From the NCBI GenBank assembly GCA_018509705.1, contig GCA_018509705.1_3630.1: a stretch of DNA of 64,000 nt, one strand, 5' to 3'. The notes beneath the pieces are model-generated. The model saw nothing but the letters and a program-made list of their open reading frames with translations. It had not been told where the DNA came from and did no database searches. Every line of letters begins with the position of its first letter. Within the stretch, counting starts at the first letter, position 1. Below, piece after piece: positions 1 to 64,000 of this stretch. The stretch is from a phage. Made by a program: the position numbers and the translations under genes.

Positions 1-1194
1 GCGGTAGGTGTTTGCCTTGGAGTAATAAATTCTTTCAGTTTGACCGTCAGATGTAGTGACATCGTAGAAAATATTACCATAAGTCCTGTTCGTACAGGCT
101 ATAGTTTGGTAAAGTGCTTGGCAAATGTCTTCCGTTGCACCACCAAACACAACCACTTGGAACTTGTAAGGAGGTATACCTTTAGCATCAGTTTTATCAG
201 TGTTGTTGGAGAACACTCTCACTTTCTCAACACCTTTCACCTCGCTTACAGCGCTAAGGATTGCAGGACGGGTAGCCTTCGATGTTAACTGTTTTGTGCT
301 GGAAGCTCTTAAGCGATACTCTGAGTCTTTCTCAACATCCCTGCCCTCATTGAATCTTTCTCTGTTGGTAAGCTTGATAAATCCACTGGGAGTAGGTGAC
401 ATTGTTGTCACGGTTTCTGCCTCTCTTGACAGCTCACCAGCCTCGTTAGCGATAACATCTAGGGTGATAGTTCTTTCCCCTACAATCGGAGATACTCTGA
501 AATCTACCCTACTATTAAGTCCAACTTGATCAAGATTCGAATTGTACCCTATCCACAACGTTCCTGTCAACATATCGATCTGAATCAAATCGTCGTTCAA
601 CAGGGTTGTATTATCGACAATGAACTGCTTAATCTCTCCGTAAAAGCTTGGCAGATCAGAGGAGTCCAGAGACTTATCTGTTAAAACCAGACTTTTTGTT
701 TTGATACTTCCATCTGTCTGGTTGGTGATTTGAAAGTTGTATTTACCAATCCTTAGGTCTGGAGCATTTATTCTGTGGGCAATAAGATTCCCTGCCACCT
801 GCACATCATTGCTAAGAACAAAGTTGCCACTATCCAGCGTATAAGTTTTGGAATCATAAATCATATTGTACGGCACAGTTGTGTTGATTGTCAACTGGCA
901 GGTACCTGATGATTTAGAACGGCCTCTTCGGTAAATACCCTGTCTTCCAAGAAGCTCATCTAGGTAAATACCTTCTGCCCCATACAGCGTCTGTGATGCG
1001 TATACAGATGCTGCCATAAGAATAAGTTGATACTCTCGCTCGTTGAAGATAGTGGTCAGCTTATCTGCAACGGAGTTACTCTGTACGTTGAAGTTTTCGC
1101 CAAAAGCACGGATCAGGCTTTGCTTAGTTTCAACGATTAGGTCATTTAGGGTTGGTATAACGAAACCAGCCTCTGTCAATCCATACTTAGCCAC
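1..1194 (-). CDS. baseplate J-like protein, partial (gene continues beyond the left edge)
   Basis: My own translation of the reverse strand from about 1194 is open to position 1 (VAKYGLTEAGFVIPTLNDL...EKDSEYRLRASSTKQ...); GGAGGA precedes a GTG start; resembles P2 gpJ/T4 gp6 family proteins from memory; not in the ORF track because no stop lies in the window. Confidence 0.4.
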   Translation of the reverse strand, partial: MAKYGLTEAGFVIPTLNDLIVETKQSLIRAFGENFNVQSNSVADKLTTIFNEREYQLILMAASVYASQTLYGAEGIYLDELLGRQGIYRRGRSKSSGTCQLTINTTVPYNMIYDSKTYTLDSGNFVLSNDVQVAGNLIAHRINAPDLRIGKYNFQITNQTDGSIKTKSLVLTDKSLDSSDLPSFYGEIKQFIVDNTTLLNDDLIQIDMLTGTLWIGYNSNLDQVGLNSRVDFRVSPIVGERTITLDVIANEAGELSREAETVTTMSPTPSGFIKLTNRERFNEGRDVEKDSEYRLRASSTKQLTSKATRPAILSAVSEVKGVEKVRVFSNNTDKTDAKGIPPYKFQVVVFGGATEDICQALYQTIACTNRTYGNIFYDVTTSDGQTERIYYSKANTYR

Positions 1195-1261
1195 GTCACT
1201 CCTCCGGTATGAAAATCTCTACAAGGTATTTTACCAAATTTTGTAACAATAGTCAATCTGA

Positions 1262-1292
1262 GCATAAAAATAAACCCCGCCGAAGCGGGGCT
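1262..1292 (-). terminator. hairpin plus T-run terminator after the 1199-aa fibre gene
   Basis: ccccgcttcggcgggg hairpin followed by TTTATTTTTAT on the minus strand. Confidence 0.55.
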
Positions 1293-1299
1293 TTAAAGG

Positions 1300-4200
1300 T
1301 TAGTCGTGAGACTCGTTCCAAGGTCCCTGGAAGCTTGAGTTAGAACGACTAACGATCACAGTGGGACAGGAGATTGTGACACCTGTCACGCTAGACGTTG
1401 ACCACGGTGTGTAAATCTCGATAACAATGTCTATAGTTTGTTCACCCAGACCTGTTATCCCTACCGCACACATGCCGTTGTTGTCGTTAAAATACTTCTT
1501 GCCAGCAAGGATCTGATGACCAGCTATCCATGCATTCAATTGGGAGCTGGCAAGAGTACCATTCAGTTTAAAGAAGAATGTTACGTTCTTACCCTGACCT
1601 GAAACGTTATCTACGTATCTCCACCTCCAACGGCAAACCCTTTGCTGGGAGTTATATACTGGAGCACAATCCCCGTAAGTCCTGTGTGCAACAATTGCAC
1701 CTTCGAACTGGTTAGCGCGGATAACAGAAGCTTCTACACGACCACGGAAGGTACCTCCGGTTGCATCTATGGTGCCTCTAAAGCTACCATTATTGGCATA
1801 AACATCACCACGGAAGGTACCACTAGTGGCGTTAACTGCCCCTGTGAAGTTACCAGAACTGGCGTTGATGTTGCCTTTCACCCACACATCCATAAATTGG
1901 GCGTGCCCGTTCTTGTTAATATACCAACCGTATTGATGGTACCCGTTGCCATCGTAGTTGTTTGACGAAATTTCTTGTGCGATCTTGGCAGAGGAGATCG
2001 TGCCATTCTCTATAAAAGCGTCTTTCAAGAACGCTTGGTTATTCTTGATTGCGAAAGCAAGGGTTGCTGTGCCGTTGCCAGGATTGTACACCGCAAAGTT
2101 GTTTGCACTAACCATAAAGTATGATTGAACTTGTCCTCCAGACCCCTCCATGCCCAGCTGGATACCTGCCACATATTTATTACCATGGCTGTCAACCTGA
2201 ATCTTAGCTCCCCACTGAGCATCTATTTTACCCTCAAGTGTTGTTACAGCTTTAGAGGTATTAGATACTGTAGCCCTAAGCTCATCAATATTACCCATTT
2301 CGTCAACAATTTCTTGTTTTGCAGAGGTAAGTTCTTGACGGATCGCTGTGGCTGTATTATTAACAAGATCAACTGTTGTACTATTAGTTTCTTGAATAGA
2401 TGCTTGCAGATTGGCAACCTCTTTCTGCACATCATCTTCCAGCTCGGTGATCTTCCCTGTAGCTGCCACCAGATCCTGCTTAATAGCTTCCGTTGTCTTA
2501 TTTAGCAGGTCGGTTGTTGCCTTGTTGGTTTCTTGAATAGAGGAGTTAAGTTTGCTCTCAGTGTTCTTCAACTCTTCCCGCAGAGTACCTTGAGTTGCAG
2601 TTATTTGCTCACTCAATGCTTGAGTTTTACGATTAACAAGATCAACGGTTGATCTATTTGTTGTCTCGATTAGTGACCCAAGCCTACCAGACTCTGCTGC
2701 AAGTTTATCGTCAAAGGATTGCTGAGCTGCTACCAGCTTACTGTTAAGGGCAGAAATTTCTCCATTAACCCCTGTAAATTTTTCTGTCGTCTCTCTGACA
2801 ACACCCTCTATTGTATCTCCAAGCTCTTCAAAAATGCTAGTAACACGGTCATTGACTGCACCAACATTTTTATCCATTTCCTTGACTGCATTATCGAGAT
2901 TGGCGGTAAGCTCTTTATAAGTCTCTGTCTTTTTGAACTCAGCATCAATCTGAGGCATCAAATCTTCAATAGAGGTATAGCAGCGTGCAGCGCATTCTAC
3001 AAACTGAGAACTACCAAAAGCGTTTGTGGTTCGAATATACCAATAATAAACCTTATCGTTCTGCAGACCTTCAGATGTCCAAGTTGAACCAACACCCATA
3101 CGGGTGGCTTTTGAAGTAACGGTTGCATCACTAGTGTCTGGCAACCTTGTCATACCAGATGTCCAAAAGTCATACTGGGTGCTTACACTTGCTAAATCCC
3201 TACTGTGTGGGATCAAGGTGATAGCGAAGTATCCCTGCTTAACCTCTACAGAAACCGGAGCTTCAGGTGCCTGAATGTTAAACTCGCAGTACGCTTCTGG
3301 AGATACACCACCTTTATAAGATGTTGCAACCACGGTTGCTGTGTATGACCCTTTGGTCAAGCCTTCTACTCGGACAAACTGCTCAACTGTCTGTGCTGTC
3401 CAAACAATCTCTCCGTTCTTTCTTACCTGTACAATATTTTGAGCGTAAGTCCCAACGTTGTCCCAAGCCAAAACACCGTGAGTCACTTCTCCAGCTTGGA
3501 GAACGGAATATCTGAAGTTTTGTGGTTGAGCTACACCAGATGGAGATATCGGAATATCTACATCGCCAGAATCCGGAAGTTGCCCTGTGGCATCATTCCA
3601 CTCTTTAGCATCTTGACGAAGTTTTACCTTGACACCCCCCTTTTTGGTAAACTCCCATTCAAGAACTCTCATTTCTTGGCCCACTATACCAATACTTGGG
3701 AGGTCCATTGTAACGTAACGACCAGGTTTAAATTTGAAACCTCGCATATTGCAGGTGACTTCAATAATCCTGCCAGCTCTGGCACGTCTTAGGAAGATTG
3801 CAGAAACACGCTGAGCTTGATAAGGACTGGTAACAAAGCGATAATCTATATCGATTATCTTTCTTTCTCCATCCTTCTCTATCCACTCTGGGACAAACAC
3901 TGATGGAAAATCTGTTTCAGAATACCCTTTGGTCGGACTAGTGAATCTGCCAGTTATTGTGTTGGATCTTTTGTCAAATGAGGCTTCCGGATAGATCTTG
4001 ACCTCACCACAGACACAATCCTCACTCAGTGTCATTGTTGCCGGGCCATAGTATGCACCAACCAACAAACCATACTTACCAGCTACATAACTAAGATCTG
4101 CACCGCAAGCTTTCAGCATTTCTGCCATAATACTTGCTGGGGCCTCATCCATGTCAAACTCACCGTTAATGGTGTAACGGCGCTCACTGGTTCCGTCTGC

Positions 4201-4899
4201 GTTTTTTACCGCCTCGTCGCATATGTTGGCAGCCTCCTTGAAGGACTCCCAGTTGATGGTTTCGTCAGGACATTTAAGGTACGTTCTTAAATAGTCTAGG
4301 ATCACCAAGGCAGCGTTATTGGTATACACCTCTTTACTGATACGAGGATCATAGCATTTTTTACCAACCTTGACGAGTGTAACGTTTGGCAACCCAAAAG
4401 GAAACTTGTTAGGGTCAAACCTGAAGCTGGCACGTAGCCAACTGATCCCTCTACCTATCATGTCAGGTGACCATGATGGGCAGTGTGTGCCCATGAAAGG
4501 ATCAGATGTTTTTCTGTCGTTATGTAGCTCCCACGATACCAAATCCCCATACGAGGAAATAGGATTACCGTCGATAAGTATATCTTCTACACCTTCCAGA
4601 GGGTGATTGGCAAGAACAATAGCACAGTGGAGAGTTCTGTCTCTATCCTGCTCCAAAAACGCAAGCAATCCGGATGTGCGTGTCTTCCCATACACTACAG
4701 AGCAAGGTGCAGCAGAAGATCTGAGAAGCTTTTGTCTATCTTGCTGACTTCTGTAAGATTTGTTGCCCTCAAAAATCTTATCCAGAGTTCTGGTGGTAAC
4801 AGTGTTCAGGCTGTCAGCCAGAGCTGCCTTGGATGCGTTCCAGTCATAACTTGAAGATCTTGCAGAAGCAACGATGTTATCAATCATTGCAATTGGCAT
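1300..4899 (-). CDS. large tail fibre / host-specificity protein (1199 aa) with central heptad repeats and C-terminal G-T-F-R-G repeats
   Basis: ORF track; three roughly 35-aa repeats (SIQETN..TTDLLNKTTEAIKQDL) and SGNFTG/SGTFRG/GSFRG/GTFRG repeats; terminator hairpin just downstream. Confidence 0.6.
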   Translation of the reverse strand: MPIAMIDNIVASARSSSYDWNASKAALADSLNTVTTRTLDKIFEGNKSYRSQQDRQKLLRSSAAPCSVVYGKTRTSGLLAFLEQDRDRTLHCAIVLANHPLEGVEDILIDGNPISSYGDLVSWELHNDRKTSDPFMGTHCPSWSPDMIGRGISWLRASFRFDPNKFPFGLPNVTLVKVGKKCYDPRISKEVYTNNAALVILDYLRTYLKCPDETINWESFKEAANICDEAVKNADGTSERRYTINGEFDMDEAPASIMAEMLKACGADLSYVAGKYGLLVGAYYGPATMTLSEDCVCGEVKIYPEASFDKRSNTITGRFTSPTKGYSETDFPSVFVPEWIEKDGERKIIDIDYRFVTSPYQAQRVSAIFLRRARAGRIIEVTCNMRGFKFKPGRYVTMDLPSIGIVGQEMRVLEWEFTKKGGVKVKLRQDAKEWNDATGQLPDSGDVDIPISPSGVAQPQNFRYSVLQAGEVTHGVLAWDNVGTYAQNIVQVRKNGEIVWTAQTVEQFVRVEGLTKGSYTATVVATSYKGGVSPEAYCEFNIQAPEAPVSVEVKQGYFAITLIPHSRDLASVSTQYDFWTSGMTRLPDTSDATVTSKATRMGVGSTWTSEGLQNDKVYYWYIRTTNAFGSSQFVECAARCYTSIEDLMPQIDAEFKKTETYKELTANLDNAVKEMDKNVGAVNDRVTSIFEELGDTIEGVVRETTEKFTGVNGEISALNSKLVAAQQSFDDKLAAESGRLGSLIETTNRSTVDLVNRKTQALSEQITATQGTLREELKNTESKLNSSIQETNKATTDLLNKTTEAIKQDLVAATGKITELEDDVQKEVANLQASIQETNSTTVDLVNNTATAIRQELTSAKQEIVDEMGNIDELRATVSNTSKAVTTLEGKIDAQWGAKIQVDSHGNKYVAGIQLGMEGSGGQVQSYFMVSANNFAVYNPGNGTATLAFAIKNNQAFLKDAFIENGTISSAKIAQEISSNNYDGNGYHQYGWYINKNGHAQFMDVWVKGNINASSGNFTGAVNATSGTFRGDVYANNGSFRGTIDATGGTFRGRVEASVIRANQFEGAIVAHRTYGDCAPVYNSQQRVCRWRWRYVDNVSGQGKNVTFFFKLNGTLASSQLNAWIAGHQILAGKKYFNDNNGMCAVGITGLGEQTIDIVIEIYTPWSTSSVTGVTISCPTVIVSRSNSSFQGPWNESHD

Positions 4900-5336
4900 T
4901 AATACCTCCAGACATCAACAACGATAGAATCTTTCATGTCGAACATAAAGACCCCTTTATCACCTTTCGCCCAAATCTGGTTGTTCCAGAACACACCAGC
5001 GGTGAGCCCGTTCAGACCTTCGAAAATGACAATATCTCCACGCTGAACCTGTTTAGGAGTATCCAGCCGAGTCAGAAAGAGATCAAAAATAGTAGGCAGG
5101 TGTGCGGTTTTGAAACGAAGCATGCACCATCTTTTGCTTTCCAACTCTGTTTTATACGTTCCTTCGAAATTAGAAAGAAAATCTGTTCCGTATTGGGCAT
5201 CAACACACTTAGCTGCAAAGGTGCAACAATCGTGGAATCCCCATTCAAAAGGTATGGTGGCCTCTTCGTCAAATACTTTCCACAATCTTTCTTGCCAGTC
5301 CACTAGACGAGGATGTGTGCTCATTAAACCTCCCAA
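4899..5336 (-). CDS. hypothetical tail-tip protein with WGFHDCC motif (possible NlpC/P60-like cysteine peptidase)
   Basis: ORF track; position immediately upstream of the giant fibre gene; motif similarity only. Confidence 0.3.
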   Translation of the reverse strand: MGGLMSTHPRLVDWQERLWKVFDEEATIPFEWGFHDCCTFAAKCVDAQYGTDFLSNFEGTYKTELESKRWCMLRFKTAHLPTIFDLFLTRLDTPKQVQRGDIVIFEGLNGLTAGVFWNNQIWAKGDKGVFMFDMKDSIVVDVWRY

Positions 5337-5890
5337 ATGATCGGGCGGCTCGCCACCTGATCCACATATTTAAAAAATCTGTCATTATCGTTTCTTGAGC
5401 TGTGGCTTTCCTCCGTGTACCGATAAGGAAAACCTCTTAACCAACTGTTGAAGATGGAAGAGATGGATATGGACAAAGCACTATTCTCCCCTGTCTGAAT
5501 AGCCATATCTGTTATAAGGCCGTCAAACAAGCCATTAGTTGTGACAGGCAGACCATTCTCCATAGCGGTAATGTACAACGTGGCACGACAACCGGAATAC
5601 TCCGTCTTCAGAAGATCACCCACATACTTAGGATCAAACCCGTTCAATGTCGCTACCACAGATCCGAAGTTGGTGGCATCTTTCTCAGACACAGCAGTTA
5701 ACGTTGCTGATCCACCTATCCCTATAAAATGTTGCCCCTCAATTACTACAACACCAGTGCCTGAGCACACCCTGACAGTTCCTGTCGGTAGCTCCAGCTT
5801 TGCAGCAATTAAGATCTCAACACCATCAAGCTCCAGCTTTTCAAGAAATAAATTATCTAATGGCGCTCTGATCATCTTAGAAATCCTCAA
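5324..5890 (-). CDS. hypothetical virion (tail) protein
   Basis: ORF track; operon context between fibre genes. Confidence 0.3.
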   Translation of the reverse strand: MRISKMIRAPLDNLFLEKLELDGVEILIAAKLELPTGTVRVCSGTGVVVIEGQHFIGIGGSATLTAVSEKDATNFGSVVATLNGFDPKYVGDLLKTEYSGCRATLYITAMENGLPVTTNGLFDGLITDMAIQTGENSALSISISSIFNSWLRGFPYRYTEESHSSRNDNDRFFKYVDQVASRPIIWEV

Positions 5891-6467
5891 AGAAGTTGAT
5901 AACTATATTATCACCTTTTTGCATAGCATCGACTTTTTGCTTAATTTTATAAATATCTCTGATATGAAACCTACCCTTCGGGGATTGAGTTATTATCTTC
6001 ATAGTGTCCCCTGCGGCAATAGGTTTTCTAAGTCTTGGAGATATGCTTATAACAGCAGACCCAACACCATCGCTACGCACTGGAGCTGTTACCACTTTCA
6101 ATTCATCATTGACAGATATTTTATCCCCAGCTCTGGCTATGTCTCTGTTTGGCTCCCACCCAACCGTCTTCAAAAAATCGTCGTTACCAGTAGGCCCAAG
6201 GGCGATTGGCTCATTAGCTGTAACTGAGTGACCGTAAGTTTTAATAAGAAAGATGTTTCCATCTTTATACACCTGATCAACAAAGCTCTTAAGCTCTAGC
6301 AACTGTGACTCGCTGATATTGGAAACCGTCAAAGTGCCTTTCCAGTTAGGTGTGGCATAGGTTACTTTTTGCGTTTTACCTGTAAACGGACTTTTAAACG
6401 TAACAATATCTGCCAGCAGCTCCAATCTAATATCTGGAAGGTATCTAGGCCTTTCCCATAAAAACAT
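5877..6467 (-). CDS. hypothetical virion (tail) protein
   Basis: ORF track; operon context. Confidence 0.3.
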   Translation of the reverse strand: MFLWERPRYLPDIRLELLADIVTFKSPFTGKTQKVTYATPNWKGTLTVSNISESQLLELKSFVDQVYKDGNIFLIKTYGHSVTANEPIALGPTGNDDFLKTVGWEPNRDIARAGDKISVNDELKVVTAPVRSDGVGSAVISISPRLRKPIAAGDTMKIITQSPKGRFHIRDIYKIKQKVDAMQKGDNIVINFFEDF

Positions 6468-6529
6468 TGTGCCTCCAGGTTAAACAATCATGATAGTTAT
6501 TTTACCAGATTTTGAGTTAATACGCAATA

Positions 6530-6562
6530 CAAACAAAAAGCCCCCGCCGAAGCGAGGGCAAA
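6530..6562 (-). terminator. hairpin plus T-run terminator after the 1268-aa fibre gene
   Basis: Near-identical motif ccctcgcttcggcggggg followed by CTTTTTGTTTG on the minus strand. Confidence 0.45.
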
Positions 6563-6566
6563 ACAG

Positions 6567-9500
6567 TTACTTCAGTTTCTCTTGCAACCCAGTAACAACC
6601 TCTGTCAATTTTTTAACCTGCTCCTCAAGGGCGGTTATTTTATCGTCCTGTTCTCTGCAAACCTGGACAAGCAAGCCTGTTACGGCTGCGTAATCCACGC
6701 TGTAGAATCTTTCCTCTGTTATCAAAGGAGTTCCATCTTGATCAGGGTTTGGGATTTCCTTTCTTTGCACGAAAGAGCTAACTGCTTCCGGCAGTGCTTC
6801 AAGCACTTCTTGTGCTATAACACCTGCATAAGGCATACCGTTCTCTTTAAGAGTGTAAGTATAACCCTTCATCTTCCGGATAGCTTCTAACGCATCAGGA
6901 ATAACAGATATGTTGTCTTTCAGGTCTCTGTCAGAACTCTGATTGACAGATGTGCAATTCACAGCACCGTTTACAGAAAGATATCTTGATTTATCCGGCA
7001 AGGTACCGCAATGCCATACCCAATTTGCTTGAGACTCGTCAAGAACCTTAAACTCTAACACGTTTGGGCGATCCCCTGTGCTGCCGTTGCCCCAATAATG
7101 GAGTACAGCATCATCTTTAGGCAAGTTATCGGCGTTGGAGGAAAGACCATTAGCACCGACATGAATTTCCAGCTGAGTGCTGTTTTCGCCGAAAGTGTAA
7201 TTAGGTCTTAACTGAATGCCCTTACCAGCATCGTGTCTCCATTCTTCCCAAGTAAAGACATCGCCAACGTAGTTACCAGCACGAGTATATCTGTCGCCAA
7301 AATAGGTGATGTATTCCTGCACACAACCTTGCGGTCTGTTAGCTGTGTTTTTGTAAACAAGCAGTGTACCAGCGTACGGAGCAGGGTAGTGGCGATCTAT
7401 TACAAGTGCGTCAGCGTTTGAACCCTGGTGATAGAAACCTTCACGGCTACCATCGTAGTCATTAAGGTCTTCTGTCCCCAGACCTTGACCACGGTGCTGA
7501 ATAACTTTGTTCCACGCTCTGTGGTTTCCTTGCTCTATGGAACGAGTGTACAGCTGGTCTAAACGACCTGCCATCTGGAAAGCGTAGTTTCCAGAAAATG
7601 CCACAGACAACCCACCAACAACCATTGAACCTTCAGGTCCGTTGACGTTGCCAGCCAGTATTTTTGACGGATTATTATTCCCGAACTGATTGTTCCAATC
7701 TGCACCAGTATGACATACAAAACCGCCAGGGGCTGAGAAAGTACCGTCCTTGTTGAAGTTGTAGAATCTATGAGCTGTGCCTACAACATCGCGAACAATA
7801 ACTTGACCCGCTTCCGGAGTAGATCTGAACTCTGCCTGACCTTTGAGACCAGCACCATTACCGCATTTAGAGGTAAACGTACCGTTAGTCAGATCCTCTG
7901 TCCCATCGGATGCACACTGGAATCCTGCATTAGAGAATAACGCCTTTCTAGGACTGCCGTAGCACAAATAGTCAAGACCGTCTGCCCATAGCTCGACTTT
8001 TGGCATATTCATTTTGCTCATCACAGCATAGCGTTCAGCAGTGCCTATATAGTGCCACTGTGTGCCGCCCCCAGTGTAGAACCCTGAAGTACCTTTGAAG
8101 TCAACAATAGGTCTGGTATTGGTGTTGTTATCTCCAAGAATAGCAAGATTCAAATCTGCTGACTGAAGAGGTGCAACGAACTTAACCCCATCCTGATTGT
8201 CTGTTACAGCCCCAACCTGGTAATCTTGCTCTCTGGTAAACACTTCGACAACATTTCTACTTGCGTATATGCTGACAGGGAAAGCACGAGCCTCTACATA
8301 GAAAGCAACATACTCTTGTTTACCCCTTGTTGGAGCAACCATCCCAAGAAGTGCTTTTTCATTCTGGTAGAAATTTACTACCCCGTAGAAAGAGTCTCCC
8401 CTGTCAGTCCAGCCACCAGTTCTATAGTGACACTGCAGGGTGGCACAGTTCATAGGGTCATTTCCAGATGAAGACCTGGTGACTATAGTAATATCAGTGC
8501 CAGTTGCTGGAGCATAATATGGATCTGTTCTAACGATGATTGGGTAGTATTTACCATCCTCCATCCCTGCGGTTCTTGGCAGTGTTAAGAAATCTTTTAC
8601 ACCTGCGGCTATAGGAACTTTGAACAGATTCTGAGCATCTGCTAAAGTTGTAGCTCCAGTGCCACCTGCGGCGTGAGATAAAGGTTCCCACTTGGCCTTC
8701 CGGTTGTTATAAACACCCCATTCCAGAGTGCCGTTACCGGATTCGTCCATCCCGCCATCCCAGATAACCATCTTGGCGGCTTTCTTGGACCCCCAAAAGC
8801 CTCTTTCTGCTCCTGAACTACGGATCCACTCTCCAAGTCCCCAGTTTGTCAGCTGACCAGTAAGATCCCCAACCTGCATGTATTTAGGACAGTCTAATAC
8901 ACCGTCTTCGCGGAAACCTAAATATCTATGAGTTTCAGATCCTTTTGCACCTTTGTGCAGGTGGATTGTCAACCAAGTCTTATTGTCGTTTCTTACCTCA
9001 GAGTAGATCCTATACCCATGCTCAAGGACACCGTCAGCGCCGTATTTATCCCCATGGAGAATACCTGATGGCGACTTAACCTCAGAAGTGCTTTGAGACA
9101 GGTAAAGGTGCCCGAAGGTAGGGGTATTTCTAGACCCGAGACCGATGTGCGATCTAAAGGTATCATCGTTACGAGGTCTGACCATCGGCTGCCATGCAGT
9201 CCACTGGTTTGTGTTGGCCTGATAGGTTCTCAAATACCAAACATCTACGTTAGAGAATGGGTAGTATTCCTGACGACAACCTGTACCGCCGTTAGCATTG
9301 TTCTGCCAAACAATCAAGTGACCAGCACCAGAACCTGCAGGGTAACCATTTGCCTCAGTTGCATAAGCAGTCATCGGCTGGTAGTATACACCATCCTGAT
9401 TACCAGTCAAGTTATTGATATTGAAATTTGGCTCAAGGGCTGCACGTTGCTTATAGAAAGCCCCGATATTGATACGGACTCCAGCGGCATCTCTGGCCCC

Positions 9501-10373
9501 CGTACCGCCTTGCTCTATAGCAAGAGGTTGCCACGAGACTGTTTGTTGGTTCCACATGCCCCAACGGCCTGTTGCGTCAAGCTGCAAGTACCCTGCCGTG
9601 TTTAAATCATCTCCAGCACGGATAACTGTTCTTGTTGGGTTGTTTGCCTCCAGGCGTTTAAATTCATCACGAAGTGCTATTCTTTTTGTTGTTGCTACAC
9701 CGTTGGTTACTGCGATGGTATACATGGCTCCGGATGTAGCGCCACGGAAAATACCATCAACAGTTGTAGTATCACGACGAGATACCACACCGTTCAGAAA
9801 TTTTTCACCAGCTGCTACAGAAGGGTAGTTGGTGGTTCTTCCCTCTTCAATAACTGCAGGACCCACAAAGTTATCAAGGTGAATAACATCACCTACAGTG
9901 TGCACCGTACCAAAATCTACACGCTGTGCAAGTGCTTTAGCATCGTTAGCTGTCTGAACAGTAACATCCATTACATCCTGGACAGACTGCCCTTCGGCTG
10001 TCATGATCATAGATGCGCCAATGGTAGATTCCAGCTCCTCCCTTAGGGACGGGTCAGTATATACCATCCATGCAGCGTCAGTAATCCCACCATCTGAGTA
10101 CGGTGAAGATAGTGCAGGAACAGTGTGTGGAAATTCGCCTTTCCAACGCAGGTAGAGATCTTCCTCTTCAAAATAGGCAAAATCCATTGGGCCGTTTAAC
10201 TTACCACCTTCCTTAAAGGAGATTACATGAGAAACAGTCCCATCCACATGGACAACATCGCCAATTTTTACACGACGGGTCAGGTCTGGTTGTTGAACAA
10301 CCAGGTAATCATCCTCTGTCACTGCGGTAGTGGCAGGAAGAGATTCAATTCTGACAACTTTAATATCAGCCAT
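6567..10373 (-). CDS. tail fibre/tailspike protein (1268 aa) with C-terminal intramolecular chaperone (peptidase S74-like) domain
   Basis: C-terminus SDRDLKDNISVIPDALEAIRKMKGYTYTLKENG...ITALEEQVKKL is typical of autoproteolytic fibre chaperone domains; N-terminus shares a domain with the 13008-13676 protein. Confidence 0.65.
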   Translation of the reverse strand: MADIKVVRIESLPATTAVTEDDYLVVQQPDLTRRVKIGDVVHVDGTVSHVISFKEGGKLNGPMDFAYFEEEDLYLRWKGEFPHTVPALSSPYSDGGITDAAWMVYTDPSLREELESTIGASMIMTAEGQSVQDVMDVTVQTANDAKALAQRVDFGTVHTVGDVIHLDNFVGPAVIEEGRTTNYPSVAAGEKFLNGVVSRRDTTTVDGIFRGATSGAMYTIAVTNGVATTKRIALRDEFKRLEANNPTRTVIRAGDDLNTAGYLQLDATGRWGMWNQQTVSWQPLAIEQGGTGARDAAGVRINIGAFYKQRAALEPNFNINNLTGNQDGVYYQPMTAYATEANGYPAGSGAGHLIVWQNNANGGTGCRQEYYPFSNVDVWYLRTYQANTNQWTAWQPMVRPRNDDTFRSHIGLGSRNTPTFGHLYLSQSTSEVKSPSGILHGDKYGADGVLEHGYRIYSEVRNDNKTWLTIHLHKGAKGSETHRYLGFREDGVLDCPKYMQVGDLTGQLTNWGLGEWIRSSGAERGFWGSKKAAKMVIWDGGMDESGNGTLEWGVYNNRKAKWEPLSHAAGGTGATTLADAQNLFKVPIAAGVKDFLTLPRTAGMEDGKYYPIIVRTDPYYAPATGTDITIVTRSSSGNDPMNCATLQCHYRTGGWTDRGDSFYGVVNFYQNEKALLGMVAPTRGKQEYVAFYVEARAFPVSIYASRNVVEVFTREQDYQVGAVTDNQDGVKFVAPLQSADLNLAILGDNNTNTRPIVDFKGTSGFYTGGGTQWHYIGTAERYAVMSKMNMPKVELWADGLDYLCYGSPRKALFSNAGFQCASDGTEDLTNGTFTSKCGNGAGLKGQAEFRSTPEAGQVIVRDVVGTAHRFYNFNKDGTFSAPGGFVCHTGADWNNQFGNNNPSKILAGNVNGPEGSMVVGGLSVAFSGNYAFQMAGRLDQLYTRSIEQGNHRAWNKVIQHRGQGLGTEDLNDYDGSREGFYHQGSNADALVIDRHYPAPYAGTLLVYKNTANRPQGCVQEYITYFGDRYTRAGNYVGDVFTWEEWRHDAGKGIQLRPNYTFGENSTQLEIHVGANGLSSNADNLPKDDAVLHYWGNGSTGDRPNVLEFKVLDESQANWVWHCGTLPDKSRYLSVNGAVNCTSVNQSSDRDLKDNISVIPDALEAIRKMKGYTYTLKENGMPYAGVIAQEVLEALPEAVSSFVQRKEIPNPDQDGTPLITEERFYSVDYAAVTGLLVQVCREQDDKITALEEQVKKLTEVVTGLQEKLK

Positions 10374-10408
10374 TCTTTCTCCTGAAAGGGGGCAAACAGC
10401 CCCCTATG

Positions 10409-13006
10409 TTAAAGGTACAATCCACGGTATTGAGCATAAAGGCCCAGGCCGCGAAGGATTTCGCCAGAGTGATAGCCCACCGGATCAGAAACTGCCCAGC
10501 AGCCGTTTAAAACATTATCCCCATTGATGAAGTGGTGCTTTTGCAGTAGCTTCATACAGGCTTCTACAACAATGTCTATTTGAGGTATTGTCTCTGAATA
10601 CCCGCACAGACCTAGCCAGCAGCAACCTGCAAGCCATTCACCTACCACCCACATCCTGTCCCCTCTGTCTTGATAAGAATATCCCCCAGAGGTGTTAAAG
10701 TCTGTAGGCAGATTTCCTGAATGAGATGACTGGAATCTGTTGAGGAACCATGCCCATTTCTGGCAGAACAGGAATAATCTTTCATCAACAGGTTCTTTAT
10801 GTTTCTTGAGCTCATAGATTGTGCGGCACGCAGCAACAAAAGATCTTGACTGGAGCTTAGAGTTATCTACCATCTCCCACCAACCAGTCAGCCCTTCATT
10901 ACCTCTCTGCCATACATAACGCGAGGCAACTGGACCCTCTGTCTTAAATGTATTATTATACCAGACTTGAGCGTCATACAGAAAGCCTATTGTATTTGAC
11001 AATCTATGGCGATCTATGTTTTCTGCACCCATGCAGTATACTGCTGGGTATTGCATGCCAGGGTAGGGCCAATTTGGCTTTTCCTCTAAGAGATAGTTTT
11101 CCTTATCTATCACCTTTCCGGCAGGGAACACACCTGGTGTGTGCCTGTATGCACCTTGCTTGTAGTTTCTGACATAGCAATCACCAACCTTAGCGGTTGA
11201 TTCTGTCTTGCTTGCCATCCATACGCTAAACCATATTAGATAAGCATCCCTATCTGCAATATAGAACTGCGGCAGCGTGTTTACGCAGTACAGATCAAAC
11301 AAGCCATTACCTATCTGCCTGTCGCTTAGGCTGAAATCTACAGAGGTGAGCCCCTTAGGATTAGCAAAGAAAGGTTTAATCTCTTCTTCGGTGTGATGAG
11401 GTTGTGTCGGATCTAGTTTGAAATCTCCTAGAGTAAGAGTTTCTGTTATCCATTGTCCATTAGTGGCATATAGATCAGCATACCATAACCACCTATCTTT
11501 GTCAAGAAATTTGACCCTTACCATCTCATCATCTGATCTATAAGTTACTGAGTTTAAAGAAATCTCTCTCCCAAAATTGAAAGTTACTTTACCTCTTGCT
11601 ATATTACAACGGGTGAAGTTGTCAGAGTGGTTGTAAATGTCGGTATCATACTGCATACTAACACTAGCGCCACCGCTTACGACAATGTTTTCCTCTTTAG
11701 GTAAGAGATACGGATTACCGTCTTTACCAACTACCTCTACGAAATCAGTAACCTTGGCAACTATTTCTGTTACCTCTGCCCCTCCAAAAGGAACCCCTAT
11801 CCTGTACTGTTTTTTGTTATTGTTGCCATCATTAAGGATGAAATGTGGCTGGAACAGAACCCCTTCTCCTCCGAAATTCATAACAATTTCAGCATCTCTG
11901 CCTATTTTGTATGTAGTCCCTTTTTGAATTATTTCGCAAGGCTGGCGTGCGTTCATTCTAAAATTGATATACCCGTCACTGTCCCTGCTCATGGCAGGAA
12001 CTGTTCCTGCAACAAGGCAAGTACCATCTGTAAACGGTGCCTTAATCAACGTGGTCTTCCTAAACAGTTTGTCGTAGGCGTTTATATCACTGAAATTAAG
12101 CAATTTGTTGTAAGACTGTTTAAACGCGGTGTAATACTTTTCCTCACCTGTCAAGGTGTAGAGTTGATAACAAGCGTCACACCACATTTCTTCCCCGTCC
12201 AACTCTGGGGCCTGATTATCTGCAACCACGTTTATGGGATTTACAATTACAGGGGATCCTGCAGGTATCACCGATCCACCCTGCTCTTGAGGTAATCTTA
12301 CACAATAGGTCACCTTGTGGCTGCCTGTAACACCCTTATCTTGTAATTGGATTGTGCCGAACTCTACAGACGTATGACCACTGTCGGCTATGCTACCGTT
12401 AGCCCAATAGCGGTTACCATCCCATGCTATGTACCACTCAACCCACCAACTTAATCCGGATGTTGTCCAATCTGGGTTAGCATCTGTGCCACCGTAAACA
12501 TCAGAGTCTACAGTGTTTCTTCCTAACACACCGTTATACGCTTGGAATGCCTTGTCAAGGTATTCCCCCCATGTCGGAGATCCAGCTGGGATTTTTCCTC
12601 TACCGTTGGTAAAAGACACCACCACATCTTTAAACCCACCATGTGATGGAACCCCATCTGTGGATAGAGGGTAGTGGGACAATCTTTGCATTTTACTTTC
12701 TACTGCATATGCACCCAGAAGATGACTATTGTAAGCTTCCCAAGCATCTTTTGCCCTATCCAGATAGAAATCGCTTTTCGATGCCCTGTATGCTTCAATG
12801 TATCCCAGAATCAACACAGCTTGGGACTCATGCATTGCCCAATCATTATTTATCTTATTACCTGCCCACCCTGCAGCTATAAGACCATCAGGGTTTACTA
12901 ACTTATTTTGTGTAGGGGTGTTGGTAATACCTGTGTTGTTATCGAGGCACTTCCTGTGCCCCTCAATCATCTGAAATACGTTATCAATGTTATGTTGAAT
13001 ACGCAT
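10409..13006 (-). CDS. large tail-associated protein (865 aa), possible receptor-binding or depolymerase-type protein
   Basis: ORF track; size and position between fibre genes; no motif recognised with certainty. Confidence 0.35.
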   Translation of the reverse strand: MRIQHNIDNVFQMIEGHRKCLDNNTGITNTPTQNKLVNPDGLIAAGWAGNKINNDWAMHESQAVLILGYIEAYRASKSDFYLDRAKDAWEAYNSHLLGAYAVESKMQRLSHYPLSTDGVPSHGGFKDVVVSFTNGRGKIPAGSPTWGEYLDKAFQAYNGVLGRNTVDSDVYGGTDANPDWTTSGLSWWVEWYIAWDGNRYWANGSIADSGHTSVEFGTIQLQDKGVTGSHKVTYCVRLPQEQGGSVIPAGSPVIVNPINVVADNQAPELDGEEMWCDACYQLYTLTGEEKYYTAFKQSYNKLLNFSDINAYDKLFRKTTLIKAPFTDGTCLVAGTVPAMSRDSDGYINFRMNARQPCEIIQKGTTYKIGRDAEIVMNFGGEGVLFQPHFILNDGNNNKKQYRIGVPFGGAEVTEIVAKVTDFVEVVGKDGNPYLLPKEENIVVSGGASVSMQYDTDIYNHSDNFTRCNIARGKVTFNFGREISLNSVTYRSDDEMVRVKFLDKDRWLWYADLYATNGQWITETLTLGDFKLDPTQPHHTEEEIKPFFANPKGLTSVDFSLSDRQIGNGLFDLYCVNTLPQFYIADRDAYLIWFSVWMASKTESTAKVGDCYVRNYKQGAYRHTPGVFPAGKVIDKENYLLEEKPNWPYPGMQYPAVYCMGAENIDRHRLSNTIGFLYDAQVWYNNTFKTEGPVASRYVWQRGNEGLTGWWEMVDNSKLQSRSFVAACRTIYELKKHKEPVDERLFLFCQKWAWFLNRFQSSHSGNLPTDFNTSGGYSYQDRGDRMWVVGEWLAGCCWLGLCGYSETIPQIDIVVEACMKLLQKHHFINGDNVLNGCWAVSDPVGYHSGEILRGLGLYAQYRGLYL

Positions 13007-13007
13007 C

Positions 13008-13676
13008 TTAGATAGCTCCTGCGATAATCAGTGCCCCGTACCAAGTTAACCCGTTGTCGTAGGTTTCCAACTTGAAAATATCTGTTGCACCAGCTGTAAA
13101 TGTTAGGATAGGATCTCTTCCGTAGGACCATTTAACATTACCAGGCCAATAGACTTTGTTGCCGCCAGAGGTCTGAGTAATGCATACGGTTATAGTTCTC
13201 GCCACCCCTTCAAGACCTTCTGTTTGATTTTCAAAAGAGATTGTGGTATTTGAAGTTAGTCGAACCTTAAAGGTATCCGCCACTTCAAGATCCATATCAA
13301 GCTGACCACCGATAGATCCGTAATCAACTATTCTGCCAGAAGAAGTTGCAGCAAGCTCACCAAAAACAGACCAGGCGTTTGCAGACACACCCCCAGCACC
13401 CTCTACAGTGGAGTCTGGGAGGATTATTTTAGGATAATCCCCGTTCCACGTGTAGTAGCGCTTAGTTTCTGGATCATAAGCAAAGTCCTTCTTGCTCTTA
13501 AGATAACCACCCTCTGTGAAATAGACTATTTTAGTAATGCTGAGATCGTTGACAACATCATCAATCTTAGCCTTTCTTGTCCCATCAGTCTGGTTGACAA
13601 CCAAGAAGTCATCACTCAGGACTGTTTCTGCATCTTCAAGATCTGGAATTGGTATTGTAGGATAAGCTACAGCCAT
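13008..13676 (-). CDS. tail fibre N-terminal anchor-domain protein (222 aa)
   Basis: N-terminal region (DDFLVVNQTDGTRKAKIDDVV...FTEGGYLKSKKDFAYDPE) parallels the N-terminus of the 1268-aa fibre (DDYLVVQQPDLTRRVKIGDVV...FKEGGKLNGPMDFAYFEE). Confidence 0.4.
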   Translation of the reverse strand: MAVAYPTIPIPDLEDAETVLSDDFLVVNQTDGTRKAKIDDVVNDLSITKIVYFTEGGYLKSKKDFAYDPETKRYYTWNGDYPKIILPDSTVEGAGGVSANAWSVFGELAATSSGRIVDYGSIGGQLDMDLEVADTFKVRLTSNTTISFENQTEGLEGVARTITVCITQTSGGNKVYWPGNVKWSYGRDPILTFTAGATDIFKLETYDNGLTWYGALIIAGAI

Positions 13677-13685
13677 GATTTCTCC

Positions 13686-14402
13686 TTAGTTAACATCAAT
13701 AGCACGACCAGACTGGTTGGCAATAGCCTCATCATTGGAGGTAGCAATAACACCAGAGTATTCGCGCTCATCTGGAGCAAGCGTCCAGGTATTGCGGTTA
13801 ATGGTTTGTTCTGCCTCAGTCATCAGCAGATCTTTATCCTGAGTCAACAGAGAGCCTACAGGGATCGGGTTTTCCATCTCAGGACCAGCATACTGGTTCC
13901 ACCATGTGGCATCTCCGGTTCTAGGCAATCTGAAGTTGATCAGGTAGTACAGTTTATTAGCCCACTTAATCCAACCTTCATCATCACAGAGAGAGGTTGT
14001 CCCAGAATCAGGCTGTGGGTAGGTAAACTGATCAAGACCTACAAAAGCCAGCCTTACAATCTCGTTCTCTTTGGTAACAACCTCAAAGAACGCTTGGTAT
14101 GTTCTCGATCTTCGATCCATGGTAGACTGGAAGTTTACGATGTTTAGCACATCCGGCTCTTGTCTTGCCACTTCCATAATCTTGTTATCAAGAACAGTCT
14201 TCATGACCTTCTTACTGAGAAAGTCCATATAAGGGAAGCCAAACAACTCGTCAAAGTACCAGCTCCCCTTCCACGTATTAAACCTCATCCACAAGCGCTG
14301 GCGTAGACTTACCTGGTTTGAATCTATCAACTCAAGACCTTTGTCTATCGCCAAATCGCCTGTCTGTGGGTCCATCAATATATCACTATAAAGCGTAGCC
14401 AT
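13686..14402 (-). CDS. hypothetical baseplate protein
   Basis: ORF track; context. Confidence 0.3.
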   Translation of the reverse strand: MATLYSDILMDPQTGDLAIDKGLELIDSNQVSLRQRLWMRFNTWKGSWYFDELFGFPYMDFLSKKVMKTVLDNKIMEVARQEPDVLNIVNFQSTMDRRSRTYQAFFEVVTKENEIVRLAFVGLDQFTYPQPDSGTTSLCDDEGWIKWANKLYYLINFRLPRTGDATWWNQYAGPEMENPIPVGSLLTQDKDLLMTEAEQTINRNTWTLAPDEREYSGVIATSNDEAIANQSGRAIDVN

Positions 14403-14414
14403 GAAAGCCCTCTA

Positions 14415-15092
14415 TTAGTGCGGTCCACTTGTCTCGCCATCAGGGCAAGAGTGGGTATGACCTTTATATTCTGCATAGAATGAATCCAAATCCACACCAG
14501 CAGCAGTTATAATTCTACCAGATGGGTCTATTGTGGCACCATTCATTCTGATATTTCCATCCACAGCAGCTCGCAAATTGGCAGCACCGTTAGTGAAAGA
14601 AAACTCCCCGCTGCTGTCGCACCGTAATGTCCCACCCGGTGTTTGAAGCTCAAAATCTCCAGAAGGTGTCAGTTTAAAATAGACCTTATCATTCCATAAC
14701 TCTACGTTATCAGGATCGATCTGTAAAGCGTTTGAGTCTGAATGAACAGAGGTTATTGCCCACCCAGGAAACAGGCCGTGAGTTTGTTGATCGTCGTTAT
14801 TGTTTTCATTTCTCTCTGAAAACTGCAATCCTACAACATCACCAGCTTTAATAGGAAGTGTTAACCTTGCCTTTCCACTGTTTGCAGACATCACCTGAAT
14901 TGGAACGTCATAGATAAGAGGGTATCTCTCCACATCTCCGTCATCAAACGTGGTTTCAGCTATTGGCTGCACGGCTGCAGAAGGGATACTGTAGTCTACA
15001 CTGACAACTCTGGCCCTGATACTGGTGTGGTAGTCCCTCATTATTTTTTCTATAAAGGATCTTACAGCAGCATCTTTCCTATTTATTGCCAT
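14415..15092 (-). CDS. baseplate central spike protein (gpV-like) with C-terminal H-T-H-S tip motif
   Basis: 225-aa ORF ending ...YAEYKGHTHSCPDGETSGPH; HxH-type motifs occur at spike tips of P2 gpV-like proteins. Confidence 0.4.
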   Translation of the reverse strand: MAINRKDAAVRSFIEKIMRDYHTSIRARVVSVDYSIPSAAVQPIAETTFDDGDVERYPLIYDVPIQVMSANSGKARLTLPIKAGDVVGLQFSERNENNNDDQQTHGLFPGWAITSVHSDSNALQIDPDNVELWNDKVYFKLTPSGDFELQTPGGTLRCDSSGEFSFTNGAANLRAAVDGNIRMNGATIDPSGRIITAAGVDLDSFYAEYKGHTHSCPDGETSGPH

Positions 15093-16096
15093 TATACCTC
15101 CTCAGTTTTGTCAACAACCCCACCGACTGTTTCCCCAAGGCCAAGCTCTGTAGTGTAATCACCACCTTCTATGGTGCCCTTATGATGCACCGTGATCACC
15201 TTATAGAAGCCTGTATATTGCTTGCTTTTAAGATAAATAGTGGACTCTGGGAGGATAGCTCCGTTAAGGCATGTGGTTACAGTAAGGCCAACATCCTCTC
15301 TCGGGTTTTTCTTTTTCTTTTTAGATGTCGAACCACCTTTGGCAGCAGCTTTAGCTTTTCGTTTTTTAGCAGGTTCTGGGTTTTTAGGGGTAGGAGATCC
15401 GTGCATCCCAGACTCTGCACTTATTTCAAACACAGAGTCTTTGAACCTTTTTCCAACCTTGGTCCAATACAAAGCCCCATCCTGAACGCTAAATGTTGAG
15501 TTGGTCAGCCTTGCAAACCTGCGGAGGTTCTCTGCAGTGTTTCCAGAGAAAGCCATAGAGTATTGCAAAGTCTGGTTTCCAAAACCAACAACCCTACCTT
15601 TTGGCAAGTTCATATCCTTCAGTAGGTCATTAAGCACAGAGTTCAGAGGTGTACCTTTCTGATAAGATCTTGTGCTTTGGCACTTAATGATGTTCTCAGT
15701 GCCATCCCCAAAGATGAACTTAGTTTTTCTGGTCGGACCTTCCCACCTGTCTTCAACAAACTCCACAGTTCCGGAGAATATCAACTGGTTCTCATTATCA
15801 TAGCCAGCTTCAAACATAACTGCAAGGGCATCAGCCTGATGCATATCCAGATAGTTAACTGTATCGTCAGACAGGTTGTAAACTGTCACATAACCTTTGT
15901 TTGGCTCTTTGGTATTGTCCTTTTGTATGTCAAACTCTATATTGGCAGCACCAGTGTCTGAGCTAACTTCATAAACTCCGGAATCACTCTCCCCTTTCTT
16001 TTCAACAGATTTTGGGATATTGGTTTTTGATTTACCGCCATGGTCTACAGGACGACCAAACAATAATCGCCATGTTCTACGTCTGTACTCTGCCAT
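15092..16096 (-). CDS. hypothetical baseplate/tail protein with Lys-rich linker
   Basis: ORF track; context. Confidence 0.3.
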   Translation of the reverse strand: MAEYRRRTWRLLFGRPVDHGGKSKTNIPKSVEKKGESDSGVYEVSSDTGAANIEFDIQKDNTKEPNKGYVTVYNLSDDTVNYLDMHQADALAVMFEAGYDNENQLIFSGTVEFVEDRWEGPTRKTKFIFGDGTENIIKCQSTRSYQKGTPLNSVLNDLLKDMNLPKGRVVGFGNQTLQYSMAFSGNTAENLRRFARLTNSTFSVQDGALYWTKVGKRFKDSVFEISAESGMHGSPTPKNPEPAKKRKAKAAAKGGSTSKKKKKNPREDVGLTVTTCLNGAILPESTIYLKSKQYTGFYKVITVHHKGTIEGGDYTTELGLGETVGGVVDKTEEV

Positions 16097-16476
16097 TATT
16101 CTAACCCTTGCTGTTCCTTGTAAAGATCAACCGGGGTGCCGTATACAAGTTGTAGCTCAGATCTCGCCCCAAGGTTATATCTTCCAACCCTGCCCCAATA
16201 TTGATCGTCTTTAAACGACAGCGCCATCAATCTACCTTTCGGTAAATCGTCTCTGTAATGCAGTCCGTCTAAAATATCTTGACAAGCTGTTACTTTTCTG
16301 GTTACTAAAGGGCTGTCACCTACCGGACCAAGAGATAACCACCAGGACTCATCCCTCTCATTCCATTGCATACGCATTTCATACGTCTCATTGTCTAAAA
16401 CAACACGCATGGTTTGATCAGGAAAGCCGTCAATGTCCCACACAAAGGTGATTATGCACCAATCTTTAAGTTCCAT
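16096..16476 (-). CDS. hypothetical virion protein
   Basis: ORF track; translationally coupled to neighbours. Confidence 0.3.
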   Translation of the reverse strand: MELKDWCIITFVWDIDGFPDQTMRVVLDNETYEMRMQWNERDESWWLSLGPVGDSPLVTRKVTACQDILDGLHYRDDLPKGRLMALSFKDDQYWGRVGRYNLGARSELQLVYGTPVDLYKEQQGLE

Positions 16477-16488
16477 TACACGCTCCCC

Positions 16489-17400
16489 TTATTTTCCGTT
16501 AACTTTGTTGTAGTTTCCCTGCTCAGATGGGACTATGGTAGAAGGTCTTCCATATTCCTGATAATACCAATCCGCAGCAGATTGAGTAACACCGTTTTCA
16601 TCCGTCCACATCATAGATTTGTAGGGCTGCCACTCTTCTGCGGCATTTGTTGATGCAGTGTCTGCAAATGCCCCTGTGTCCCTCTTGTTACCTACGTTAC
16701 TGCCATTCTTACAGTCGTTGACAGCACCTTTTTGCTGGGTCTTGCCTACTTTCTTAGGGTTGCTGTATACAGTTGCATTAACAACCTTGTTCAAGTAGAA
16801 TGTGCGGAACTCTGTAAGTTCTACATCAAACACCATCGCAGCACCTTCACCAACAGACTTGTTGGCAGAAAGGCTGGTTATGATGTAGTTCTCAAGGAGT
16901 CTCTCCTCGGTAACCAAAGAAACCAACTGGCGCTTATTAATGATCTCAGTCAAAGCCTCCAGTGCAGCGCCTGGTCGCATAGACGCTGCAGGGTTTTTAG
17001 AGTCAGTATTCCTGTCAATGTAGTTTTGCTCATAGATTATATGTGGTGATGTATTTACCCTACCAGTAAAAGAAAATACACCATCTTTAATTACAGCGTG
17101 GTCTGACAGGGTAGATTTATCTTCCACCGCAAACCCAGTCTTATCAACAGAATGTTTGAAAGAGTAATTCTCAACCTGATCGAAGATGATGGCAAGATCG
17201 TTAGTAAAGTTTTTACCCTTCATCTCCGTATTGCGACCACCATAGTTAAGACCGCTGACAAACATAGTGTACTTTACATCGCTTTCAGTTTGCTGTTCTG
17301 CCTTTTCAGCCTTTGGAGATTTAACCTCTTGAGGCTTGTACAGGTCTTTTTCATCAACTATATTGCTTGGCATAACCTCTCCAGGACACTCCGATACCAT
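16489..17400 (-). CDS. hypothetical tail protein immediately downstream of the tape measure gene
   Basis: ORF track; context. Confidence 0.3.
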   Translation of the reverse strand: MVSECPGEVMPSNIVDEKDLYKPQEVKSPKAEKAEQQTESDVKYTMFVSGLNYGGRNTEMKGKNFTNDLAIIFDQVENYSFKHSVDKTGFAVEDKSTLSDHAVIKDGVFSFTGRVNTSPHIIYEQNYIDRNTDSKNPAASMRPGAALEALTEIINKRQLVSLVTEERLLENYIITSLSANKSVGEGAAMVFDVELTEFRTFYLNKVVNATVYSNPKKVGKTQQKGAVNDCKNGSNVGNKRDTGAFADTASTNAAEEWQPYKSMMWTDENGVTQSAADWYYQEYGRPSTIVPSEQGNYNKVNGK

Positions 17401-17439
17401 CTAAATATTGTATCATAAAATAGCCGTTTTTACAACACC

Positions 17440-17467
17440 GATAAAATAAAGGGGGCCGGAGCCCCCT
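17440..17467 (-). terminator. hairpin plus T-run terminator after the tape measure gene
   Basis: gggggccggagccccc hairpin followed on the minus strand by TTTATTTTAT. Confidence 0.5.
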
Positions 17468-17479
17468 ATGTGCTGTTTA

Positions 17480-19816
17480 TTACCAAAGATCTGTTGACAT
17501 AAAGTTAATATCTTTGTTATTCTCCCACTCAAGTTTTGCATCAAGTATTTTGCTAAACTCACCCTCATCTATTGAAATCGTGATTTTCCCATCACTAATC
17601 TCTAAAGGTAGCATTTCCATAGTTCTTAATTGAGAAGCAAAACCAGGGCCACCTGGCAACGGAAGAGTACCGCCCGGTAAGGTGTCCAAAGGATTAACAA
17701 ATCCGTTACCTCCCGATATGATATCTTTGCGAATCATATCGCTGATAGTATCCAGCTGCTGATTTCTTTCACTTAGTGGGTTGTAACGGTCATTAAATAA
17801 TTCCCCGGCGCTTAGTATTGTACCGATAATACCCAGCTTACCGAGCAGACCAACTTTGCCACCAGGTGTCTTGAGGCCACCTCCCCCTTTTCCTGCCGGA
17901 GCGCCACCACCAGATCCTTCTGTAGTAGCGGCACCTGCTACTCCAGCTGCACCCCTTAGAGAGCTAAGGAATTTAAAGGTTTTTACAAGCATAGATGCCA
18001 TGACAAAACCTTTTGTTAGGGCGTTGACGACCAGCATGATGGCAGCAGCAAACCCTGCCCATTTAGCATAGCTAAAGGTGTCATGAAGCTCTTCAGAATA
18101 TTCCTTCGTCTTAGCTGTTATGAACCCCCATTTAATCCCCCATTCAAGGAAAAACATGCGGATCTTGACTATAGTGTTGTTCAGTTCACCAACTACCCAG
18201 TTAAGGCCTCTCACAAACCCGCTAACAAAATCACCAGAGGCATCCCACACAAATTGCAGAGTCTCACCAGTGCGGATTAGTGTATAATAGAACTCTGTTA
18301 GTTCGTCAGACCAACGGGTGAACAGTTTCTGACGAGTCAGTTCGATAAAGGTTTTCAGTCTGTTTTCTGCCAGCACGTTAGACTTCTGCATTCTTTCATA
18401 ACCAGCTGCAGATGCCTCGTTCATGTACTTAGCCACATACTTCATGATCTTGGCTGTTTTAACCTCACCTTTCTTCATCATGTCCATGAACTGATCCATG
18501 GAGAGTTCAGAAAGACCAAAAGCCTCTTTGGTGGCCTTGATAAAAGGTTCGTATGCACCAGGCAATGCTTCAGCAAGTTGTTGCTTCAGTTCTTCGGACA
18601 TTACCTGTCCTTTCCCGAGCATCTGTTGGATTGCCATAATACCGCGCTGGTATTTTACCTCATCGGCACCATAAGCAGCAGCATACTGAGAGTATGCAGA
18701 AAACAGCTCATGCACTTCCTGATTTGTCATCTGGTTTTTGGCGTTTACCGACATCTGGGCGTAACCTTGAAGACCAGATTTGAGATCAAAACCAAGACGC
18801 ATAGCCTCTTGCTGGACAAACGCAACCTCACTGTTGGCTTTGTTTGGATCTCCAGTGACAGCAGTAAGAGCAGCACTTGCCCCCTCCATCATGTGACCGG
18901 ATCTGTTAACCGCAGCAAATCCAGAAAAAGCTGTATACGCAGCTGTTGCATTAATAACAGATCTACGTAAGTCTCTCATGGCATCGCCTAGTGTAAGCGT
19001 TTGGCTGGTGGCGCTTTTAAACCCAGACTGCAGCGCTGACAGGTGGGCGTTAAAGGTTGACTTCTTCATCTCCCCGCGAGCAAACCTGGACTCTAACTCT
19101 GAGTATCCTGGCAAGCTTCCACGGAATCCGGCCCCATACTTGGCAGAAAGTCTTATCGCGGAGTTGTAGAGGTGGGTTCTCCTTGCCTCACGATCCGACA
19201 TAAGCCTATTATCCATACCAGCTTTACTGTCTCTTCTTAGCTGTCTATGATAACGATTCATAGCGGCTGTCTGAGCTTTCACAAGGTTAGGGTCGGAAGC
19301 CACACCACCCATATTAGGGTTACCTGGGATATATTTGAAAGATTTGGCATTAGCCAAAACTCTTGCCTTAGGTGCCTTATAACCACCGTAAGACACTGGT
19401 GCAGATTTGGCAGCCTTTTTGGCCTCTTTAGCTTGCTGCTGGTAGAACTTACGCATCCTAGCCATTTCTGGATTTTTAGCGGTAAGATTACCTACAGCTT
19501 GTTTACGTCTCGCATTCTCCCTACGTTCTATTGCAGCCCTTACTGCAGCCTCTTTCTTGGCCTGTGCTACGCTCTCTCTGTGCAGTTTAGCATTTGCCTG
19601 AGATTGCTGTCTGGCAACCCTCTGCATTGTCTGCTGGGTTTTAACAGCTACCGCCTGCCATCTACTCATGGGGTTGGCTGAGTTAAAATCCTCGCCCAGT
19701 TTCCTGAACTCCCTCCCAATACTGCGAATTTTCTCTACAGCTTTTTTGTAGGAGGAGTTCTCTATCTCAAAGCCAATCTTGTTGACTGTTGTGGCAACTA
19801 TTTTGTTTGTAGCCAT
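17480..19816 (-). CDS. tail tape measure protein (778 aa)
   Basis: Long alpha-helical protein with Gly-rich C-terminal segment (GGGAPAGKGGGGLKTPGGKVGLLGKLG); position after chaperone-like ORFs. Confidence 0.7.
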   Translation of the reverse strand: MATNKIVATTVNKIGFEIENSSYKKAVEKIRSIGREFRKLGEDFNSANPMSRWQAVAVKTQQTMQRVARQQSQANAKLHRESVAQAKKEAAVRAAIERRENARRKQAVGNLTAKNPEMARMRKFYQQQAKEAKKAAKSAPVSYGGYKAPKARVLANAKSFKYIPGNPNMGGVASDPNLVKAQTAAMNRYHRQLRRDSKAGMDNRLMSDREARRTHLYNSAIRLSAKYGAGFRGSLPGYSELESRFARGEMKKSTFNAHLSALQSGFKSATSQTLTLGDAMRDLRRSVINATAAYTAFSGFAAVNRSGHMMEGASAALTAVTGDPNKANSEVAFVQQEAMRLGFDLKSGLQGYAQMSVNAKNQMTNQEVHELFSAYSQYAAAYGADEVKYQRGIMAIQQMLGKGQVMSEELKQQLAEALPGAYEPFIKATKEAFGLSELSMDQFMDMMKKGEVKTAKIMKYVAKYMNEASAAGYERMQKSNVLAENRLKTFIELTRQKLFTRWSDELTEFYYTLIRTGETLQFVWDASGDFVSGFVRGLNWVVGELNNTIVKIRMFFLEWGIKWGFITAKTKEYSEELHDTFSYAKWAGFAAAIMLVVNALTKGFVMASMLVKTFKFLSSLRGAAGVAGAATTEGSGGGAPAGKGGGGLKTPGGKVGLLGKLGIIGTILSAGELFNDRYNPLSERNQQLDTISDMIRKDIISGGNGFVNPLDTLPGGTLPLPGGPGFASQLRTMEMLPLEISDGKITISIDEGEFSKILDAKLEWENNKDINFMSTDLW

Positions 19817-19826
19817 GGTTTCCTCA

Positions 19827-19865
19827 TAATAAAAAGGGCCAGATCCCAGAAAAGGAATCCGGCCC
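19827..19865 (-). terminator. hairpin plus T-run (possible attenuator) between chaperone ORF and tape measure gene
   Basis: Imperfect hairpin gggccggattcc...gggatctggccc followed by TTTTT on the minus strand. Confidence 0.35.
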
Positions 19866-19870
19866 TTAGA

Positions 19871-20119
19871 TTATCCTCTCCTGCGCTTAGCTTTCGCAGC
19901 AGCTGCGGCAGCCTTCTGCTCCCGCTCCATTTCCCTGTTTTGGACGGTATCTAGGAATTCTTCGATATCAAGATACTCACAGAGCTTCAGGAAATACGCC
20001 ATATCTGCAAGATTTAGCGATTCAAAATTTTCCCCTTTGAAATTCTTGAGCACCCTGCACCAAAGAAAGTCGAACCAATTGAGTGAACTGTTCTTGGCTG
20101 CCCACTCACTGGCCCTCAC
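19871..20119 (-). CDS. tail assembly chaperone-like ORF (possible frameshift extension of the upstream ORF)
   Basis: 82-aa ORF in the -1 frame relative to 20131-20604, open upstream across that ORF's stop; classical chaperone position. Confidence 0.3.
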   Translation of the reverse strand: MRASEWAAKNSSLNWFDFLWCRVLKNFKGENFESLNLADMAYFLKLCEYLDIEEFLDTVQNREMEREQKAAAAAAKAKRRRG

Positions 20120-20130
20120 AACAACCTTGC

Positions 20131-20604
20131 TTATTCCTGCTCTTCCGGAGTCTGATCCAGATTGTTCACCTGCTGAATCATACCCATCTGCTGTAACATC
20201 TCCAGAAGGCTTCCTAAACCGTCTTGTGTGAAAAAACAGCCGTAGTTAACCTCCAGAACCTTACCTGCCAGCTTAATCATCTCCAGCAGATGCCCTGCAA
20301 ACACAACATCCGGGTTAAGCCTATCCACACCATCTACGGTAATATCTTCGAACAAGATTTTAAATAGCTCTTCAATGGAGTTATCATCAAGTTCTTGGAA
20401 CAGGTAAGCCAGGGCTGTAGGAAGGACCTCTGCCATATTCTGACCACCTGAGAGAATAGATCCACCGATAGCACCTAGCGGGACAGCCACAATCTTACCG
20501 ATTTTAGGCATGTTTTTCATTGCTTTCATCGGCCCCCAGTGGGTGATCACAAAGTTGTGCCCTGCTAAATCAATATCTGTTGTAGGTCTAAAGTTTATAG
20601 CCAT
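20131..20604 (-). CDS. tail assembly chaperone-like protein
   Basis: 157-aa acidic protein between putative tube and tape measure genes. Confidence 0.4.
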   Translation of the reverse strand: MAINFRPTTDIDLAGHNFVITHWGPMKAMKNMPKIGKIVAVPLGAIGGSILSGGQNMAEVLPTALAYLFQELDDNSIEELFKILFEDITVDGVDRLNPDVVFAGHLLEMIKLAGKVLEVNYGCFFTQDGLGSLLEMLQQMGMIQQVNNLDQTPEEQE

Positions 20605-20647
20605 TTTATAGCATCCTTATTAGTCATGTTATGCACCATATTTGTGT

Positions 20648-20676
20648 ATTTTACCATGATTATGGTGCATTGTCAA
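20648..20676 (-). promoter_or_regulatory. sigma70-like promoter (TTGACA-17-TAAAAT) flanked by a 9-bp inverted repeat
   Basis: Reverse strand reads TTGACA, 17-nt spacer, TAAAAT; inverted repeat atgcaccat / atggtgcat at about 20631-20639 and 20662-20670. Confidence 0.4.
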
Positions 20677-20717
20677 TTTAACCTTTCAAGCAATTCAAGA
20701 ACGTGTGTCAAAACCAT

Positions 20718-20750
20718 AAAAGCAAAAAGCCACACCCGAAGGTGAGGCTT
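20718..20750 (-). terminator. hairpin plus T-run terminator after the putative tube gene
   Basis: gcctcacc ttcg ggtgtggc hairpin followed by TTTTTGCTTTT on the minus strand. Confidence 0.45.
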
Positions 20751-20766
20751 ATGCTAAAGTGTGCCC

Positions 20767-21240
20767 TTAAATAATACCTGCAAGACCTGCGAGGCCAGTA
20801 AGAGCACCAGTGATGTTATCACGGTTGAGCCATGCATCCAGAATACCGATATCCCAGTCCAGTTGACCTACTTCGGTTCCGTAAGTCAGGTCAGGCTGTT
20901 TCTGGATCCAACCGATTGTGGAAATACCAGGGCCCTGGCTACCTTCCAGCAGAACCGGGAAGAATACCAGGCCAGTAATAGATGCCTGTTTCTGCCAGTC
21001 AGAAAGGTAAGCGTTCCATACAGAAGTGTTCTGCAAAGATACAGTCATAACACCGGATTGGTTACGGGACAGAGCCGCAGACATTTCACCATCCACACCG
21101 ACGTGAGGATAAATGTTGTCTTCGTTTCTTGAAACAACAATCTTGGTGTCAGCAGCGAAGCCAGTGACACGCTGCTGCATCAGATACAGTTTGACCTTTT
21201 TAGGGTCATACGCATAAGGAGTTAAAATTTGAGTTTCCAT
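20767..21240 (-). CDS. putative tail tube protein
   Basis: 157-aa ORF directly downstream of the 458-aa putative sheath gene; assignment by size and order only. Confidence 0.4.
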   Translation of the reverse strand: METQILTPYAYDPKKVKLYLMQQRVTGFAADTKIVVSRNEDNIYPHVGVDGEMSAALSRNQSGVMTVSLQNTSVWNAYLSDWQKQASITGLVFFPVLLEGSQGPGISTIGWIQKQPDLTYGTEVGQLDWDIGILDAWLNRDNITGALTGLAGLAGII

Positions 21241-21250
21241 CTAGGCTTCC

Positions 21251-22627
21251 TTATTCAGTCATTGCAACAGCATTGGTGGATTTAGAACCAACTTTGTCCA
21301 GAAGGACGTTGATCCGGATACGGACGAAGTGCAGGGCGTTGTTATACACCAGTTCTACTTTCACGCCTTCCAGAACACGAGCAGCCAACTGATTGGTTGG
21401 GATTTCTGCACGTTTAGGAACTGTGATGATCGGGTCGTAGAATACATTATTGTCTTCGTCGAAACCTGTCAGGATCGCACCATTCTTAATGCCAGTGTTG
21501 ATTGGGTTGTTCATCAGGACAGACTTGATAACCGGAAGATCATCATCAGACATCTTCATGCTTAAACCCATGTTGGAGCGACGATGCATGTACCCAAACA
21601 TAGATTCTTCAGATCTGAACTTGATCCAGTGTGCAAAACGAATAGCGTCTGCATACTGACCTGAAGCACACTTACCTTCCCAGAAAGCGCCAACACCGTT
21701 AATCATTCTGTAGAAGTTAACGTGGTTTTCCCAAATAGCCATACGCTGAGTTAAAGTCAGAGACGGTGCAATCACACCTGGCATCTGTTTTAAGTGCAAG
21801 CTGTCGCCGTAAGACGGATCGTTGGATGCCATAGCACCTATGATACCACCCTCCGGGAAGTCCTTATCTGCACGAGGATCGTACATGCCAACACTGTCAT
21901 ATTGTGCAGCCATCAGTTTGGTGGCGATGTTATTATCTTTGCCAGTCACATCTTCTGCAGTAGAGTAGACATGCAGCTTGTAGTTAGCCTGAGCCCACTT
22001 CGCACATGCTTCAATGTCGGTGTGGTCTTCATGGCACAGGAAGTACCAATTGTCACGCTCAGCATTGATCTTATCAACTACTGTAGAAGGTTTTTCAGCA
22101 TTGGCGATATTTTTGATTGTATAGTTACCAGTATGATAACCAACAGTACAGTCACCCGTGATGGTGAGAACACCGTCTTCAGCCGCTACAGTGATATCGT
22201 CCAAGTTATCATCTGCTTCGATTTTAGTCTTCATGGACTCTGCAATCTGAGTTGCACCTGTTCCACCAGAGATAGGCACTATCAGAGAAGTATTGTAGCC
22301 ACCTTTTGCAATAGTCATTACGACATCGGTATCAGCTGCGGCAGCAATACCTTTAAAATCTACAGTGGTTTTTTCTTTTGCCTGTCTGCCGATCATAACA
22401 TACTGCGGAGGGAATACACCGCCGAAAGCTTTTGCTGCAAACTCATAAGCTGCAGAGCCTTGTGCGAAACCGTCTTCCACCATCTGATCCAGCTCAGCAT
22501 ATACACGAGCTCGCTCAGTAAAGTTGTTGTGGATAGCGATGAACAGCGGAGTTTCGAAACCTACAGTGTCAATAGGCTGGGTTCCGAGGTTAACTGTAAC
22601 ATCTACCACTTTATCTAAATATGGCAT
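21251..22627 (-). CDS. putative tail sheath protein (458 aa)
   Basis: Size and position upstream of tube, chaperone and tape measure genes; could instead be a long major tail protein. Confidence 0.4.
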   Translation of the reverse strand: MPYLDKVVDVTVNLGTQPIDTVGFETPLFIAIHNNFTERARVYAELDQMVEDGFAQGSAAYEFAAKAFGGVFPPQYVMIGRQAKEKTTVDFKGIAAAADTDVVMTIAKGGYNTSLIVPISGGTGATQIAESMKTKIEADDNLDDITVAAEDGVLTITGDCTVGYHTGNYTIKNIANAEKPSTVVDKINAERDNWYFLCHEDHTDIEACAKWAQANYKLHVYSTAEDVTGKDNNIATKLMAAQYDSVGMYDPRADKDFPEGGIIGAMASNDPSYGDSLHLKQMPGVIAPSLTLTQRMAIWENHVNFYRMINGVGAFWEGKCASGQYADAIRFAHWIKFRSEESMFGYMHRRSNMGLSMKMSDDDLPVIKSVLMNNPINTGIKNGAILTGFDEDNNVFYDPIITVPKRAEIPTNQLAARVLEGVKVELVYNNALHFVRIRINVLLDKVGSKSTNAVAMTE

Positions 22628-22699
22628 TTGTTTCCTCTTAATATCTGTGCACGGATATCAAACACGCAGTGTAATCATTACACTACACAATTATAACGA

Positions 22700-23251
22700 T
22701 TACTGACCACTGTCTGTAACCGCTTTACCAGAATTGGGTGAAGGGAAGTGTGTGGTTATTTCAGCCTTAATTCCCTGAAGATCCTCAAAAGCCCCAATGT
22801 CTGTTTCAACAAACCTTACGTTAAATGTCAGCATCACAGTGGCTCTATTTTCATACGTCTGCTTATTCAACGGCACTCTTTGAGGTGAGATTGTTGAATT
22901 GTTAGAGTAGGCAAAGCACGATCCCAGAGGGAAATACTTGTCATAAAACATTGGAAGGTTTATTGCTTGCAATACTCTGCTAAGTGCAGCATATGCTCTG
23001 CCACGATAAGCTGTTAACAGATAAGTAACAGTGTAACTGTGGGTGACGTAAGCATTACCCTCTGCATCTTGAAACTCATTATCTTCCCAAGTTGTGGGAT
23101 TGATCGCCAAGGTTTGTAAAAGTACAAACTCACCTTCCGGCTTCGGTATGGTAGAGCTTTCTGCCAGAACTACAGTTCTTCCTGTGGCAACCTTGACGAG
23201 CTTAGCAATGGTTGTTTCAAGATCAGAAAAAACTTTTTCGAAAGCTTCCAT
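22700..23251 (-). CDS. hypothetical head-tail joining / tail completion protein
   Basis: ORF track; context between capsid and tail genes. Confidence 0.3.
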   Translation of the reverse strand: MEAFEKVFSDLETTIAKLVKVATGRTVVLAESSTIPKPEGEFVLLQTLAINPTTWEDNEFQDAEGNAYVTHSYTVTYLLTAYRGRAYAALSRVLQAINLPMFYDKYFPLGSCFAYSNNSTISPQRVPLNKQTYENRATVMLTFNVRFVETDIGAFEDLQGIKAEITTHFPSPNSGKAVTDSGQ

Positions 23252-23676
23252 CAGTTTTCTCCTTCAGGCTCTTCTACTACAAAAAATCTATATCTCCCAC
23301 CACCAGAGGTAACATATGCATCGCATTTTAAAACGGTAAACCATTTCAAGTCACCACGAATGTCAGGAAGTTGAATTTGATCAGCCATTGCATATGTCCC
23401 TTCATCCGGACTATACAACTTGGTTGAAGAGTAAACTGTAAAAGCCTCGTACTGTCTGTCACCTTCAGGGTTTATTTGAGAGGAGTAATCTTTAGCTGCC
23501 CTTCCTGTCAACGGCTGCACAACACACTCTAAGACATCAAACTCTTCATACTCAAGTTCTAACCCCTCGTTGGCAAAAGGGCCACCAACTGTTTTGTTAT
23601 ACACTCTGTGGCGACCTTTGAATGTTTTACGAGGTATTAGTCTGTTCTTTCCTATCAGCTTATAACCTGCTGCCAC
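23251..23676 (-). CDS. hypothetical head-tail connector protein
   Basis: ORF track; stop/start overlap with neighbour. Confidence 0.3.
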   Translation of the reverse strand: MAAGYKLIGKNRLIPRKTFKGRHRVYNKTVGGPFANEGLELEYEEFDVLECVVQPLTGRAAKDYSSQINPEGDRQYEAFTVYSSTKLYSPDEGTYAMADQIQLPDIRGDLKWFTVLKCDAYVTSGGGRYRFFVVEEPEGEN

Positions 23677-23691
23677 TCAACCCCCTTATTT

Positions 23692-24162
23692 TTACTGTCC
23701 GATTTTAAAGGTTGCAGATTCAAGCAGCACATCGTAATGCCGCATAGCCTCGTTGAAGCCCTTTTCTTGTGCCCACTGCTCACTAACAGTAGGATTACTA
23801 AACTGCCCAGCCTCAATAACAAACTGGATAGCTTTGGCCCCTGTGTCCCCCATCTGCTTAAGAATAGCCTCTGCACTTGATCCTCTAGCCATAGCTCTCA
23901 ACAATTTTTCTGTCAAGGTCTGTAGTTGAGTACTATGAAATGCAAAGGCTGTCTCCATGAAATTGCGAACAGGCAGCCCGTTCCAACCGAAGTTGTGAAT
24001 GGCTGCCAATGTTGCCATATTTAAGCCTGACGGGTGAGGTTCGTCATAAAAGCCGTAGGTTATTGTTTTACTTTCAAGTCTCACAAGTTCTTTGTAGAAG
24101 CGATCTAAACGCTTTAGGTTGAACCTTGTTTGACATTTAACCTTTAGCATTATATCCCTCAC
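23692..24162 (-). CDS. hypothetical head-tail connector protein
   Basis: ORF track; context. Confidence 0.3.
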   Translation of the reverse strand: MRDIMLKVKCQTRFNLKRLDRFYKELVRLESKTITYGFYDEPHPSGLNMATLAAIHNFGWNGLPVRNFMETAFAFHSTQLQTLTEKLLRAMARGSSAEAILKQMGDTGAKAIQFVIEAGQFSNPTVSEQWAQEKGFNEAMRHYDVLLESATFKIGQ

Positions 24163-24203
24163 TAATGTATTTTACCACAAAGATACATCAAAAGCAACAA
24201 TTT

Positions 24204-24881
24204 TTAAAAACTGCGTTTGCGTCTTGGGTGGCGAGGAGGTTGGTTATTTAGACCACTGATAGGTGTAATCCCCTGGACATCGAACGGTCCGTTGCTGTTT
24301 TCATTAAATTTAACCCGAATTCCTTCGTCTACACGAACACCACCAATGATAATCATTCTGCTGTAAGCATCTAGCTCAGAATCTACATAGTCTGGGTGTG
24401 CCAGCAGCCAATCAAGGAAATCCTTCCATTGGGCGTAGGAAGATCCACCACGAATCTCTATGGTCTCATCACCTATTTTTTCCAGACGGGAAGTTATACT
24501 TGCATTACCACTGGACACTTCCTGCATCATCAGCCACCGCACAAGCTGCACAAGCACATTGTACTTAAGCAGGGGCAGCTTATCAGGATCTGCCGGATAA
24601 TTTAGTTTCAACTTCTCCATGTCAAGGAATGTTTTAATTACCTCATCAGGGAGGGTTTCCTCATCAACATTGCCAAGTAACAACCTCATAATATTAATAA
24701 GAGGTTGGTCTGGATCAGGTTCCGGAGGTACAGGATCTTCTTTTGGTGGTTCTTCTGGGGTATCGACTACACCATCATGGTTAGGCGGTGACGGGATAAT
24801 CTCTTCATCTTCATACCATGCCATTTGAAAATACCTCGTAAAAATAAAGCCCCATTCCTGATTTGGAAGGGGCCTTAACAA
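24204..24881 (-). CDS. hypothetical head completion protein (acidic N-terminus)
   Basis: ORF track; context. Confidence 0.3.
   Translation of the reverse strand: MLRPLPNQEWGFIFTRYFQMAWYEDEEIIPSPPNHDGVVDTPEEPPKEDPVPPEPDPDQPLINIMRLLLGNVDEETLPDEVIKTFLDMEKLKLNYPADPDKLPLLKYNVLVQLVRWLMMQEVSSGNASITSRLEKIGDETIEIRGGSSYAQWKDFLDWLLAHPDYVDSELDAYSRMIIIGGVRVDEGIRVKFNENSNGPFDVQGITPISGLNNQPPRHPRRKRSF
24841..24873 (-). terminator. hairpin plus T-run terminator
   Basis: gccccttcc aaatcagg aatggggc hairpin followed by TTTATTTT on the minus strand. Confidence 0.45.
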
Positions 24882-24883
24882 AA

Positions 24884-25711
24884 TTATGCCAGTGCAGCCT
24901 CAAAATCTTTCATCATATTTTGGAAAGTTTTTGCCTTACTTAAGGTAACACCGTACTCTTTAGCGAAGGCTTGAAGTGCATCTTTTGAACCACTTTTGTC
25001 ATCTTCGTTGTTAAGAGCTGCGGCCTGTTTAAGGATTTCATCCTTATTCTCAATGGCTACAAATGAGGAAGAGGATACAGTCACATCTTGCGGATCTGCT
25101 ACAGTAACTTCACCGTCACCACCAGGTTCAGTAGGACCTACAGGCGGCTCCGGCTCTGGTTCAGGCGGTGGGGCTATCGTAGAGACCAGTCCAAGATTTA
25201 CAACCTGAGAACGTTTCTTAGGCCACTCAATGGTGAAAGTTTGGGTATCTTCTTCATAAACAATGTTGCATTGCTCATCGTTTATGGTCACTTTTTTAGG
25301 CATCCCTACAGGGTCCCATAGATGGCCCTCTGCCACGGAAACTTGGAAAGCAGCATCTACCTCTTTAAACACTGAAGGAGTTAGTGTGATATTGACATCC
25401 CCGCTTTGCAGTGTTAAAGTGCTTTCATCAAGGTTCTCTGTGAAGAACAGAAGAATAACACCCATACGGATAGTTGAAATACCAGTATCAATTGGCAGGC
25501 CTGTGTGTTTTGCAATCTTCTCGAAGAAGTCTACAATCGTTCTGCATGGATAGTGAACACTGCCAATAACGAACTCTGTTGGTGGCAGCAGGGCTGATAA
25601 ACCAACATTGATTTCTGGATTATATTGTGCTAAAAATTGATAAAAACTTAACTGATTGTTGAAAACTCTTAATAGAGGATCATACTCAACTGGATATACG
25701 GCTCTCTTCAC
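24884..25711 (-). CDS. hypothetical virion protein with Pro/Glu-rich linker (PPPEPEPEPP)
   Basis: ORF track; directly downstream of the major capsid gene. Confidence 0.3.
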   Translation of the reverse strand: MKRAVYPVEYDPLLRVFNNQLSFYQFLAQYNPEINVGLSALLPPTEFVIGSVHYPCRTIVDFFEKIAKHTGLPIDTGISTIRMGVILLFFTENLDESTLTLQSGDVNITLTPSVFKEVDAAFQVSVAEGHLWDPVGMPKKVTINDEQCNIVYEEDTQTFTIEWPKKRSQVVNLGLVSTIAPPPEPEPEPPVGPTEPGGDGEVTVADPQDVTVSSSSFVAIENKDEILKQAAALNNEDDKSGSKDALQAFAKEYGVTLSKAKTFQNMMKDFEAALA

Positions 25712-25726
25712 GGGACACTCCTGTTA

Positions 25727-25766
25727 AACCCTAATAAATAAAAAGGGGAGGGGAGAACCCCCTCCC
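25727..25766 (-). terminator. strong hairpin plus T-run terminator after the major capsid gene
   Basis: ggggagggggttctcccctcccc hairpin followed by TTTTTATTTATT on the minus strand. Confidence 0.6.
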
Positions 25767-25791
25767 CATATGGGATGAATCACCTTAGTGA

Positions 25792-26799
25792 TTATTCACC
25801 TTTCAGAGTTGCTTTAACAACCAGCTCTGGACGGGTGTTAACTGCCAGCATGGAAGTTTCAGATTCAATCTTCTCTTCACGCAGGTATGCAGAGTGTTTA
25901 TACCACATGTACAGTTCCTGTGCTGGAGTGTTTGCTTCGTTAACATCGTCTGCCGGAGCAAAGTGCAGCTGGAACATCTGATCAATACCCATCGGCAGAA
26001 TGCGAGCTTCTTTCTTAGGAATATTGCCAGAGATATCTTCGATAAAGGTGATACCTTTATGCTCAAACACACGGTATACGCTGTCTTGACCGCCAGCACC
26101 CAGACGGCGACGCAGAGGTTCCTGAGCAGAGCCGTAATAGGTGTATGCCAGTTCTACCAGCGGGTGATGAGTAACAGCACTGAAGAACTCCGGTGAGCAC
26201 AGAGCTACAATGCGATAGCCAGCTGCGTTATCACCAGCTTGCAGTGCGATGTGCAGACGAGCTTCTTCCAGAACCTCCATAGGATCCTGATCTGCTTTTG
26301 CAGGGTCGATCTCAACAGACTTCTGAGACACACCCCACAGAGTGTAGTAATCATACTGACAGGTGGTGTCACCAGGTGCATAGGATTTACCCAGAATAGC
26401 CTGGAACAGCGCTTTCTCACGCAGTGCTTCATGAGAAACACGGATACGGCGAACAACGCGGGTTACTACGTCCTGAACAGTTTTCGGAGCATCAGGAGTG
26501 AAGTAACGACGGAAGTTCTGAACATCTGCGGCAGTGATGCCTTTGTCCAGAGGGAAGAACGGGATGTTCAGGTTTTTAACCTGAGCACGTTCACTACCAA
26601 CGTAGTTACGCTCACCACCACGACGGCGTGCCGGAATGTCGGTTACAACTTCATCAACACGCTCAATCTGAGCAATTGTTGAGGTGCCGAGACGGGTTTC
26701 GAACAGATCCATACCAGTAATCAGGCGGAATTGACGTGGAACAAGGTCCAGAGTAGCACCTAAATCAACAATGCCAAATTCATCTTTACGAGTAATCAT
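25792..26799 (-). CDS. major capsid protein (335 aa)
   Basis: Size, position after scaffold/decoration-like genes, strong terminator downstream; no sequence search done. Confidence 0.55.
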   Translation of the reverse strand: MITRKDEFGIVDLGATLDLVPRQFRLITGMDLFETRLGTSTIAQIERVDEVVTDIPARRRGGERNYVGSERAQVKNLNIPFFPLDKGITAADVQNFRRYFTPDAPKTVQDVVTRVVRRIRVSHEALREKALFQAILGKSYAPGDTTCQYDYYTLWGVSQKSVEIDPAKADQDPMEVLEEARLHIALQAGDNAAGYRIVALCSPEFFSAVTHHPLVELAYTYYGSAQEPLRRRLGAGGQDSVYRVFEHKGITFIEDISGNIPKKEARILPMGIDQMFQLHFAPADDVNEANTPAQELYMWYKHSAYLREEKIESETSMLAVNTRPELVVKATLKGE

Positions 26800-26847
26800 T
26801 TATTTCTCCAAAGTAAAACTTAAATATTTTCCCGAACAATTTAGGAC

Positions 26848-27237
26848 TTACTCTTCACCAAGAGTCTGGACGTGAACTTTGTTACCCAGAGCTTCCAGCT
26901 TTTCAAGAACAGCCTGCTTAGCTGCTTCACCGTTAGACCCCAGCAGCTTATCTTTTGCAAAGGTAACACCGTGAACTGCAACAACCAGTTTATATTTCTG
27001 ACCTGTTTGCAGAGGCTCAGCAAGATGAACTTTTCCTGCATCTTTTACCAAAGCTCGGTCTACAAGAACACCATAAACGTCTGAGCCATCATCGTTAGCG
27101 ATAGTGCCAGTTTTTGTTACAACAGTACCCGCATGGTGGTGCTCTGTCAGTGTAATTTCCATCTCTTTAAAATTGTAGCCAGCATCGCTAGAATCAACTT
27201 TGCCGAGCACGATATCAGAATATTGAGCGGTAATCAT
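26848..27237 (-). CDS. putative capsid decoration protein
   Basis: 129-aa ORF immediately upstream of the major capsid gene. Confidence 0.3.
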   Translation of the reverse strand: MITAQYSDIVLGKVDSSDAGYNFKEMEITLTEHHHAGTVVTKTGTIANDDGSDVYGVLVDRALVKDAGKVHLAEPLQTGQKYKLVVAVHGVTFAKDKLLGSNGEAAKQAVLEKLEALGNKVHVQTLGEE

Positions 27238-27257
27238 TTATTTCCCCCGTTAATGTC

Positions 27258-28235
27258 TTATTTGTTAGATTCTGCACGTGCACGAGCAAGTGCTTTTGCA
27301 ACGTTTTCAGCAAGAATTTCTTCTGCGGATTTCGCAATATCATCCACAACAGGTTCGCCATCATTACCATGTTCAGTGGTGGCAAACTCTTCTTTAGTTT
27401 TATGCACCTCTGCTTCCAGCTCTTCAATTTTTGCTTGAGCTTTCTCCAGCATAGCTACGATAGGTTCGTTAGCTTTTTCCAGCATGAAGTTAACCAGGGT
27501 TGCGTGATCTTCTTCACCAACAAAGCTTAAAGCTTGAGCCTTAGTCAGCATTTTAGCTTTTTCAACTTCAACCTGGGCCTTGATGATTTCTTCAGCTTTA
27601 CTCTGGGTTGCTTTCAGCTCTTCTACTTGCTTCAGCAGATCCAGATACTCTTTAGTTTTGGTTACGTCCACCGGATTCTCCTCGGTATTTGCGGATTTTG
27701 CAACATCATCCACCTCGGTAGTTTTATCCACCTCAGCAGGTTCCTGTACCGCCTTGATCAGGTTCCCTTCTTTATCGAAGAGATCAGCGGTTACTTGTTC
27801 AAAAATCTGTTGTGTTTTTAACAGGCTGTATTGATCTACCACACTAAGCTGCTTGCCTTCTTTTGCAGCTTTATGAATGGTCACGTTATCACAACGCTCT
27901 TCCAGCCATGCAATACAAGACTCTGCGTCAGCTTGCGCCCATTCCCAATCAGGATGCTCTTTAGCCCAAGCCTCCTCTTCAATCTCAAAACCAAGCATGT
28001 GTGCAAGTGCTTTAGCATCATCATACCACATATCGAAGAAACGACGCAGGTATTCTTCAAAACTAAGCTCCACAGTAACTTGGCGAAGTGCCTTAACAAT
28101 GTCGTCTGTTAACTGCTCAGGCTTAAGATCACTCTTCATTAAAAGAGATACAGGTCTGTTGTTAGCGCTATAGCCTTGCGCCTTATGGCACAGGGCAATC
28201 CCCTTCTCTTTAATAGTAATCGTTTTTTCAGACAT
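27258..28235 (-). CDS. putative scaffolding protein
   Basis: 325-aa acidic, coiled-coil-rich protein between portal and capsid genes. Confidence 0.45.
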   Translation of the reverse strand: MSEKTITIKEKGIALCHKAQGYSANNRPVSLLMKSDLKPEQLTDDIVKALRQVTVELSFEEYLRRFFDMWYDDAKALAHMLGFEIEEEAWAKEHPDWEWAQADAESCIAWLEERCDNVTIHKAAKEGKQLSVVDQYSLLKTQQIFEQVTADLFDKEGNLIKAVQEPAEVDKTTEVDDVAKSANTEENPVDVTKTKEYLDLLKQVEELKATQSKAEEIIKAQVEVEKAKMLTKAQALSFVGEEDHATLVNFMLEKANEPIVAMLEKAQAKIEELEAEVHKTKEEFATTEHGNDGEPVVDDIAKSAEEILAENVAKALARARAESNK

Positions 28236-28666
28236 TATTCATTGCCCTCTTCTACAACACTGATTCCGAAGTTTACGTTGGTAATTTCACCAGTTTCTTC
28301 ATCAACATTACCTGTTGCCTGAATGCTTAGGCCACCAACAATGCCAGCCTTCTTAGCTTCCCATAGTTCAGGATTATTGTATTTAACTTTAGCAACCCAA
28401 GAGCCAGCCTTGATGACCTGCTCAGTGCCAATTACTACAACATCAAACTCTTCTTGAATCCACGTCTTTTCAATAGTGAAAGCATCTGTAGAGGTCAAGT
28501 GAAAAAGGTTTTCAGAAACTAGGCCTGCGGCGTATGCTGCGTCCCAGTTATCTTTAGCCTTTTTGATGGTGTCTTTACTCATCCACTCACCGTGAGCATC
28601 TTTAGTGTCAGGCTCGTAGATGATTTCGTAGGAAATCATTTCTTCCTGTGGCATCTTATTCCCCAT
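28235..28666 (-). CDS. hypothetical head morphogenesis protein
   Basis: Track ORF 28235-28810 overlaps the portal gene; start placed at the first ATG (MGNKMPQEEM...) downstream of the portal stop. Confidence 0.3.
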   Translation of the reverse strand: MGNKMPQEEMISYEIIYEPDTKDAHGEWMSKDTIKKAKDNWDAAYAAGLVSENLFHLTSTDAFTIEKTWIQEEFDVVVIGTEQVIKAGSWVAKVKYNNPELWEAKKAGIVGGLSIQATGNVDEETGEITNVNFGISVVEEGNE

Positions 28667-28721
28667 GTGGATTATTTTATCACGCCAAAGGAGGTTTTGC
28701 AACCCCCTGTGTTGATAATTT

Positions 28722-30278
28722 TTAATTTTCCATGTTGGATATGGAATTATCTCTGGTTGATGACATCTTAGAAGTGCCGTTACCAGTGGATCCTGCAGCC
28801 ATTCCATCACCAGCCCTACTGATGTCCTGGCCCAAGAGCTTCATCAGCTCTTCCTGATCCATGTCCTCGTCAAATCTTTCATCAAACCCGCCTACTTCAA
28901 GAATCTTATTAATTACTGCAGGAGTTTTTGGCAAGTAACCTACAGCACCGATCCTCTGGACAAATTTGGAGAAGCTCTCCATGTCCACCTCTTCAATCAG
29001 ACCAGGTTTCAGTTTAGGCATATCATCATCTTCAAGGATGATACCATTCAATGCCAGAAGCTGTGGAATAAGATCCTTATTGAAGGCTTCAGTGATAATA
29101 TCTATATCACGCTGAACAAAATGACCATGGATAGACTGTTTTGACTCAGACAGAGAGAAGGATCCAACGTTATCGTTACCGAGGTTAATAAAGCCAGCAC
29201 CGAAACGGTCAAGAATCGCCTTCTTACGGGCATCAATCAAATCTTTAGTCGAATACTGCTTACCCATACCATCAACCCCCTTCAGGGTCATGGAGTAAAG
29301 CTCTTTACCAGACTTATCTCTATCAGACGGAAGTATAAAGAAACTTTGCTCACCACTATGGGCGTTTGCTGCGTCAAGCATAAGGTCTGCAACCATTCTC
29401 CCTTCCATTGAATTCGGGTCAATGCTGGCCTTGTTCAAAATATTGGAAGGAATTTTCAGCTCAAGCACGCCACCAAGGTCTTTGGAACAGCCAACAACCT
29501 CAAGGTTTTCAATCAGAACTTTCTCACGGAAAGATCTGTAGCAACCTATCATCGGTGACACACCTGCAGGGTTAGATTCTGTTCCTGACAGGGTCATGAG
29601 CATAAGCTTTTTAGCAGGGATGAAAATTTCAGGCTCATTAAAGCCTTTTGAAGGCATTGCAGCAAGAGGTCCAGCCCAGCGTGCATTCTGAGTGTTTAGA
29701 AATGCATTAGGTGACTGATAAATACCTGTCAGTGTTCTACTATTCTTGTCAAAAACAAACGGCTCTGATCTGGACAGGCTGGCCTGAGGTCGGAATGCAA
29801 TTTTATCAATAAGAAGCATCCCGGCATATTTACCTTCTTTCTCTCTGCGGTATACTTTCTCAAACAGTGAAAAACCATACTCGTTAAAGGTAGCTGCGCT
29901 TCTTGCAATATCTCGAAGAGTTTGTTGGTTTGCCAAATTACGCAAAGAATACTCTATAAGCTCGGCAGCTTTCTTAGAGTCTTCACTTTTAACATTATAA
30001 AGGATCTTAAAATCATTGAATGCTTTCGTGATGAAAACATATTTTGTATCTAAGGCAGTAGCAACTGTGGAATCACATTTCATAGTCTCCACTGTGGCAA
30101 TCAGCTGAGGCCAACGCAATTCCTCAACCATCATAGATTGCGATTCTGCCATAATTTGGGAAAGTGCGCCAGAACCGATCTCACTCATACGAACATTATG
30201 AGTTGGTGCGCCTGCGTTCCCAGATTTATTCACAGTTTTGGCTGTGGCGTTGTGTTTCCTGCGGTTCTTTTTGGACAC
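28722..30278 (-). CDS. portal protein (518 aa)
   Basis: Size and position directly downstream of the terminase large subunit. Confidence 0.5.
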   Translation of the reverse strand: MSKKNRRKHNATAKTVNKSGNAGAPTHNVRMSEIGSGALSQIMAESQSMMVEELRWPQLIATVETMKCDSTVATALDTKYVFITKAFNDFKILYNVKSEDSKKAAELIEYSLRNLANQQTLRDIARSAATFNEYGFSLFEKVYRREKEGKYAGMLLIDKIAFRPQASLSRSEPFVFDKNSRTLTGIYQSPNAFLNTQNARWAGPLAAMPSKGFNEPEIFIPAKKLMLMTLSGTESNPAGVSPMIGCYRSFREKVLIENLEVVGCSKDLGGVLELKIPSNILNKASIDPNSMEGRMVADLMLDAANAHSGEQSFFILPSDRDKSGKELYSMTLKGVDGMGKQYSTKDLIDARKKAILDRFGAGFINLGNDNVGSFSLSESKQSIHGHFVQRDIDIITEAFNKDLIPQLLALNGIILEDDDMPKLKPGLIEEVDMESFSKFVQRIGAVGYLPKTPAVINKILEVGGFDERFDEDMDQEELMKLLGQDISRAGDGMAAGSTGNGTSKMSSTRDNSISNMEN

Positions 30279-30378
30279 AAGCTTTACCCCTCAAAACAGT
30301 ATAACAAAATAGCCCTCGTCAGAGGGCTAGTATCTCCAATTACTTTATTGTACCACATCTAATTAAGATTGGCAACAC

Positions 30379-31467
30379 TTAGATAAAACGCTTGAACATA
30401 GAAGGTGATGAGATTGATGGAATCACACAAGGAAGTGCTACCTCCTCTTTCTCCAGGAAATTAATCGCAGAAGCTACGCAGTCGGCCCAGTCGTCTTTTC
30501 TGTTAAATGTTGATCTTTCCCCGTTGAATTTTTCAAGTTCAGTCAGAAATGCTTCCAGAGTATCAGGATGGAAACTGGATTTTACAATCCTCACCATTCC
30601 TTGTTGGGCAAGATTGGCAAAAGGTGAGAACCTTGTCAGTTTAGACTTGTTGGAAGGCATTGGGTCTTCTTCAACCCTGAACCCTTCGGCAAGCAAGGAT
30701 CTGGAGGAGGTTAAGAACTCACTCTTACCTGCCTGCCCTGGGTCCACAGAGAAGACGATTATGCAATCATCACCATCGAACTGCGCCTGTTTCCTGATGA
30801 TCACATCTCGTTCACCAGCCTTTTTACAGAACTTGCCTTCCAGACCTGTGGAATACCTCCCGTCATCCACGTTCTCAGGACAATAATCACCGGACAGGTA
30901 ATAAAAGCCGTCGCTATCTTTACTTACCTTAATACTGGCAGTAAAGTCAGGAAATTTATTACCGGAAGTTCTCTCGGTTCCTGCCTTATCCCATGCCCTG
31001 CAAGATACTGACCCAAGAGGTACTCTATCGGCATCACGAAGGAAAGATCTTTGAAAATAGTTTGCACCCTCAGGCTTTGCAAACCAGTTACCATGGAGAA
31101 GCTGAGCTTTTTCCAGCTCTGGTAGACCTTCGAGGAAAGCAAGGTATTCTGGGTTGTCTCTCAAACAGACAGGATTATCGAATATTGTTGCGCCTATGAA
31201 CGAGAATGACAACGGTCTTGGCTTGATCTCTACGCCAAGTCCGTTAACCGTGGTGTATTTCTCTATCAACTCTTCTTTAGAGTCTCCCCAGATAAATTCA
31301 CCGTCGCGTCGGATAAAATATCTTTTCTTACCGCATTTCTCCGGATCTGGATACCCTTCATCGTCCAACCACCATCTAACCAGTTTGGCAAGCATGTGTT
31401 CTGAATCGGGGTTACAGCTGATAACCATTCTTGATGGATACTTTGACGGAGATCGCAGACGAGACAT
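30379..31467 (-). CDS. terminase large subunit, C-terminal segment (putative exon 2; true 5' boundary unknown)
   Basis: 362-aa ORF that continues the ATPase/nuclease protein begun in 32381-32809; the track start is probably not the real exon boundary. Confidence 0.55.
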   Translation of the reverse strand: MSRLRSPSKYPSRMVISCNPDSEHMLAKLVRWWLDDEGYPDPEKCGKKRYFIRRDGEFIWGDSKEELIEKYTTVNGLGVEIKPRPLSFSFIGATIFDNPVCLRDNPEYLAFLEGLPELEKAQLLHGNWFAKPEGANYFQRSFLRDADRVPLGSVSCRAWDKAGTERTSGNKFPDFTASIKVSKDSDGFYYLSGDYCPENVDDGRYSTGLEGKFCKKAGERDVIIRKQAQFDGDDCIIVFSVDPGQAGKSEFLTSSRSLLAEGFRVEEDPMPSNKSKLTRFSPFANLAQQGMVRIVKSSFHPDTLEAFLTELEKFNGERSTFNRKDDWADCVASAINFLEKEEVALPCVIPSISSPSMFKRFI

Positions 31468-32380
31468 CAGATAGTCTATCTGCTCCCATTCGAACTGTGT
31501 CGTTTATGTTCGGGCAAGGTCGCTAGTCTTGCCCCGCCATTTTCAGGCAGCTGCATGTCTCCATGCAGACCAGACTATATCTTATGAATGTGCAAATACT
31601 CTGCCGCTCTAAGAATAGTTTCCTCATCCTCTTGGAAGAAACCTAAAGCTCTGTTGCATTTATCACAAAGCAACCCTCTTACAGCACCAGTTTTATGGTC
31701 ATGATCAACACAAAAGAAATCTCTGTACCCTTGCGTCCTATACTCATCAAGAGATATTCTACAAATGGCACACTTATGATCTTGATCTGAGAGTAGACGA
31801 TAGTATTCATCTTTTGTTATGTGAAATTTCTTCTCAATCTGATAAAACTTTTCACACATCTTACACCTGTTCGTAACCAGATATACTTTACCATAGTCAC
31901 GTTTTGTGTAAAAACTATCAGCGAGCATACTTTCATGACAAGATTTGCATTCAAAAAGTTCACCTTTCTTCAGCAAGTCTTGAATAAATAATGCTGCGTC
32001 ATCTCTCTTAACCATATTTTTGTTTCTACGAGATCCACCCTTCCTGTAGTACATATAGCATTCCTTGCATGTACCTGAGTATCCATCCTTGCTCTTAGAT
32101 GATAAAAAGAAATCATCAATAGGTAGAACTCTTTGGCAATCCATACATTTTTTAGTATTACACATTCACCCTCCCGTTTCGAATCGCTTGATTCTACGTC
32201 TTTCGACTAGTCGTTGAACGTTCATCCTCTCGGATGCTTCGCTGCGGATTATCTAAATTAACACACTGTTACCATACCTTCGATCTCTCTTCGAAGCCTC
32301 TATCATGTTACCATGACAGGTTGGTGGTGTCAATAATAAAGATTTCCCCGCAATTAGGGAGGTTTTACGAGAGCTACAAA
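31468..32380 (-). mobile_element. intervening sequence in the terminase large subunit gene (putative self-splicing intron) carrying an HNH endonuclease ORF
   Basis: Lies between the in-frame stop of the ATPase segment and the C-terminal segment; contains the 31575-32165 ORF; flanks are GC-richer and stem-forming; intron class not determined. Confidence 0.45.
31575..32165 (-). CDS. HNH / endonuclease VII-like homing endonuclease
   Basis: Cys-rich N-terminus and FFCVDHDHKTGAVRGLLCDKCN motif, as in T4 gp49-type HNH nucleases. Confidence 0.65.
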   Translation of the reverse strand: MCNTKKCMDCQRVLPIDDFFLSSKSKDGYSGTCKECYMYYRKGGSRRNKNMVKRDDAALFIQDLLKKGELFECKSCHESMLADSFYTKRDYGKVYLVTNRCKMCEKFYQIEKKFHITKDEYYRLLSDQDHKCAICRISLDEYRTQGYRDFFCVDHDHKTGAVRGLLCDKCNRALGFFQEDEETILRAAEYLHIHKI

Positions 32381-32809
32381 TTAACCCTCATCGAAGCAAA
32401 CCATGGTGTACTCAAGCCCTTGATGGTTAAGCTTATCTTGTACATACTCCATGTGACAGTATTTTACAACAGCTCCCTTTTTGCTTCTATCCCACTTGCC
32501 AGTGTTCGGATCAAACCGTGGAAAAATGAACTTATGATCCTTCTCTCTGAACTTTGGCTTAATGTTTTCAGGCAGATCACTGTAAATAGCTACTGCTTTA
32601 GGCCATAGTCCACCCTCACCTTCCAACTGTGGGGTTGTTCTTCGGAACATAACCACAGAGCTGTGGGGGTCATCAATAATTTTAAGTGGCATCAACTGCA
32701 AGAGGAACGACTTGCCAGACCCTGCGGCACCGCCGATTACCAAAATATCTGCATCGTTTTCTAGGATCATCTTCTGCTTTTCAGAACACGGTCCGTAAAT
32801 CTTAGACAT
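32381..32809 (-). CDS. terminase large subunit, N-terminal ATPase segment (putative exon 1)
   Basis: Walker A ILVIGGAAGSGKSFLL and Walker B-like MVCFDEG immediately before the stop. Confidence 0.7.
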   Translation of the reverse strand: MSKIYGPCSEKQKMILENDADILVIGGAAGSGKSFLLQLMPLKIIDDPHSSVVMFRRTTPQLEGEGGLWPKAVAIYSDLPENIKPKFREKDHKFIFPRFDPNTGKWDRSKKGAVVKYCHMEYVQDKLNHQGLEYTMVCFDEG

Positions 32810-33096
32810 TAACCTCTCTCCTTTGGAAACAGTGTTCTAATATAGTCTTGCAAAATGATCAATTTAGCTCTATCATTGCTACAAGACAGATTATTATCCC
32901 TCATAATGCCAGAATTCACTGCATCTGGCGCACCTTTCTTCAAAGGCATAGCTTTAGCAGGTGGTTTCATGGCACCTTCCGGGGGTTTAACAATCAACCT
33001 TCCTACATCCGGAGGGTCAATCTTGTATTCTCTCTCAACGCTGGTTGCACACCCACATAATAACAAGCACACAATAAACAGTGTAGCAACTCTCAT
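32809..33096 (-). CDS. o-spanin-like outer-membrane lipoprotein (Rz1-like)
   Basis: Signal peptide with Cys-containing lipobox-like LLLCGCATS, Pro-rich body (KPPEGAMKPPAKAMP); 4-nt overlap with the upstream i-spanin-like gene. Confidence 0.5.
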   Translation of the reverse strand: MRVATLFIVCLLLCGCATSVEREYKIDPPDVGRLIVKPPEGAMKPPAKAMPLKKGAPDAVNSGIMRDNNLSCSNDRAKLIILQDYIRTLFPKERG

Positions 33097-33491
33097 CTAC
33101 CCTCCTGATTAATACTCTCATTATAAATATCTATAAGCTGATCAGGGAGTGTTGACTTCTTACCCTCAGGTGACTGGAGGTAAATAATCTGCTTTTCTTT
33201 ACCTGCCTTCTCAGCCATATTTAATTTATCCTGTAGATCAGAAAGGGATTTTTCAAGGTTTTTAACCTCCTCTGCGTGGCCCATTTTAATTTTGTCGGCC
33301 TGCTTTTGTTGCTGATCAAGGATCCGTTCCCACTTTAACTCTGTTGCTGACACACCTTCTTGGTAGGCATCATTAAGCTTAGAGTTAAACCAATACACGG
33401 CCCCAAGATAAGCTGTACCTATCGCAGCTGCAAAAACTAAACCTTTTATGATCCCTCTATACCTGCTCAGCCATGTTAAAACTGAAATCAT
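33093..33491 (-). CDS. i-spanin-like inner-membrane protein (Rz-like)
   Basis: N-terminal transmembrane helix (GLVFAAAIGTAYLGAVYWF) followed by coiled-coil periplasmic region. Confidence 0.5.
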   Translation of the reverse strand: MISVLTWLSRYRGIIKGLVFAAAIGTAYLGAVYWFNSKLNDAYQEGVSATELKWERILDQQQKQADKIKMGHAEEVKNLEKSLSDLQDKLNMAEKAGKEKQIIYLQSPEGKKSTLPDQLIDIYNESINQEGR

Positions 33492-33504
33492 TTTAAGGCT
33501 CCAG

Positions 33505-33545
33505 AAACGAAAAAACCCCGCAGCTATACAGCTAACGGGGCGGGT
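33505..33545 (-). terminator. hairpin plus T-run terminator
   Basis: ccccg...cgggg hairpin followed by TTTTTTCG on the minus strand. Confidence 0.4.
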
Positions 33546-33596
33546 TAAAATTGAGTAACCTAAATAGATCGAAACTAACTAAAAGGAGACTAATAC

Positions 33597-33866
33597 TTAT
33601 CGAGGCACTCGGTGGATGATTCTAACAGTAACTGCATTTTCATTCATCAAGTATGCATCTACATCTCTGTAAATATAAAACTTCTGCTCACTATCAACAA
33701 CACAAGCTACCGCCCCTTCAGAGTTGTCTTCAAAAAAGACCACCACTGCATCGCAGCTGAGTTCATGATATGACTCTCGAAGATTTACAGCCAGAGGATT
33801 GAAATCGTCACGAAAATCTACGGTATGGGTTGGATTTACACGCTCTACAATTTTAAGTGTATACAT
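33597..33866 (-). CDS. hypothetical protein
   Basis: Track ORF trimmed to the first ATG (MYTLKIVERV...) so that it no longer overlaps tRNA-Pro. Confidence 0.3.
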   Translation of the reverse strand: MYTLKIVERVNPTHTVDFRDDFNPLAVNLRESYHELSCDAVVVFFEDNSEGAVACVVDSEQKFYIYRDVDAYLMNENAVTVRIIHRVPR

Positions 33867-33912
33867 TTTAAAGGTTCCTTTTGTTTGTATATGTTTAAAG
33901 TATAACTGAAAG

Positions 33913-33989
33913 TGGTCTCCACGGAGTGATTCGAACACTCGACCTCCTGATCCCAAATCAGGCGCTCTACCAAGCTGAGCTACGCGGAG
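33913..33989 (-). tRNA. tRNA-Pro (anticodon UGG)
   Basis: Hand-folded cloverleaf: acceptor CTCCGCG, D-loop TAGCTCAG, anticodon loop TTTGGGA, T-loop GGTTCGAATC, encoded CCA. Confidence 0.8.
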
Positions 33990-34000
33990 TATTTATTATT

Positions 34001-34075
34001 TGGTGGCCCTGGGTGGAATTGAACCACCGTCTGGCGATTATGAGTCGCTTGCTTGAACCTTCCAGCTACAGGGCC
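34001..34075 (-). tRNA. tRNA with CAU anticodon (Met, or Ile2 lysidine-type)
   Basis: Acceptor GGCCCTG/CAGGGCC, anticodon arm GCGA-CTCATAA-TCGC, T-loop TTCAATT, encoded CCA. Confidence 0.75.
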
Positions 34076-34076
34076 A

Positions 34077-34152
34077 TGGTGCTGATGGCAGGACTTGAAC
34101 CTGCAACCTATTGATTACAAATCAATTGCACTACCAATTGTGCTACATCAGC
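34077..34152 (-). tRNA. tRNA-Thr (anticodon UGU)
   Basis: Acceptor GCTGATG/CATCAGC, D-stem GCAC/GTGC, anticodon arm ATTGA-TTTGTAA-TCAAT, T-arm GCAGG-TTCAAGT-CCTGC, CCA. Confidence 0.8.
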
Positions 34153-34157
34153 AAAAA

Positions 34158-34256
34158 GGTGCTAGGTGATGGAATCGAACCACCTATGTATTCAACGACT
34201 ACCTCGTCTATTTTCAGGATTAAAAATCCTCGCCCTTGCCAAAGGGCTTACCTAGC
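34158..34256 (-). tRNA. atypical tRNA-like gene (about 99 nt; isotype unresolved)
   Basis: Good acceptor (GCTAGGT/ACCTAGC) and T-arm (GGTGG-TTCGATT-CCATC), but about 24 extra nt between D and T arms; anticodon arm ambiguous (AGGAT-TTTTA-ATCCT or 4-bp stem with UUU). Confidence 0.3.
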
Positions 34257-34354
34257 TCAGTATGTTGACCATGTTGCTAGTCGGCGATGACGACTGTAAC
34301 ATTTGATAATCCGGTTCTGCTTCCGGCTTTCGCTTAATTACAAGGTCAACAATA

Positions 34355-34445
34355 TGGCTGAGGGTAATGGAATCGAACCATCATCAAGTCATCCTCAACG
34401 GGACGGTTTTCAAGACCGCTTGAGCACCATTGCTCCCTACCCTCA
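34355..34445 (-). tRNA. tRNA-Ser (anticodon UGA), long variable arm
   Basis: Acceptor TGAGGGT/ACCCTCA, anticodon arm GCGGT-CTTGAAA-ACCGT, long variable arm, T-loop TTCGATT, CCA. Confidence 0.7.
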
Positions 34446-34559
34446 TTTATAAACAATACTGATAATGACACTGATTTTCGAGCAGTTAGTGACTAGTATA
34501 AACGACGATAAATATCAATGCCATTATCTGTATGATTTATGCATTTAAAACTATAAATT

Positions 34560-34646
34560 TGGTGGGGAGTGGTGGAGTCGAACCACCCGAGTCGCAATGA
34601 CAATAGATTTACAGTCTACACCGCTACCCCTACGGGATAACTCCCC
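34560..34646 (-). tRNA. tRNA-Tyr (anticodon GUA), long variable arm
   Basis: Acceptor GGGGAGT/ACTCCCC, anticodon arm GTAGA-CTGTAAA-TCTAT, T-arm GGTGG-TTCGACT-CCACC, CCA. Confidence 0.7.
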
Positions 34647-34650
34647 AATT

Positions 34651-34725
34651 TGGCACCCCGTACTGGACTCGAACCAGTGTCAACGGCTTAGAAGGCCGCT
34701 GCTTTATCCACTAAGCTAACAGGGC
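34651..34725 (-). tRNA. tRNA-Arg (anticodon UCU)
   Basis: Acceptor GCCCTGT (two G-U pairs), D-stem GCTT/AAGC, anticodon arm GCGGC-CTTCTAA-GCCGT, T-arm ACTGG-TTCGAGT-CCAGT, CCA. Confidence 0.75.
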
Positions 34726-34821
34726 ACTGGGTGGCTTTCTTTTACACCTTAGCCGCCAGAAAAGGTGGGAGACCATGTTTACAATATTACACTGTTAAGC
34801 AAAGTTTGTCAAGAAAATATT

Positions 34822-35160
34822 TTAGCTATTGCTAACAGGTTGTATTTCTGTGGTAAATGGCATAAAAGGTGCTGGTTTTTCAGCCTCTTCTACTACCACC
34901 TCTTCCTCTTCACCAAACATCTCATCATATTCTTCCTGCATTCGGTCTGCCTTATCAAGAACATACTCTGCAATGCTTTGACGAATATTTTGTTTGGTTT
35001 TCGGGTCCAACATCAGCTCTCTTAAAACTTTGTGAGCTTCTGGAACCATCGCTATAAAAGATTCCTTCATATCAAGGATGTTCTTCTCTAGCTGAATGGC
35101 GTTGGACTCCTCTTTCAGAGGTCTGCCTCTACGGCGACGCTTTTTAGTTGTATCCGCCAT
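34822..35160 (-). CDS. hypothetical protein with basic N-terminus (KKRRRRGRP) and acidic C-terminus
   Basis: Track ORF trimmed to the ATG preceded by GGAGGA. Confidence 0.35.
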   Translation of the reverse strand: MADTTKKRRRRGRPLKEESNAIQLEKNILDMKESFIAMVPEAHKVLRELMLDPKTKQNIRQSIAEYVLDKADRMQEEYDEMFGEEEEVVVEEAEKPAPFMPFTTEIQPVSNS

Positions 35161-35504
35161 GTTTCCTCCATTATCACGTGATAGGTGGATTTTATCATAG
35201 CAAATACTGATTGTCAAGTTCGCCGCAGGGTGGTATTCCCTGCGACTTGTCCAGCGTCCTGGACCAGCAAGACCCAACAAGTGGGTTACCAGAGCCCATT
35301 ACCGCACTTTGGCTCGACCTTATTACAGGTTGGCTGGGGTCACATCGTCATGTGCTGGCTGCCCCTACCATTTTAAGTGTGGTGCACTATCAAGCCCTCT
35401 AAGGGGAACTCAGCCTTCTCCGAACCCTGTTTCAAAGCATCCGGAGATAAAGCCATCAAATTCATCTTTAAATTGGATATTCATCATGATACACGAAAAC
35501 AACC

Positions 35505-35747
35505 TCATTGTAAAGCACAAATAAATAAAACATACTTAATTTGTTTGTTATCAGGCTCAGGGTAGAAGTAGAAGATCTTGCTATCACCGATCTGAACACC
35601 ACCATCCCAACAGCATAGCCCATAACCCGTATTCATACAAGCTAAGTCGTTGGCAAAATCTATTGCATCATCCAGTGCACGAAATTCACCTTCATCTTCT
35701 AAATAATCCTCATTCATGGAACGAAAAACGAGCTTAACCTTAAACAT
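35505..35747 (-). CDS. hypothetical protein
   Basis: ORF track. Confidence 0.3.
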   Translation of the reverse strand: MFKVKLVFRSMNEDYLEDEGEFRALDDAIDFANDLACMNTGYGLCCWDGGVQIGDSKIFYFYPEPDNKQIKYVLFICALQ

Positions 35748-35823
35748 AGCATTACCTGTAGACCTCGTAAGTTAAAATTGCATCACATCATATTGCAGAT
35801 CTTATCAGGTAACACTATTTTTG

Positions 35824-36033
35824 TCAACAGATTCCGGCCTTATCCTTCCTGTCTGCGTATTCTTTAATCGCAACCTCATCTGCATTAGTGACCAGGTCTT
35901 CAAAGTAACTCTCAAGCTCCTCGTCAATGTCAGGAGACCAGCTCTTTTTCCTGTCAGTGTGAATTGCAGACTTGTTGAACTTATTACAGTTCTTTGCTAC
36001 CGGGTTGTTCATTAAGCGCTCCTCAGCGTTCAT
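35824..36033 (-). CDS. hypothetical protein
   Basis: ORF track; overlaps the upstream gene end. Confidence 0.25.
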   Translation of the reverse strand: MNAEERLMNNPVAKNCNKFNKSAIHTDRKKSWSPDIDEELESYFEDLVTNADEVAIKEYADRKDKAGIC

Positions 36034-36601
36034 AGTAAATCTTATTTAACATTACCTCATCCTTTGCAGAAAGGATATCAAGATATGCATCACCAAATCT
36101 TCCTGCAACAACCTCTGCATGATACATCACTTCGTTAACATCGTCAAGAGTGATAACCGGATGACCATATCTTTCTGAATATTGTCTCAGGGTGCGATGT
36201 AACGAGTCGTCATCATATGCAGACTTTTTAATATCACAAACACGACGAATAGCCTTGATGTCGAAAAAACCTGTGCGATACCACCCAAGAAAAAGGTTTC
36301 GTGCAGTGTCAACATCTACATTGATACCATCAAGAACCTTATCTACAAGATAGCTGTCATCCTTTGGACCAGCGTCCTTAGTGCGAATGTAGTTGCCATC
36401 TTTTCCAGGCGACATCTCCTTCTCATCCCCAACCTGAATGCCATCATTTGGCGGTGTTAGCCACTTATCCGGATGCTTACGATCACGAGCGTTAGAATGA
36501 TTACGCTGGAAACCGGGCTTCCACTTGAAAGTTTTCTCCATCTGTTCTTCATTCTGATAACGTTTTGCAATCTTTTCACGGTCATCTTTGCGTGAACCCA
36601 T
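36023..36601 (-). CDS. hypothetical protein
   Basis: ORF track; GGAGG-like site upstream. Confidence 0.35.
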   Translation of the reverse strand: MGSRKDDREKIAKRYQNEEQMEKTFKWKPGFQRNHSNARDRKHPDKWLTPPNDGIQVGDEKEMSPGKDGNYIRTKDAGPKDDSYLVDKVLDGINVDVDTARNLFLGWYRTGFFDIKAIRRVCDIKKSAYDDDSLHRTLRQYSERYGHPVITLDDVNEVMYHAEVVAGRFGDAYLDILSAKDEVMLNKIYYER

Positions 36602-37104
36602 AGCTGCCTCCTCTTCAAGTTATAGAAAAACTAACTGTATCGCTTTGTAACGAGCTTTTCTATCAAACTGGTGCGATTGCATTACCTGGTATAGTTTATA
36701 TAGCTGTGGAGCGATTTAGGTGCCTTCTTGTCCGTTTCCACACATAAACTTCATCCAAGCTCGCGCGGGAGACTCTCAACCGACTCCTTCCGGCGCTGGC
36801 AAGCTTTCGTCGGTGGTCCACATCAGTGCTCGGCCTTTGGCCTGCGCTATCGCTTCGCTCTCACACATGTTAACAGACCTGCATGTATGCACTTCTGTTA
36901 TTGTGTGCACCAGGGAGGCCCGGCATCTCGCCCCTCGTAGGCGAGTGCCAATGAAGGGCCGACACTACCCATAGTAAGTAATAAATTTAAAACATGGTAC
37001 TTAGGATCTAATATATTCTACATAAGTTAAGTATATGTACTTAGTACCATAAGTACTAGATCTTTTGTTTTTTATTATTTAGTTATTTTAGTTATATTCT
37101 TTAT

Positions 37105-37148
37105 GTGTCCGTATCACGGACAGTTAGTGTCCGTATTACGGACAGTTA
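37105..37148. repeat. two tandem 22-bp palindromic units (candidate operator or iteron sites)
   Basis: gtgtccgtatcacggacagtta then gtgtccgtattacggacagtta; each contains the 7-bp inverted repeat TGTCCGT/ACGGACA; AT-rich agttatttt repeats just upstream. Confidence 0.5.
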
Positions 37149-37219
37149 CTAACCTCTGTTCCAGAGCGAACATAAAACATACGAATCCTTATAGTACAGA
37201 TATTTAAGTTTTTACTGGT

Positions 37220-37570
37220 CTAACCAGTTGTTGACATTCGAATAACTTCTTCTGGTGGCAAAACTTTGGAAAATGTGCATCTTTTACCTCTCCCTTGTGT
37301 GGATATTTCAACCACTCCCGCACATTCTAAAGTTTTAACGCACGCTGCTGCTTTTGTTTTCTTTATTCCAACATCTGCTGCAATTTTCCTTGTGCTGGGT
37401 GTGAAGCGTGAACTTCCTCCAAGCTTATACCAGTTGTGCAGGTAGCAGTATACGATCTTGTCATACAAGTCAAGAACAACAACCTCCCCAGTTGTGTCAT
37501 TCAAAACTTTTGACATAGATAGTATTTCAAGGGGGACTTTAAGATATAGCAGCTTATCCCCATCTTTCAT
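37220..37570 (-). CDS. hypothetical protein with helix-turn-helix-like segment
   Basis: STRKIAADVGIKKTKAAACVKTLECAGVVEIS resembles a winged-helix/HTH DNA-binding segment; weak. Confidence 0.3.
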   Translation of the reverse strand: MKDGDKLLYLKVPLEILSMSKVLNDTTGEVVVLDLYDKIVYCYLHNWYKLGGSSRFTPSTRKIAADVGIKKTKAAACVKTLECAGVVEISTQGRGKRCTFSKVLPPEEVIRMSTTG

Positions 37571-37617
37571 ATCTCCTGATTCTCCTTGTGTGGCAATTTT
37601 CTTTAAAATAGCAGGGA

Positions 37618-38172
37618 TTACTCCCCGCTGTCAATAGCAAAACTCATTGCAATACGGTATGCCTCTTCTAATGGTAAGAGTCTCCCCCACACATCCCAAC
37701 CGACATCAAACTGTCTGCCAAACAACTGTTGTGTGGTTCCGTGAGCATGACCGAACAGTTGGACTGATCCGTGAGGCTTTCTGTTCCACTTTGCAAACTG
37801 GTAATGGCTCATACAGATCAAATTCTTGTTGTGGCGAAGCTCGTAATAATCTACAACCTCATGACCGAACTCTTTCATAATTCTGACAGTCGTCCTTGTG
37901 TCATGGTTACCACGAACAAGAATAATATGTCCGTTCAACATATTTAGAACATCTGGGAGCAATTTGTTGATATTCTTATCATTAGTGCACGCAATATCTC
38001 CCAAGTGAAACACAGTGTCTGCAGGTGACACAACAGAGTTCCACTTGGTGATGATTCCCGCATTCATACTGTCAAGATTGTGATCATACTGAGATCTGTG
38101 TTTTTGACATGAGTCGAACTCCATGACCCGCTGGTGGAGAAAGTGTGTGTCGCTTGTTACAAAGTATTTCAT
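37618..38172 (-). CDS. calcineurin-like metallophosphoesterase (possible polynucleotide 3'-phosphatase)
   Basis: Motifs VTSDTHF, GDIACTNDKN and LVRGNHD; track ORF trimmed to the ATG just downstream of the kinase stop. Confidence 0.55.
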   Translation of the reverse strand: MKYFVTSDTHFLHQRVMEFDSCQKHRSQYDHNLDSMNAGIITKWNSVVSPADTVFHLGDIACTNDKNINKLLPDVLNMLNGHIILVRGNHDTRTTVRIMKEFGHEVVDYYELRHNKNLICMSHYQFAKWNRKPHGSVQLFGHAHGTTQQLFGRQFDVGWDVWGRLLPLEEAYRIAMSFAIDSGE

Positions 38173-38179
38173 ACATTCC

Positions 38180-38590
38180 TCATTTAAGTTTAATGCAGTT
38201 TTTAAGCTGGCGTTCCATACGATCCACAACCCTGTCTGGAACATCATGAATGCTTTTATTACCATGGCGGTTTTCAACCACGATCACGGTATAACTATAC
38301 CCATGACTGATCGCCATGTCAATATATTCTTGCACATATTTTTCTTTTGTAAACGTATTACTTACCACGATACGGTCGTATCCCATACGCATCATATCTT
38401 CTACGTTATCTTTGCACCATTTTGCTGCAAGTGTTACTTTACTTGCATCCCAGTTGTAATTTCCATCATCGTCGTACCAGAACATGTCGTTCTCAAAATG
38501 TGGATACAGACCTTCTAAAGATAGCGCATTTGCCAGTGTTGATTTGCCAGACCCTGGTAGACCACGCACGATATATAGCATTTTAGACAT
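38180..38590 (-). CDS. P-loop kinase (polynucleotide kinase-like)
   Basis: Walker A MLYIVRGLPGSGKSTLA close to the N-terminus; start placed at the ATG preceded by GGAGGA. Confidence 0.5.
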   Translation of the reverse strand: MSKMLYIVRGLPGSGKSTLANALSLEGLYPHFENDMFWYDDDGNYNWDASKVTLAAKWCKDNVEDMMRMGYDRIVVSNTFTKEKYVQEYIDMAISHGYSYTVIVVENRHGNKSIHDVPDRVVDRMERQLKNCIKLK

Positions 38591-38650
38591 AGTAATCCTC
38601 CGTTTTAATTTCAACGATAGTATACCCAACTGTTTTGTTAATTTCAAGTG

Positions 38651-38680
38651 TTGACACTAGGTTATTTGTGTGGCAGGATA
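38651..38680 (+). promoter_or_regulatory. candidate sigma70-like promoter for the plus-strand early gene block
   Basis: TTGACA at 38651-38656; downstream -10 is weak (caggat/gataga), so the call is tentative. Confidence 0.3.
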
Positions 38681-38690
38681 GACTGACAAA

Positions 38691-39626
38691 ATGACAAATG
38701 AGGAATGTATAATGAAGTATTTTAATGCAGACGACCTAGTTGACAAAGGTCTTGTAACCAGCAGATATTACCCAGATCTTGGGTTAAAGATCTATAAATA
38801 TGCCAGAAAAGTATTCTACAACAACTTATGGCATTTGTCTCCTCGATTACTGGAGTGCCGAGGCATTGTTGTCGGTAATGAAGGAAATGTTGTGGCATGG
38901 CCCTTCACAAAAGTGTTTAACTTGGGAGAAAACTCCACCAACCTGCCTGACAATAAGCTTGTGACGGCGGTAGAGAAAAAGAACGGATTCCTTGGTGTGG
39001 TGTCATCTCATAAAGGTGAACTATTGTTCTCAACAACCGGGTCTCTTGATTCTCCATATTGTAACCTTGCAAAGGAAACCATCCAGGAGCAATGCAGTAA
39101 TTTAGATCTTATCAAGAAGGTTATGGGCAATGAAAACATGACATTCATGTTTGAAATTTGTCACCCTTCAGATCCGCATATTGTTCAGGAAGATCATGGT
39201 GCATATTTGATAGGTTGCAGATATAATGATTCTGGAATAATGCTACCAGAAGCAGCTTTAGATGGGATTGCCAAATACCTTGGTGCAAAACGTCCTCACA
39301 CTGTGCGTGAAATTCCGTTCAGTTATGCAAAAGAATTGGCTGCAGAAACAAGAGGTGAAGGGTATATGATTCGTAAGCCTTACTACCCTTATGATCTGCA
39401 GCTGAAGATTAAGTCTCCATACTATCTGGCACGGAAGGCCGTAATGAGGGGTAAAGCTTGGAAGATTTGGGATGATGATATCTTTAAACGTGTTGACGAA
39501 GAGTTTTACGGCATGGTAAACTTCATTCGTAACAACTACACAGAGGATGTATGGAACTGCCTCCTGGAGCAGGAACGCCGTGAGATACTTGATTACTATT
39601 TCCACAACGAGAACTATATGCAATGA
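38691..39626 (+). CDS. RNA ligase (nucleotidyltransferase superfamily)
   Basis: Motif I-like VEKKNGF, motif IV-like GEGYMIRKP, motif V-like LQLKIKSP; adjacent to kinase/phosphatase and the tRNA cluster. Confidence 0.55.
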   Translation: MTNEECIMKYFNADDLVDKGLVTSRYYPDLGLKIYKYARKVFYNNLWHLSPRLLECRGIVVGNEGNVVAWPFTKVFNLGENSTNLPDNKLVTAVEKKNGFLGVVSSHKGELLFSTTGSLDSPYCNLAKETIQEQCSNLDLIKKVMGNENMTFMFEICHPSDPHIVQEDHGAYLIGCRYNDSGIMLPEAALDGIAKYLGAKRPHTVREIPFSYAKELAAETRGEGYMIRKPYYPYDLQLKIKSPYYLARKAVMRGKAWKIWDDDIFKRVDEEFYGMVNFIRNNYTEDVWNCLLEQERREILDYYFHNENYMQ

Positions 39627-39973
39627 AGAAGTTGATTGTGTGGCTAGATGACTTGAGAGATCCGTCAAATTATGGGCTCCCAGACGCTATTTGGCTAAAG
39701 AATTCCTCCGAGTTTATGGATTTTATTAACGATAATAAAAAGCTCTACAGACGCGTTTCTGAGTGGCATATGGACAACGACCTTGGAGAGGTATTCGAAG
39801 GGTACGATTGCCTATCCATGTTGGAGGAAAAGTTTGTATTTGGTAAGCCTCCTGTAGTTGACAACGTGAAGATTTTCGTGCATACTTCTAACCCATCAGC
39901 GGCTCGTAAATTCATGCTTGCGACTGACTCGTTTAAAAAGTTTGGAATAGAGATTAAACAAAACATCTACTGA
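39623..39973 (+). CDS. hypothetical protein (116 aa)
   Basis: ORF track; overlaps the RNA ligase stop and precedes the Sir2-like gene. Confidence 0.4.
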   Translation: MKKLIVWLDDLRDPSNYGLPDAIWLKNSSEFMDFINDNKKLYRRVSEWHMDNDLGEVFEGYDCLSMLEEKFVFGKPPVVDNVKIFVHTSNPSAARKFMLATDSFKKFGIEIKQNIY

Positions 39974-39981
39974 GGACACTT

Positions 39982-40743
39982 ATGCGACGACTGATTGTTA
40001 TCTCCGGTGCTGGTTTGAGTGCTGAATCTGGTATTCCCACTTTCCGATCTGGTAGCACTGCAATGTGGGAGAATTTCAGCATCGATGAGGTGTGCAACAT
40101 CCACACCTTTGCCAAGAACTACTATAAGGTGCATGACTTTTACAATGCACGTCGTGTAGCTTTAGGCAGTGTTGAGCCTAACCTTGCACATCTTCGGATC
40201 GCTGAGTGGTATTCCCGCTGGTCTGGTCGTGTGATCAACCTTACCACCAATGTAGATGATTTGCTGGAGCGTGCTGGTGTAAAACATGAAGATATTTTAC
40301 ATGTCCACGGGTATTTGCCAGAAATAGTCTATGAGGACGATGAAGGAAGTGACGTCATTAAGGACATTGGATACTCTGAGGTAGACGCAGGAAAGTATAC
40401 CTGGGTTAAGCCTAATGTGGTGTTCTTCGGAGAAGTAGCTCCGAAGTATACAGACATGTATGACCTGTTGACTTCTCTTACGAGCAATGATATGGTTATC
40501 CTTGTAGGGTGCTCCAACACAGTTATCAATTTTAACTGGGAGCTATTCCCTGCCTGCAATAAGGGAACCAAACTACTGATCGTTAATAAATACGACTCAC
40601 AGCATCTAGAGGAGAATGGCATTTCACGTAGTGATATTTACCAGTATGAGGATCGCGGCATCCCAGTTTGGTTTAACGGTGCGGTTGATGCCTTCTCTGA
40701 TAAAACATTCATTGAGACTGTAGAAAACTTTATGGAACTTTAA
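39982..40743 (+). CDS. Sir2-family NAD-dependent deacylase / ADP-ribosyltransferase-like protein
   Basis: N-terminal GAGLSAESGIPTFRSG motif and HVHG catalytic-His motif; Zn-ribbon cysteines not evident. Confidence 0.65.
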   Translation: MRRLIVISGAGLSAESGIPTFRSGSTAMWENFSIDEVCNIHTFAKNYYKVHDFYNARRVALGSVEPNLAHLRIAEWYSRWSGRVINLTTNVDDLLERAGVKHEDILHVHGYLPEIVYEDDEGSDVIKDIGYSEVDAGKYTWVKPNVVFFGEVAPKYTDMYDLLTSLTSNDMVILVGCSNTVINFNWELFPACNKGTKLLIVNKYDSQHLEENGISRSDIYQYEDRGIPVWFNGAVDAFSDKTFIETVENFMEL

Positions 40744-40756
40744 AAGGAGACCTTTA

Positions 40757-41470
40757 ATGCTGAATACTAAATTAATTGACAACCTGGAAAAACTATCCCA
40801 ACCTGAAAACTACCTTTGGTCTGCCAACTGGGTGGAAAACTGGAACCGTGTGGCAGCTAAAGTGAAAAAATCATACACACCATTCGAATTACAGCTTAGC
40901 TTCATTGAGGAAGAGTTCAATGAAGTTTTGGAAGAGCTGGAGAAAGGTGATGGTGGAGATCACCTGCTAAAAGAGGCCTGCGATCTTCACGTTGTCACAA
41001 GTTATGCAGCTTATCTTGTTAATGACAATCACGAAAAGTGGTCAAACCTGTTTGATAATCCACGAGGTCTTAAGTTCAAGATCGGTGAGTTCTATGACAC
41101 ACTGATCGCTGCGAAAAACACATCCAAGCAAAGAGCGTCAGCTTACCGTTTAGCGGAGTTGTCAACAGCTTTGCTGTTCCAGCTTCGCGGCGATGTGTGC
41201 GGGATGATGCGTAAGGTTCTCAAATCGAATGACAGCAAGTTTGCACGGGTCAACCATCTACGGTATTCACACGGTGCCAGTGCAGATATGCCTGCTGAAC
41301 AACTCATCGAGTTGGAGATTAAAGATCTTGAGCGACGCTTTGATGGTCGATATGAAGGTTTTGTTGCTAAGGAAGAATTCTACAACGGTAATAAAGTTAT
41401 CATATTCCTCGACAGTAAAGGTAAGATTATGAAGCCTTCAAGCTTCAAGGATGTAACAGAATATATTTAA
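40757..41470 (+). CDS. hypothetical protein, possible MazG-like nucleotide pyrophosphohydrolase domain
   Basis: Glu-rich segment SFIEEEFNEVLEELEKGD...LKEACDL resembles all-alpha NTP pyrophosphatase metal-binding motifs; weak. Confidence 0.3.
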   Translation: MLNTKLIDNLEKLSQPENYLWSANWVENWNRVAAKVKKSYTPFELQLSFIEEEFNEVLEELEKGDGGDHLLKEACDLHVVTSYAAYLVNDNHEKWSNLFDNPRGLKFKIGEFYDTLIAAKNTSKQRASAYRLAELSTALLFQLRGDVCGMMRKVLKSNDSKFARVNHLRYSHGASADMPAEQLIELEIKDLERRFDGRYEGFVAKEEFYNGNKVIIFLDSKGKIMKPSSFKDVTEYI

Positions 41471-41477
41471 TAATATA

Positions 41478-41505
41478 GCCGGGGCGATCCCGGCTTTACT
41501 TGTTT
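41478..41505 (+). terminator. hairpin plus T-rich tail
   Basis: gccggggcgatcccggc followed by tttacttgttt. Confidence 0.4.
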
Positions 41506-41534
41506 CGGAAAGTATGCAAGTGAGGTAGAAAGTT

Positions 41535-41843
41535 ATGTACAAGCACTCCAGAGATCTTGAAAACGATGCTGTGTTTGGGGATCAGATGAAAGAATTGGTT
41601 AAACTTATAGGTAGGATAGAGGATAAGTTTGACACTAAGATCTACATCGACAGCAAAGTATTCAACCACAAAATATGGACAAATCTGTGTGTTGGACTAC
41701 ATGGAGATAAAGATGTGGTAAATTTAGTTGTAATTAAGTTCATAGTGTGGCAGAATAAAACTATAAATTATTACGATCCACACCTGCTTGTTTACCCGAT
41801 AAAAGACCTATTAGAGAAGGAGGACTGCAATGCCGTTATTTAA
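41535..41843 (+). CDS. hypothetical protein
   Basis: ORF track; AGGTAGAAAG-type RBS. Confidence 0.35.
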   Translation: MYKHSRDLENDAVFGDQMKELVKLIGRIEDKFDTKIYIDSKVFNHKIWTNLCVGLHGDKDVVNLVVIKFIVWQNKTINYYDPHLLVYPIKDLLEKEDCNAVI

Positions 41844-42099
41844 TCTTGCTAAACCTGTAGAAGCACACCAGTTTGACGGAAGCTCTTCATCAGTATCTGA
41901 TCTGCAACGGTGGATTGATACAGGTGTGTTTACATCGTCACCTGTTCGGACCAGAGATCTTCGTCGTATGTGTGAGCTTGTAGAGCCGTTTGGTAACCTA
42001 GTCTTGTACCAGGGTGATTGGCTTGTTGATTTTATGGGTGACTGGTTGGTAATGAGTAAAGAAGAGATGTTTAAAATTTTTAAGGAAGAGGTAGAGTAA
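41830..42099 (+). CDS. hypothetical protein
   Basis: ORF track; coupled to neighbours. Confidence 0.35.
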   Translation: MPLFNLAKPVEAHQFDGSSSSVSDLQRWIDTGVFTSSPVRTRDLRRMCELVEPFGNLVLYQGDWLVDFMGDWLVMSKEEMFKIFKEEVE

Positions 42100-43364
42100 T
42101 GCATCAATTCAAAACAACACTTTATGCTCGCAATAAAGACGGGTCCATCCAGATGTGGAAAGTAGATACAAGCGGCAACGAGGTTATTGTTGTGTTCGGC
42201 AGGGTTGGTGGCGCTGTACAATCAAAAACCACAAAATGTGAAGCCAAAAACATCGGGCGATCCAACGAAACTACAGCAGAAGAACAAGCTGTTTTAGAGG
42301 CGCAGTCTAAATGGGAAAAGCAAGTCCGGCTGGGTTACAAAGAAAATGTCGAAGACCTTGAGGCCATTGACATTTCACCTATGCTGGCGCAAGATGCTTC
42401 GAAAAAACCACACGCTATTGTGTATCCATGCCACCTGCAACACAAACTTGACGGGAACCGTTGCTTTGTCAAATTCGTAGACGGTGTACCTAAATTCATC
42501 TCTCGCGGTAACAAAGTGTATGAGCCGAAAGGTAACATCCTCCGTGAGCTACAAGACCTGCATGAAGAAACAGGCTTTGATGAATTTGATGGGGAGTTCT
42601 ACATTCACGGTTTACCGTTGCAGAAAATAACCTCCCTCGTTAAGAAATGGCGTAGTCTGGAAGACATTGAGAAAGAAATTGATAAGGATTTCATGGCAGA
42701 CATAAAACGCCGTGAGAAAGCGATCAAGGCCGGAGAGGAGACATGGAAAGACTTCAACAAGGTTGATCATCCGGTTTATGAAGAACCTGTCCGTGATTCT
42801 GATCGGTATGGAGGTTACTGCTCTTATGACCTGAAACTGATGGTGTTCGATGTTCCTGATTGCATCCATCGCTGGGAAGATCGGGCCACAAATCTTCAGG
42901 AAGTTATTGATTATTGTGAAGTTAACCATCTCACAAACGTCGAGGGTGTTCCTTTCAAGATCGCCTACAACGAGGAAGAGGTTCGCAACTCCATCGGACA
43001 GTACATGCAGGAAGGTTATGAAGGATCTATTATTCGTAACTTCTGTGGCACCTACGAATACGGTCAACGCTCTACTGATCTGCTCAAGTGGAAACTGTTC
43101 ACCGATGTTGAAGCAAAAGTGATCGGTGTTGAAAAAGATAAAAACGGGGAAGGTGTTCTTATCTGCGAAGAGAAAGATGGGACACAATGCAAATGCAAAA
43201 TGAAAGGCACTTTTGCCGTAAGGAACTACGAAAAATGCTGCTCATATGTTGGCAAATTTATCACGATAAAATTCCAACAGCGTACGGTGGACGGTGTGCC
43301 TCAATTCCCTGTGGGTATCGCATTCCGCAATCTTAATCCAGAAACTTGGGAGGTGCTGGAATAA
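42099..43364 (+). CDS. ATP-dependent DNA ligase
   Basis: Adenylation motif I PCHLQHKLDGNRCF (KxDGxR) and further nucleotidyltransferase motifs; 421 aa. Confidence 0.7.
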   Translation: MHQFKTTLYARNKDGSIQMWKVDTSGNEVIVVFGRVGGAVQSKTTKCEAKNIGRSNETTAEEQAVLEAQSKWEKQVRLGYKENVEDLEAIDISPMLAQDASKKPHAIVYPCHLQHKLDGNRCFVKFVDGVPKFISRGNKVYEPKGNILRELQDLHEETGFDEFDGEFYIHGLPLQKITSLVKKWRSLEDIEKEIDKDFMADIKRREKAIKAGEETWKDFNKVDHPVYEEPVRDSDRYGGYCSYDLKLMVFDVPDCIHRWEDRATNLQEVIDYCEVNHLTNVEGVPFKIAYNEEEVRNSIGQYMQEGYEGSIIRNFCGTYEYGQRSTDLLKWKLFTDVEAKVIGVEKDKNGEGVLICEEKDGTQCKCKMKGTFAVRNYEKCCSYVGKFITIKFQQRTVDGVPQFPVGIAFRNLNPETWEVLE

Positions 43365-43487
43365 TGTAGGAAGGTCTAGTAGGTAACGGTAACCAATTGA
43401 ATGATGGTTTTCAATTGGCACCTACATAACCACACTATGCAGTGTTGTTGATCGGGTTAGTTATGAGTAAACTGGAGAGTATGAAAA

Positions 43488-43976
43488 ATGAAACTTGATA
43501 AAAATGTTCAACGAAAAGCTTTCTTGGATATGATCGCATATTCGGAAGGAACAGATAATGGTAGACAACCTACCAAGGATCGGGGGTACGATGTCATAGT
43601 CGGCGGCAAGCTGTTCAGCGATTACAGCAAGCATCCCGGTGTTTACGTTAAGCTAAATGCTAAACTTACCTCCTCCGCTGCTGGGCGTTACCAGGTTTTG
43701 GAGAAGTTTGCTAAACACTACATGAAACAGTTAGGATTACCAGATTTTGGCCCTGCCAGTCAGGACAAGATTGCGTTGCAACTGATCCGTGAGTGCAAGG
43801 CTCTCGCCGACATTGATGAAGGGCGTATTCATCAGGCCATTTATAAATGCCGCAGCCGCTGGGCAAGCTTCCCACCACCGCCAGGGGCTGGAAAGCTGTA
43901 CAATCAGCGAGCAGAAAGTATAGACAAGATGCTGGAGATCTTTAAGAGGGCAGGTGGAGTTGTTACAGATGAGTAA
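43488..43976 (+). CDS. endolysin, lambda R-type lytic transglycosylase
   Basis: N-terminus QRKAFLDMIAYSEGTDNGRQPTKDRGYDVIVGG closely parallels the lambda R N-terminus recalled from memory. Confidence 0.8.
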   Translation: MKLDKNVQRKAFLDMIAYSEGTDNGRQPTKDRGYDVIVGGKLFSDYSKHPGVYVKLNAKLTSSAAGRYQVLEKFAKHYMKQLGLPDFGPASQDKIALQLIRECKALADIDEGRIHQAIYKCRSRWASFPPPPGAGKLYNQRAESIDKMLEIFKRAGGVVTDE

Positions 43977-44649
43977 CGGGATTGACTGGTGGAGTGTCTT
44001 TAGATACGATACAGGCACTGGAAGGTTGTTTTGGAAGTCCCCACCAAAAAACAAACCTCAACTAATGGGAAAGGAGGCTGGATGTACTAACAACGGGTAC
44101 AGGGATATAGTCTATCGTGGCGTGCATTACTACAGGCATAGATTGGTGTGGGAGATGCATTATGGACCAATCCCAGAAGGGTACGAAGTTGATCACATAA
44201 AGCCACTTTTCTATTCCGACGGTGTTGCGGATGATAGGGTAGAAAACCTACAACTGTTAACACCAGAAGAAAATGCAAAAAAGGCGGCAGATGACGGATG
44301 CCTGGCACGCAAGATACCTAAATCCAATACTGGACATTTGGGTGTATATTTTCATGCTAGATCTGGAAGGTATGCTGCTTTTGGTAAGGTAGGTCATTAC
44401 TATAAGAAAGACCTAGGAGAATACGATACCTTAGAAGAGGCCATTGCTGCTCAAAAGTCTTTTGAAAGTGGCACGTTTGTCAGGGAATATCGTGGACAGC
44501 CTTTAGGGAGGGATAAATCTAGAGGTGTCAGATTTGAAGCAGATAGGGGCAAATGGAAAGTAACTTTCAGAGGAAAAACGCTAGGCAGGTTTGACACCAA
44601 AGAGTCTGCTGAAGCGTGTTACGCAAAGGCTCTTACTGAAAGCTTGTAA
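43969..44649 (+). CDS. HNH homing endonuclease with AP2-like DNA-binding domain
   Basis: HNH_3-type core (YRHRLVWEMHYGPIPEGYEVDHIKP...ENLQLLTPEEN) then AP2-like segment; start placed at the ATG overlapping the endolysin stop. Confidence 0.6.
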   Translation: MSNGIDWWSVFRYDTGTGRLFWKSPPKNKPQLMGKEAGCTNNGYRDIVYRGVHYYRHRLVWEMHYGPIPEGYEVDHIKPLFYSDGVADDRVENLQLLTPEENAKKAADDGCLARKIPKSNTGHLGVYFHARSGRYAAFGKVGHYYKKDLGEYDTLEEAIAAQKSFESGTFVREYRGQPLGRDKSRGVRFEADRGKWKVTFRGKTLGRFDTKESAEACYAKALTESL

Positions 44650-44717
44650 CAGTATCATTGACATAACCACACGGACGTGGTATTGTCACCTCATAAAATG
44701 TTTGAGAGGGTTTAACC

Positions 44718-44924
44718 ATGAAAGATTTTCTGTTGGCAATTTTGTTCATGGCGGCATGTCTGGCCTGTGGTGTAGTGTTTGCAGGTGAAACAGCGTATCT
44801 TGTCGATGTATATCGGGACAATGGTAAACGTATTTGCCTTTATGAGACAAGCCAAGGTGAGCTCTACGAACTTGTGAAACAAGGAGAGGCAGGTTCCTGC
44901 CCTCGTACCCATTTCTTTGAATGA
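44718..44924 (+). CDS. small secreted or lipoprotein-like protein (68 aa)
   Basis: N-terminal hydrophobic signal-like segment with Cys (LLAILFMAACLACGVVFAG). Confidence 0.3.
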   Translation: MKDFLLAILFMAACLACGVVFAGETAYLVDVYRDNGKRICLYETSQGELYELVKQGEAGSCPRTHFFE

Positions 44925-44933
44925 GGAGGATAC

Positions 44934-45398
44934 GTGGAAGACGGACGTTTAATGAAGTCTGAACGCAGGCTTATTGTGCAACTGATCCCAGAAACAGCTT
45001 GGTATAATAACCTCCGAAACGCTGTAAAGAAGAGTGAGTGGGATAAGATCCGCAAGAAGTGCTATAGAGAAGCCAACTACACCTGTGAGGTGTGCGGCGG
45101 TAAAGGCAGCAAACACCCAGTGGAGTGTCATGAACTTTACACTTTCGAAGAGGGAGTGATCCGGCTTGTCGGACTGATAGCGTTGTGCCCAGATTGTCAC
45201 ACATCGGTGCATCCTGGGTTAGCAAATATTCGTGGAAAGTATGCTCAGGCAGTTAATCAGTTGGCTAAGGTGAATAAGATCACCAGAGGTATGGCAGAGG
45301 CGTATTACCGAGACTGCTTTGCAGAGTGGCGCGAGCTTAGTAAAGTTCCAGAATGGAAGACTGACTTTTCGTGGATAGAGGATTACCTTGATGGCTAA
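44934..45398 (+). CDS. hypothetical Cys/His-rich protein (possible zinc-binding nuclease)
   Basis: CEVCGG...HPVECHELY...ALCPDCHTSVH cluster. Confidence 0.3.
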   Translation: MEDGRLMKSERRLIVQLIPETAWYNNLRNAVKKSEWDKIRKKCYREANYTCEVCGGKGSKHPVECHELYTFEEGVIRLVGLIALCPDCHTSVHPGLANIRGKYAQAVNQLAKVNKITRGMAEAYYRDCFAEWRELSKVPEWKTDFSWIEDYLDG

Positions 45399-45681
45399 GA
45401 GATCTGTAAAAGAGAAATTCGATAAGACAGCTTTTGTATTCGATACACCTCTGGACGATATCATCAGAGGTATGCAAGCCTTGTATCGGAAGGCTGAATC
45501 TGAGCAGTTGTCTGAATCAGAACTTTACTGGCTTGGTTGGTGGGAGTTAAACCTGCCTAGAGCTGAAAGTTCTTGTCTGAGAACTGTTAAAACGTGCGCC
45601 CAAGAAAACGCTGCACTTGGAATCTACCACAAAAGGAAAAGATCAACAAAAAGCTCTCCAAGAAAGACTAAAAAGTCTTGA
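45388..45681 (+). CDS. hypothetical protein with basic C-terminal tail
   Basis: ORF track. Confidence 0.3.
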   Translation: MMAKRSVKEKFDKTAFVFDTPLDDIIRGMQALYRKAESEQLSESELYWLGWWELNLPRAESSCLRTVKTCAQENAALGIYHKRKRSTKSSPRKTKKS

Positions 45682-45707
45682 CAAAAGTGTTATTAATCTG
45701 ATATTAT
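45678..45707 (+). promoter_or_regulatory. sigma70-like promoter (TTGACA-18-TATTAT)
   Basis: cTTGACAaaagtgttattaatctgaTATTATcgg upstream of the 45741 gene. Confidence 0.45.
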
Positions 45708-45740
45708 CGGTCAGATATCTATAAACTAGGAGAACTAGAT

Positions 45741-46049
45741 ATGCTTAAAATTTTTATTGTTGAAGATAAAGATATTGTCCAGTTGTATGCAAACGAGAAT
45801 CATAAAGGTATGATTCTGAAGAAGGCAAGCAACCTTCATGAAAACACAATTCAACCTGGCGATGTAATTAAGATCTGTGGTTATATGATACCAGACTCCT
45901 TGATGAAAATAACCCACCACTGGGGGTCTAATCCGTTCCTTTTTGAAAAGTATTGGGATGTTGAGTCACTTATTGCAGAGAGTGATGATGCATTCCATTA
46001 CAGCATCCAACCATCTTGCAGAATAACTAACAGGAGGGTCTTTGAGTAG
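45741..46049 (+). CDS. hypothetical protein
   Basis: ORF track; AGGAG RBS. Confidence 0.35.
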   Translation: MLKIFIVEDKDIVQLYANENHKGMILKKASNLHENTIQPGDVIKICGYMIPDSLMKITHHWGSNPFLFEKYWDVESLIAESDDAFHYSIQPSCRITNRRVFE

Positions 46050-47181
46050 AGAATATCCACTTATTGAGTCCATAGATTGTCTGGCTGATCTTCTTGAACC
46101 TGACGCTATAGTTTATTATGACTTCGATCAGGTTGCATATCAAGCTGCAGCAAGTTGTGAAAAAAGGACAATTGAGGTAACACACAAAGCCTCCGGACGT
46201 AAGAAGATGTTTAAAACACGAACAGAGTTCTGGGGGCGGCAGAAGAACACCGTTGGTGGTTGGTTAAAAGCTGAGAATACCAACCGTGAAGCTGCATGTA
46301 AAAAGGCTGGCAAGGAGTTTATTCCGTGGACACGAGAAGATTTCGATGTCTTGGATATCCAAACCCCTGATCCTGTAGAGAACTGCTTGCACACAATTAA
46401 GTGTAAAGCTAATGCAGTCCTTAATTATCTCGGTATTCCGGAAGATCGGTGCGTGGGGGTACTTGGAGGCACAGGTAATTTCAGACTAGATCTTCCCATG
46501 CCGGAAAGATATAAAGCCAACCGTAACAATACTCTTCGACCACTGCTGCTTGGAGATGCAAGACAGTATCTCCAAAAGCAGTATAATGCTCAAGTGATCA
46601 ACGGTATCGAGGCTGACGACTGGTTAGCTATCCAGCAATTTGAAGGTTGGAATCACTACCAAAAAACAGGTAAGTTCAACAAGTTTATTATCTCTATTGA
46701 TAAGGACCAAAGAACACTACCGGGGCTTGTGTTCGATCCCATGCGAAACGATAAGGGAGATTTTGTAAGAGAAACCCCTATGCTGATCGATAACGGTATG
46801 GGGAACATCTTCATGAAGCCTAATGGAGAGGTTGGTGGTTACGGAATGCTGTTCTTCGGATACCAAATGCTGTGTGGTGACTCTGCTGACAACATCAAGC
46901 CGTATCAGGGACTTATCGGTAAGGGTAAGTTCGGAGATGCCTCAGCATTCTACCTACTGTCTCAGTGCAGCACTCCAAAGGAGATGTGGATGGCTATTAT
47001 TGATCAGTACAAGAAGTGGTTCCCGAAAGGTGTTGTTAAGTATACTGACTTCAATGGTATTGATCGTAGAATTTCCGTAGGTCAATGGATGAGTATAATT
47101 TTTGACTGTTTGTATATGAAGCGAACATTCAATGATCAAACAAAACTTGTTAACGTTCTTAGAAATGTTGGAGCAATTTGA
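46042..47181 (+). CDS. 5'-3' exonuclease / flap endonuclease (RNase H-like)
   Basis: YKANRN and GIEADDWLA motifs plus H3TH-like GDSADNIKPYQGLIGKG; alternative (TTG) start. Confidence 0.6.
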   Translation: MSREYPLIESIDCLADLLEPDAIVYYDFDQVAYQAAASCEKRTIEVTHKASGRKKMFKTRTEFWGRQKNTVGGWLKAENTNREAACKKAGKEFIPWTREDFDVLDIQTPDPVENCLHTIKCKANAVLNYLGIPEDRCVGVLGGTGNFRLDLPMPERYKANRNNTLRPLLLGDARQYLQKQYNAQVINGIEADDWLAIQQFEGWNHYQKTGKFNKFIISIDKDQRTLPGLVFDPMRNDKGDFVRETPMLIDNGMGNIFMKPNGEVGGYGMLFFGYQMLCGDSADNIKPYQGLIGKGKFGDASAFYLLSQCSTPKEMWMAIIDQYKKWFPKGVVKYTDFNGIDRRISVGQWMSIIFDCLYMKRTFNDQTKLVNVLRNVGAI

Positions 47182-47513
47182 TGACTAAAAATTCTGTAGA
47201 TAACGCAATTATGGAAGCTGTTTTTGAGGATGATCACACAACAGGGACACTTAAAACAAAAAATACATTCGTTGTTGCCACAGGTATGTGGCGGTTGTAT
47301 GAAGATGACACCATTTCATACATCCTGTACACGGATGATTACGCAGATGACCGTGTATGGTCTGCTGTTTTAAAAGAGGATTGTGAGCTGATTGAGGGCG
47401 AGCGGTTATGCATGTTCACCAGTGTGGAAACAGATGTTAAGCTTTGCTCTCTCGTATTGTTCAAAGATAAGGCTTATGCTCCTGATGAAGGAGAGGAGGA
47501 TGAGGAAGCATGA
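47178..47513 (+). CDS. hypothetical protein with acidic C-terminus
   Basis: ORF track. Confidence 0.3.
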   Translation: MMTKNSVDNAIMEAVFEDDHTTGTLKTKNTFVVATGMWRLYEDDTISYILYTDDYADDRVWSAVLKEDCELIEGERLCMFTSVETDVKLCSLVLFKDKAYAPDEGEEDEEA

Positions 47514-48139
47514 GAGAGCGTCTATTATCCATAGACCAGTCGTTGACACACACAGCTTGCGTTGTATGGGACGATGGAAAGCCTGTTCATAAGGTTGTGT
47601 TACGAACTCAAAGCTCATCTGCAAAAGAGAAGAAACCAGGGACGGTTTCTTTTGCAACAGCTGCTGAGCGTATTGACTGGATCTGCAAACAGGTCAGATA
47701 TTATATCCACACGCACGGCGTTGACACCGTAGTTATGGAAGGGCTTTCCTTTGGATCACGCGGGGATGCCACACGTGAACTGGCTGGGTTGTTTTACGGT
47801 CTTGAAGTTATGCTTTGGGATGCCTTAGCTGATTGTGAAAATGACGGCCTGTTTAAGGTCCACACAGTGACACCAACAACTGCCAAAAAGTTTGCTCGTA
47901 GTCATCTTCCTGAGGAACTTGCTTTCGAGGAGAAGAAAAAGCTTGACAAAAAGACAGGTAAAGAGCATACTGTGAAGAAACCTGTTACGATGGATAAAAA
48001 GTTGATGGTTAAGGCCTGCGAAGTATCTGAACCTGGGTTCCTAGATGGGGTCAATTTGGTACAAGGTAAGGCCGATCTCGCAGATGCTTATTGGATAGGC
48101 AGGGCGCATCTGGAGGGATTATCGCAAAGCGTAAAATAA
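47510..48139 (+). CDS. RuvC-like Holliday-junction resolvase candidate
   Basis: LSIDQSL, VVMEGLSF and ADLADAYWIG segments in RuvC-like order; moderate. Confidence 0.4.
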   Translation: MRERLLSIDQSLTHTACVVWDDGKPVHKVVLRTQSSSAKEKKPGTVSFATAAERIDWICKQVRYYIHTHGVDTVVMEGLSFGSRGDATRELAGLFYGLEVMLWDALADCENDGLFKVHTVTPTTAKKFARSHLPEELAFEEKKKLDKKTGKEHTVKKPVTMDKKLMVKACEVSEPGFLDGVNLVQGKADLADAYWIGRAHLEGLSQSVK

Positions 48140-48696
48140 GAAAGAAAGCTGTCAAAGCCCCCGTTCATAACGGGTGGTTAAAAGATTCTAAGGACATAGC
48201 CAACTTTCGAAAAGAATTGTCAGAGGAGCAGGATGGTCTTGATCCGATCTTGTGCGAGCCACTTCGTAAGCCTTGTTTGGATCATGACCATCTGACTGGT
48301 CGTTGCAGGGGTGTTTTGTCACAATGCACTAATACCTTTGAGGGGTATGTGCTTAAATACTGGATGAAATACTGTAACGAGTATACAGATTGCAGTTTAT
48401 CAGAGGCGTTGCGCCGGATGGCTGACTATTTGGAGAAAGACTACAGCGACTTCCCGCTCCACAAAAACTACAGAGATGATATGACAAAGTTCTTGAGGAG
48501 ATGCTCTAAAGCTACGATCATTGCACGAGCAGAATCAGATCTCAATATTGTCATTAATCCAGAGTGCACCAAGCATGAGGCTATTGAGTTCTACATGCAA
48601 GAGTTTATAAAGAAAACTGAGGAGAGAGATTTCTATGGGGATGAAAAAGGTATTCAATCCTTGCGACTCAGTCCTGATCAGGATGAAATACCGTAA
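48091..48696 (+). CDS. endonuclease VII-like (T4 gp49-type) HNH nuclease
   Basis: CEPLRKPCLDHDHLTGRCRGVLSQCTN motif; track ORF overlaps the upstream gene, true start probably further 3'. Confidence 0.5.
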   Translation: MDRQGASGGIIAKRKIRKKAVKAPVHNGWLKDSKDIANFRKELSEEQDGLDPILCEPLRKPCLDHDHLTGRCRGVLSQCTNTFEGYVLKYWMKYCNEYTDCSLSEALRRMADYLEKDYSDFPLHKNYRDDMTKFLRRCSKATIIARAESDLNIVINPECTKHEAIEFYMQEFIKKTEERDFYGDEKGIQSLRLSPDQDEIP

Positions 48697-48856
48697 CTGG
48701 AAAGGTGTTGTTGCAGATCGCTGCGTTACTGAGCCTAATTTATGGTTTGGCTCTACAGAGTATCATAAAGAAGAGCAGTGGTTGATGCGTGCCTTCGATG
48801 TAGACAAGGGCGAATATCGTGACTTCGCTTTAAAAGACATTCTTCAGTTTTACTAA
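48635..48856 (+). CDS. hypothetical protein
   Basis: ORF track; overlaps the 3' end of the previous ORF in another frame. Confidence 0.25.
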   Translation: MGMKKVFNPCDSVLIRMKYRNWKGVVADRCVTEPNLWFGSTEYHKEEQWLMRAFDVDKGEYRDFALKDILQFY

Positions 48857-48868
48857 GGAATCTTAACG

Positions 48869-49852
48869 ATGATGACAAAGTTAACTCTTGAGCAAATTTT
48901 AACACTAAAGCAACAGGGATACACTAATAGACAAATTGCTCGTGAATTTTTAGGCCGTGAGTCACGTGAGAGCTGGATCCGACTACAGCTTAAACGTGCA
49001 CAAGAGAATATGTCAGAGATTGTAGGAGAAGCAACGGAGCGCTTCCTTGAAGAGCACAAAGGTGCTAAAGTTTGGGTGTATGATACAGAAACATCCCCAA
49101 CAAACGGCTGGTTCTTTGGGCACTATAAGACCAACATTCAAACCTGTGGTATTGAAGTTATGCCCTATATGCTAACTTTCGCAGGTAAGTGGTTAGACAG
49201 CCCTAGTGTGGTTGACTGCGCTCTTCCCGATTACAAAATGTGGGATGAGGATATTCACAATGATCTCGAATTGATTCAGGATTTGTGGTATTATCTGGAT
49301 AAATGTGATGTCGCAGTAGCCCACAATTCAGGTTTTGACTGTGGGTGGGCCAACCAACGATTTGCATTTCACGGGTTGCCTCCAACAAGCCCCTACAAAG
49401 AGGTTGACACCCTTAAAATGATCAAGAAGGCATTCCGTTTGAATGCAAACACTTTGGAGTATGCATGCAAATACTTCCAACTTGCCCGACAGAAACTAAT
49501 TGACCACACATTTGAAATGTGGATCAAGTGTGTTCACGGTGATCTTGAGGCGTTTAAACAGATGCGGGAGTACAATGTTGGTGATATCCTATCTCTGGAA
49601 GGCCTGTATTTGCTGGCTCGACCGTTTGCTAAGCAGCACCCCAACATGTCATTGTACTACCAGGACGAGGAGCCAAAAGTTCGTTGCCCACGCTGTGGTG
49701 GAGAACACCTTCACGAGGAAGAAGCTTTGGCGTATACTCAATTGAGTGCATTTAAAACATACCGCTGCGAAGGTTGTGGATCTGTTGTTCGTGATCGTAA
49801 CAACATCCGTACCAGAGAAGAAATGAAAAACACCCTGATTCAGATAATCTAA
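48869..49852 (+). CDS. DEDD-family 3'-5' exonuclease with N-terminal HTH and C-terminal Cys clusters
   Basis: HTH-like LKQQGYTNRQIAREF; Exo I VWVYDTETSP, Exo II AHNSGFDCGW, Exo III-like HGDLEAF...YNVGD; CPRCGG...CEGCG. Confidence 0.5.
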   Translation: MMTKLTLEQILTLKQQGYTNRQIAREFLGRESRESWIRLQLKRAQENMSEIVGEATERFLEEHKGAKVWVYDTETSPTNGWFFGHYKTNIQTCGIEVMPYMLTFAGKWLDSPSVVDCALPDYKMWDEDIHNDLELIQDLWYYLDKCDVAVAHNSGFDCGWANQRFAFHGLPPTSPYKEVDTLKMIKKAFRLNANTLEYACKYFQLARQKLIDHTFEMWIKCVHGDLEAFKQMREYNVGDILSLEGLYLLARPFAKQHPNMSLYYQDEEPKVRCPRCGGEHLHEEEALAYTQLSAFKTYRCEGCGSVVRDRNNIRTREEMKNTLIQII

Positions 49853-49860
49853 CAATTATA

Positions 49861-49890
49861 GGGAGGCTTGCGCCTCCCTTTTCCTTTTGG
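49861..49890 (+). terminator. hairpin plus T-run terminator
   Basis: gggaggcttgcgcctccc followed by ttttcctttt. Confidence 0.5.
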
Positions 49891-49897
49891 AGGCACT

Positions 49898-50704
49898 TTG
49901 AGCAAGAAAGAGTCCAACGACAAATATTACACAAACCCTGAGTATGCAGAATATCTTGTTGGTAAAGTAAAAGATAAGTATGGGAATTGTGCATACGTTG
50001 AGCCTTCTGCTGGAAGGGGTTCTTTTTCAAAACTATTTTCAGAGATACTGTCGTACGATTTAGTACCAGATCCTGAATTTGAAGGACCAACACCGTGCAT
50101 TCAGGCAAACTTCTTGGAGGTGCATCCCAAGGCAGATGTCTTCATAGGTAACCCACCATTTGGCAAGAATTCATCCTTAGCTTGCAAATTCTTTAACCAT
50201 TGTGCATCATTGCTAGAGATTGGAGGAGCTATAGCCTTCATCTTGCCACGGACATTTGAAAAAATATTTTTTGCAAACAAACTGGACATGTCGATGCATC
50301 TTGTCTACAGCGAAAGGTGCCCTAAGAACTCGTTTTTACTTAATGGCAAACCTTATGACGTGCCATGTGTTTTCCAAATTTGGGAGAAAAAGGCGTGCAA
50401 TAGGGATCCTGTAGAGGTTGGAGAGAATAAGTTATTTTCTTTTAGCACACCAGATGACTACGACTTCTGTGTAAGACGTGTTGGGTATAATGCTGGAAAA
50501 GTACTGGGGGATGATGATCCAAAATCTGAAGAATCTACATATTTCATAAAATCTTTAGTTGACGGTGTTGACAGAGTGTTTGCTGAATGCTATTCTTCTT
50601 TTCAAGAAGAAGCAGGTAAGACTGCTGGAATGAAGAGTATAGGCAAGAAAGAACTACAATACATTTTGGAGACCAGGTATGATCAAAAGCATAGATTTGA
50701 CTAA
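49898..50704 (+). CDS. DNA N6-adenine methyltransferase
   Basis: Motif I-like VEPSAGRGSF and motif IV IGNPPFG; start moved to an in-frame TTG after GGAGG because the track start lies inside the terminator hairpin. Confidence 0.55.
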   Translation: MSKKESNDKYYTNPEYAEYLVGKVKDKYGNCAYVEPSAGRGSFSKLFSEILSYDLVPDPEFEGPTPCIQANFLEVHPKADVFIGNPPFGKNSSLACKFFNHCASLLEIGGAIAFILPRTFEKIFFANKLDMSMHLVYSERCPKNSFLLNGKPYDVPCVFQIWEKKACNRDPVEVGENKLFSFSTPDDYDFCVRRVGYNAGKVLGDDDPKSEESTYFIKSLVDGVDRVFAECYSSFQEEAGKTAGMKSIGKKELQYILETRYDQKHRFD

Positions 50705-51137
50705 AGAACTTACTGATGCAAAAGCTTTTGGTGAGACAGCGGTACAAAGGGGGCAGGCGATGGGACTGGCACTACCTTTCGTCTTAAAAGAGCACTTTAC
50801 CGATTTTCAACTTATCAAGGGTGATAAGGGAATGCTTATCCTGGAGCATAAGTTGAGTAAGAAACGCTATAAAGTTGTTTTTAATTCTAAAGCTCCAACA
50901 AAACTGGGATTCAGAACTTACAATCTTAACCCATCCTACACTAAGGGTGTTGGAAGGGTAGAACAACAGCATTTCAGTGCCAGAGCTTCTTTAGCCCCTT
51001 TGATGCTAAATTTCTCAGGGGTGGCTTTAGGATACCTTGATAAGAAAAGAGTTCTTCATGTCCGTTTCACAGACTTTGTAACGCTTTTAGCTAACAACGA
51101 GGTTGATGAAAAGGGACGTGTAAAAACAAACTTCTAA
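50679..51137 (+). CDS. hypothetical protein
   Basis: ORF track. Confidence 0.3.
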   Translation: MIKSIDLTKELTDAKAFGETAVQRGQAMGLALPFVLKEHFTDFQLIKGDKGMLILEHKLSKKRYKVVFNSKAPTKLGFRTYNLNPSYTKGVGRVEQQHFSARASLAPLMLNFSGVALGYLDKKRVLHVRFTDFVTLLANNEVDEKGRVKTNF

Positions 51138-51152
51138 TAACGCATAGTATGA

Positions 51153-51356
51153 TTGGAGGCCACAATGACACTAAAGTTAACAATTCCAGACAGCTTTTCA
51201 GAAAACTTTATCCCAGAAATGATGGGTAAGATGCGATCATTGCTTGATCAGATTGAGGAAGCTGTTTGGGAAGACGATGCTGTAGTGGCTAACGAGCTGG
51301 TAGATAAGTGTAAAAGTATTATTGATGCAGTTGAAGAATACCACGGAGGTTTTTGA
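51153..51356 (+). CDS. hypothetical small protein
   Basis: ORF track. Confidence 0.25.
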   Translation: MEATMTLKLTIPDSFSENFIPEMMGKMRSLLDQIEEAVWEDDAVVANELVDKCKSIIDAVEEYHGGF

Positions 51357-51970
51357 TGGATATTATTGTTCTTAACGCCCCACCTAGCAGTGGCAAGGAT
51401 CACATTGCAGATCTCTTGTTGGAAGCTATTCCTAACTCACACCACCGTGAGGTTAAGGAAATGCTCTTCAGTGTGGCAATTAAGGCAGCTGGTGTAACCC
51501 CTCAACTCTGGAGTGCACTTTATGACCGCCACTACAAGGAAGAGCCTTGCCCTTTCTTAATGATGGACGGCAAGCATGTTTCTCCGCGAGAATGGATGAT
51601 CCATTGTAGTGAAAATCTGATTAAACCTATCTTTGGTGAAGATGCTTTCGGTAAAGCCGCAGTCGCATCTTTGAAGAAAGATTTCCCTGAAGGTAAAGGG
51701 GTTGTTGTTTACTCCGATGGTGGATTCAAAGAGGAGCTGGCATGCCTTAGTGAGTACGCATACAGCACAGGTGGAGATCTGTTGTTGTTCCGTATTCACC
51801 GTGTCGGATATGACTGGGGAAATGATTCCAGAACCTATCTAAGTCTGGAAAAGAACGGAATAAAAGGGATTGAGTTTGATGTTGTAAACCCTGAAGGTGC
51901 ACCTTGGGAATGTGCATCGGAGATTGTGTGCAAGTATATTGATGCTAAAGAGGCCCAAGAAGAATGTTAA
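51353..51970 (+). CDS. deoxynucleoside monophosphate kinase-like protein
   Basis: N-terminal IIVLNAPPSSGKDHIADLL resembles T4 gp1 dNMP kinase (LIFLSGVKRSGKDTTADFI) from memory. Confidence 0.45.
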   Translation: MMDIIVLNAPPSSGKDHIADLLLEAIPNSHHREVKEMLFSVAIKAAGVTPQLWSALYDRHYKEEPCPFLMMDGKHVSPREWMIHCSENLIKPIFGEDAFGKAAVASLKKDFPEGKGVVVYSDGGFKEELACLSEYAYSTGGDLLLFRIHRVGYDWGNDSRTYLSLEKNGIKGIEFDVVNPEGAPWECASEIVCKYIDAKEAQEEC

Positions 51971-52557
51971 TCGGAATTGATGTAGATTTGACACTGGTAG
52001 ATTCAGGAACAGCATGGTGGGAGTGGTTGGAGCGTTTGTATGGTCCAGCCAGTAAGACAGTCGCTAAACCTTCTAACGGGCTGATGTATTACGATCTGTC
52101 AAAGTATTGGCCTGATCGCCCCAAAGAAAACATCATAGGGCCTTTTGATTTCTGGAGTGACCCGTTCCTTTACGACTTTCTTAAGCCTGAAGAGGGGGCT
52201 ATTGAGGTTATGAAAGATTTGGTGGCTCGTGGTCACAAGCTTGCGTTTATCTCGGTATGCAAGAAAGGTCACCTTGCATCTAAATCAAGGTTCTTAAAGC
52301 GTTGGACCAGTGATTTTATGGATCTGGACGATCACACCCAGGGCCACGGATTCTACGCCACACATTTCAAAGGGAATGTGGCTGTAGATGTTATAATTGA
52401 CGACAGGCATGAATACCTGAACCAATTCGCTTCACGACCTGAAGTTATTAAAATCCTAAAAGATACGCCTTATGAGCAATTCGAGGAGTTAAAGGTCAGT
52501 ATTGACTATACCGCTAATAGCTGGTATAAAATAGGAAAGTTTTTAGAAGGTATTTGA
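51964..52557 (+). CDS. HAD-superfamily phosphatase (5'-deoxynucleotidase-like)
   Basis: N-terminal HAD motif I LIGIDVDLTLVD. Confidence 0.45.
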   Translation: MLIGIDVDLTLVDSGTAWWEWLERLYGPASKTVAKPSNGLMYYDLSKYWPDRPKENIIGPFDFWSDPFLYDFLKPEEGAIEVMKDLVARGHKLAFISVCKKGHLASKSRFLKRWTSDFMDLDDHTQGHGFYATHFKGNVAVDVIIDDRHEYLNQFASRPEVIKILKDTPYEQFEELKVSIDYTANSWYKIGKFLEGI

Positions 52558-52558
52558 A

Positions 52559-52759
52559 ATGGGCAGATGTTCTAAAGGTGGCGATCCTGTAGTCAGATAC
52601 GGAGACTGGCTAGAGGTATATAATCTGGAGGGAAAGCTAGTGTATGCTTCCAGGATCACCCAGGATATGTGCTCTGATATGTTTAACAGGTACCTTGCAT
52701 TTAAGGCCAACATAAACCCAGACGAAATTTCCAAAATTAAAACAAGGAGAGCTAAATAA
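52559..52759 (+). CDS. hypothetical small protein
   Basis: ORF track. Confidence 0.25.
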   Translation: MGRCSKGGDPVVRYGDWLEVYNLEGKLVYASRITQDMCSDMFNRYLAFKANINPDEISKIKTRRAK

Positions 52760-53742
52760 TGCTAAAACTGTGCACTGCAAAGATTATTGCTGACAGCATT
52801 TCCGAGAAAGGTAAGTGTATAACCACTTTTGAGCTAGAGTATCCTAGAATCATTCACTCTGAACTCATGACACACCGAGTTTTCAGCAGAAACGCCATGT
52901 CCTCTCGTGCAGTACCTGTTAACAAAATGCTGCAGCAGGTTATGGAAAATCCTGCAATGCCAGTTCGTTTTGGTGTAAACCAGCGAGGTATGGAGGATGG
53001 TGGCGATCACGATCAGAAGATCCGTGTAGAGTATACTGATCTTGAGTTCTCTCCTGAAGAGTTCTGGAAAGAAGCTGCCAAAAATGCAGCCTGGCACGCT
53101 GAGAAGTTTGCTCTTGCTGGATACCATAAGCAGGTGTGTAACCGCTTAGTAGAGCCGTTTCAGCGCATGAAAACAGTTGTAACAAGCACCGAGTGGAATA
53201 ATTTTTTCCACCTCCGTTGCTGGCACGATGCAGATCCTACGATTCAGATGTTGGCTAATTGTATGTGGGAGGCTATGACTAATAGCACTCCTGAAATCCT
53301 TAAACCTGGTCAATGGCACACCCCATATGTAGAGCACATTTATTTGGACGGTGAGTTTAACTATGCTGTACGGGATGCAGAAGGAAAGCTCTGCGTTCTC
53401 AATACTGAAGAAGCTCTATCTATTAGTGCGAGCTGTTGTGCACAAGTATCTTATCGCAATATTGACAGCACGTTTGAAAAGGCAGACAATGTGGCTAAAA
53501 AATTGATTGGTGGGGATCGTATTCATGCAAGCCCTTACGAGCACCAGGCAACACCTATGGATCACGATAACGCAATGGAACGTTTAAACTACTACCTGTC
53601 TTCATGTGAGATCACACAAGACATCAGTACTTGGCAGGAAGGTGTAACCCATCAAGACCGTGATGGTAAATTCTGGTCTGCTAACTTTTGTGGGTGGGTT
53701 CAGCACAGACAACTGCTTAATAACCACTTCGTGAAAGGTTAA
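52759..53742 (+). CDS. thyX: flavin-dependent thymidylate synthase ThyX-like
   Basis: ThyX signature region HSELMTHRVFSRNAMSSRA (HR-x7-S; first Arg of canonical RHR replaced by Thr). Confidence 0.65.
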   Translation: MLKLCTAKIIADSISEKGKCITTFELEYPRIIHSELMTHRVFSRNAMSSRAVPVNKMLQQVMENPAMPVRFGVNQRGMEDGGDHDQKIRVEYTDLEFSPEEFWKEAAKNAAWHAEKFALAGYHKQVCNRLVEPFQRMKTVVTSTEWNNFFHLRCWHDADPTIQMLANCMWEAMTNSTPEILKPGQWHTPYVEHIYLDGEFNYAVRDAEGKLCVLNTEEALSISASCCAQVSYRNIDSTFEKADNVAKKLIGGDRIHASPYEHQATPMDHDNAMERLNYYLSSCEITQDISTWQEGVTHQDRDGKFWSANFCGWVQHRQLLNNHFVKG

Positions 53743-53771
53743 TCCTATCACAGCGATAGGTAACTTTTGTG

Positions 53772-53800
53772 TTGACTAATAGTATTAGATAATCTATAAT
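53772..53800 (+). promoter_or_regulatory. strong sigma70-like promoter (TTGACT-17-TATAAT)
   Basis: gTTGACTaatagtattagataatcTATAAT about 25 nt upstream of the 53802 start. Confidence 0.6.
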
Positions 53801-53801
53801 A

Positions 53802-54302
53802 ATGGCTCACTTTGTTAGTGAGCCAGAAATGGAGACAGATATGAGTAATGTTATGATTCCTAAAAAGACATTTATTTCAGTTACTTTGGATTTCCTATCT
53901 ACCGTTCCCGGGTTTAACGTTCGCACACGAAACGGTCTCCGAGCTGCACTCTTTGCCGTAGGGTTTGATTTAAAAAGTATTGATGTTCTTCGTGGAAAAA
54001 ACGTTCGATGCAAAAATAAGCCAACACATTATCGAAAGGCAGATGTATTTGCTGGTGTTATGCGTGCAGACTTTAGATACCCGCAAATGTATAACGGTGT
54101 AGATATTTTAGATGTAGATAAAGCACCTGGTGAGGCAATGCTTGTTCAAGATCTTCCGTATGATATTCCTGTAGAGGATCGTGTTAATGTAAGAAAGTAT
54201 ACAAAACAATCTGAAAAGGCTGAAGATATTCATATTGTTGATGAACCTTTCAATTTTGAAGATCTGCATCGCCTGGAAAAATTATTCGGTATTGAAAGCT
54301 AA
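53802..54302 (+). CDS. hypothetical protein
   Basis: ORF track; strong promoter upstream. Confidence 0.35.
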   Translation: MAHFVSEPEMETDMSNVMIPKKTFISVTLDFLSTVPGFNVRTRNGLRAALFAVGFDLKSIDVLRGKNVRCKNKPTHYRKADVFAGVMRADFRYPQMYNGVDILDVDKAPGEAMLVQDLPYDIPVEDRVNVRKYTKQSEKAEDIHIVDEPFNFEDLHRLEKLFGIES

Positions 54303-54312
54303 GGTGGTGAAG

Positions 54313-54543
54313 ATGAGTCATAACTCCAAGTGGAAGGATCTTGGTTTTGCAAGTCGGGCAGAATATGTTGGTTGGCTTTGGTTCAACGGTCTGACAAACG
54401 ATATTAAAATGTATGATGATGTTTATTATGACGAGTATACAGGTAAAATTATAAATATCTCTGTAGAAGAGGATACCTTTATCCAGCAAGATACTGATAC
54501 CTGCCTTGATAAATACGTTAATGAAGTGGAGGAAGCAAATTGA
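54313..54543 (+). CDS. hypothetical protein
   Basis: Track ORF trimmed to the ATG (MSHNSKWKDL...) preceded by AAGGTGGTGAAG. Confidence 0.3.
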   Translation: MSHNSKWKDLGFASRAEYVGWLWFNGLTNDIKMYDDVYYDEYTGKIINISVEEDTFIQQDTDTCLDKYVNEVEEAN

Positions 54544-56855
54544 TCACCAAGGTAATTAAAAGTAACGGATGTGAAGTGGCATTCGATCCAGAACGTTTAA
54601 ATAAGGCAGCTATTTTCGGTGACGACGGTAACGGCAATTGGTCACATATTGCACTAGATGCATACAAACGACTGTATGATGGATGTACAACCAAAGAAGT
54701 TAACCAAGCTATCATAGACTCCTGTGTTAGCCGTAAAGACGAAGCACATTCTCGTATGGCTGGTCGTGTTCTTATTGGTCAGATTTATAAAGAGGCTTTT
54801 GGAGGGTTTACAAAGATCCCTTCCTTACCATCATTTTACAATACCATGGTTGAGAAAGGGTATTGGGAGGATATGGGTTATAGCTTTACCGAGCTAAACA
54901 CTTTAGACGCTGTTATTGACCACAGTAAAGATCTCGGTTATGGCTATGCAGTCCTTAAACAGTTTCGCGACAAATACGGGATCAAGGATACTCTTAAAGA
55001 CACCCTGTTTGAATCCCCCCAGATGATGTTTATGGGGATAGCAATGGCTGTCATGAAGAATATGCCGAAAGAACGTCGTATCAACGATGTTGTAAAATTA
55101 TACACTTATCTGTCCGACTTAAAGATCAATGCCCCGACACCGTACTTAAACGGGCTGCGCACAGGTAAGACAGGGTATGCATCTTGTTGTGTAATAAAAG
55201 CTGACGATACAGCAAAATCTATTGGTGTGGCACGTGAAGTTGCGTACACAATGACGGTTAACCAAGCAGGTATCGGCTACTACTTATCCTCAAGATCTGC
55301 AGGCGATGGTGTTCGTGGTAACACTATTAAACATATGGGTAAGATTCCATATTATCGAGGTATTGATGCTGGTGTTAAGGAGAACAGACAACAATCACGT
55401 GGCGGTTCTGCAACAGTATCATTCCTTGCACTGGACCCGCAGATTGATGAGCTAATCCGTTTGAGAAACCCTATGACTGTTGCTTCAAAAAGAATCAACA
55501 CCATGGACTACTCCATCGGTATTAATAGGTCGTTTATCAACCGTGTGGCTAAGAATTTAGATTGGATGCTTGTTTCTTATAAGCACGCTCCTCAACTGCA
55601 TGAGGGTATCTTCACCATGTCTATGGAGGAGTTTGATGCAGAGGTTGATCGTATTGCTAAAGATGACAGTATTCCTAAAACATGGATCCGAGCCAGAGAT
55701 CTTGCTGTTGAACTGATCACGCAGCGTACTGAGGTGGGAAGGCTGTATGTATACTGGACAGATGAGATGAATAGACATACACCTTTTAAAGATGTGATCT
55801 ATTCAAGTAACCTGTGTGCAGAAATAGCCCTCCCTACAAAAGGCTATTCAGATATGCGTAATATCTTCAAGTACGATGCTGATGATGGAGAGGTTGCATT
55901 GTGCTTCCTGTCATCTCTTGTAGCTGGAAGGGTTACTCCAGAGGAGTATGAGGATGTTGCATACTACACGGTGCTTATGATTGACAATGTTATGGAAATC
56001 ATGACATATCCGTATGAAAATATGGAAAGCACAGTTAAAAAACGCAGATCCATCGGGGTTGGCCTTACCAATGTTGCACATTTTATTGCCAGCCACAAGG
56101 TTACTTACGGGTCTCCTGAAAGTAAACAGCTCGTTCACGATCTTGCAGAACTTCACAGCTACAGCTTGCATAAGGCAAGTTTACGGTTGGCAAAAGAGCG
56201 TGGTGTCTGCGAGTGGATGCATAAAACAAAATATCCAGAAGGTTGGTTACCAATCGACACCTATAACAAAGAGGTCGATAGCGTGGTGAAAGATCCTTCT
56301 CTTAAGCAGGATTGGGAAGGGTTACGTAAAGAAATCATTGAAAATGGTGGGCTACGTAATAGCGTTCTTGAAGCATATATGCCTAATGAAAGCTCTTCGC
56401 TGGCAACAAACACCACTAACGGGGTCTATCCTGTCCGTGAGCACATTATCTTTAAAAAGTCGCCACAAGGGCAGGTGCTGTTTATCGTTCCTGACTATGA
56501 TGAGTTGAAAGAGTATTACACTTCGGCTTGGGACGTTGATACTAACGACATGATCGATATGTATGCTGTGATTCAAAAATTCACAGGTCAGGCAATCAGC
56601 GCGGATTTATACATAGACTACACCAAGTTGAAAGATGGTAAAATTTCAATGAAGGAGCAGCTAGGTTACCTTATCCGTGCCACTAAATTCGGGATGAAGA
56701 CATGGTATTATTTAAACTCCCGGGTTGGTGCTGGTGACTCCTTGGCAGAGGAACTTCATGCCAAGAAACAGGCTGAAGATGAAACCAGAAAGAACTATCC
56801 TTTGATTGCAGATAGTTCAGTTGAAGATCAGTATTGCGAAAGTTGTGCACTATAA
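54540..56855 (+). CDS. nrdA: ribonucleoside-diphosphate reductase large subunit (class Ia)
   Basis: 771 aa; N-terminal ATP-cone-like VIKSNGCEVAFDPERL; followed directly by the small subunit gene; TTG start overlapping the upstream stop. Confidence 0.8.
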   Translation: MITKVIKSNGCEVAFDPERLNKAAIFGDDGNGNWSHIALDAYKRLYDGCTTKEVNQAIIDSCVSRKDEAHSRMAGRVLIGQIYKEAFGGFTKIPSLPSFYNTMVEKGYWEDMGYSFTELNTLDAVIDHSKDLGYGYAVLKQFRDKYGIKDTLKDTLFESPQMMFMGIAMAVMKNMPKERRINDVVKLYTYLSDLKINAPTPYLNGLRTGKTGYASCCVIKADDTAKSIGVAREVAYTMTVNQAGIGYYLSSRSAGDGVRGNTIKHMGKIPYYRGIDAGVKENRQQSRGGSATVSFLALDPQIDELIRLRNPMTVASKRINTMDYSIGINRSFINRVAKNLDWMLVSYKHAPQLHEGIFTMSMEEFDAEVDRIAKDDSIPKTWIRARDLAVELITQRTEVGRLYVYWTDEMNRHTPFKDVIYSSNLCAEIALPTKGYSDMRNIFKYDADDGEVALCFLSSLVAGRVTPEEYEDVAYYTVLMIDNVMEIMTYPYENMESTVKKRRSIGVGLTNVAHFIASHKVTYGSPESKQLVHDLAELHSYSLHKASLRLAKERGVCEWMHKTKYPEGWLPIDTYNKEVDSVVKDPSLKQDWEGLRKEIIENGGLRNSVLEAYMPNESSSLATNTTNGVYPVREHIIFKKSPQGQVLFIVPDYDELKEYYTSAWDVDTNDMIDMYAVIQKFTGQAISADLYIDYTKLKDGKISMKEQLGYLIRATKFGMKTWYYLNSRVGAGDSLAEELHAKKQAEDETRKNYPLIADSSVEDQYCESCAL

Positions 56856-56859
56856 TTTT

Positions 56860-56885
56860 AAAGGGGCTTCGGCCCCATTTTAGAG
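56860..56885 (+). terminator. hairpin plus T-run between nrdA and nrdB (possible attenuator)
   Basis: ggggcttcggcccc followed by attttag. Confidence 0.4.
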
Positions 56886-56894
56886 GTTAGAATA

Positions 56895-57983
56895 ATGGCT
56901 GTATTTAATGCTGAGAACACCGCTCATAAAACTGGTGACTATCCGCTGTTTCTAGGACAGCAAATGGGTATGTACGACTCTATCAACAAAAAATATCCAC
57001 AACTGTTTGAACTGTACAAAAAACAAAAAGAACAAGATTGGGCAGAGGATGAAGTGGATTTGTCGCAATCTATTTCAGATTTTGTAACATGCTCAAAGTC
57101 AACTTATGACGTGATGGTGCAGACCTTGATGTGGCAATGGGAGGCTGATAGCGTTGCGGCAAGATCGATCATCTGCCTCTTTTCACCATTCATCACTAAT
57201 AGTGAGCTTTTCACCCTATTGATGAAACAGTCGGAGATTGAAGTTCTTCACGCACTAACTTACTCAGAGATTGTTAGACAATGCCTCCCCAATGCCCGTG
57301 AGATTATAGAAGAGATCCAGGAAAACCAAAACGTTCTGAGCAGATCCGGCGTTATTGTCAAATACATGCAGGAACTCGAGGTTATTGGTGCAAAATACCG
57401 ACTGGATCCTTCTAGTGTTGAAGAAGATGTTGTGCGGAAATGCATTCTTAGAGCGCTTTTTGCACTTTTGGCTCTGGAAAGTATTGAGTTTATTGCAAGT
57501 TTTGCATGCACTTTCGCAGTGGCTGAACAGGGTATCTTTGTTCAGGTGGCGCAGCTTGTTCAAAAAATCATGCTTGACGAAATGCTACATTCGAAAGGTG
57601 ATTTTGCCATCATTGATATCCTGCTTAACGATCCCGCATGGGAGAAAAGCTTCCTTGAGATAAAGGGAGAGTTAAAAGAGATTCTTGATGAAGTACGAAC
57701 CAAGGAGTACGGTTGGAGCGACTATATTTTCAGCGAAGGAAGAGCGATTATAGGTCTTAACTCACCGTTGCTTAAAGAATGGGTTGACTATAACTGTTCA
57801 CCGATTTATGATTACTACGACATCGACAAAGACTTTGTGCCGCCAACAAAGGACCCGCTACCGTTTATGCAGGTGTGGATGAAACCTTCATTGCAACAGA
57901 CGGCGAACCAAGAAATGTCGAACACTGACTACCGCGTCAACACAACTGTTAACGACGCTGAAGAAGAAATTTGGGAGTTTTAA
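56895..57983 (+). CDS. nrdB: ribonucleoside-diphosphate reductase small subunit
   Basis: 362-aa ORF immediately after nrdA with acidic C-terminal tail (EEEIWEF) typical of R2; family assigned by size and context. Confidence 0.75.
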   Translation: MAVFNAENTAHKTGDYPLFLGQQMGMYDSINKKYPQLFELYKKQKEQDWAEDEVDLSQSISDFVTCSKSTYDVMVQTLMWQWEADSVAARSIICLFSPFITNSELFTLLMKQSEIEVLHALTYSEIVRQCLPNAREIIEEIQENQNVLSRSGVIVKYMQELEVIGAKYRLDPSSVEEDVVRKCILRALFALLALESIEFIASFACTFAVAEQGIFVQVAQLVQKIMLDEMLHSKGDFAIIDILLNDPAWEKSFLEIKGELKEILDEVRTKEYGWSDYIFSEGRAIIGLNSPLLKEWVDYNCSPIYDYYDIDKDFVPPTKDPLPFMQVWMKPSLQQTANQEMSNTDYRVNTTVNDAEEEIWEF

Positions 57984-57986
57984 TAT

Positions 57987-58265
57987 ATGAGCTGTGAAAA
58001 ATCTTTTTTCTTTATTATTTACGGTAAAGATAACTGCCCACATTGTGTCAGAGCAAAAGAATTTGCAATCAGCAAAGGTCTGCCTTTTGTATATAAGACA
58101 CTTGGCGAGGGATACACAAAAGAAGAGCTTATTGAGAAGTGTAGCCCAATCGTGCCCAGAACGTTGCCGCAGATCTTCTTAGAAAGCAATCTTGAAAGTG
58201 TCCATATAGGCGGTGCCGACGATTTCATCTCTTTTGTTAAGAATGGTTTTGGAGAGAAAAAGTGA
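57987..58265 (+). CDS. glutaredoxin/thioredoxin-like redoxin (NrdC/NrdH-like)
   Basis: CPHC active site in FIIYGKDNCPHCVRAKEF; located between nrdB and nrdD. Confidence 0.65.
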   Translation: MSCEKSFFFIIYGKDNCPHCVRAKEFAISKGLPFVYKTLGEGYTKEELIEKCSPIVPRTLPQIFLESNLESVHIGGADDFISFVKNGFGEKK

Positions 58266-59125
58266 AAGTTGTAAAACGGGACGGTAGAGAAGAGTTCTAT
58301 AACGGAATTAAGGTGATCAAGGCGGCAGAGTCCGCCTTACTTGAGTCTGGACATACTGAAGAAGAAGCTTACCGGATCGCCTGCGCGGTTAATGAAGTTG
58401 TTGCTAACAATCTACCAACCGACCAGTGCACGATCTCTGTAAAAAATATCCATATCCTTGTTGAAGACGCTCTTATGGATATGGGTTTAAAATGTGCAGC
58501 CAGAGAATACATCCAGTATAGGCAGACAAGAGATAATAACAGAGAGGCAGGTGGAAAACTGCTTGCAGATATTAGTGGCTTCTTGGATCGCACTTGTGAT
58601 GAATTTACAAAAGAAAACGCAAATAAGCCTACCAATCATGTACACACTCATCGTGACCTGCTTGCAGGCATTCTTAGCAAACACCTTGCATCAACACAGA
58701 TCCTGCCAGACCGTGTCTCTGAAGAGCACAATAAAGGCTTCATCCATGTGCATGATCTTGACTACTTGATCAGTCCGTTAACAAACTGTTGTTTGGTAAA
58801 TTATCCAGATATGCTGGAAAACGGATTCAACATTGGTAACGCTCATGTCAGTAAGCCGAAGTCAATAGGGGTTGCAACAACAATCCTTAGCCAAATCTCT
58901 AGTGCGGTAGCTAGTGCTCAATATGGTGGTCAGACTATGAGCCATATTGATCATTATCTGGCACAGTATGCTGAAGCAACCTATGAGAAGAACCTTAAAT
59001 TTTGCCAGGAACATTGGTTGCCAGATGCTGAGACTGTTGCAATGCAAATGACAGATAAAGACGTATTTGACAGCATGCAGACTTTGCTCTATCAAATCAA
59101 TACGTTAACTTCTGTCAACGGTTAA
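58262..59125 (+). CDS. nrdD: anaerobic ribonucleotide reductase, N-terminal segment (putative exon 1)
   Basis: ATP-cone-like KVVKRDGREEFYNGIKV; ORF ends at a stop entering a structured non-coding stretch; true 3' boundary unknown. Confidence 0.7.
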   Translation: MKVVKRDGREEFYNGIKVIKAAESALLESGHTEEEAYRIACAVNEVVANNLPTDQCTISVKNIHILVEDALMDMGLKCAAREYIQYRQTRDNNREAGGKLLADISGFLDRTCDEFTKENANKPTNHVHTHRDLLAGILSKHLASTQILPDRVSEEHNKGFIHVHDLDYLISPLTNCCLVNYPDMLENGFNIGNAHVSKPKSIGVATTILSQISSAVASAQYGGQTMSHIDHYLAQYAEATYEKNLKFCQEHWLPDAETVAMQMTDKDVFDSMQTLLYQINTLTSVNG

Positions 59126-59433
59126 CAAACTGGCCGTTTTAAAACTCTGCTAACCTCAGTATGAGGGGTCAGCTGATCGCTGGCTAACGGGGAACGCTAA
59201 GGCGAAAGCTATGCCAATCCCGTGACTAGCTTCACAAGGAGTGAGGCGGTTGTAACGACTAACCTTTTGGTGTAGGGATTATGGAAGATTCCGAAACGCA
59301 GAGGTCTGATTAAGAATCACACGGTGTGATTTCAGGCAAGAGATAGTCTGGCCTTGTGGAAACATAAGGGTGGGGACCGCAAACCCCTTTTATCACATTA
59401 AGTTTAGGTCTGGACACCTCAGTATTTGGTAGA
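59126..59433 (+). mobile_element. intervening sequence 1 in nrdD (putative self-splicing intron, no ORF)
   Basis: About 300 nt without an ORF, locally GC-richer with many complementary segments, between two nrdD-like segments. Confidence 0.45.
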
Positions 59434-59688
59434 ATGATTACCAAAAACTACTTGAAAGTCCACAAAATGGGTCTTGGTGAAGAACGTATCACACCTGTGT
59501 TCCCTAAAGTGCTGTTCTTCCTAGAAGAGGGTGTCAACATGAACCCTGGAGATCCTAACTATGATTTGAAACGATTAGCTTTGGAATGCTCTGCAGAGCG
59601 GATTTATCCTGACTTTGTTTCTGTTCCACTAAATCGTAAAGTGACAGGATCGACAGATGGCAAAGTAACGAGCATGGGTAAACTATAA
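59434..59688 (+). CDS. nrdD: anaerobic ribonucleotide reductase, middle segment (putative exon 2; boundaries approximate)
   Basis: 84-aa ORF between the two intervening sequences; assignment by context. Confidence 0.45.
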   Translation: MITKNYLKVHKMGLGEERITPVFPKVLFFLEEGVNMNPGDPNYDLKRLALECSAERIYPDFVSVPLNRKVTGSTDGKVTSMGKL

Positions 59689-60411
59689 CTGCTCATGTAA
59701 AATCTATCTAAACGGGGAAACTCCAGAACGGACAATCCCGTGCTAAACGTAACAGAACTCCTGACCAAGAGGAGTCCTGAAATGAGAAAACAAATTCGTG
59801 ATTTTGAAGGTTATGAAATTGACGAGATGGGCAATGTTTATTGCACCCGCTACGAAAATGAAAGAATTATTCATTCGTGGGAAGAGATAAACACAGGTTA
59901 CCGTCTTGTTAGGATACGCAAGAACAAAAAGACTGTTTGCCTAAGGGTTCACAGACTTGTTGCTGAATCGTTCTTACCAAATCCAGACAATTTACCCTAT
60001 GTTAAGCACAAAGGGGACAACAGGAAAGATAACAGTGTATACAACCTTGAGTGGGGAGCTTGCCCAGACAATACGCAAGAAGGATACAACAACAACTGTT
60101 ATGCTTTTTACACAAAATGCCACGGTGTGAAAGCCACCAACAAATTAACTGGTGAGGTTTTCCACTTTAAAAGTCTGAGATGTTGTGCTGATGTTTTAGG
60201 AGTGGATAGAAAAAGAATATCTGCTATCCTGAAACGTGGTGCGCCTAATAACTATGATTACGAGTTCTGTTACGAAATGCCTAACGACTAACCGTGATGA
60301 ATGTAGCGGTGTAGGGTGTAAGCCGATGACACTCGAAATGGTAGACACACTAAGTGTGAAGATATAGTCTGATCTGCATGGGAACATGCAGCAGCACGTA
60401 AAGGTGCGGGG
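59689..60411 (+). mobile_element. intervening sequence 2 in nrdD (putative intron) carrying an HNH endonuclease ORF
   Basis: Contains ORF 59740-60291 plus a structured 3' tail; the nrdD frame resumes downstream. Confidence 0.45.
59740..60291 (+). CDS. intron-encoded HNH homing endonuclease
   Basis: HNH_3-like core CLRVHRLVAESFLPNP...NLEWGAC. Confidence 0.55.
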   Translation: MLNVTELLTKRSPEMRKQIRDFEGYEIDEMGNVYCTRYENERIIHSWEEINTGYRLVRIRKNKKTVCLRVHRLVAESFLPNPDNLPYVKHKGDNRKDNSVYNLEWGACPDNTQEGYNNNCYAFYTKCHGVKATNKLTGEVFHFKSLRCCADVLGVDRKRISAILKRGAPNNYDYEFCYEMPND

Positions 60412-61404
60412 GTGGACTTGCGAACCACCCTGAACATAATGTGTAGAAGTTTCTTATCGAAATATAGCGACCCTGTAACAGGCGAGGAGAAATACCTTGG
60501 CAGATTTAACTTAGGCGTTGTTAGCCTTAACCTGCCAATGATTGCGGCAAAAGCTAAAACGGAAGGTGTTGATTTCTTTGCAGTTCTTGACGAATACCTG
60601 GATCTTGCATACGAGGCTCACCTTGTAAGGGTTAACCGTCTAAAAGGAACAAAGGCAGGGCAGAACCCTATCATGTGGTGTGAAGGCGCTCTTGCTCGCC
60701 TGGATCCTGAAGAGAGTATTGATAAACTCTTCTATGACGGGTACGCTTCCATCAGTATTGGGTATATTGGTGTGTATGAAACCTGTCAGATTTTGGGCAG
60801 GGAGGGTGACAAGGCTTTAGCTCTTGGAATACTACAGCACATGAGAGATGCTTGTGAGCGATACAAGAAGGAAAGTAGACTAGCGTTTAGCTTGTACGGC
60901 ACTCCTTCTGAGAGTCTATGCTATAAAGCTGCAACCTGTCTGGATCGTGAATATCCTGAAGTGTTGAAGCACGAGCATGAATATCTCACCAACAGTTTCC
61001 ATCAGCCAGTATGGATCAATAGCTCTCCTTTTGATAAGTGGGAGTATGAAGAAGGTTTTGCTATGATATCCTCTGGTGGCAACATCGGATACGTAGAGAC
61101 ACCAAATCTGAAAAACAACTTAGATGCTTTGGAAGCTCTTGTTGATTTCGGATATAAACACATTATGTATTTTGGTATCAACCAGCCTGTGGATAAATGT
61201 CTTAAGTGTGGTTTCTCTGGTGAGTTCAGTGCAACAGCTAAAGGGTTCTGCTGCCCTGCGTGCGGATGCCACGATGAACAATATATCTCAGTGATCCGAA
61301 GAGTGTCTGGATACCTTTCCAGTCCTAACTCCCGTCCTTACAATAAAGGTAAGCAAGCGGAAGTTATAGAACGGGTTAAGCACTACGGAAGTTGTGGTTG
61401 CTGA
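60412..61404 (+). CDS. nrdD: anaerobic ribonucleotide reductase, C-terminal segment (putative exon 3; track start is not the true boundary)
   Basis: CRSFL and GRFNLGVVSLNLPMIA, C-terminal Cys cluster CLKCG...CPACGC and glycyl-radical-like RRVSGYLS. Confidence 0.7.
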   Translation: MDLRTTLNIMCRSFLSKYSDPVTGEEKYLGRFNLGVVSLNLPMIAAKAKTEGVDFFAVLDEYLDLAYEAHLVRVNRLKGTKAGQNPIMWCEGALARLDPEESIDKLFYDGYASISIGYIGVYETCQILGREGDKALALGILQHMRDACERYKKESRLAFSLYGTPSESLCYKAATCLDREYPEVLKHEHEYLTNSFHQPVWINSSPFDKWEYEEGFAMISSGGNIGYVETPNLKNNLDALEALVDFGYKHIMYFGINQPVDKCLKCGFSGEFSATAKGFCCPACGCHDEQYISVIRRVSGYLSSPNSRPYNKGKQAEVIERVKHYGSCGC

Positions 61405-61470
61405 TACTTGACAAAAGCCACAAGGATGTGGCACCCTTAGTTCAAAGACGAGAACTAAGAGGATTCAGCA

Positions 61471-62631
61471 GTGAGAAAACTTACAACCGAAGATTTTATA
61501 GAGGGGGCGAAAGCAGTTCATGGTGATAAATATGATTATTCCAAAGTCAAATATGTGGGTGCACACACCAAGATTGTAATTATATGCCCTGAGCATGGAG
61601 AATTTAAGAAAACTCTTGGAGATCACCTCCGTAAAAAACAGGGTTGCCCAAAATGTCAGATTGAAGCAGAAAGAGCGGCTTCTGCTGAAAAATTTAAAGC
61701 GGAGGCCGAGGCTAAGTATAATTATAAATATGATTACTCTAAGGTAGAGTATGTAAATGCTAAAACTAAAGTTGTGATTGTTTGTCCTGTTCACGGCGAG
61801 TTTGAGCAAAAGCCTGATAACCATCTCCGCGAGGGGGGTTGCCGTAAGTGTGGAGGAACTGAGAGAAAGACTACTGAAGAGTGGATCGCTGAGGCAAAAG
61901 CGCTTCATGGCGATAAGTATGATTACTCTCTTGTAAATTATAAAACCGGTAATGATAAAGTGGAGATAATCTGTAATACATGTGGTGCTCACTTCCCACA
62001 AAGACCTCATGACCATGCACCAAGTGGAAAAGGTTGCCCCGAGTGCGGGAAGAAGAAGGTGGCCGAGGTTAGTAGGAAGACGCAGAGAAAGAAAGCATCT
62101 GAGGTAGCTAAAAGGTTTGAGGCAAGAGCCAGAGCTATCCATAAAGATAAATACGATTATTCCAGGGTGGAATATGTTAATAGGGAGACAGAGGTCACTA
62201 TCATCTGTCCGATTCACGGGGAGTTCACACAAAAACCGTTTGTCCACATCAACCAAAAAGCTGGCTGTCAAAAATGTGCTAAAGTCGGCTTCTTATCTCA
62301 TGAACATGGTAGCCTTTATATCATGGTTGACGATCTGGAAGTACCAACTATGATGAAAATTGGTGTGAGTGTCCGGGTAGATGAACGAAGAAAAGATGTG
62401 TTAAAAAGAGCTAAAAAAGCTGGTGCTAGATTCTCTGATCTACATGTTATAAAAACTTGGGAAGGAACAACAGACGACATGCAAACTTTAGAAAAAGCTA
62501 TGCACCAAGCCTTGAGCCAATACAAAATCAACTTCACAGAGAAGTTTGATGGCTGTCGAGAGTTCTTCTACTACAGACCGGAGGTGTTCAGCATAGTGGA
62601 AGCAGCGTATAAAGAGATCTGCGGTAAATGA
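61471..62631 (+). CDS. repeat protein: four tandem Cys/His zinc-ribbon-like repeats plus C-terminal GIY-YIG-like (T5orf172-type) domain; putative free-standing homing endonuclease
   Basis: Four repeats of about 45 aa (GDKYDYS.V.Y...V.I.CP.HGEF...P..H...GC.KC), visible at DNA level; C-terminal SLYIMVDD...MMKIGVS...RRKDVLKR. Confidence 0.4.
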   Translation: MRKLTTEDFIEGAKAVHGDKYDYSKVKYVGAHTKIVIICPEHGEFKKTLGDHLRKKQGCPKCQIEAERAASAEKFKAEAEAKYNYKYDYSKVEYVNAKTKVVIVCPVHGEFEQKPDNHLREGGCRKCGGTERKTTEEWIAEAKALHGDKYDYSLVNYKTGNDKVEIICNTCGAHFPQRPHDHAPSGKGCPECGKKKVAEVSRKTQRKKASEVAKRFEARARAIHKDKYDYSRVEYVNRETEVTIICPIHGEFTQKPFVHINQKAGCQKCAKVGFLSHEHGSLYIMVDDLEVPTMMKIGVSVRVDERRKDVLKRAKKAGARFSDLHVIKTWEGTTDDMQTLEKAMHQALSQYKINFTEKFDGCREFFYYRPEVFSIVEAAYKEICGK

Positions 62632-62683
62632 TCGTAGAAAGATACACACATCTTAAACATGCTATAAACTAAGGAGGTACAGT

Positions 62684-62800
62684 ATGTCTAAAGGTATTTC
62701 TAAAATTTGCAAGTGTGGTTGTCGTTGCAATCTTCGTTGGTGCAAGGCACTAGATGATTTTATTTGGCATTGCCCTAAATGTGATACGGAGTATCTATGA
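62684..62800 (+). CDS. small Cys-rich zinc-ribbon protein (38 aa)
   Basis: MSKGISKICKCGCRCNLRWCKALDDFIWHCPKCDTEYL; AAGGAGG RBS; ATGA overlap with nrdG. Confidence 0.3.
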   Translation: MSKGISKICKCGCRCNLRWCKALDDFIWHCPKCDTEYL

Positions 62801-63270
62801 ACATTGTCGGATACACAGAAATATCTTACACAGAAGGGCCAGGTATTAGAACTGCCTTGTGGGTATCTGGGTGCCCACACGCTTGCCCTGGTTGCTTTAA
62901 TCAGGCATTTTGGTCAAAAGATAAGGGGAGGGAGTTCACTGAAGAAGATTTGCAAAAAATCTTGTCAGATTTAGATAACCCGTCTGTGTGCGGTATCTCT
63001 CTGCTGGGTGGAGAACCCTTAGCATACTATAATGAGCCAGATATTATTAGCCTGATGGAGAAAATTAAGGAAAAATTTGGTGACAAGAAAACTATTCTTG
63101 TATATACTGGGTTCACATTTAACCATATCTCTAGTGATGTTCTTAAACTGGCTGATATCATCATTGACGGTAAGTATGTAAAAGATTTACCAACCAAGAA
63201 ACCGTTCCGAGGCAGTGATAATCAAAGAATGTTTAAAAAAGTATCAGGCGGTTGGGTTCAGGTAGACTAG
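62797..63270 (+). CDS. nrdG: anaerobic ribonucleotide reductase activating protein (radical SAM)
   Basis: GCPHACPGCFN radical-SAM Cys motif near the N-terminus; 157 aa. Confidence 0.8.
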   Translation: MNIVGYTEISYTEGPGIRTALWVSGCPHACPGCFNQAFWSKDKGREFTEEDLQKILSDLDNPSVCGISLLGGEPLAYYNEPDIISLMEKIKEKFGDKKTILVYTGFTFNHISSDVLKLADIIIDGKYVKDLPTKKPFRGSDNQRMFKKVSGGWVQVD

Positions 63271-63273
63271 TTG

Positions 63274-63303
63274 TTGACAAAGCTTTGTTTAGATAGGTAT
63301 AAT
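63274..63303 (+). promoter_or_regulatory. sigma70-like promoter (TTGACA-18-TATAAT)
   Basis: gTTGACAaagctttgtttagataggTATAATtatcg immediately after nrdG. Confidence 0.55.
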
Positions 63304-63335
63304 TATCGTAAAATGAAAGCAGAGGAGGTGCCAAA

Positions 63336-63449
63336 TGGCTAAAAAAGCCTTGAAGAAGGCGTACAAGAAAGAGATTGCGCTTGAGCTTAAGAAAAAACAC
63401 AAGCGTGAAAAGAAACATCATGAGGATGAAGAGGGGGTGCAACAGTGAC
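63336..63449 (+). CDS. hypothetical small basic protein (37 aa)
   Basis: ATG preceded by AGAGGAGG; MAKKALKKAYKKEIALELKKKHKREKKHHEDEEGVQQ; below the track length cut-off. Confidence 0.2.
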
Positions 63450-63795
63450 ACAAGAACGTATCGATTTGGCTAATAAGTTTGTAGATCTCATTTTGCCACG
63501 GTTAGTTACTCAACATGCAGACGCTATTTCTACTAATCTTGATGGCTTACGCCTAATGCTGAATCGCACAGATGATCCTCGTATTCGAGCTGATTTAGAA
63601 GCCTCTGCCAACAAACTGGAAAAGTTCTTGCAAGTAGATACGCAAGAAGCCTTACACAAGATTATGGTGGAAGGTTTCTCTAAAGAATTTACCATTAAAG
63701 AGCTTAAGGAGCTGATCCACCAAGAAGAGATGAATATCCGAGTTCAGGCTGTTGCAAGCAGCATGGAAGCGGCTATTGAAAAACTGTTGCAGTAA
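63445..63795 (+). CDS. hypothetical protein
   Basis: ORF track (GTG start). Confidence 0.3.
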   Translation: MTQERIDLANKFVDLILPRLVTQHADAISTNLDGLRLMLNRTDDPRIRADLEASANKLEKFLQVDTQEALHKIMVEGFSKEFTIKELKELIHQEEMNIRVQAVASSMEAAIEKLLQ

Positions 63796-63833
63796 AAGTA
63801 CTTGGCACATCTCAATCTGAAAGGAGTACCAAC

Positions 63834-64000
63834 ATGGGTCGAGCTAAAGAAACAAAACGCATGCGTGATGAAGCTAGAGAGGCTCGCAAATCTGATCGCC
63901 TGCGTAAGGCTGCTGAGAAATTTGCTGACGAACGAGAGCACACCGCTCCAGCTCTCCGACCGATGAATAAAAAGCAGCAAAAGTATCTTGATTATCTAGG
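63834..64000 (+). CDS. hypothetical protein, partial (continues beyond the right edge)
   Basis: ATG after AAGGAG; open to the end of the window. Confidence 0.25.
   Translation, partial: MGRAKETKRMRDEAREARKSDRLRKAAEKFADEREHTAPALRPMNKKQQKYLDYL

Follow-up and report, generated by a model that had tools for sequence, protein, structure and literature searches.

Examination of positions 49,898 to 53,742 of the window (the whole stretch of phage DNA analysed, 64,000 nucleotides long; GenBank assembly GCA_018509705.1, contig GCA_018509705.1_3630.1) leads us to propose that this block is very probably a conserved operon for deoxynucleotide supply in an rV5-like (Vequintavirus) myovirus, whose packaged DNA would be canonical apart from site-specific methylation. 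The block is read on the forward strand and encodes a methyltransferase, a dNMP kinase, a HAD phosphatase and a ThyX-like protein, with three small unknown ORFs interspersed between them. It lies directly upstream of the phage genes for the aerobic and anaerobic ribonucleotide reductases and glutaredoxin. In a GenBank search the stretch matched 123 phage records at 90-99% identity, almost all of them labelled Escherichia Vequintavirus, and the identity is 96-98% for over 100 phages, including the BASEL phage Bas51 (WalterGehring, MZ501111); judged by its sequence, the source of the window is an rV5-like Vequintavirus phage. The block is an ordinary one that is already annotated in these relatives. 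The Bas51 genes bas51_0194-0200 follow the same order as here (methyltransferase, two hypothetical genes, kinase, HAD phosphatase, a further hypothetical gene and ThyX, then NrdAB), and the annotated context in that phage runs through ligase, 5'-exonuclease, EndoVII, DnaQ-like exonuclease, methyltransferase, kinase, HAD phosphatase, ThyX, NrdAB, Grx and NrdDG. Differences from Bas51 and the rV5 relatives are small only, with the methyltransferase ORF stopping 12 nt sooner here (268 aa versus 272 aa). A thymidylate synthase (rV5 gp106) and ribonucleotide reductases are likewise already listed in the rV5 genome paper (PMC3606486).

At its 5' boundary, past the upstream DnaQ-like exonuclease gene, the block is set off by an intrinsic terminator (49860..49889) in which a strong hairpin at 49860-49879, AGGGAGGC-TTGC-GCCTCCCT, is followed by TTTCCTTTT. 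The methyltransferase gene (49898..50704; 268 aa) starts at a TTG codon at 49898, preceded by a GGAGG Shine-Dalgarno sequence at 49889-49893, and its 3' end is overlapped by 26 nt by a 152-aa ORF of unassigned function (50679..51137; phrog_9938). Some GenBank records label this ORF a methyltransferase, a label backed by none of the profiles searched (Pfam, PHROG, NCBIfam and PADLOC). A 63-aa acidic ORF, which the PHROG search assigned to phrog_7393 (51165..51356), is followed by the genes for the kinase (51356..51970; 204 aa), the HAD phosphatase (51964..52557; 197 aa), a 66-aa protein (52559..52759; phrog_4903) and the 'long' ThyX-family flavin-dependent thymidylate synthase homologue (52759..53742; 327 aa). 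These last four are tightly coupled, each abutting or overlapping the next: the start of the HAD gene overlaps the kinase stop, and the stop of the 66-aa ORF overlaps the ThyX start. The 3' boundary is formed by a weak terminator-like hairpin and then a sigma-70-like promoter, TTGACT-17-TATAAT (11/12), at 53744..53800, beyond which come two small ORFs, nrdA (54540-56855) and nrdB (56895-57983).

In the operon that we propose, the ThyX-family enzyme would convert dUMP to dTMP using FAD, NADPH and methylene-tetrahydrofolate, and the gp1-type kinase would phosphorylate dTMP, along with dNMPs from degraded host DNA, to dNDPs, whose conversion to dNTPs would be completed by the host NDK. The NT5C-type phosphatase may trim the dUMP/dTMP (deoxypyrimidine monophosphate) pool, forming a substrate cycle with the kinase. 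The enzyme families in this scheme rest on homology and the flux is inferred from them, the substrate preferences suggested for the kinase and the phosphatase being taken from their family names only. Ordinary dTMP synthesis was the first alternative of the original prediction, and this thymidine half of it is supported.

The kinase contains the P-loop APPSSGKD and matches PHROG 139 ('deoxynucleoside monophosphate kinase') with an E-value of 2.4e-44 over profile positions 82-265. T4 gp1 matches the same profile over positions 83-261 (E 1.8e-65), and the two proteins have in common this PHROG, the span of the profile that they cover and an N-terminal P-loop of similar form (xxSGKD, then a hydrophobic/acidic helix). 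However, a pairwise BLASTP comparison between them is not significant (E 0.7; 204 aa here versus 241 aa), and no PDB sequence matched the kinase at E up to 10; hence the earlier description of the protein as T4 gp1-like holds at the level of the profile only and does not extend to direct similarity. Kinases of this type are present in 1529 phage records, and the closest relatives of the one studied here come from rV5-like, Klebsiella, Aeromonas and K1-type phages, all of which, unlike T4, are without hmC.

The phosphatase scores 26.9 bits against the Pfam NT5C model (PF06941), just above the gathering cutoff of 24.8, and belongs to PHROG 420, which carries no functional label. Its translation reads D6-V-D8-L-T10 at motif I (DxDxT) and I-I-D146-D147-R at motif IV (IIDDR). 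Both the PF06941 match and these intact HAD motifs are shared with the NT5C 5'(3')-deoxyribonucleotidases, including human cdN and mdN and phage or prophage homologues, and the HAD phosphatase foreseen from the sequence is thereby confirmed as a family member.

The ThyX-like protein matches the Pfam Thy1 model (PF02511) with 39.0 bits (cutoff 24.8; E 9.3e-10), its residues 22-178 covering profile positions 59-190 only, and it falls below the cutoff of the NCBIfam thyX equivalog TIGR02170 (39.3 versus 87.9 bits). The defining ThyX motif is R-H-R-X7-S (Myllykallio 2002, as cited in PMC2826268); the phage protein departs from it in reading T38-H39-R40-X7-S48, so that the T-H-R variant that had been pointed out is real, with a threonine in place of the first arginine. 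This threonine is invariant in 16 relatives and occupies the position in 128 of 134 family members (96%) whose pairwise identities are about 50% or less, arginine being found in 2 and lysine in 3 of them; it therefore reflects neither chance nor a sequencing error. The T-H-R family spans at least 1036 phage records, among them ICP1 and PAK_P1-like, N4-like and phiCbK-like phages, and about 5000 protein clusters. T-H-R is what members of this very large, phage-specific ThyX subfamily normally carry, and not a lineage-specific change marking a functional switch.

In the T. maritima enzyme the first arginine of the motif, R78, forms a hydrogen bond with dUMP and stabilises the flavin in its anionic reduced state (PMC3498832, PMC11940539). 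Alignment with hhalign and HMMER indicates that, besides the replacement of R78 by T, the phage protein has S for R74, A for Y91 and T for R165. The same alignment places R80, S88, R90, R147 and R174 of T. maritima at R40, S48, R50, R129 and R153, and H79, N85, N169, H53 and E58 at H39, N45, N148, H256 and E261; these mapped dUMP and flavin ligand residues are each 83-100% conserved in the subfamily. Inteins in metagenomic homologues are placed exactly at the ligand motifs, the kind of position to be expected if these are strongly constrained motifs of an active site. The family also has invariant residues peculiar to itself, namely G77-M78, K124, H187-P189 and R317.

Comparison with canonical ThyX proteins (T. 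maritima TM0449, PDB 1O26; PBCV-1 A674R; M. tuberculosis Rv2754c) shows a common fold and H-R-X7-S-x-R core, with equivalents of R147, R174, N169 and H53 kept in the phage protein, which differs in being about 100 residues longer, in the T for the first Arg of RHR, and in its order. Residues 20-180 are the counterpart of the canonical core (59-200 in T. maritima), and residues about 210-265 that of the N-terminal segment of the canonical enzyme (9-60 in T. maritima), whose H53 is H256 here. The two proteins are not collinear: the helices that are N-terminal in canonical ThyX have moved, together with the GHxxPxEH histidine motif, to residues about 215-262, in the C-terminal half. In the HMMER profile alignment, pieces 218-260, 23-52 and 135-178 fall on T. 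maritima 20-60, 61-90 and 156-199, respectively (native residues), and hhalign recovers the same two non-collinear pieces; a literature search found no paper describing this order in the T-H-R family. Further additions in the phage protein are a beta-rich stretch inserted at 64-98 and, at the C-terminus, a Q-x-R helix. A search with the single sequence returned no PDB match; the family profile matches T. maritima ThyX in PDB (6.7e-7). Foldseek with an AF2 model (pLDDT 93.8, pTM 0.91) yielded ThyX structures for all of the top 50 PDB matches, with E-values down to 3e-6 and target-normalised TM scores of 0.43-0.58 over about 160-220 columns. The protein as modelled has the ThyX fold.

These features could also be read as those of a genuine flavoenzyme whose mechanism or substrate differs, acting on dCMP or dUTP/dUDP, drawing on another reductant, or having an oligomeric active site altered by the extra C-terminal half-domain; such an enzyme may still feed canonical dTTP synthesis. 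In keeping with this are the replacements of R78, R74, Y91 and R165, the invariants of the family's own, the non-collinear order and, C-terminally, the second 'Q-x-R' helix, which is degenerate. Nevertheless, we consider it quite unlikely: all of the ligands for uracil, phosphate and flavin (R80, S88, R90, R147, R174, H79, N85, N169 and H53) are kept, which speaks for a substrate and a cofactor no different from those of canonical ThyX, and the genome context calls for no other product. A literature search found no published enzymology for any member of the T-H-R subfamily.

The original prediction further held that the same enzyme classes recur in phages that make modified bases. Carried through to base replacement, this would mean that the T-H-R ThyX forms a non-canonical pyrimidine nucleotide such as 5-hydroxymethyl-dUMP through release of the exocyclic-methylene intermediate to water, that the kinase phosphorylates this product and the NT5C-like phosphatase destroys dTMP, and that the thymidine of the virion is modified. 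The classes present in the block (dTMP phosphatase, broad dNMP kinase and C5-transferase) do fit the way in which the SPO1 and PBS-type pathways work, and some phage pyrimidine-modification pathways induce a dTMP phosphatase. The hypermodification pathways of T4 (hmC), SPO1 (hmU) and ViI, M6 and PhiW-14 (hypermodified T) likewise include a broad-specificity dNMP kinase and a C5 one-carbon transferase whose substrate is a dNMP. In addition, the protein has a threonine in place of the arginine with which canonical ThyX stabilises its reduced flavin, it scores below the thyX equivalog cutoff, and the three genes (ThyX, kinase and phosphatase) are translationally coupled.

However, the T4, SPO1, ViI, M6 and PhiW-14 pathways have ThyA-family hydroxymethylases (PMC8989533), a dCTPase or dUTPase, DNA-acting kinases/transferases or glycosyltransferases, and restriction-resistant DNA, none of which is seen here, and hypermodification of thymidine, in the pathways known, begins with a dUMP hydroxymethylase of the ThyA family and not with ThyX (PMC8989533). 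Searches with Pfam, PHROG, NCBIfam and PADLOC found no dedicated base-modifying enzyme in the block, the sole C5-transferase homologue being that of the ThyX family. In the annotation of the close relative Bas51 (98% identical), in which many ORFs are hypothetical, there is no hydroxymethylase, dUTPase/dCTPase/dTTPase, dCMP deaminase or post-replicative modifier. The one exception in that annotation is a putative fucosyltransferase, which is unrelated. The Vequintavirinae are "exceptionally susceptible" to six restriction-modification systems of types I, II and III (PMC8594841) and show the behaviour of unmodified phages when faced with Druantia III and ARMADA II (PMC13463889), and BglII, SspI and BamHI cut the DNA of Pectobacterium phage CB7, a member of another Vequintavirinae genus, Certrevirus (PMC7344957). 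Given that the rV5-like group is so restriction-sensitive, ordinary thymidine is most likely, and not an exotic base. A literature search found no direct nucleoside analysis or nucleoside mass-spectrometry data for rV5-like virion DNA. Many restriction enzymes still cut hmU DNA, and restriction sensitivity is therefore not a strict exclusion of a simple substitution such as 5-hmU. The enzyme classes themselves are widespread in phages not known for modified DNA (1529 records for the kinase and 1036 for the ThyX type, the latter including long-studied phages without reported modification), and hundreds of such phage genomes have been sequenced routinely. Together with T-H-R being the family norm, these observations do not support the gene combination as a pointer to modified bases, and we regard base replacement as very improbable.

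The site-specific methylation allowed for in the supply operon would come from the methyltransferase, whose motif I reads VEPSAGRGSF and motif IV NPPF (residues 85-88). Among 120 homologues the EPSAGxGxF and subsequent GNPPFG motifs, in gamma-class order, are each at least 90% conserved. The protein matches the PADLOC Type II MTase (MTase_II) model PDLC03255 over its full length (E 7.5e-34), one of a set of REBASE-derived models for Type II DNA methyltransferases, as well as PHROG 5172/799; Pfam returned Eco57I and MTS matches only, both sub-threshold, and NCBIfam no match. Profile searches with Pfam, PHROG and PADLOC found no nuclease or defence match among its neighbours, and since no adjacent nuclease partner is recognised the enzyme can be classed as an orphan type II-like amino-methyltransferase, in agreement with what had been predicted from the NPPF motif. 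Two bacterial homologues of the enzyme are followed by small ORFs, which show no homology to the 152-aa ORF of the block. We propose that the methyltransferase is one of several orphan DNA methyltransferases in these phages, most likely producing m6A at a short motif. The anti-restriction role suggested for such methylation finds little support, in that the phages are restricted by all the RM classes tested despite the four methyltransferases annotated in Bas51.

A non-protective methyltransferase might instead act on RNA or protein, or on phage DNA for replication, packaging or the timing of transcription. NPPF/NPPY motifs are shared by rRNA methyltransferases and by methyltransferases of protein glutamine; among the homologues, some bear the label 'predicted RNA methylase' and one has a score against the Pfam model for rRNA adenine dimethylase; and the phages show no protection from six RM systems. 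Against this, there is the full-length match to the REBASE-derived DNA methyltransferase models, and one bacterial homologue adjoins a type I-like methylase/specificity gene pair; moreover, failure against six particular systems is uninformative on other recognition sites. A non-protective role thus appears to us rather unlikely.

We accordingly favor deoxynucleotide supply as the function of the block. A reading of wider reach would make the T-H-R 'long' ThyX a distinct flavin-dependent pyrimidine C5-transferase, perhaps with another product or substrate, such as 5-hm-dUMP or methylated dCMP. We hold this to be highly unlikely; if it were true, many 'ordinary' phages would carry an unnoticed route of modification at the nucleotide level.

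Examination of the region at 49898-53742 reveals seven tightly packed ORFs on the plus strand. The four genes on which the original prediction was built are all present, namely those for a methyltransferase (49898-50704, 268 aa), a dNMP kinase (51356-51970, 204 aa), a HAD phosphatase (51964-52557, 197 aa) and a ThyX-like protein (52759-53742, 327 aa). Interspersed between them are three ORFs with no assigned function (50679-51137, 152 aa; 51165-51356, 63 aa; 52559-52759, 66 aa). The genes for the kinase, the HAD phosphatase, the 66-aa ORF and ThyX run into one another or sit end to end, a layout suggestive of translational coupling. The methyltransferase start is borne out by a GGAGG Shine-Dalgarno sequence preceding the TTG at 49898; the mechanically listed TTG at 49868 was rejected because it falls within the hairpin (49860-49879) of a strong bidirectional terminator (49860-49889) lying just upstream of this gene. 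The 3' end of the block is marked by a terminator-like site and a sigma-70-like promoter (11/12) at 53744-53800. This promoter ends 2 bases ahead of the annotated ATG of a downstream 166-aa ORF (53802-54302), suggesting that the true start of the latter is probably one of the downstream Met codons; its PHROG match begins at residue 14. Further 3' of the block, nrdA and nrdB lie beyond two small ORFs, and in an annotated relative they are followed by glutaredoxin and nrdD/nrdG.

A megablast search with the window segment 49800-53800 recovered 123 phage records, whose identity to it ranges over 90-99%. With few exceptions these are Escherichia Vequintavirus (rV5-like) phages, with the same gene order and annotation for the block. 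The best matches include Gotham, Phage 203/206, PMBT16 and the BASEL phage WalterGehring/Bas51 (MZ501111; 98% identity). Annotations of the region already exist in more than 100 GenBank genomes, and thymidylate synthase and the RNRs were listed in the rV5 genome paper (PMC3606486). Elsewhere in the window, the structural module occupies 1-34000 on the minus strand, and a minus-strand cluster of seven tRNA genes at 33913-34725 comprises genes for Pro, Met/Ile-CAT, Thr, Ser, Tyr and Arg; the remaining gene, at 34158-34256, is 99 nt long, and ARAGORN assigns it a four-base anticodon (atcc). At the corresponding place the relative has an annotated 97-nt tRNA-Lys, whereas the tRNA-Ser of the window is without annotation there. 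We also observed about 20-39 records labeled "Campylobacter phage", with C. jejuni given as host, that match sequences of E. coli rV5-like phages or other coliphages at 90-98% identity; they are unannotated partial genomes, among them MG065652, MG065659 and MG065669 (hits H21, H22 and H35). These records probably derive from mixed or mislabeled samples rather than from true Campylobacter phages.

The kinase matches PHROG 139 (2.4e-44), and T4 gp1 falls into this PHROG too, covering the same stretch of the profile; direct BLASTP between the two proteins is insignificant (E 0.7). Homologues of the kinase are present in 1529 phage records, and many of these are from small sipho- and podoviruses in which DNA modification is not known. 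The HAD phosphatase scores just over the threshold of the Pfam NT5C model and retains intact DxDxT and DD motifs. Single-sequence PDB searches with all four named proteins returned nothing useful. Most likely, the block is a dNTP-supply operon beside the RNR genes. With the enzyme families assigned by homology, we infer a scheme in which ThyX would convert dUMP to dTMP, the kinase would phosphorylate dTMP, together with dNMPs recovered from host DNA, to the dNDP level, and the NT5C-like phosphatase would balance the deoxypyrimidine monophosphate pool; the methyltransferase would deposit site-specific m6A.

Across 120 homologues of the methyltransferase, of 250-290 aa, its motifs I (EPSAGRGSF) and IV (GNPPFG) both show conservation of 90% or more. 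The protein is below threshold in Pfam and NCBIfam, and is matched over its full length by the REBASE-derived Type II methyltransferase models of PADLOC (7.5e-34). As no endonuclease is adjacent, it is an orphan. Its ORF is 12 nt shorter at the 3' end (50693-50704) than those of Bas51, nom and APCEc02 (268 versus 272 aa), the difference being confined to the extreme C-terminus. The 152-aa ORF overlaps this end, and the two might constitute a compact restriction-modification (R-M) pair or a split methyltransferase. We reject both readings, given that the homologues are complete at 250-290 aa and that the 152-aa ORF matches no methyltransferase, nuclease or defence model; nor is it homologous to the small ORFs that lie downstream of the methyltransferase homologues in two bacteria (the best match having E 0.002 over 37 aa). 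Some GenBank/RefSeq records carry the label "putative DNA N6-adenine methyltransferase" for the 152-aa ORF and "thymidylate synthase" for the 166-aa one. Neither ORF matches a model of either enzyme in Pfam, PHROGs or NCBIfam, nor any PADLOC model; these labels look like propagated mis-annotations. Palindrome statistics for the whole window indicate avoidance of some GC-rich palindromes (TGGCCA, CGATCG, GGCGCC, GCTAGC, CCGCGG and GTCGAC are absent, with 2-7 expected) and depletion of CTAG, GTAC and CGCG; GATC is not avoided (335 observed versus 343 expected), and these statistics contain no pointer to the methyltransferase target. The relative MZ501111 encodes three further methyltransferases, two putative N6A and one Dcm-like C5-cytosine (bas51_0070, bas51_0074 and bas51_0176, which lie at the window's edge or beyond it). 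Accordingly, the window methyltransferase is one of four, yet this phage group is still highly sensitive to R-M systems.

This sensitivity bears directly on the original prediction that the cluster is capable of nucleotide modification. The rV5-like phages already rank among the coliphages whose restriction sensitivity is best documented. The BASEL study (PMC8594841) covered six R-M systems, two each of types I, II and III, and found the Vequintavirinae to be exceptionally sensitive to them. Druantia III and ARMADA II also target these phages, and in all likelihood recognize phage DNA that carries no modification, according to the authors of that study (PMC13463889). Common restriction enzymes digest the DNA of Pectobacterium phage CB7, which belongs to another Vequintavirinae genus, Certrevirus (PMC7344957). 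Further, the first step of known thymidine hypermodification is carried out by ThyA-family dUMP hydroxymethylases (PMC8989533). The 140-kb genome of the relative, in which many ORFs are hypothetical, has no annotated dUTPase, dCTPase, dCMP deaminase, hydroxymethylase or DNA-level modifier. A simple substitution such as hmU would formally be compatible with restriction sensitivity, and we found no nucleoside mass-spectrometry or methylome data on Vequintavirus in the literature searched. Together, the restriction sensitivity, the recruitment of ThyA-family enzymes in known pathways and the lack of an annotated modifier in the relative leave the modification reading without support, and we conclude with moderate to high confidence that the cluster does not make modified bases.

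The ThyX-like protein is matched by Pfam Thy1 (9.3e-10) only over residues 22-178, against profile positions 59-190, and scores 39 bits with the NCBIfam thyX equivalog, below its cutoff of 87.9. It displays T38-H39-R40-X7-S48 in place of the canonical R-H-R-X7-S. This threonine is invariant in 16 relatives 56-83% identical to the window protein and is present in 128 of 134 representatives that are at most about 50% identical to each other; as judged from these alignments, T-H-R is a subfamily-wide feature and not a private change. At E-values up to 1e-3 the T-H-R family comprises 5015 representative clusters, with 1036 phage records spanning the Vequintavirinae, phAPEC8/phi92-like phages, Vibrio phage ICP1, Pseudomonas PAK_P1/PaoP5-like phages, N4-like PhAPEC5/7, Caulobacter phiCbK-like phages, Flavobacterium phages and others; it is the commonest phage form of ThyX. 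Alignment to Thermotoga maritima ThyX indicates that the dUMP ligands R80, S88, R90, R147 and R174 and the flavin/folate residues H79, N85, N169, H53 and E58 are kept, and that four residues (R74, R78, Y91 and R165) are changed; the family has new invariant residues of its own (G77-M78, K124, H187-P189 and R317). The R78 of canonical ThyX forms a hydrogen bond to dUMP and is directed at the N1/C2=O of the reduced flavin (PMC3498832, PMC11940539). Given this role, its family-wide loss poses a real mechanistic question, though as a property of the whole subfamily it is no marker peculiar to this phage.

The order of the conserved elements is also altered. With the T. maritima sequence checked against PDB 1KQ4 before alignment to the family profile, residues 10-200 of the ThyX-like protein correspond to T. 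maritima 49-214 (E 3.5e-5) and, in a separate alignment, residues 210-278 correspond to 9-81 (E 1.8e-4). The same non-collinear pieces were found independently in PDB ThyX chains using HMMER with a 128-sequence profile (6.7e-7); a 16-sequence profile gave no PDB match. Thus, the canonical N-terminal segment lies in the C-terminal half here. It is made up of two helices, one of them the "AARvSF" helix, and of the GHxxPFEH motif with His53; the counterparts are S223-CCAQVSYR and H256-ASPYEH. The W-x-Q-x-R317-Q helix at the terminus looks like a degenerate second RHR helix. We read this architecture as a putative partial duplication or permutation; no description of a permuted or T-H-R ThyX was found in the literature searched. 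An AF2 model built from 16 sequences was poor (pLDDT 68), and one from 128 sequences was confident (pLDDT 93.8, pTM 0.91), with only ThyX proteins as structural neighbors. Homologues of 520-680 aa might have been tandem duplications that explain the permutation, but are instead single units carrying inteins of about 300-340 aa (metagenomic sequences P0126, P0134, P0138, P0151, P0154, P0182, P0212, P0213, P0223 and P0254). Their junctions, of the form Cys...(S/H)GN↓C/S and reading ...H↓C....SGN↓C/S, define four sites, each lying inside a conserved motif: ahead of E35, following R40 of T-H-R, following LRxH156 and inside H256-ASPFEH. These positions fit a constrained active site formed by these motifs.

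As a pointer to modified DNA the cluster therefore fails, which saves effort in that direction, and the rearranged T-H-R ThyX subfamily is the sole loose thread worth an experiment. It should interest enzymologists as a ThyX that, besides being rearranged, is without the arginine that the canonical enzyme uses for dUMP binding and stabilization of the reduced flavin; determining its activity would show either that hundreds of database annotations are correct or that the activity is a new one.

Follow-up and report, generated by a model that had tools for sequence, protein, structure and literature searches.

The nrdD gene of the Vequintavirus (rV5-like) coliphage analysed here is interrupted by two insertions that, judged from their sequences, are group I introns. 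Their anatomy, their homology and their exact absence from an intron-less allele of the same gene all point this way. In the reading that we favour, and to which we give a probability of about 0.9, nrdD is transcribed as one pre-mRNA containing two ribozymes of the IA2 type; this would be spliced to encode a normal NrdD of 707 amino acids (aa), and the second intron would be mobile by means of the HNH enzyme that it encodes. The DNA comes from assembly GCA_018509705.1 (contig GCA_018509705.1_3630.1) and is 64,000 nucleotides (nt) long; we refer to the whole of this stretch as ‘the window’. It represents a distinct isolate, 92–97% identical overall to its Vequintavirus relatives in GenBank. As mobile elements the nrdD introns are of a kind well known from phages, and public phage genomes already contain near-identical copies of them. 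The principal features are collected in the table.

Table. Features of the nrdD locus (positions are those of the window)
Feature	Position	Strand	Description
nrdD exon 1	58262–59122	+	Residues 1–287; ATP-cone and N-terminal part of NrdD (Pfam ATP-cone, NRDD)
Intron 1	59123–59379	+	257 nt; ORF-less group I intron; absent from typing phage 14
Intron 1 internal guide sequence, GCCGUU	59133–59138	+	Forms P1 with exon end AACGGU (59117–59122)
Intron 1 P3, 5' strand, CUCUGC	59145–59150	+	Pairs with GCAGAG (59298–59303); MFE fold
Intron 1, two small hairpins	59154–59185	+	Between P3 5' strand and P4; MFE fold
Intron 1 P7, 5' strand, GACUA	59257–59261	+	Guanosine-binding helix, with UAGUC (59344–59348); sequence and Rfam alignment
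nrdD exon 2	59380–59679	+	Residues 288–387, QTPFITL...KVTSMG
Intron 2	59680–60441	+	762 nt; group I, T4 nrdD/sunY ribozyme lineage; absent from L001, L002 and L003
Intron 2 internal guide sequence, GCUCAUG	59691–59697	+	Forms P1 with exon CAUGGGU (59673–59679); U·G at splice site
Hairpin at base of P6 loop	59748–59784	+	Encloses Shine-Dalgarno AGGAG (within 59770–59775) and AUG (59782–59784)
HNH homing endonuclease ORF, I-HmuI-like	59782–60291	+	169 aa; in P6 loop of intron 2
Intron 2 P7, 3' strand, UAGUC	60365–60369	+	Preceded by J8/7 GAAGAUA; followed by P9, P9.1 and P9.2, to terminal G
nrdD exon 3	60442–61404	+	Residues 388–707; CRSFL (catalytic Cys), Cys4 cluster, glycyl-radical motif RRVSGY (Gly677)
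Dense substitution tract	60442–60476	+	Start of exon 3; 35 nt
Free-standing endonuclease gene	61471–62631	+	Between nrdD and nrdG; Pfam, PHROG 681

The exons and the spliced product

The insertions were mapped against the uninterrupted nrdD gene (707 aa) of O157 typing phage 14 (L003), a relative without the introns, and alignment with this allele shows both to be exact. L003 positions 1422/1423 and 1723/1724 are contiguous—that is, both insertion points are uninterrupted in the typing phage. Exon 1 (98.3% identical to L003 301–1422) ends in ...AAC GGU, and exon 2 (96% identical to L003 1423–1723) ends in ...AUG GGU. Within a set of genomes that are ~97% identical, each insertion is polymorphic, being either precisely present or precisely absent. 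Because of this, and because the Rfam model Intron_gpI matches both gaps, we exclude the possibility that they arose by chance.

Joined together, the three exons comprise 2124 nt and encode 707 aa, colinear with the intact NrdD of typing phage 14. The spliced product matches the Pfam families NRDD (533.6 bits), Gly_radical (86.3 bits) and ATP-cone (48.5 bits), and its Cys388 and Gly677 align with Cys290 and Gly580 of the T4 enzyme. It has the features of a class III ribonucleotide reductase (RNR): an NRDD domain, a catalytic cysteine in the finger loop, a C-terminal glycyl-radical motif and an ATP-cone. A preliminary description of this locus had reported NrdD-like ORF pieces at 58262–59125, 59434–59688 and 60412–61404, bearing an ATP-cone, CRSFL, a Cys cluster and a glycyl-radical-like motif, and had expected these segments to be colinear with NrdD. 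The pieces exist exactly so, and the features and the colinearity were recovered in the joined exons. What had to be revised were the limits, for the ends of the ORFs are not the ends of the exons: exon 2 begins 54 nt before ATG 59434, and exon 3 begins 30 nt after GTG 60412. In annotation, nrdD is better given as a single CDS of 707 aa joined from three exons, with two introns, of which one encodes an endonuclease, than as three ‘NrdD fragments’.

The two ribozymes

The first gap (59126–59433) had been described as ORF-less and rich in structure. Its + strand has no ORF as long as 40 aa, and its minimum free energy (MFE) of −94.7 kcal/mol (z = −4.07) was matched by none of 200 shuffled sequences. 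The broader claim, of two intron-like insertions, is borne out by covariance-model searches as well as by anatomy, homology and the intron-less allele. Intron_gpI matches intron 1 over its full length (29.2 bits; E = 4.9e-5 locally and 1.7e-3 for the whole window) and intron 2 in its 3' half only (35.3 bits; E = 7.1e-7 and 2.5e-5, respectively), both scores lying below the gathering threshold of 50 bits. By way of control, the T4 sunY intron scores 105.3 bits, and the introns of phages JH2 and JEP1 that carry an ORF in P6 score 33–36 bits. The score of intron 2 is low because the ORF splits the ribozyme core. Sub-threshold scores reflect interruption by the ORF, and peripheral differences, rather than a missing core.

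Intron 1 opens directly with an in-frame UAA, and in intron 2 an in-frame stop lies two codons past the 5' splice site. The introns of T4, likewise, have in-frame stops near their 5' splice sites. P1 of intron 1, with a U·G pair at the splice site, appears alike in the sequence, the Rfam alignment and the MFE fold. Helices P3, P4, P5, P6/6a, P7, P7.1, P7.2, P8 and P9 are all present, and J8/7 (AAGAGA) precedes the 3' strand of a P7 helix that matches P7 of T4 sunY exactly. P7.1 (ACC-UUUU-GGU) and P7.2 (GGGAUU/GAUUCC) are helices of subgroup IA2, the type of the T-even phages. A sister variant occupies the same site in other Vequintaviruses (e.g. JEP1) and carries an HNH gene in P8. Compared with this variant, compensatory changes preserve P3 (CUCUCC/GGAGAG in JEP1), P6a, P7.2, P9 and two additional hairpins, CCUCA-GUA-UGAGG and GGUCAGC-UGAUC-GCUGGCU. 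These hairpins, 32 nt in all, are both retained in JEP1 with other sequences (CCUC-AUAA-GAGG and GGUCGG-UAAAU-CCGGCU), and they form a covariation-supported insert between P3 and P4, an atypical place for a peripheral element. To our knowledge, no standard group I peripheral element occurs there. Intron 1 is the ORF-less form of the JEP1-type intron, relative to which it has lost the endonuclease ORF. Copies at least 99% identical to it occur in 14 phage records; such an intron could spread only passively, or with the help of an endonuclease in trans.

Intron 2 lies between Gly387 and the catalytic Cys388, and so adjoins the thiyl-radical cysteine codon directly on its 5' side. It, too, has P7.1 (ACCG/CGGU) and P7.2 (GGGUGU/ACACUC), and since in both introns these lie between the 5' strand of P7 and the 3' strand of P3, both belong to subgroup IA2. 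RNAalifold alone, applied to an alignment of five phages, recovered P1 and P3–P9.2. In this structure pairing holds in 95.8% of cells, and double compensatory changes are seen at 27 of the 67 base pairs; none of 500 shuffles was as good, and slid controls were only 36–44% paired.

In the mechanism that we propose, P7 of each folded ribozyme binds guanosine. Cleavage would occur after the exon U that wobble-pairs with the guide (U59122 for intron 1 and U59679 for intron 2), and exon ligation after the terminal G of the intron (omega-G59379 and G60441, respectively), to give mRNA for a class III RNR of 707 aa. Splicing is established for the T4 sunY intron, which is self-splicing (PMC2988022), and by homology the nrdD introns would also self-splice in a guanosine-dependent manner. 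Their sequences lead us to infer that both are spliced in vivo; we found no demonstration of this in the literature. The same nrdD alleles are present in many viable isolated phages.

Could NrdD instead be made without splicing, as two or three separate chains that come together in an active enzyme? NrdA of Aeromonas phage Aeh1, split by mobE, is a precedent for this in a phage RNR gene, and ORF calling in the window does yield three pieces with possible starts at GTG 58262, ATG 59434 and GTG 60412. Like nrdD here, Aeh1 nrdA is interrupted by an HNH endonuclease gene, but it has no ribozyme, is not spliced, and yields protein in two pieces (PMC7344957, PMC3653736). In the present nrdD the ORF is flanked by complete group I cores. 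Separate polypeptides are very unlikely, in our view. The candidate starts of the second and third pieces lie off the homology boundaries: the second piece would be 18 conserved residues short (QTPFITLSLGLDTSVFGR), and the third would start within intron RNA and part Cys388 from the loop that precedes it. The conservation of complete, covarying group I cores would, moreover, be left without reason.

Decay of the mobile DNA, such that the introns splice no more and nrdD is both inactive and dispensable, we consider highly improbable. The exons are intact, 96–98% identical to the uninterrupted gene, and all of the catalytic motifs are present; pairing is complete in the ribozyme helices of the window copy; the HNH ORF is intact; and copies of the introns are 99% identical across many isolates. 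This is set against the absence from intron 1 of the ORF found in the JEP1-type variant, and against the lack of NrdD/NrdG in some relatives within the subfamily, on account of which the gene may be dispensable in the laboratory (PMC7344957). There is scarcely any chance, finally, that the gaps are crossed at the level of protein or translation, by inteins or by ribosomal bypassing of the gene 60 kind, although both are known in phage nucleotide-metabolism genes. Both insertions lie in a different frame from the exons, both contain group I cores, and at 257 and 762 nt both are far longer than the 50-nt gap of a bypass. Inteins were rejected: in-frame stops follow the first junction directly and the second after two codons, and Pfam finds no Hint or intein domain.

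The endonuclease of intron 2

Of the two introns, only intron 2 carries an endonuclease ORF. The second gap had been said to hold an ORF of the HNH_3 type. That it encodes an HNH protein is clear: the longer ORF frame (59740–60291) matches PHROG 59, ‘HNH endonuclease’, with E = 2.8e-32. The assignment to HNH_3 itself is weaker, for the Pfam matches to HNH_3 (19.1 bits; cut-off 24.8) and I-HmuI_NUMOD-like (20.0 bits; cut-off 27) both fall below the curated cut-offs. The protein aligns end to end with I-HmuI (PDB 1U3E; residues 3–166 versus 4–172; E = 1.1e-7), a nicking enzyme encoded in a group I intron of Bacillus phage SPO1. The two share an N-terminal GYEV..G.VY sheet, the HNH core and a C-terminal, NUMOD-like helix-turn-helix. 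The HNH motif, VKHKGDNRKDN..NLEW..DN, aligns with VDHKDGNKDNN..NLRW..IN of I-HmuI, and the His and Asn residues are kept. The Asp that precedes the catalytic His in I-HmuI, on the other hand, is Lys throughout the lineage of the intron 2 enzyme, and the host gene of I-HmuI encodes DNA polymerase rather than NrdD.

The final codons of the ORF, with its UAA stop, overlap J6/7 and the 5' strand of P7 (GACUA, 60286–60290). At the other end, the hairpin at the base of P6 (−12.4 kcal/mol; z = −3.91) would lock up both the ribosome-binding site and the start codon. Phages SD2 (z = −4.33) and F96 (z = −3.06) have a counterpart of this hairpin with compensatory changes, and the hairpin may exert translational control of the endonuclease. 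Orthologous ORFs, all intact, occupy same-site introns in SD2, JH2, F96 and JEP1, representing four phage groups.

We infer from these sequences that the enzyme is active in homing and cleaves near MG/CRSFL (here, and below, the slash marks the insertion point). It would nick or cut intron-less nrdD genes of co-infecting phages in this vicinity, and recombinational repair would then copy intron 2 together with ~35 nt of the downstream exon. The substitution tract at the start of exon 3 is indirect evidence for this. Over its length there are 14–15 differences from every relative without intron 2, and none from JEP1, which carries the intron. We interpret this tract, which tracks the presence of intron 2, as a probable signature of homing, either by co-conversion or by divergence of the target site.

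Relatives, precedents and neighbouring elements

Intron 2 and the T4 sunY intron have much in common. Both reside in nrdD; their cores are ~80% identical; the guide GCUCAUG, P7 and J8/7 are identical; the 3' termini (UGAACAnAnUG) are homologous; and helices P1 and P3–P9.2 are kept, with covariation. They differ in position and in passenger. The T4 intron interrupts the codon for Tyr180 (AYEY/EV, phase 1), whereas intron 2 lies between Gly387 and Cys388 (T4 289/290, phase 0). The T4 endonuclease is the GIY-YIG enzyme I-TevII, encoded between P9.1 and P9.2, rather than an I-HmuI-like HNH enzyme encoded in the P6 loop. In spliced T4 nrdD only two hexamers can pair with the guide ([AG]UG[AG]GU): one is the T4 site and the other is the MG/C site, which is occupied in the phage of the window and in Felixouna-, Justusliebig- and Vibrio phages. 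We give even odds that the two introns are one ribozyme lineage that moved between two nrdD codons with its guide unchanged, and that endonucleases were captured independently thereafter. The route might have been reverse splicing, or illegitimate homing filtered by competence for splicing. According to a 2014 review (PMC3984707), such moves had until then been supported best, if circumstantially, by rDNA introns. If true, this would be an example, from phages and in a protein-coding gene, of intron transposition constrained by the guide sequence. The sunY-type ribozyme and its guide, at two nrdD codons and with different endonuclease passengers, make a clean natural pair with which site change can be tested.

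Comparison of Vequintavirus nrdD alleles from GenBank (navn, 241Ecol014PP, JEP1, and BASEL phages such as RudolfGeigy) shows that the two-intron gene is not confined to the window. The identical arrangement is present in at least four deposited genomes, and the ORF-bearing variant in three more; both introns are contiguous, at 97.9–99.3% identity, in four records; and variants of the allele occur in dozens of genomes. Existing annotations partly reflect this: the BASEL authors give nrdD as a join, and JEP1 carries the label ‘HNH homing endonuclease, Phage intron’. Farther afield, Felixounavirus (JH2, UAB_Phi87), Justusliebigvirus/Phapecoctavirus (e.g. SD2) and Vibrio phage F96 have a homologous ribozyme at the MG/C site, with the orthologous HNH ORF in its P6 loop. 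These introns are 73–84% identical to intron 2, and the phages that carry them are without intron 1. Phage F96 nrdD has at least two HNH-bearing insertions, a further one being at QYG/GQT. The split nrdD of Felixounavirus has been reported before, as a gene interrupted by a homing endonuclease rather than by a sunY-type intron (PMC4837284).

The load of two introns in one gene had been thought notably dense. In view of these alleles, and of published nrdE genes, that was an overstatement. The nrdE gene of Staphylococcus phage Twort contains two introns, shown experimentally to self-splice, one of which encodes the HNH enzyme I-TwoI, and nrdE of Brochothrix phage A9 contains three introns and an intein (PMC3653736). 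Twort nrdE resembles the present case, to judge from the published description, in having two group I introns in one RNR large-subunit gene, next to conserved functional residues and only one of them with an HNH enzyme; it differs in being of class Ib, and from a phage of Gram-positive bacteria. The nrdD introns are, in this respect, a routine case of homing elements whose targets are the best-conserved codons of phage genes for nucleotide metabolism.

A separate mobile element lies just downstream, in the form of the free-standing endonuclease gene. Its product has a T5orf172/GIY-YIG-like C-terminus and repeated DUF723/treble-clef zinc modules (T5orf172, 27.1 bits; MUG113, 29.3 bits; DUF723, 53.1 bits; PHROG 681, E = 3.7e-80). 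The gene is present in L002 and L003 and absent from L001, and a different ORF takes its place in JEP1. Among the records listed, none has the full combination of both introns and this endonuclease. The nrdD locus holds three independent mobile elements in 4.4 kb, and a fourth, an intron in terL, is present in the window away from nrdD.

Boundaries of two insertions in nrdD

The region 58000-63300 is matched by 305 deposited phage genome records (megablast), the best of them Vequintavirus (rV5-like) coliphages at 92-97% identity. Its genes lie in the order nrdA, nrdB, glutaredoxin, nrdD, endonuclease ORF and nrdG. The preliminary description, made from the sequence alone, read nrdD, the gene for the anaerobic ribonucleotide reductase, as three pieces split by two intron-like insertions, one of which carries an HNH endonuclease. 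This reading is correct: the two insertions are real, and each of the three ORF pieces was found where it had been placed, as was the HNH-like ORF. The insertions are presence/absence differences among relatives. In O157 typing phage 14, nrdD is uninterrupted and encodes 707 aa; the first insertion alone is found in SophiaRose and in RudolfGeigy, a BASEL phage whose nrdD CDS was entered as a join by its depositors.

BLAST comparison with the typing phage 14 locus (L003) located the break points. At the first gap, window 58000-59121 corresponds to L003 301-1422 and window 59379-59679 to L003 1423-1723, which are contiguous in L003. At the second, window 59679 corresponds to L003 1723 and window 60450 to L003 1733. 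The exact ends of the introns (see table) were set by reading the junctions and by the group I rules that the exon ends in U and the intron in G. The segments align colinearly with intact NrdD, and the joined 707-aa product matches the typing phage 14 protein; it scores 533.6 bits against Pfam NRDD, and matches Gly_radical and ATP-cone as well. The segments originally proposed hold as ORFs and not as exons: exon 2 starts 54 nt before the ATG chosen for it, and exon 3 starts 30 nt after the GTG. Readings of the gaps as an intein, a translational bypass or a split protein were weighed and rejected.

Intron 1 interrupts SVNG|QTPF, at a position ten codons further downstream than that of the T4 intron. 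Intron 2 separates the codons for Gly387 and Cys388 of NrdD, at the site we call MG|C; the junction reads ATGGGT|TGCCGGAGTTTTCTTAGC in intron-less typing phage 14, and TGTAGAAGTTTCTTATCG at the window's own exon junction. Cys388 aligns to T4 Cys290 and Gly677 to T4 Gly580; in T4 NrdD, these are respectively the cysteine of the thiyl radical and the site of the glycyl radical.

Coordinates of the nrdD exons, the two introns and the intron-borne ORF
Feature	Coordinates	Length	Basis
nrdD exons	58262-59122, 59380-59679, 60442-61404	2124 nt joined, 707 aa	
Intron 1	59123-59379	257 nt	BLAST break points and group I rules
Intron 2	59680-60441	762 nt	BLAST break points and group I rules
HNH endonuclease ORF (intron 2)	ATG 59782 to 60291	169 aa	AGGAG Shine-Dalgarno

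Ribozyme cores and their relatives

At the gathering threshold (50 bits for Intron_gpI), Rfam reports no intron in the nrdD region, tRNAs being the sole matches. In E-value mode, the covariance-model search of the two gaps matched Intron_gpI in each, both below threshold: intron 1 at 59113-59369 (29.2 bits, E = 4.9e-5), over the full length of the model, and intron 2 at 60286-60391 (35.3 bits, E = 7.1e-7), over the 3' half of the intron alone. Both matches keep their significance when the whole window is searched. As controls, the T4 nrdD intron reaches 105.3 bits, and the JH2 and JEP1 homologues, with ORF-split cores, 33-36 bits; because control homologues with an ORF in P6 also fall short of 50 bits, such a score is expected for this architecture.

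The 3' core of intron 2 matches the T4 nrdD region in a distant BLAST search. The T4 intron, sunY, interrupts AYEY|EV at codon Tyr180, in phase 1. Intron 2 and sunY are ~77-80% identical over P1-P6 and P6'-P9, have the guide GCUCAUG in common, and are homologous at the 3' terminus; the HNH ORF of intron 2 stands where sunY has the P6a hairpin. This homology overrules the Rfam helix placement for intron 2, in which P7.1 was aligned as 'P1' and P7.2 as 'P8'. The MG|C site, after ...MG and before CRSFL, is also intron-bearing in Felixounavirus JH2, Justusliebigvirus SD2 and Vibrio phage F96, in all three with an HNH ORF that is related to the one in the window and located in the same loop. We aligned five ORF-stripped intron cores for covariation. 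RNAalifold alone recovered P1, P3, P4, P5, P6, P7.1, P7.2, P8, P9, P9.1 and P9.2 from this alignment, with double compensatory changes in 27 of 66 predicted pairs. Substitution of the invariant P7 pseudoknot (5 pairs) for a spurious 4-pair hairpin gives a 67-pair structure with 95.8% of cells paired and covariation in 27 pairs. In 500 shuffles the observed values were never reached, and slid controls were 36-44% paired with 0-6 covarying pairs. Checked one helix at a time, 316 of 317 pairs held, a figure biased by our picking the helices by hand.

For intron 1, the unbiased minimum free energy fold (z = -4.07) contains P1, P3 (CUCUGC/GCAGAG), P4-P5, P6a, P7.1, P7.2, P8 and P9; P7 (GACUA/UAGUC) and J8/7 (AAGAGA) were read off the sequence. 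A variant intron occupies the same site in 29 other Vequintavirus records. In JEP1 (L008 1424-2220) it is 797 nt long, with a 177-aa HNH ORF in P8, and shares 86-87% identity with intron 1 over its first 141 nt. Compensatory changes between the two occur in P3 (G-C to C-G), and also in P6a, P7.2 and P9. The mismatched P3 that Rfam proposes for intron 1 (CGCUG.GC/CG.CAGAG) is contradicted by the JEP1 variant, which supports CUCUGC/GCAGAG and puts Rfam's '5' strand' inside a hairpin. Two small hairpins at 59154-59185 (+), between the P3 5' strand and P4, likewise show compensatory changes against the JEP1 variant. Peripheral elements of group I introns do not usually sit here; we know of no standard one between P3 and P4. 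An IMG/VR scan for distant relatives of intron 1, using a degenerate P4-P5 pattern, found one contig, from a phage of ~137 kb; with this one further copy, intron 1 has no diverse family, and its covariation evidence is that of the comparison with JEP1.

In the JEP1 variant, the Shine-Dalgarno sequence of the HNH ORF (GGAGAGG) is the P3 3' strand, and the stop codon overlaps J8/7. The P8 hairpin of intron 1 weakly resembles the 5' end of this ORF (19/25, E = 0.08). Intron 1 may have arisen by deletion from a JEP1-type form, the P8 similarity being too weak to claim as a remnant.

The intron 2 endonuclease, probable homing and a possible change of site

The start of the intron 2 ORF was placed at ATG 59782, which has the Shine-Dalgarno sequence and matches the N-termini of orthologues; GTG 59740 was rejected. 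The product aligns end-to-end with I-HmuI (PDB 1U3E; E = 1.1e-7) and matches PHROG 59 (E = 2.8e-32); Pfam HNH_3 and I-HmuI_NUMOD-like scores fall under their cut-offs. The catalytic His is kept, as are the Asn residues; the Asp that precedes His in I-HmuI is Lys across the whole lineage. The last codons and UAA stop extend through J6/7 into the P7 5' strand. The Shine-Dalgarno sequence and AUG lie inside a hairpin that SD2 and F96 retain with compensatory changes, an arrangement that recalls the translational sequestration known for T4 intron endonucleases (PMC2988022).

Exon 3 opens with a 35-nt tract that has 14-15 differences from typing phage 14, RudolfGeigy and SophiaRose, relatives that all lack intron 2, and is identical to intron 2-bearing JEP1; beyond this tract identity returns to ~97%. 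Its first 17 nt are identical, or nearly so, to the SD2 and JH2 exon flanks. Such a tract is the pattern expected of co-conversion during endonuclease-driven homing, or of an altered target that would resist cutting. The flank of intron 1 has a shorter tract, with 3 synonymous changes in 12 nt. We envisage two IA2-type ribozymes that would remove themselves from the nrdD pre-mRNA: intron 2, a putative mobile element powered by its HNH endonuclease, the expression of which is probably regulated, and intron 1, an apparent passenger without an ORF.

Depending on the phage, ribozymes of the sunY type are found at one or the other of two nrdD codons, with the guide sequence unchanged. In spliced T4 nrdD (L005), just two hexamers can pair with this guide, one being the site of the T4 intron and the other MG|C; four such hexamers occur in the window's nrdD. 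The endonuclease genes of sunY and of the intron 2 lineage are unrelated, and lie in different loops. From these sequence comparisons, we put at roughly one half the probability that the two sites reflect transposition constrained by the guide sequence, followed by independent endonuclease invasion. The route of transposition may have been reverse splicing or illegitimate homing filtered by splicing competence, which these data do not tell apart. According to a review, no experiment directly supports intron transposition by reverse splicing, the best circumstantial evidence coming from rDNA introns (PMC3984707).

Distribution and neighboring elements

The locus is an ordinary phage mobile-intron locus, present and partly annotated in public genomes. 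Both introns occur, contiguous and at 97.9-99.3% identity, in four records (navn, 241Ecol014PP and two labelled Campylobacter phage), and the ORF-bearing site-1 variant accompanies intron 2 in three (C2, phita32 and JEP1). ORF-less intron 1 occurs alone in 10 records, and intron 2 alone in at least 11 Vequintavirus records and, at ~82% identity, at least 11 from Phapecoctavirus/Justusliebigvirus. The rV5 genome paper reports introns in terL only (PMC3606486), and the BASEL paper annotated intron boundaries by comparison (PMC8594841). Split nrdD in Felixounavirus has been noted (PMC4837284), and a survey of split phage ribonucleotide reductase genes lists several nrdD cases and multi-intron nrdE genes (PMC3653736). 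Our full-text literature search found no description of Vequintavirus nrdD introns or of kinship to sunY.

Vibrio phage F96 (L007 1-3669) carries a heavier load than the window: its nrdD is in at least four annotated pieces, with one insertion at QYG|GQT that bears a 309-aa HNH and a second HNH-bearing insertion at the MG|C site. About 25 'Campylobacter phage' records (GenBank MG0656xx; host C. jejuni) are 95-99% identical to the window's Vequintavirus coliphage locus, which suggests mislabelled or contaminating coliphages.

Between nrdD and nrdG, 61471-62631 (+) is a free-standing endonuclease gene of 386 aa. Its product is T5orf172/GIY-YIG-like at the C-terminus and contains four DUF723/treble-clef zinc repeats; a PDB sequence search with it returned nothing meaningful. 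Typing phage 14 and SophiaRose have the gene, RudolfGeigy lacks it, and JEP1 has a different, 311-aa ORF in its place. The equivalent position in T4 holds mobC.

The large terminase gene, with exon ORFs 32381-32809 and 30379-31467, is interrupted by a third group I intron, 31551-32393 (-) (Rfam 47.3 bits, E = 6.5e-9). The intron's own ORF, 31575-32165, encodes a Cys-rich protein of 196 aa, endonuclease VII-like by annotation in a relative. Seven tRNA genes are clustered at 33913-34725. Six are for Pro, Met, Thr, Ser, Tyr and Arg; the seventh, an odd one at 34158-34256 (-), is 99 nt long, with a 4-base anticodon, atcc (ARAGORN), and an Rfam tRNA score of just 35.5 bits.

Follow-up and report, generated by a model that had tools for sequence, protein, structure and literature searches.

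Introduction

Free-standing homing endonuclease genes (HEGs) that encode a T5orf172 nuclease together with repeated zinc fingers of the CapR, DUF723 and DUF4379 types were described by Barth, Dunham and Seed in 2023 (PMC10448857). Fingers of these types, often several to a protein like "beads on a string", were borne by 200 of the 229 T5orf172 HEGs surveyed, ribonucleotide reductase genes were found in 33% of the T5orf172 HEG neighbourhoods, and repeat-mediated domain shuffling was reported (PMC10448857). The same authors pointed out that bioinformatics alone cannot say whether a given nuclease homes, and that domestication stays possible (PMC10448857). For the T5orf172 protein Odn (ICP1 Gp88), DNA cleavage has been shown, with the use of a catalytic Glu mutant (PMC8263062), and for CapR of PLE satellites, sequence-specific DNA binding was lost when its four Cys residues were mutated (PMC8096241). 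In the literature that we searched, we found no demonstration of homing for any T5orf172 HEG, and nothing relevant after 2023. SegH and MobC are endonucleases located at nrdD-nrdG of T4-like phages. Seg and mob endonucleases of these phages are known to target the nrdD/nrdG region (PMC2988022), and Hef of phage U5 belongs to a Vsr-like (EDxHD) nuclease family (PMC3239194).

In this study, we analysed a gene located between nrdD and nrdG in a 64,000-nucleotide stretch of phage DNA (GCA_018509705.1; hereafter the window). An initial annotation, made from the nucleotide sequence, had read it as a free-standing homing endonuclease gene whose product carries a repeat array. The results described below led us to conclude that the gene is probably a free-standing HEG of the T5orf172 branch of the GIY-YIG superfamily, and that it is a further member of the published family, of which near-identical copies have already been annotated.

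Results

Gene and Genomic Setting

The source phage of the window is a Vequintavirus (an rV5-like coliphage); 332 phage records matched the surrounding 8-kb region, the best match being vB_EcoM_SophiaRose (97.5%). The ORF given in the initial annotation coincided exactly with an entry in the list of plus-strand ORFs (Table 1), and an identical gene model is annotated in the SophiaRose record. The ribosome-binding site (RBS), AAGAGGA, is located at 61457-61463, 7 nt 5' of the GTG codon. The position between nrdD and nrdG also held true, as the ORF lies 3' of the last nrdD exon (end 61404) and 5' of nrdG (62797..63270), the former neighbour being identified by its NRDD and Gly_radical domains and the latter by its radical SAM domain. 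The gene is free-standing, has its own RBS and is flanked by nrdD and nrdG, which are essential genes in the sense of Barth et al. No further paralogs of the gene were found in the window. In SophiaRose and O157 typing phage 14, annotated proteins show 96.9% and 96.4% identity, respectively, to the window protein.

The neighbouring nrdD holds two group I introns, at 59122-59378 (257 nt, ORF-less) and about 59680-60449 (~770 nt), whose boundaries were set by aligning the region with nrdD of phage Murica, which has no introns. The second intron encodes a 183-aa ORF (59740..60291) with sub-threshold matches to HNH_3 and to I-HmuI NUMOD-like models. The hits to the Rfam model RF00028 scored 29.2 and 35.3 bits, both under the gathering score of 50. 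Only the first intron is present in SophiaRose and bov10K2.

Table 1. Features in and around the nrdD-nrdG interval of the window; positions are counted from the first nucleotide of the window.
Feature	Coordinates	Strand	Remarks
Hairpin GCCACA-AGGA-TGTGGC	61417..61432	+	directly 3' of the nrdD stop codon
Whole mobile cassette (leader, ORF, 3' tail)	61434..62671	+	from blastn against bov10K2 and from the junctions
Leader hairpin, 10-bp stem	61434..61462	+	3' arm pairs with the RBS at 61457-61463
ORF of the probable HEG	61471..62631	+	386 aa, GTG start, TGA stop; from the ORF list
Zn-finger repeat 1	61480..61659	+	aa 4-63; predicted ligands C39, H42, C59, C62
Zn-finger repeat 2	61678..61857	+	aa 70-129; predicted ligands C105, H108, C124, C127
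Zn-finger repeat 3	61867..62046	+	aa 133-192; predicted ligands all Cys (C168, C171, C189, C192)
Zn-finger repeat 4	62101..62280	+	aa 211-270; predicted ligands C246, H249, C266, C269
T5orf172/MUG113 nuclease domain	62296..62628	+	aa 276-386, GIY-YIG fold
Recombinant 3' segment	62587..62713	+	last 14 codons of the ORF, downstream spacer and first ~30 nt of the small ORF
Small Cys-rich ORF	62684..62800	+	38 aa, MSKGISKICKCGCRCNLRWCKALDDFIWHCPKCDTEYL; overlaps the nrdG start codon (ATGA)

Nuclease Domain

The T5orf172/GIY-YIG-like segment that had been noticed at the C-terminus was recovered by two Pfam models of the GIY-YIG clan above their cutoffs, T5orf172 (PF10544; 27.1 bits, cutoff 20, aa 282-371) and MUG113 (PF13455; 29.3 bits, cutoff 22.3, aa 296-371). 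Profile searching and structure prediction, the checks suggested with the initial annotation, assigned the repeats to DUF723/DUF4379 and the C-terminus to T5orf172 with a GIY-YIG fold. PF01541 was absent from the Pfam hits of the protein at E ≤ 1, DUF559 (Vsr-like) was likewise absent from them, and no specific model was found in NCBIfam. In PHROGs, the protein matched phrog_681, "endonuclease", at 3.7e-80. The arrangement had at first not been recognised as a described family. This part of the annotation is not supported: the arrangement is already known, because the architecture is described by Barth et al. (PMC10448857) and the SophiaRose protein, 97% identical, is entered in GenBank as a "putative GIY-YIG nuclease family protein", and the match to PHROG 681 is in line with this.

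An AlphaFold2 model of the protein, built from a 19-sequence alignment, had a mean pLDDT of 82.7 and a pTM of 0.39, a low value that is expected because the finger units are independent beads on a string; the pLDDT of the C-terminal domain was 87-95. This domain showed a beta-beta-alpha-beta-alpha topology and the alpha/beta fold of GIY-YIG domains. The figures listed for its fold were 6.7 for At-HIGLE, 5.5 for the I-TevI catalytic domain, 4.8 for PD-T4-3, 4.8 for the AtGRXS16 N-domain, 4.4 for Eco29kI, 4.2 for T4 EndoII and 3.7 for UvrC. A search of the PDB by sequence with the family profile returned chance hits only (E ≥ 0.11).

The conserved residues of the nuclease domain are Y282 and, (near-)invariant across the alignment of relatives, K296, G298, R306, E341, H345, E364, F366, Y367 and Y368. 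The "GIY" motif reads LYI, with its Tyr kept as Y282, and the "YIG" motif reads KIG, with K296 in place of the Tyr; a Lys at this position is usual in the T5orf172 branch. In the AlphaFold2 model, R306 is part of the first helix, E341 belongs to the helix that follows strand 3, and the two residues may correspond to R27 and E75 of I-TevI. Since an hhalign comparison of the family profile with I-TevI, for which an approximate sequence was used, was not significant (probability 0.3%), this putative equivalence is drawn from topology and conservation.

Zinc-Finger Repeats

The four tandem repeats reported in the initial annotation were confirmed by a self-comparison, which cut the protein into four units of 60 aa (Table 1). 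The units were 42-56% identical to one another in pairwise comparisons, and the repeats are real because their local alignment scores lay 19-30 standard deviations above those of shuffled controls (z = 19-30). Each copy follows the motif KYDYS..Y...V.I.CP.HGEF.Q.P..H...GC..C, with the YDYS anchors at aa 21, 87, 150 and 228, and the ligand sets follow the pattern C-x2-(H/C) ... C-x2-C, all 16 predicted Zn ligands being intact. The repeat length of about 45 aa proposed earlier fits the conserved core (~43 aa), but fits neither the full unit (57-60 aa) nor the spacing from unit to unit (66, 63 and 78 aa, i.e., 198, 189 and 234 bp). A DNA periodicity of about 135 bp, which had also been proposed, was rejected on the basis of this spacing, of the DNA identity of just 54-61% between units and of Tandem Repeats Finder, which detected no such DNA array.

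In Pfam, the repeats matched DUF723 in three stretches (3.1e-14, 53.1 bits; best stretch aa 26-62) and DUF4379 (1.4e-11, 44.9 bits; best stretch aa 161-194), both above the cutoff, and the latter family is described there as a "probable treble clef zinc finger". The CapR model remained sub-threshold in this protein (15.5 bits vs. a threshold of 24.2). In the AlphaFold2 model, each repeat starts with a helix, continues into a beta-hairpin and ends in a short helix, and a model of repeat 1 alone had a pLDDT of 87.4. The repeats are predicted to bind zinc and DNA.

A Foldseek search of the PDB with the whole beads-on-a-string model was uninformative, except for a DUF4379 mitoribosome factor (E 9.4e-4). 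Among solved structures, the repeat resembles only mitoribosome assembly factors of Trypanosoma brucei (PDB 6yxx_E2 and 6sga_Fd), one of which carries the label of a DUF4379 domain protein. This likeness hints that the repeat fold is a general nucleic-acid-binding module.

The protein belongs to a very large family. Homologs were detected in 813 phage records by tblastn, and at least 7980 matches at E ≤ 1e-10 were found in a metagenomic protein collection. A truncated variant of 327 aa (P0002) occurs in public data. The top homologs have 4-8 finger units each, so that the four repeats of the window protein lie at the low end of the range. Variability among 605 units was concentrated in two loops, the rest of the scaffold being rigid, and the consensus of the unit was ttEeFI.kAk.vHGDKYDYSKVeYvn..TKVcIICPeHGEFwQ.P..HL.G.GCpkC. 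Long arrays of this unit (4-8 units detected by regular expression, 450-670 aa) were seen in the metagenomic proteins P0003-P0120, most of which have no recognised Pfam nuclease domain and some of which have a DUF559/Vsr-like one. Arrays homologous to the fingers are fused to DUF559/Vsr-like nucleases in the metagenomic proteins P0010 and P0093.

Cassette and Insertion Site

A blastn comparison of the window with phage bov10K2, which lacks the gene, showed that homology stops at 61433 and is picked up again at 62672, and therefore that a 1238-bp cassette stands in place of 22 bp (TATTATTGACACACAGTGAGCT) of the 63-bp nrdD-nrdG spacer, which is otherwise conserved. The empty-site sequence was absent from the window. 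Comparison of the junction sequences across 12 phages showed that the hairpin behind nrdD, which delimits the insertion site on its left, is kept in phages with and without the gene, and the right edge of the cassette lies directly 5' of the RBS of the small ORF.

This small ORF is a neighbour located outside the cassette and is present in all Vequintaviruses compared; it had no match in Pfam. Its 5' end varies with the allele of the gene that lies upstream.

The RNA fold of the leader region (61405-61500) had a minimum free energy of -25.2 kcal/mol (z = -4.24), and the leader hairpin, by its pairing with the RBS, may control translation of the gene. Such an arrangement recalls how translation of T4 endonuclease genes is controlled. 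SophiaRose has an identical hairpin, but the leaders of the JEP1, navn and Mangalyan alleles lack it, i.e., it is not conserved among alleles.

Distribution and Allelic Variation

A 281-bp probe spanning the empty site matched 120 phage records, and in 92 of them the site was uninterrupted. At a protein identity above 95%, the allele of the window was found in only two records, SophiaRose and O157 typing phage 14. The same slot holds three other alleles, in navn, JEP1 and Mangalyan, which have a homologous nuclease domain and shuffled fingers: with the finger types denoted by letters, the array is A-A-A'-A in the window, A-A-B in navn, A'-B-A in JEP1 and A-A'-B-A in Mangalyan. The B finger of the navn allele passes the Pfam threshold for CapR (39.5 bits). 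The proteins of these three alleles are 45-52% identical overall to that of the window, and at the DNA level the 3' part of the gene, which encodes the nuclease, together with the downstream spacer (62272-62800) is ~78-81% identical to them.

Over its first 1110 nt, the gene was 99.5-99.8% identical in the three phages compared (that of the window, SophiaRose and typing phage 14), whereas the adjacent 900 bp of nrdD were 95-97% identical, a pattern that would fit a recent move of the gene between backgrounds. The recombinant 3' segment (Table 1) is of the JEP1/navn type, unlike that of SophiaRose and typing phage 14, and the last 14 residues of the window protein are identical to those of JEP1. 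When a co-conversion tract was sought in 12 phages within the final 330 bp of nrdD, mosaic haplotype patches were observed that were unlinked to the presence or absence of the gene.

Among the alleles, only that of navn comes with a replaced 3' end of nrdD, which may be flanking DNA brought in with the element. The replacement, at navn ~5880-5920 (window ~61380-61404), covers the last ~25 nt of nrdD and the hairpin behind it, alongside the gene itself, and the C-terminus of NrdD is altered in this phage.

In the public records, about 26 MG0656xx entries named as "Campylobacter phage" (A13b, A135, C2, D1 and others) are 95-97% identical to the Vequintavirus region. These records, labelled as Campylobacter jejuni phages, bear the navn-type allele, and their host labels look doubtful.

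Discussion

Domain, fold and comparative evidence together support the proposal that the gene is a free-standing HEG with a repeat array, and from them we infer its nuclease activity, its target site and homing itself. Base-pair-resolved presence and absence, the turnover of alleles, the shuffling within the slot and a conservation of the gene above that of its flanks all speak for this reading. In the mechanism that we propose, the four N-terminal zinc-finger units would act as beads on a string and jointly bind a long DNA site, and the C-terminal T5orf172 domain would cut near the bound site. During co-infection with a Vequintavirus that lacks the gene, the enzyme would cut the empty nrdD-nrdG region, and its target would most likely coincide with or lie close to the 22-bp spacer displaced by the cassette. 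Repair by recombination with the HEG-carrying genome would then transfer the 1.2-kb cassette, at times together with flanking DNA, to the recipient.

Three other explanations were considered, all of which match the presence and absence of the gene, its intact residues and its dispensability less well than homing does. It is quite improbable that the gene encodes a domesticated or weaponised nuclease, in which the array would aim the T5orf172 domain at a competitor (a co-infecting phage or a satellite) in the manner of Odn, with marker exclusion or anti-satellite defence, rather than gene copying, as the outcome selected for. A precedent exists in Odn, whose T5orf172 nuclease has been redirected to a satellite origin, and related cases in coliphages have been proposed (PMC8263062, PMC10448857); domestication is, according to the authors of the survey, not excludable from sequence alone (PMC10448857), and the absence of a clear co-conversion tract in the flanks also fits such a role. 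However, the known Odn-type proteins have RepA_N domains and not zinc-finger arrays, and the precise presence or absence beside essential genes, the alternative alleles and the conservation above that of the flanks make up a classic HEG pattern. The weapon and homing roles, moreover, are not mutually exclusive.

It is very unlikely that the gene is a decaying or inactive HEG remnant, kept only through its linkage to nrdD and nrdG. HEGs commonly degenerate after fixation, the allele is rare (2 of ~120 related records), and the truncated 327-aa variant P0002 is on record; yet the window allele has an unbroken ORF that keeps all 16 Zn ligands as well as the conserved nuclease residues, and the identity of 99.5-99.8% over three genomic backgrounds points to recent spread and not to decay. 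Most improbable of all is a sequence-specific DNA-binding regulator of nrdD/nrdG with a vestigial nuclease, resembling CapR or the autorepression by I-TevI: CapR, a relative of the fingers, is indeed a transcriptional repressor, and the gene lies between two co-transcribed nrd genes beside a conserved hairpin, but CapR has no nuclease domain, no other part of the window protein is as well conserved or as well modelled as its nuclease domain, and the gene is not a needed regulator, because 92 of 120 relatives do without it.

A further proposal concerns how the array might recognise its site. It is conceivable, if unlikely, that the finger units (~60 aa) make up a modular code for DNA recognition, with one short sub-site read by each unit. 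If so, the allelic series on a shared nuclease in this slot would represent re-targeting by unit shuffling, the variable positions in the two loops would be the determinants of specificity, and the slot would offer a ready system to decipher, and perhaps reprogram, a new class of array-guided GIY-YIG nucleases.

As found, the gene matters little in itself, since it adds a further annotated case to an HEG family that is already published. The analysis confirms the nrdD-nrdG spacer of rV5-like phages as a hot spot for selfish nucleases. The gene accounts for differences in gene content between near-identical therapeutic and typing coliphages, and a recombination boundary is marked by it. Together with the many empty-site relatives, the four shuffled alleles at this one site form a natural test bed for T5orf172 homing and for the reading of DNA by finger arrays.

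With regard to known systems, Hef of phage U5 is likewise a free-standing phage HEG adjoining nrd genes; it was rejected as the family of the window protein, since Hef is Vsr-like (PMC3239194) and the window protein has no such domain. What the window protein has in common with Vsr-like nucleases is confined to the zinc-finger array, as seen in the DUF559 fusions. The protein is also not a canonical GIY-YIG enzyme of the I-TevI/Seg type, and is predicted to act as such an enzyme does. Unlike T4 Seg proteins and I-TevI, it has no PF01541 match and carries K296 in place of the "YIG" Tyr, its nuclease domain is C-terminal and not N-terminal, and it has a zinc-finger array and no NUMOD or HTH modules. 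With CapR it shares the same kind of zinc finger, whereas CapR is a transcriptional repressor with a single finger and no nuclease domain. With Odn it shares a T5orf172 catalytic domain with conserved Arg and Glu residues, whereas Odn is an anti-satellite weapon that has a RepA_N DNA-binding domain in place of the zinc-finger array. The closest likeness in architecture is to the HEGs of Barth et al., such as ICP1 gp165 and gp174, which have an N-terminal string of zinc fingers and a C-terminal T5orf172 nuclease. It differs in that the window fingers score as DUF723/DUF4379 with CapR sub-threshold, and the gene resides in a Vequintavirus coliphage and not, as the ICP1 genes do, in a Vibrio phage. 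As in the gp165/gp174 type, it is free-standing beside essential genes that include ribonucleotide reductase genes, its domains are shuffled, and its presence varies from phage to phage.
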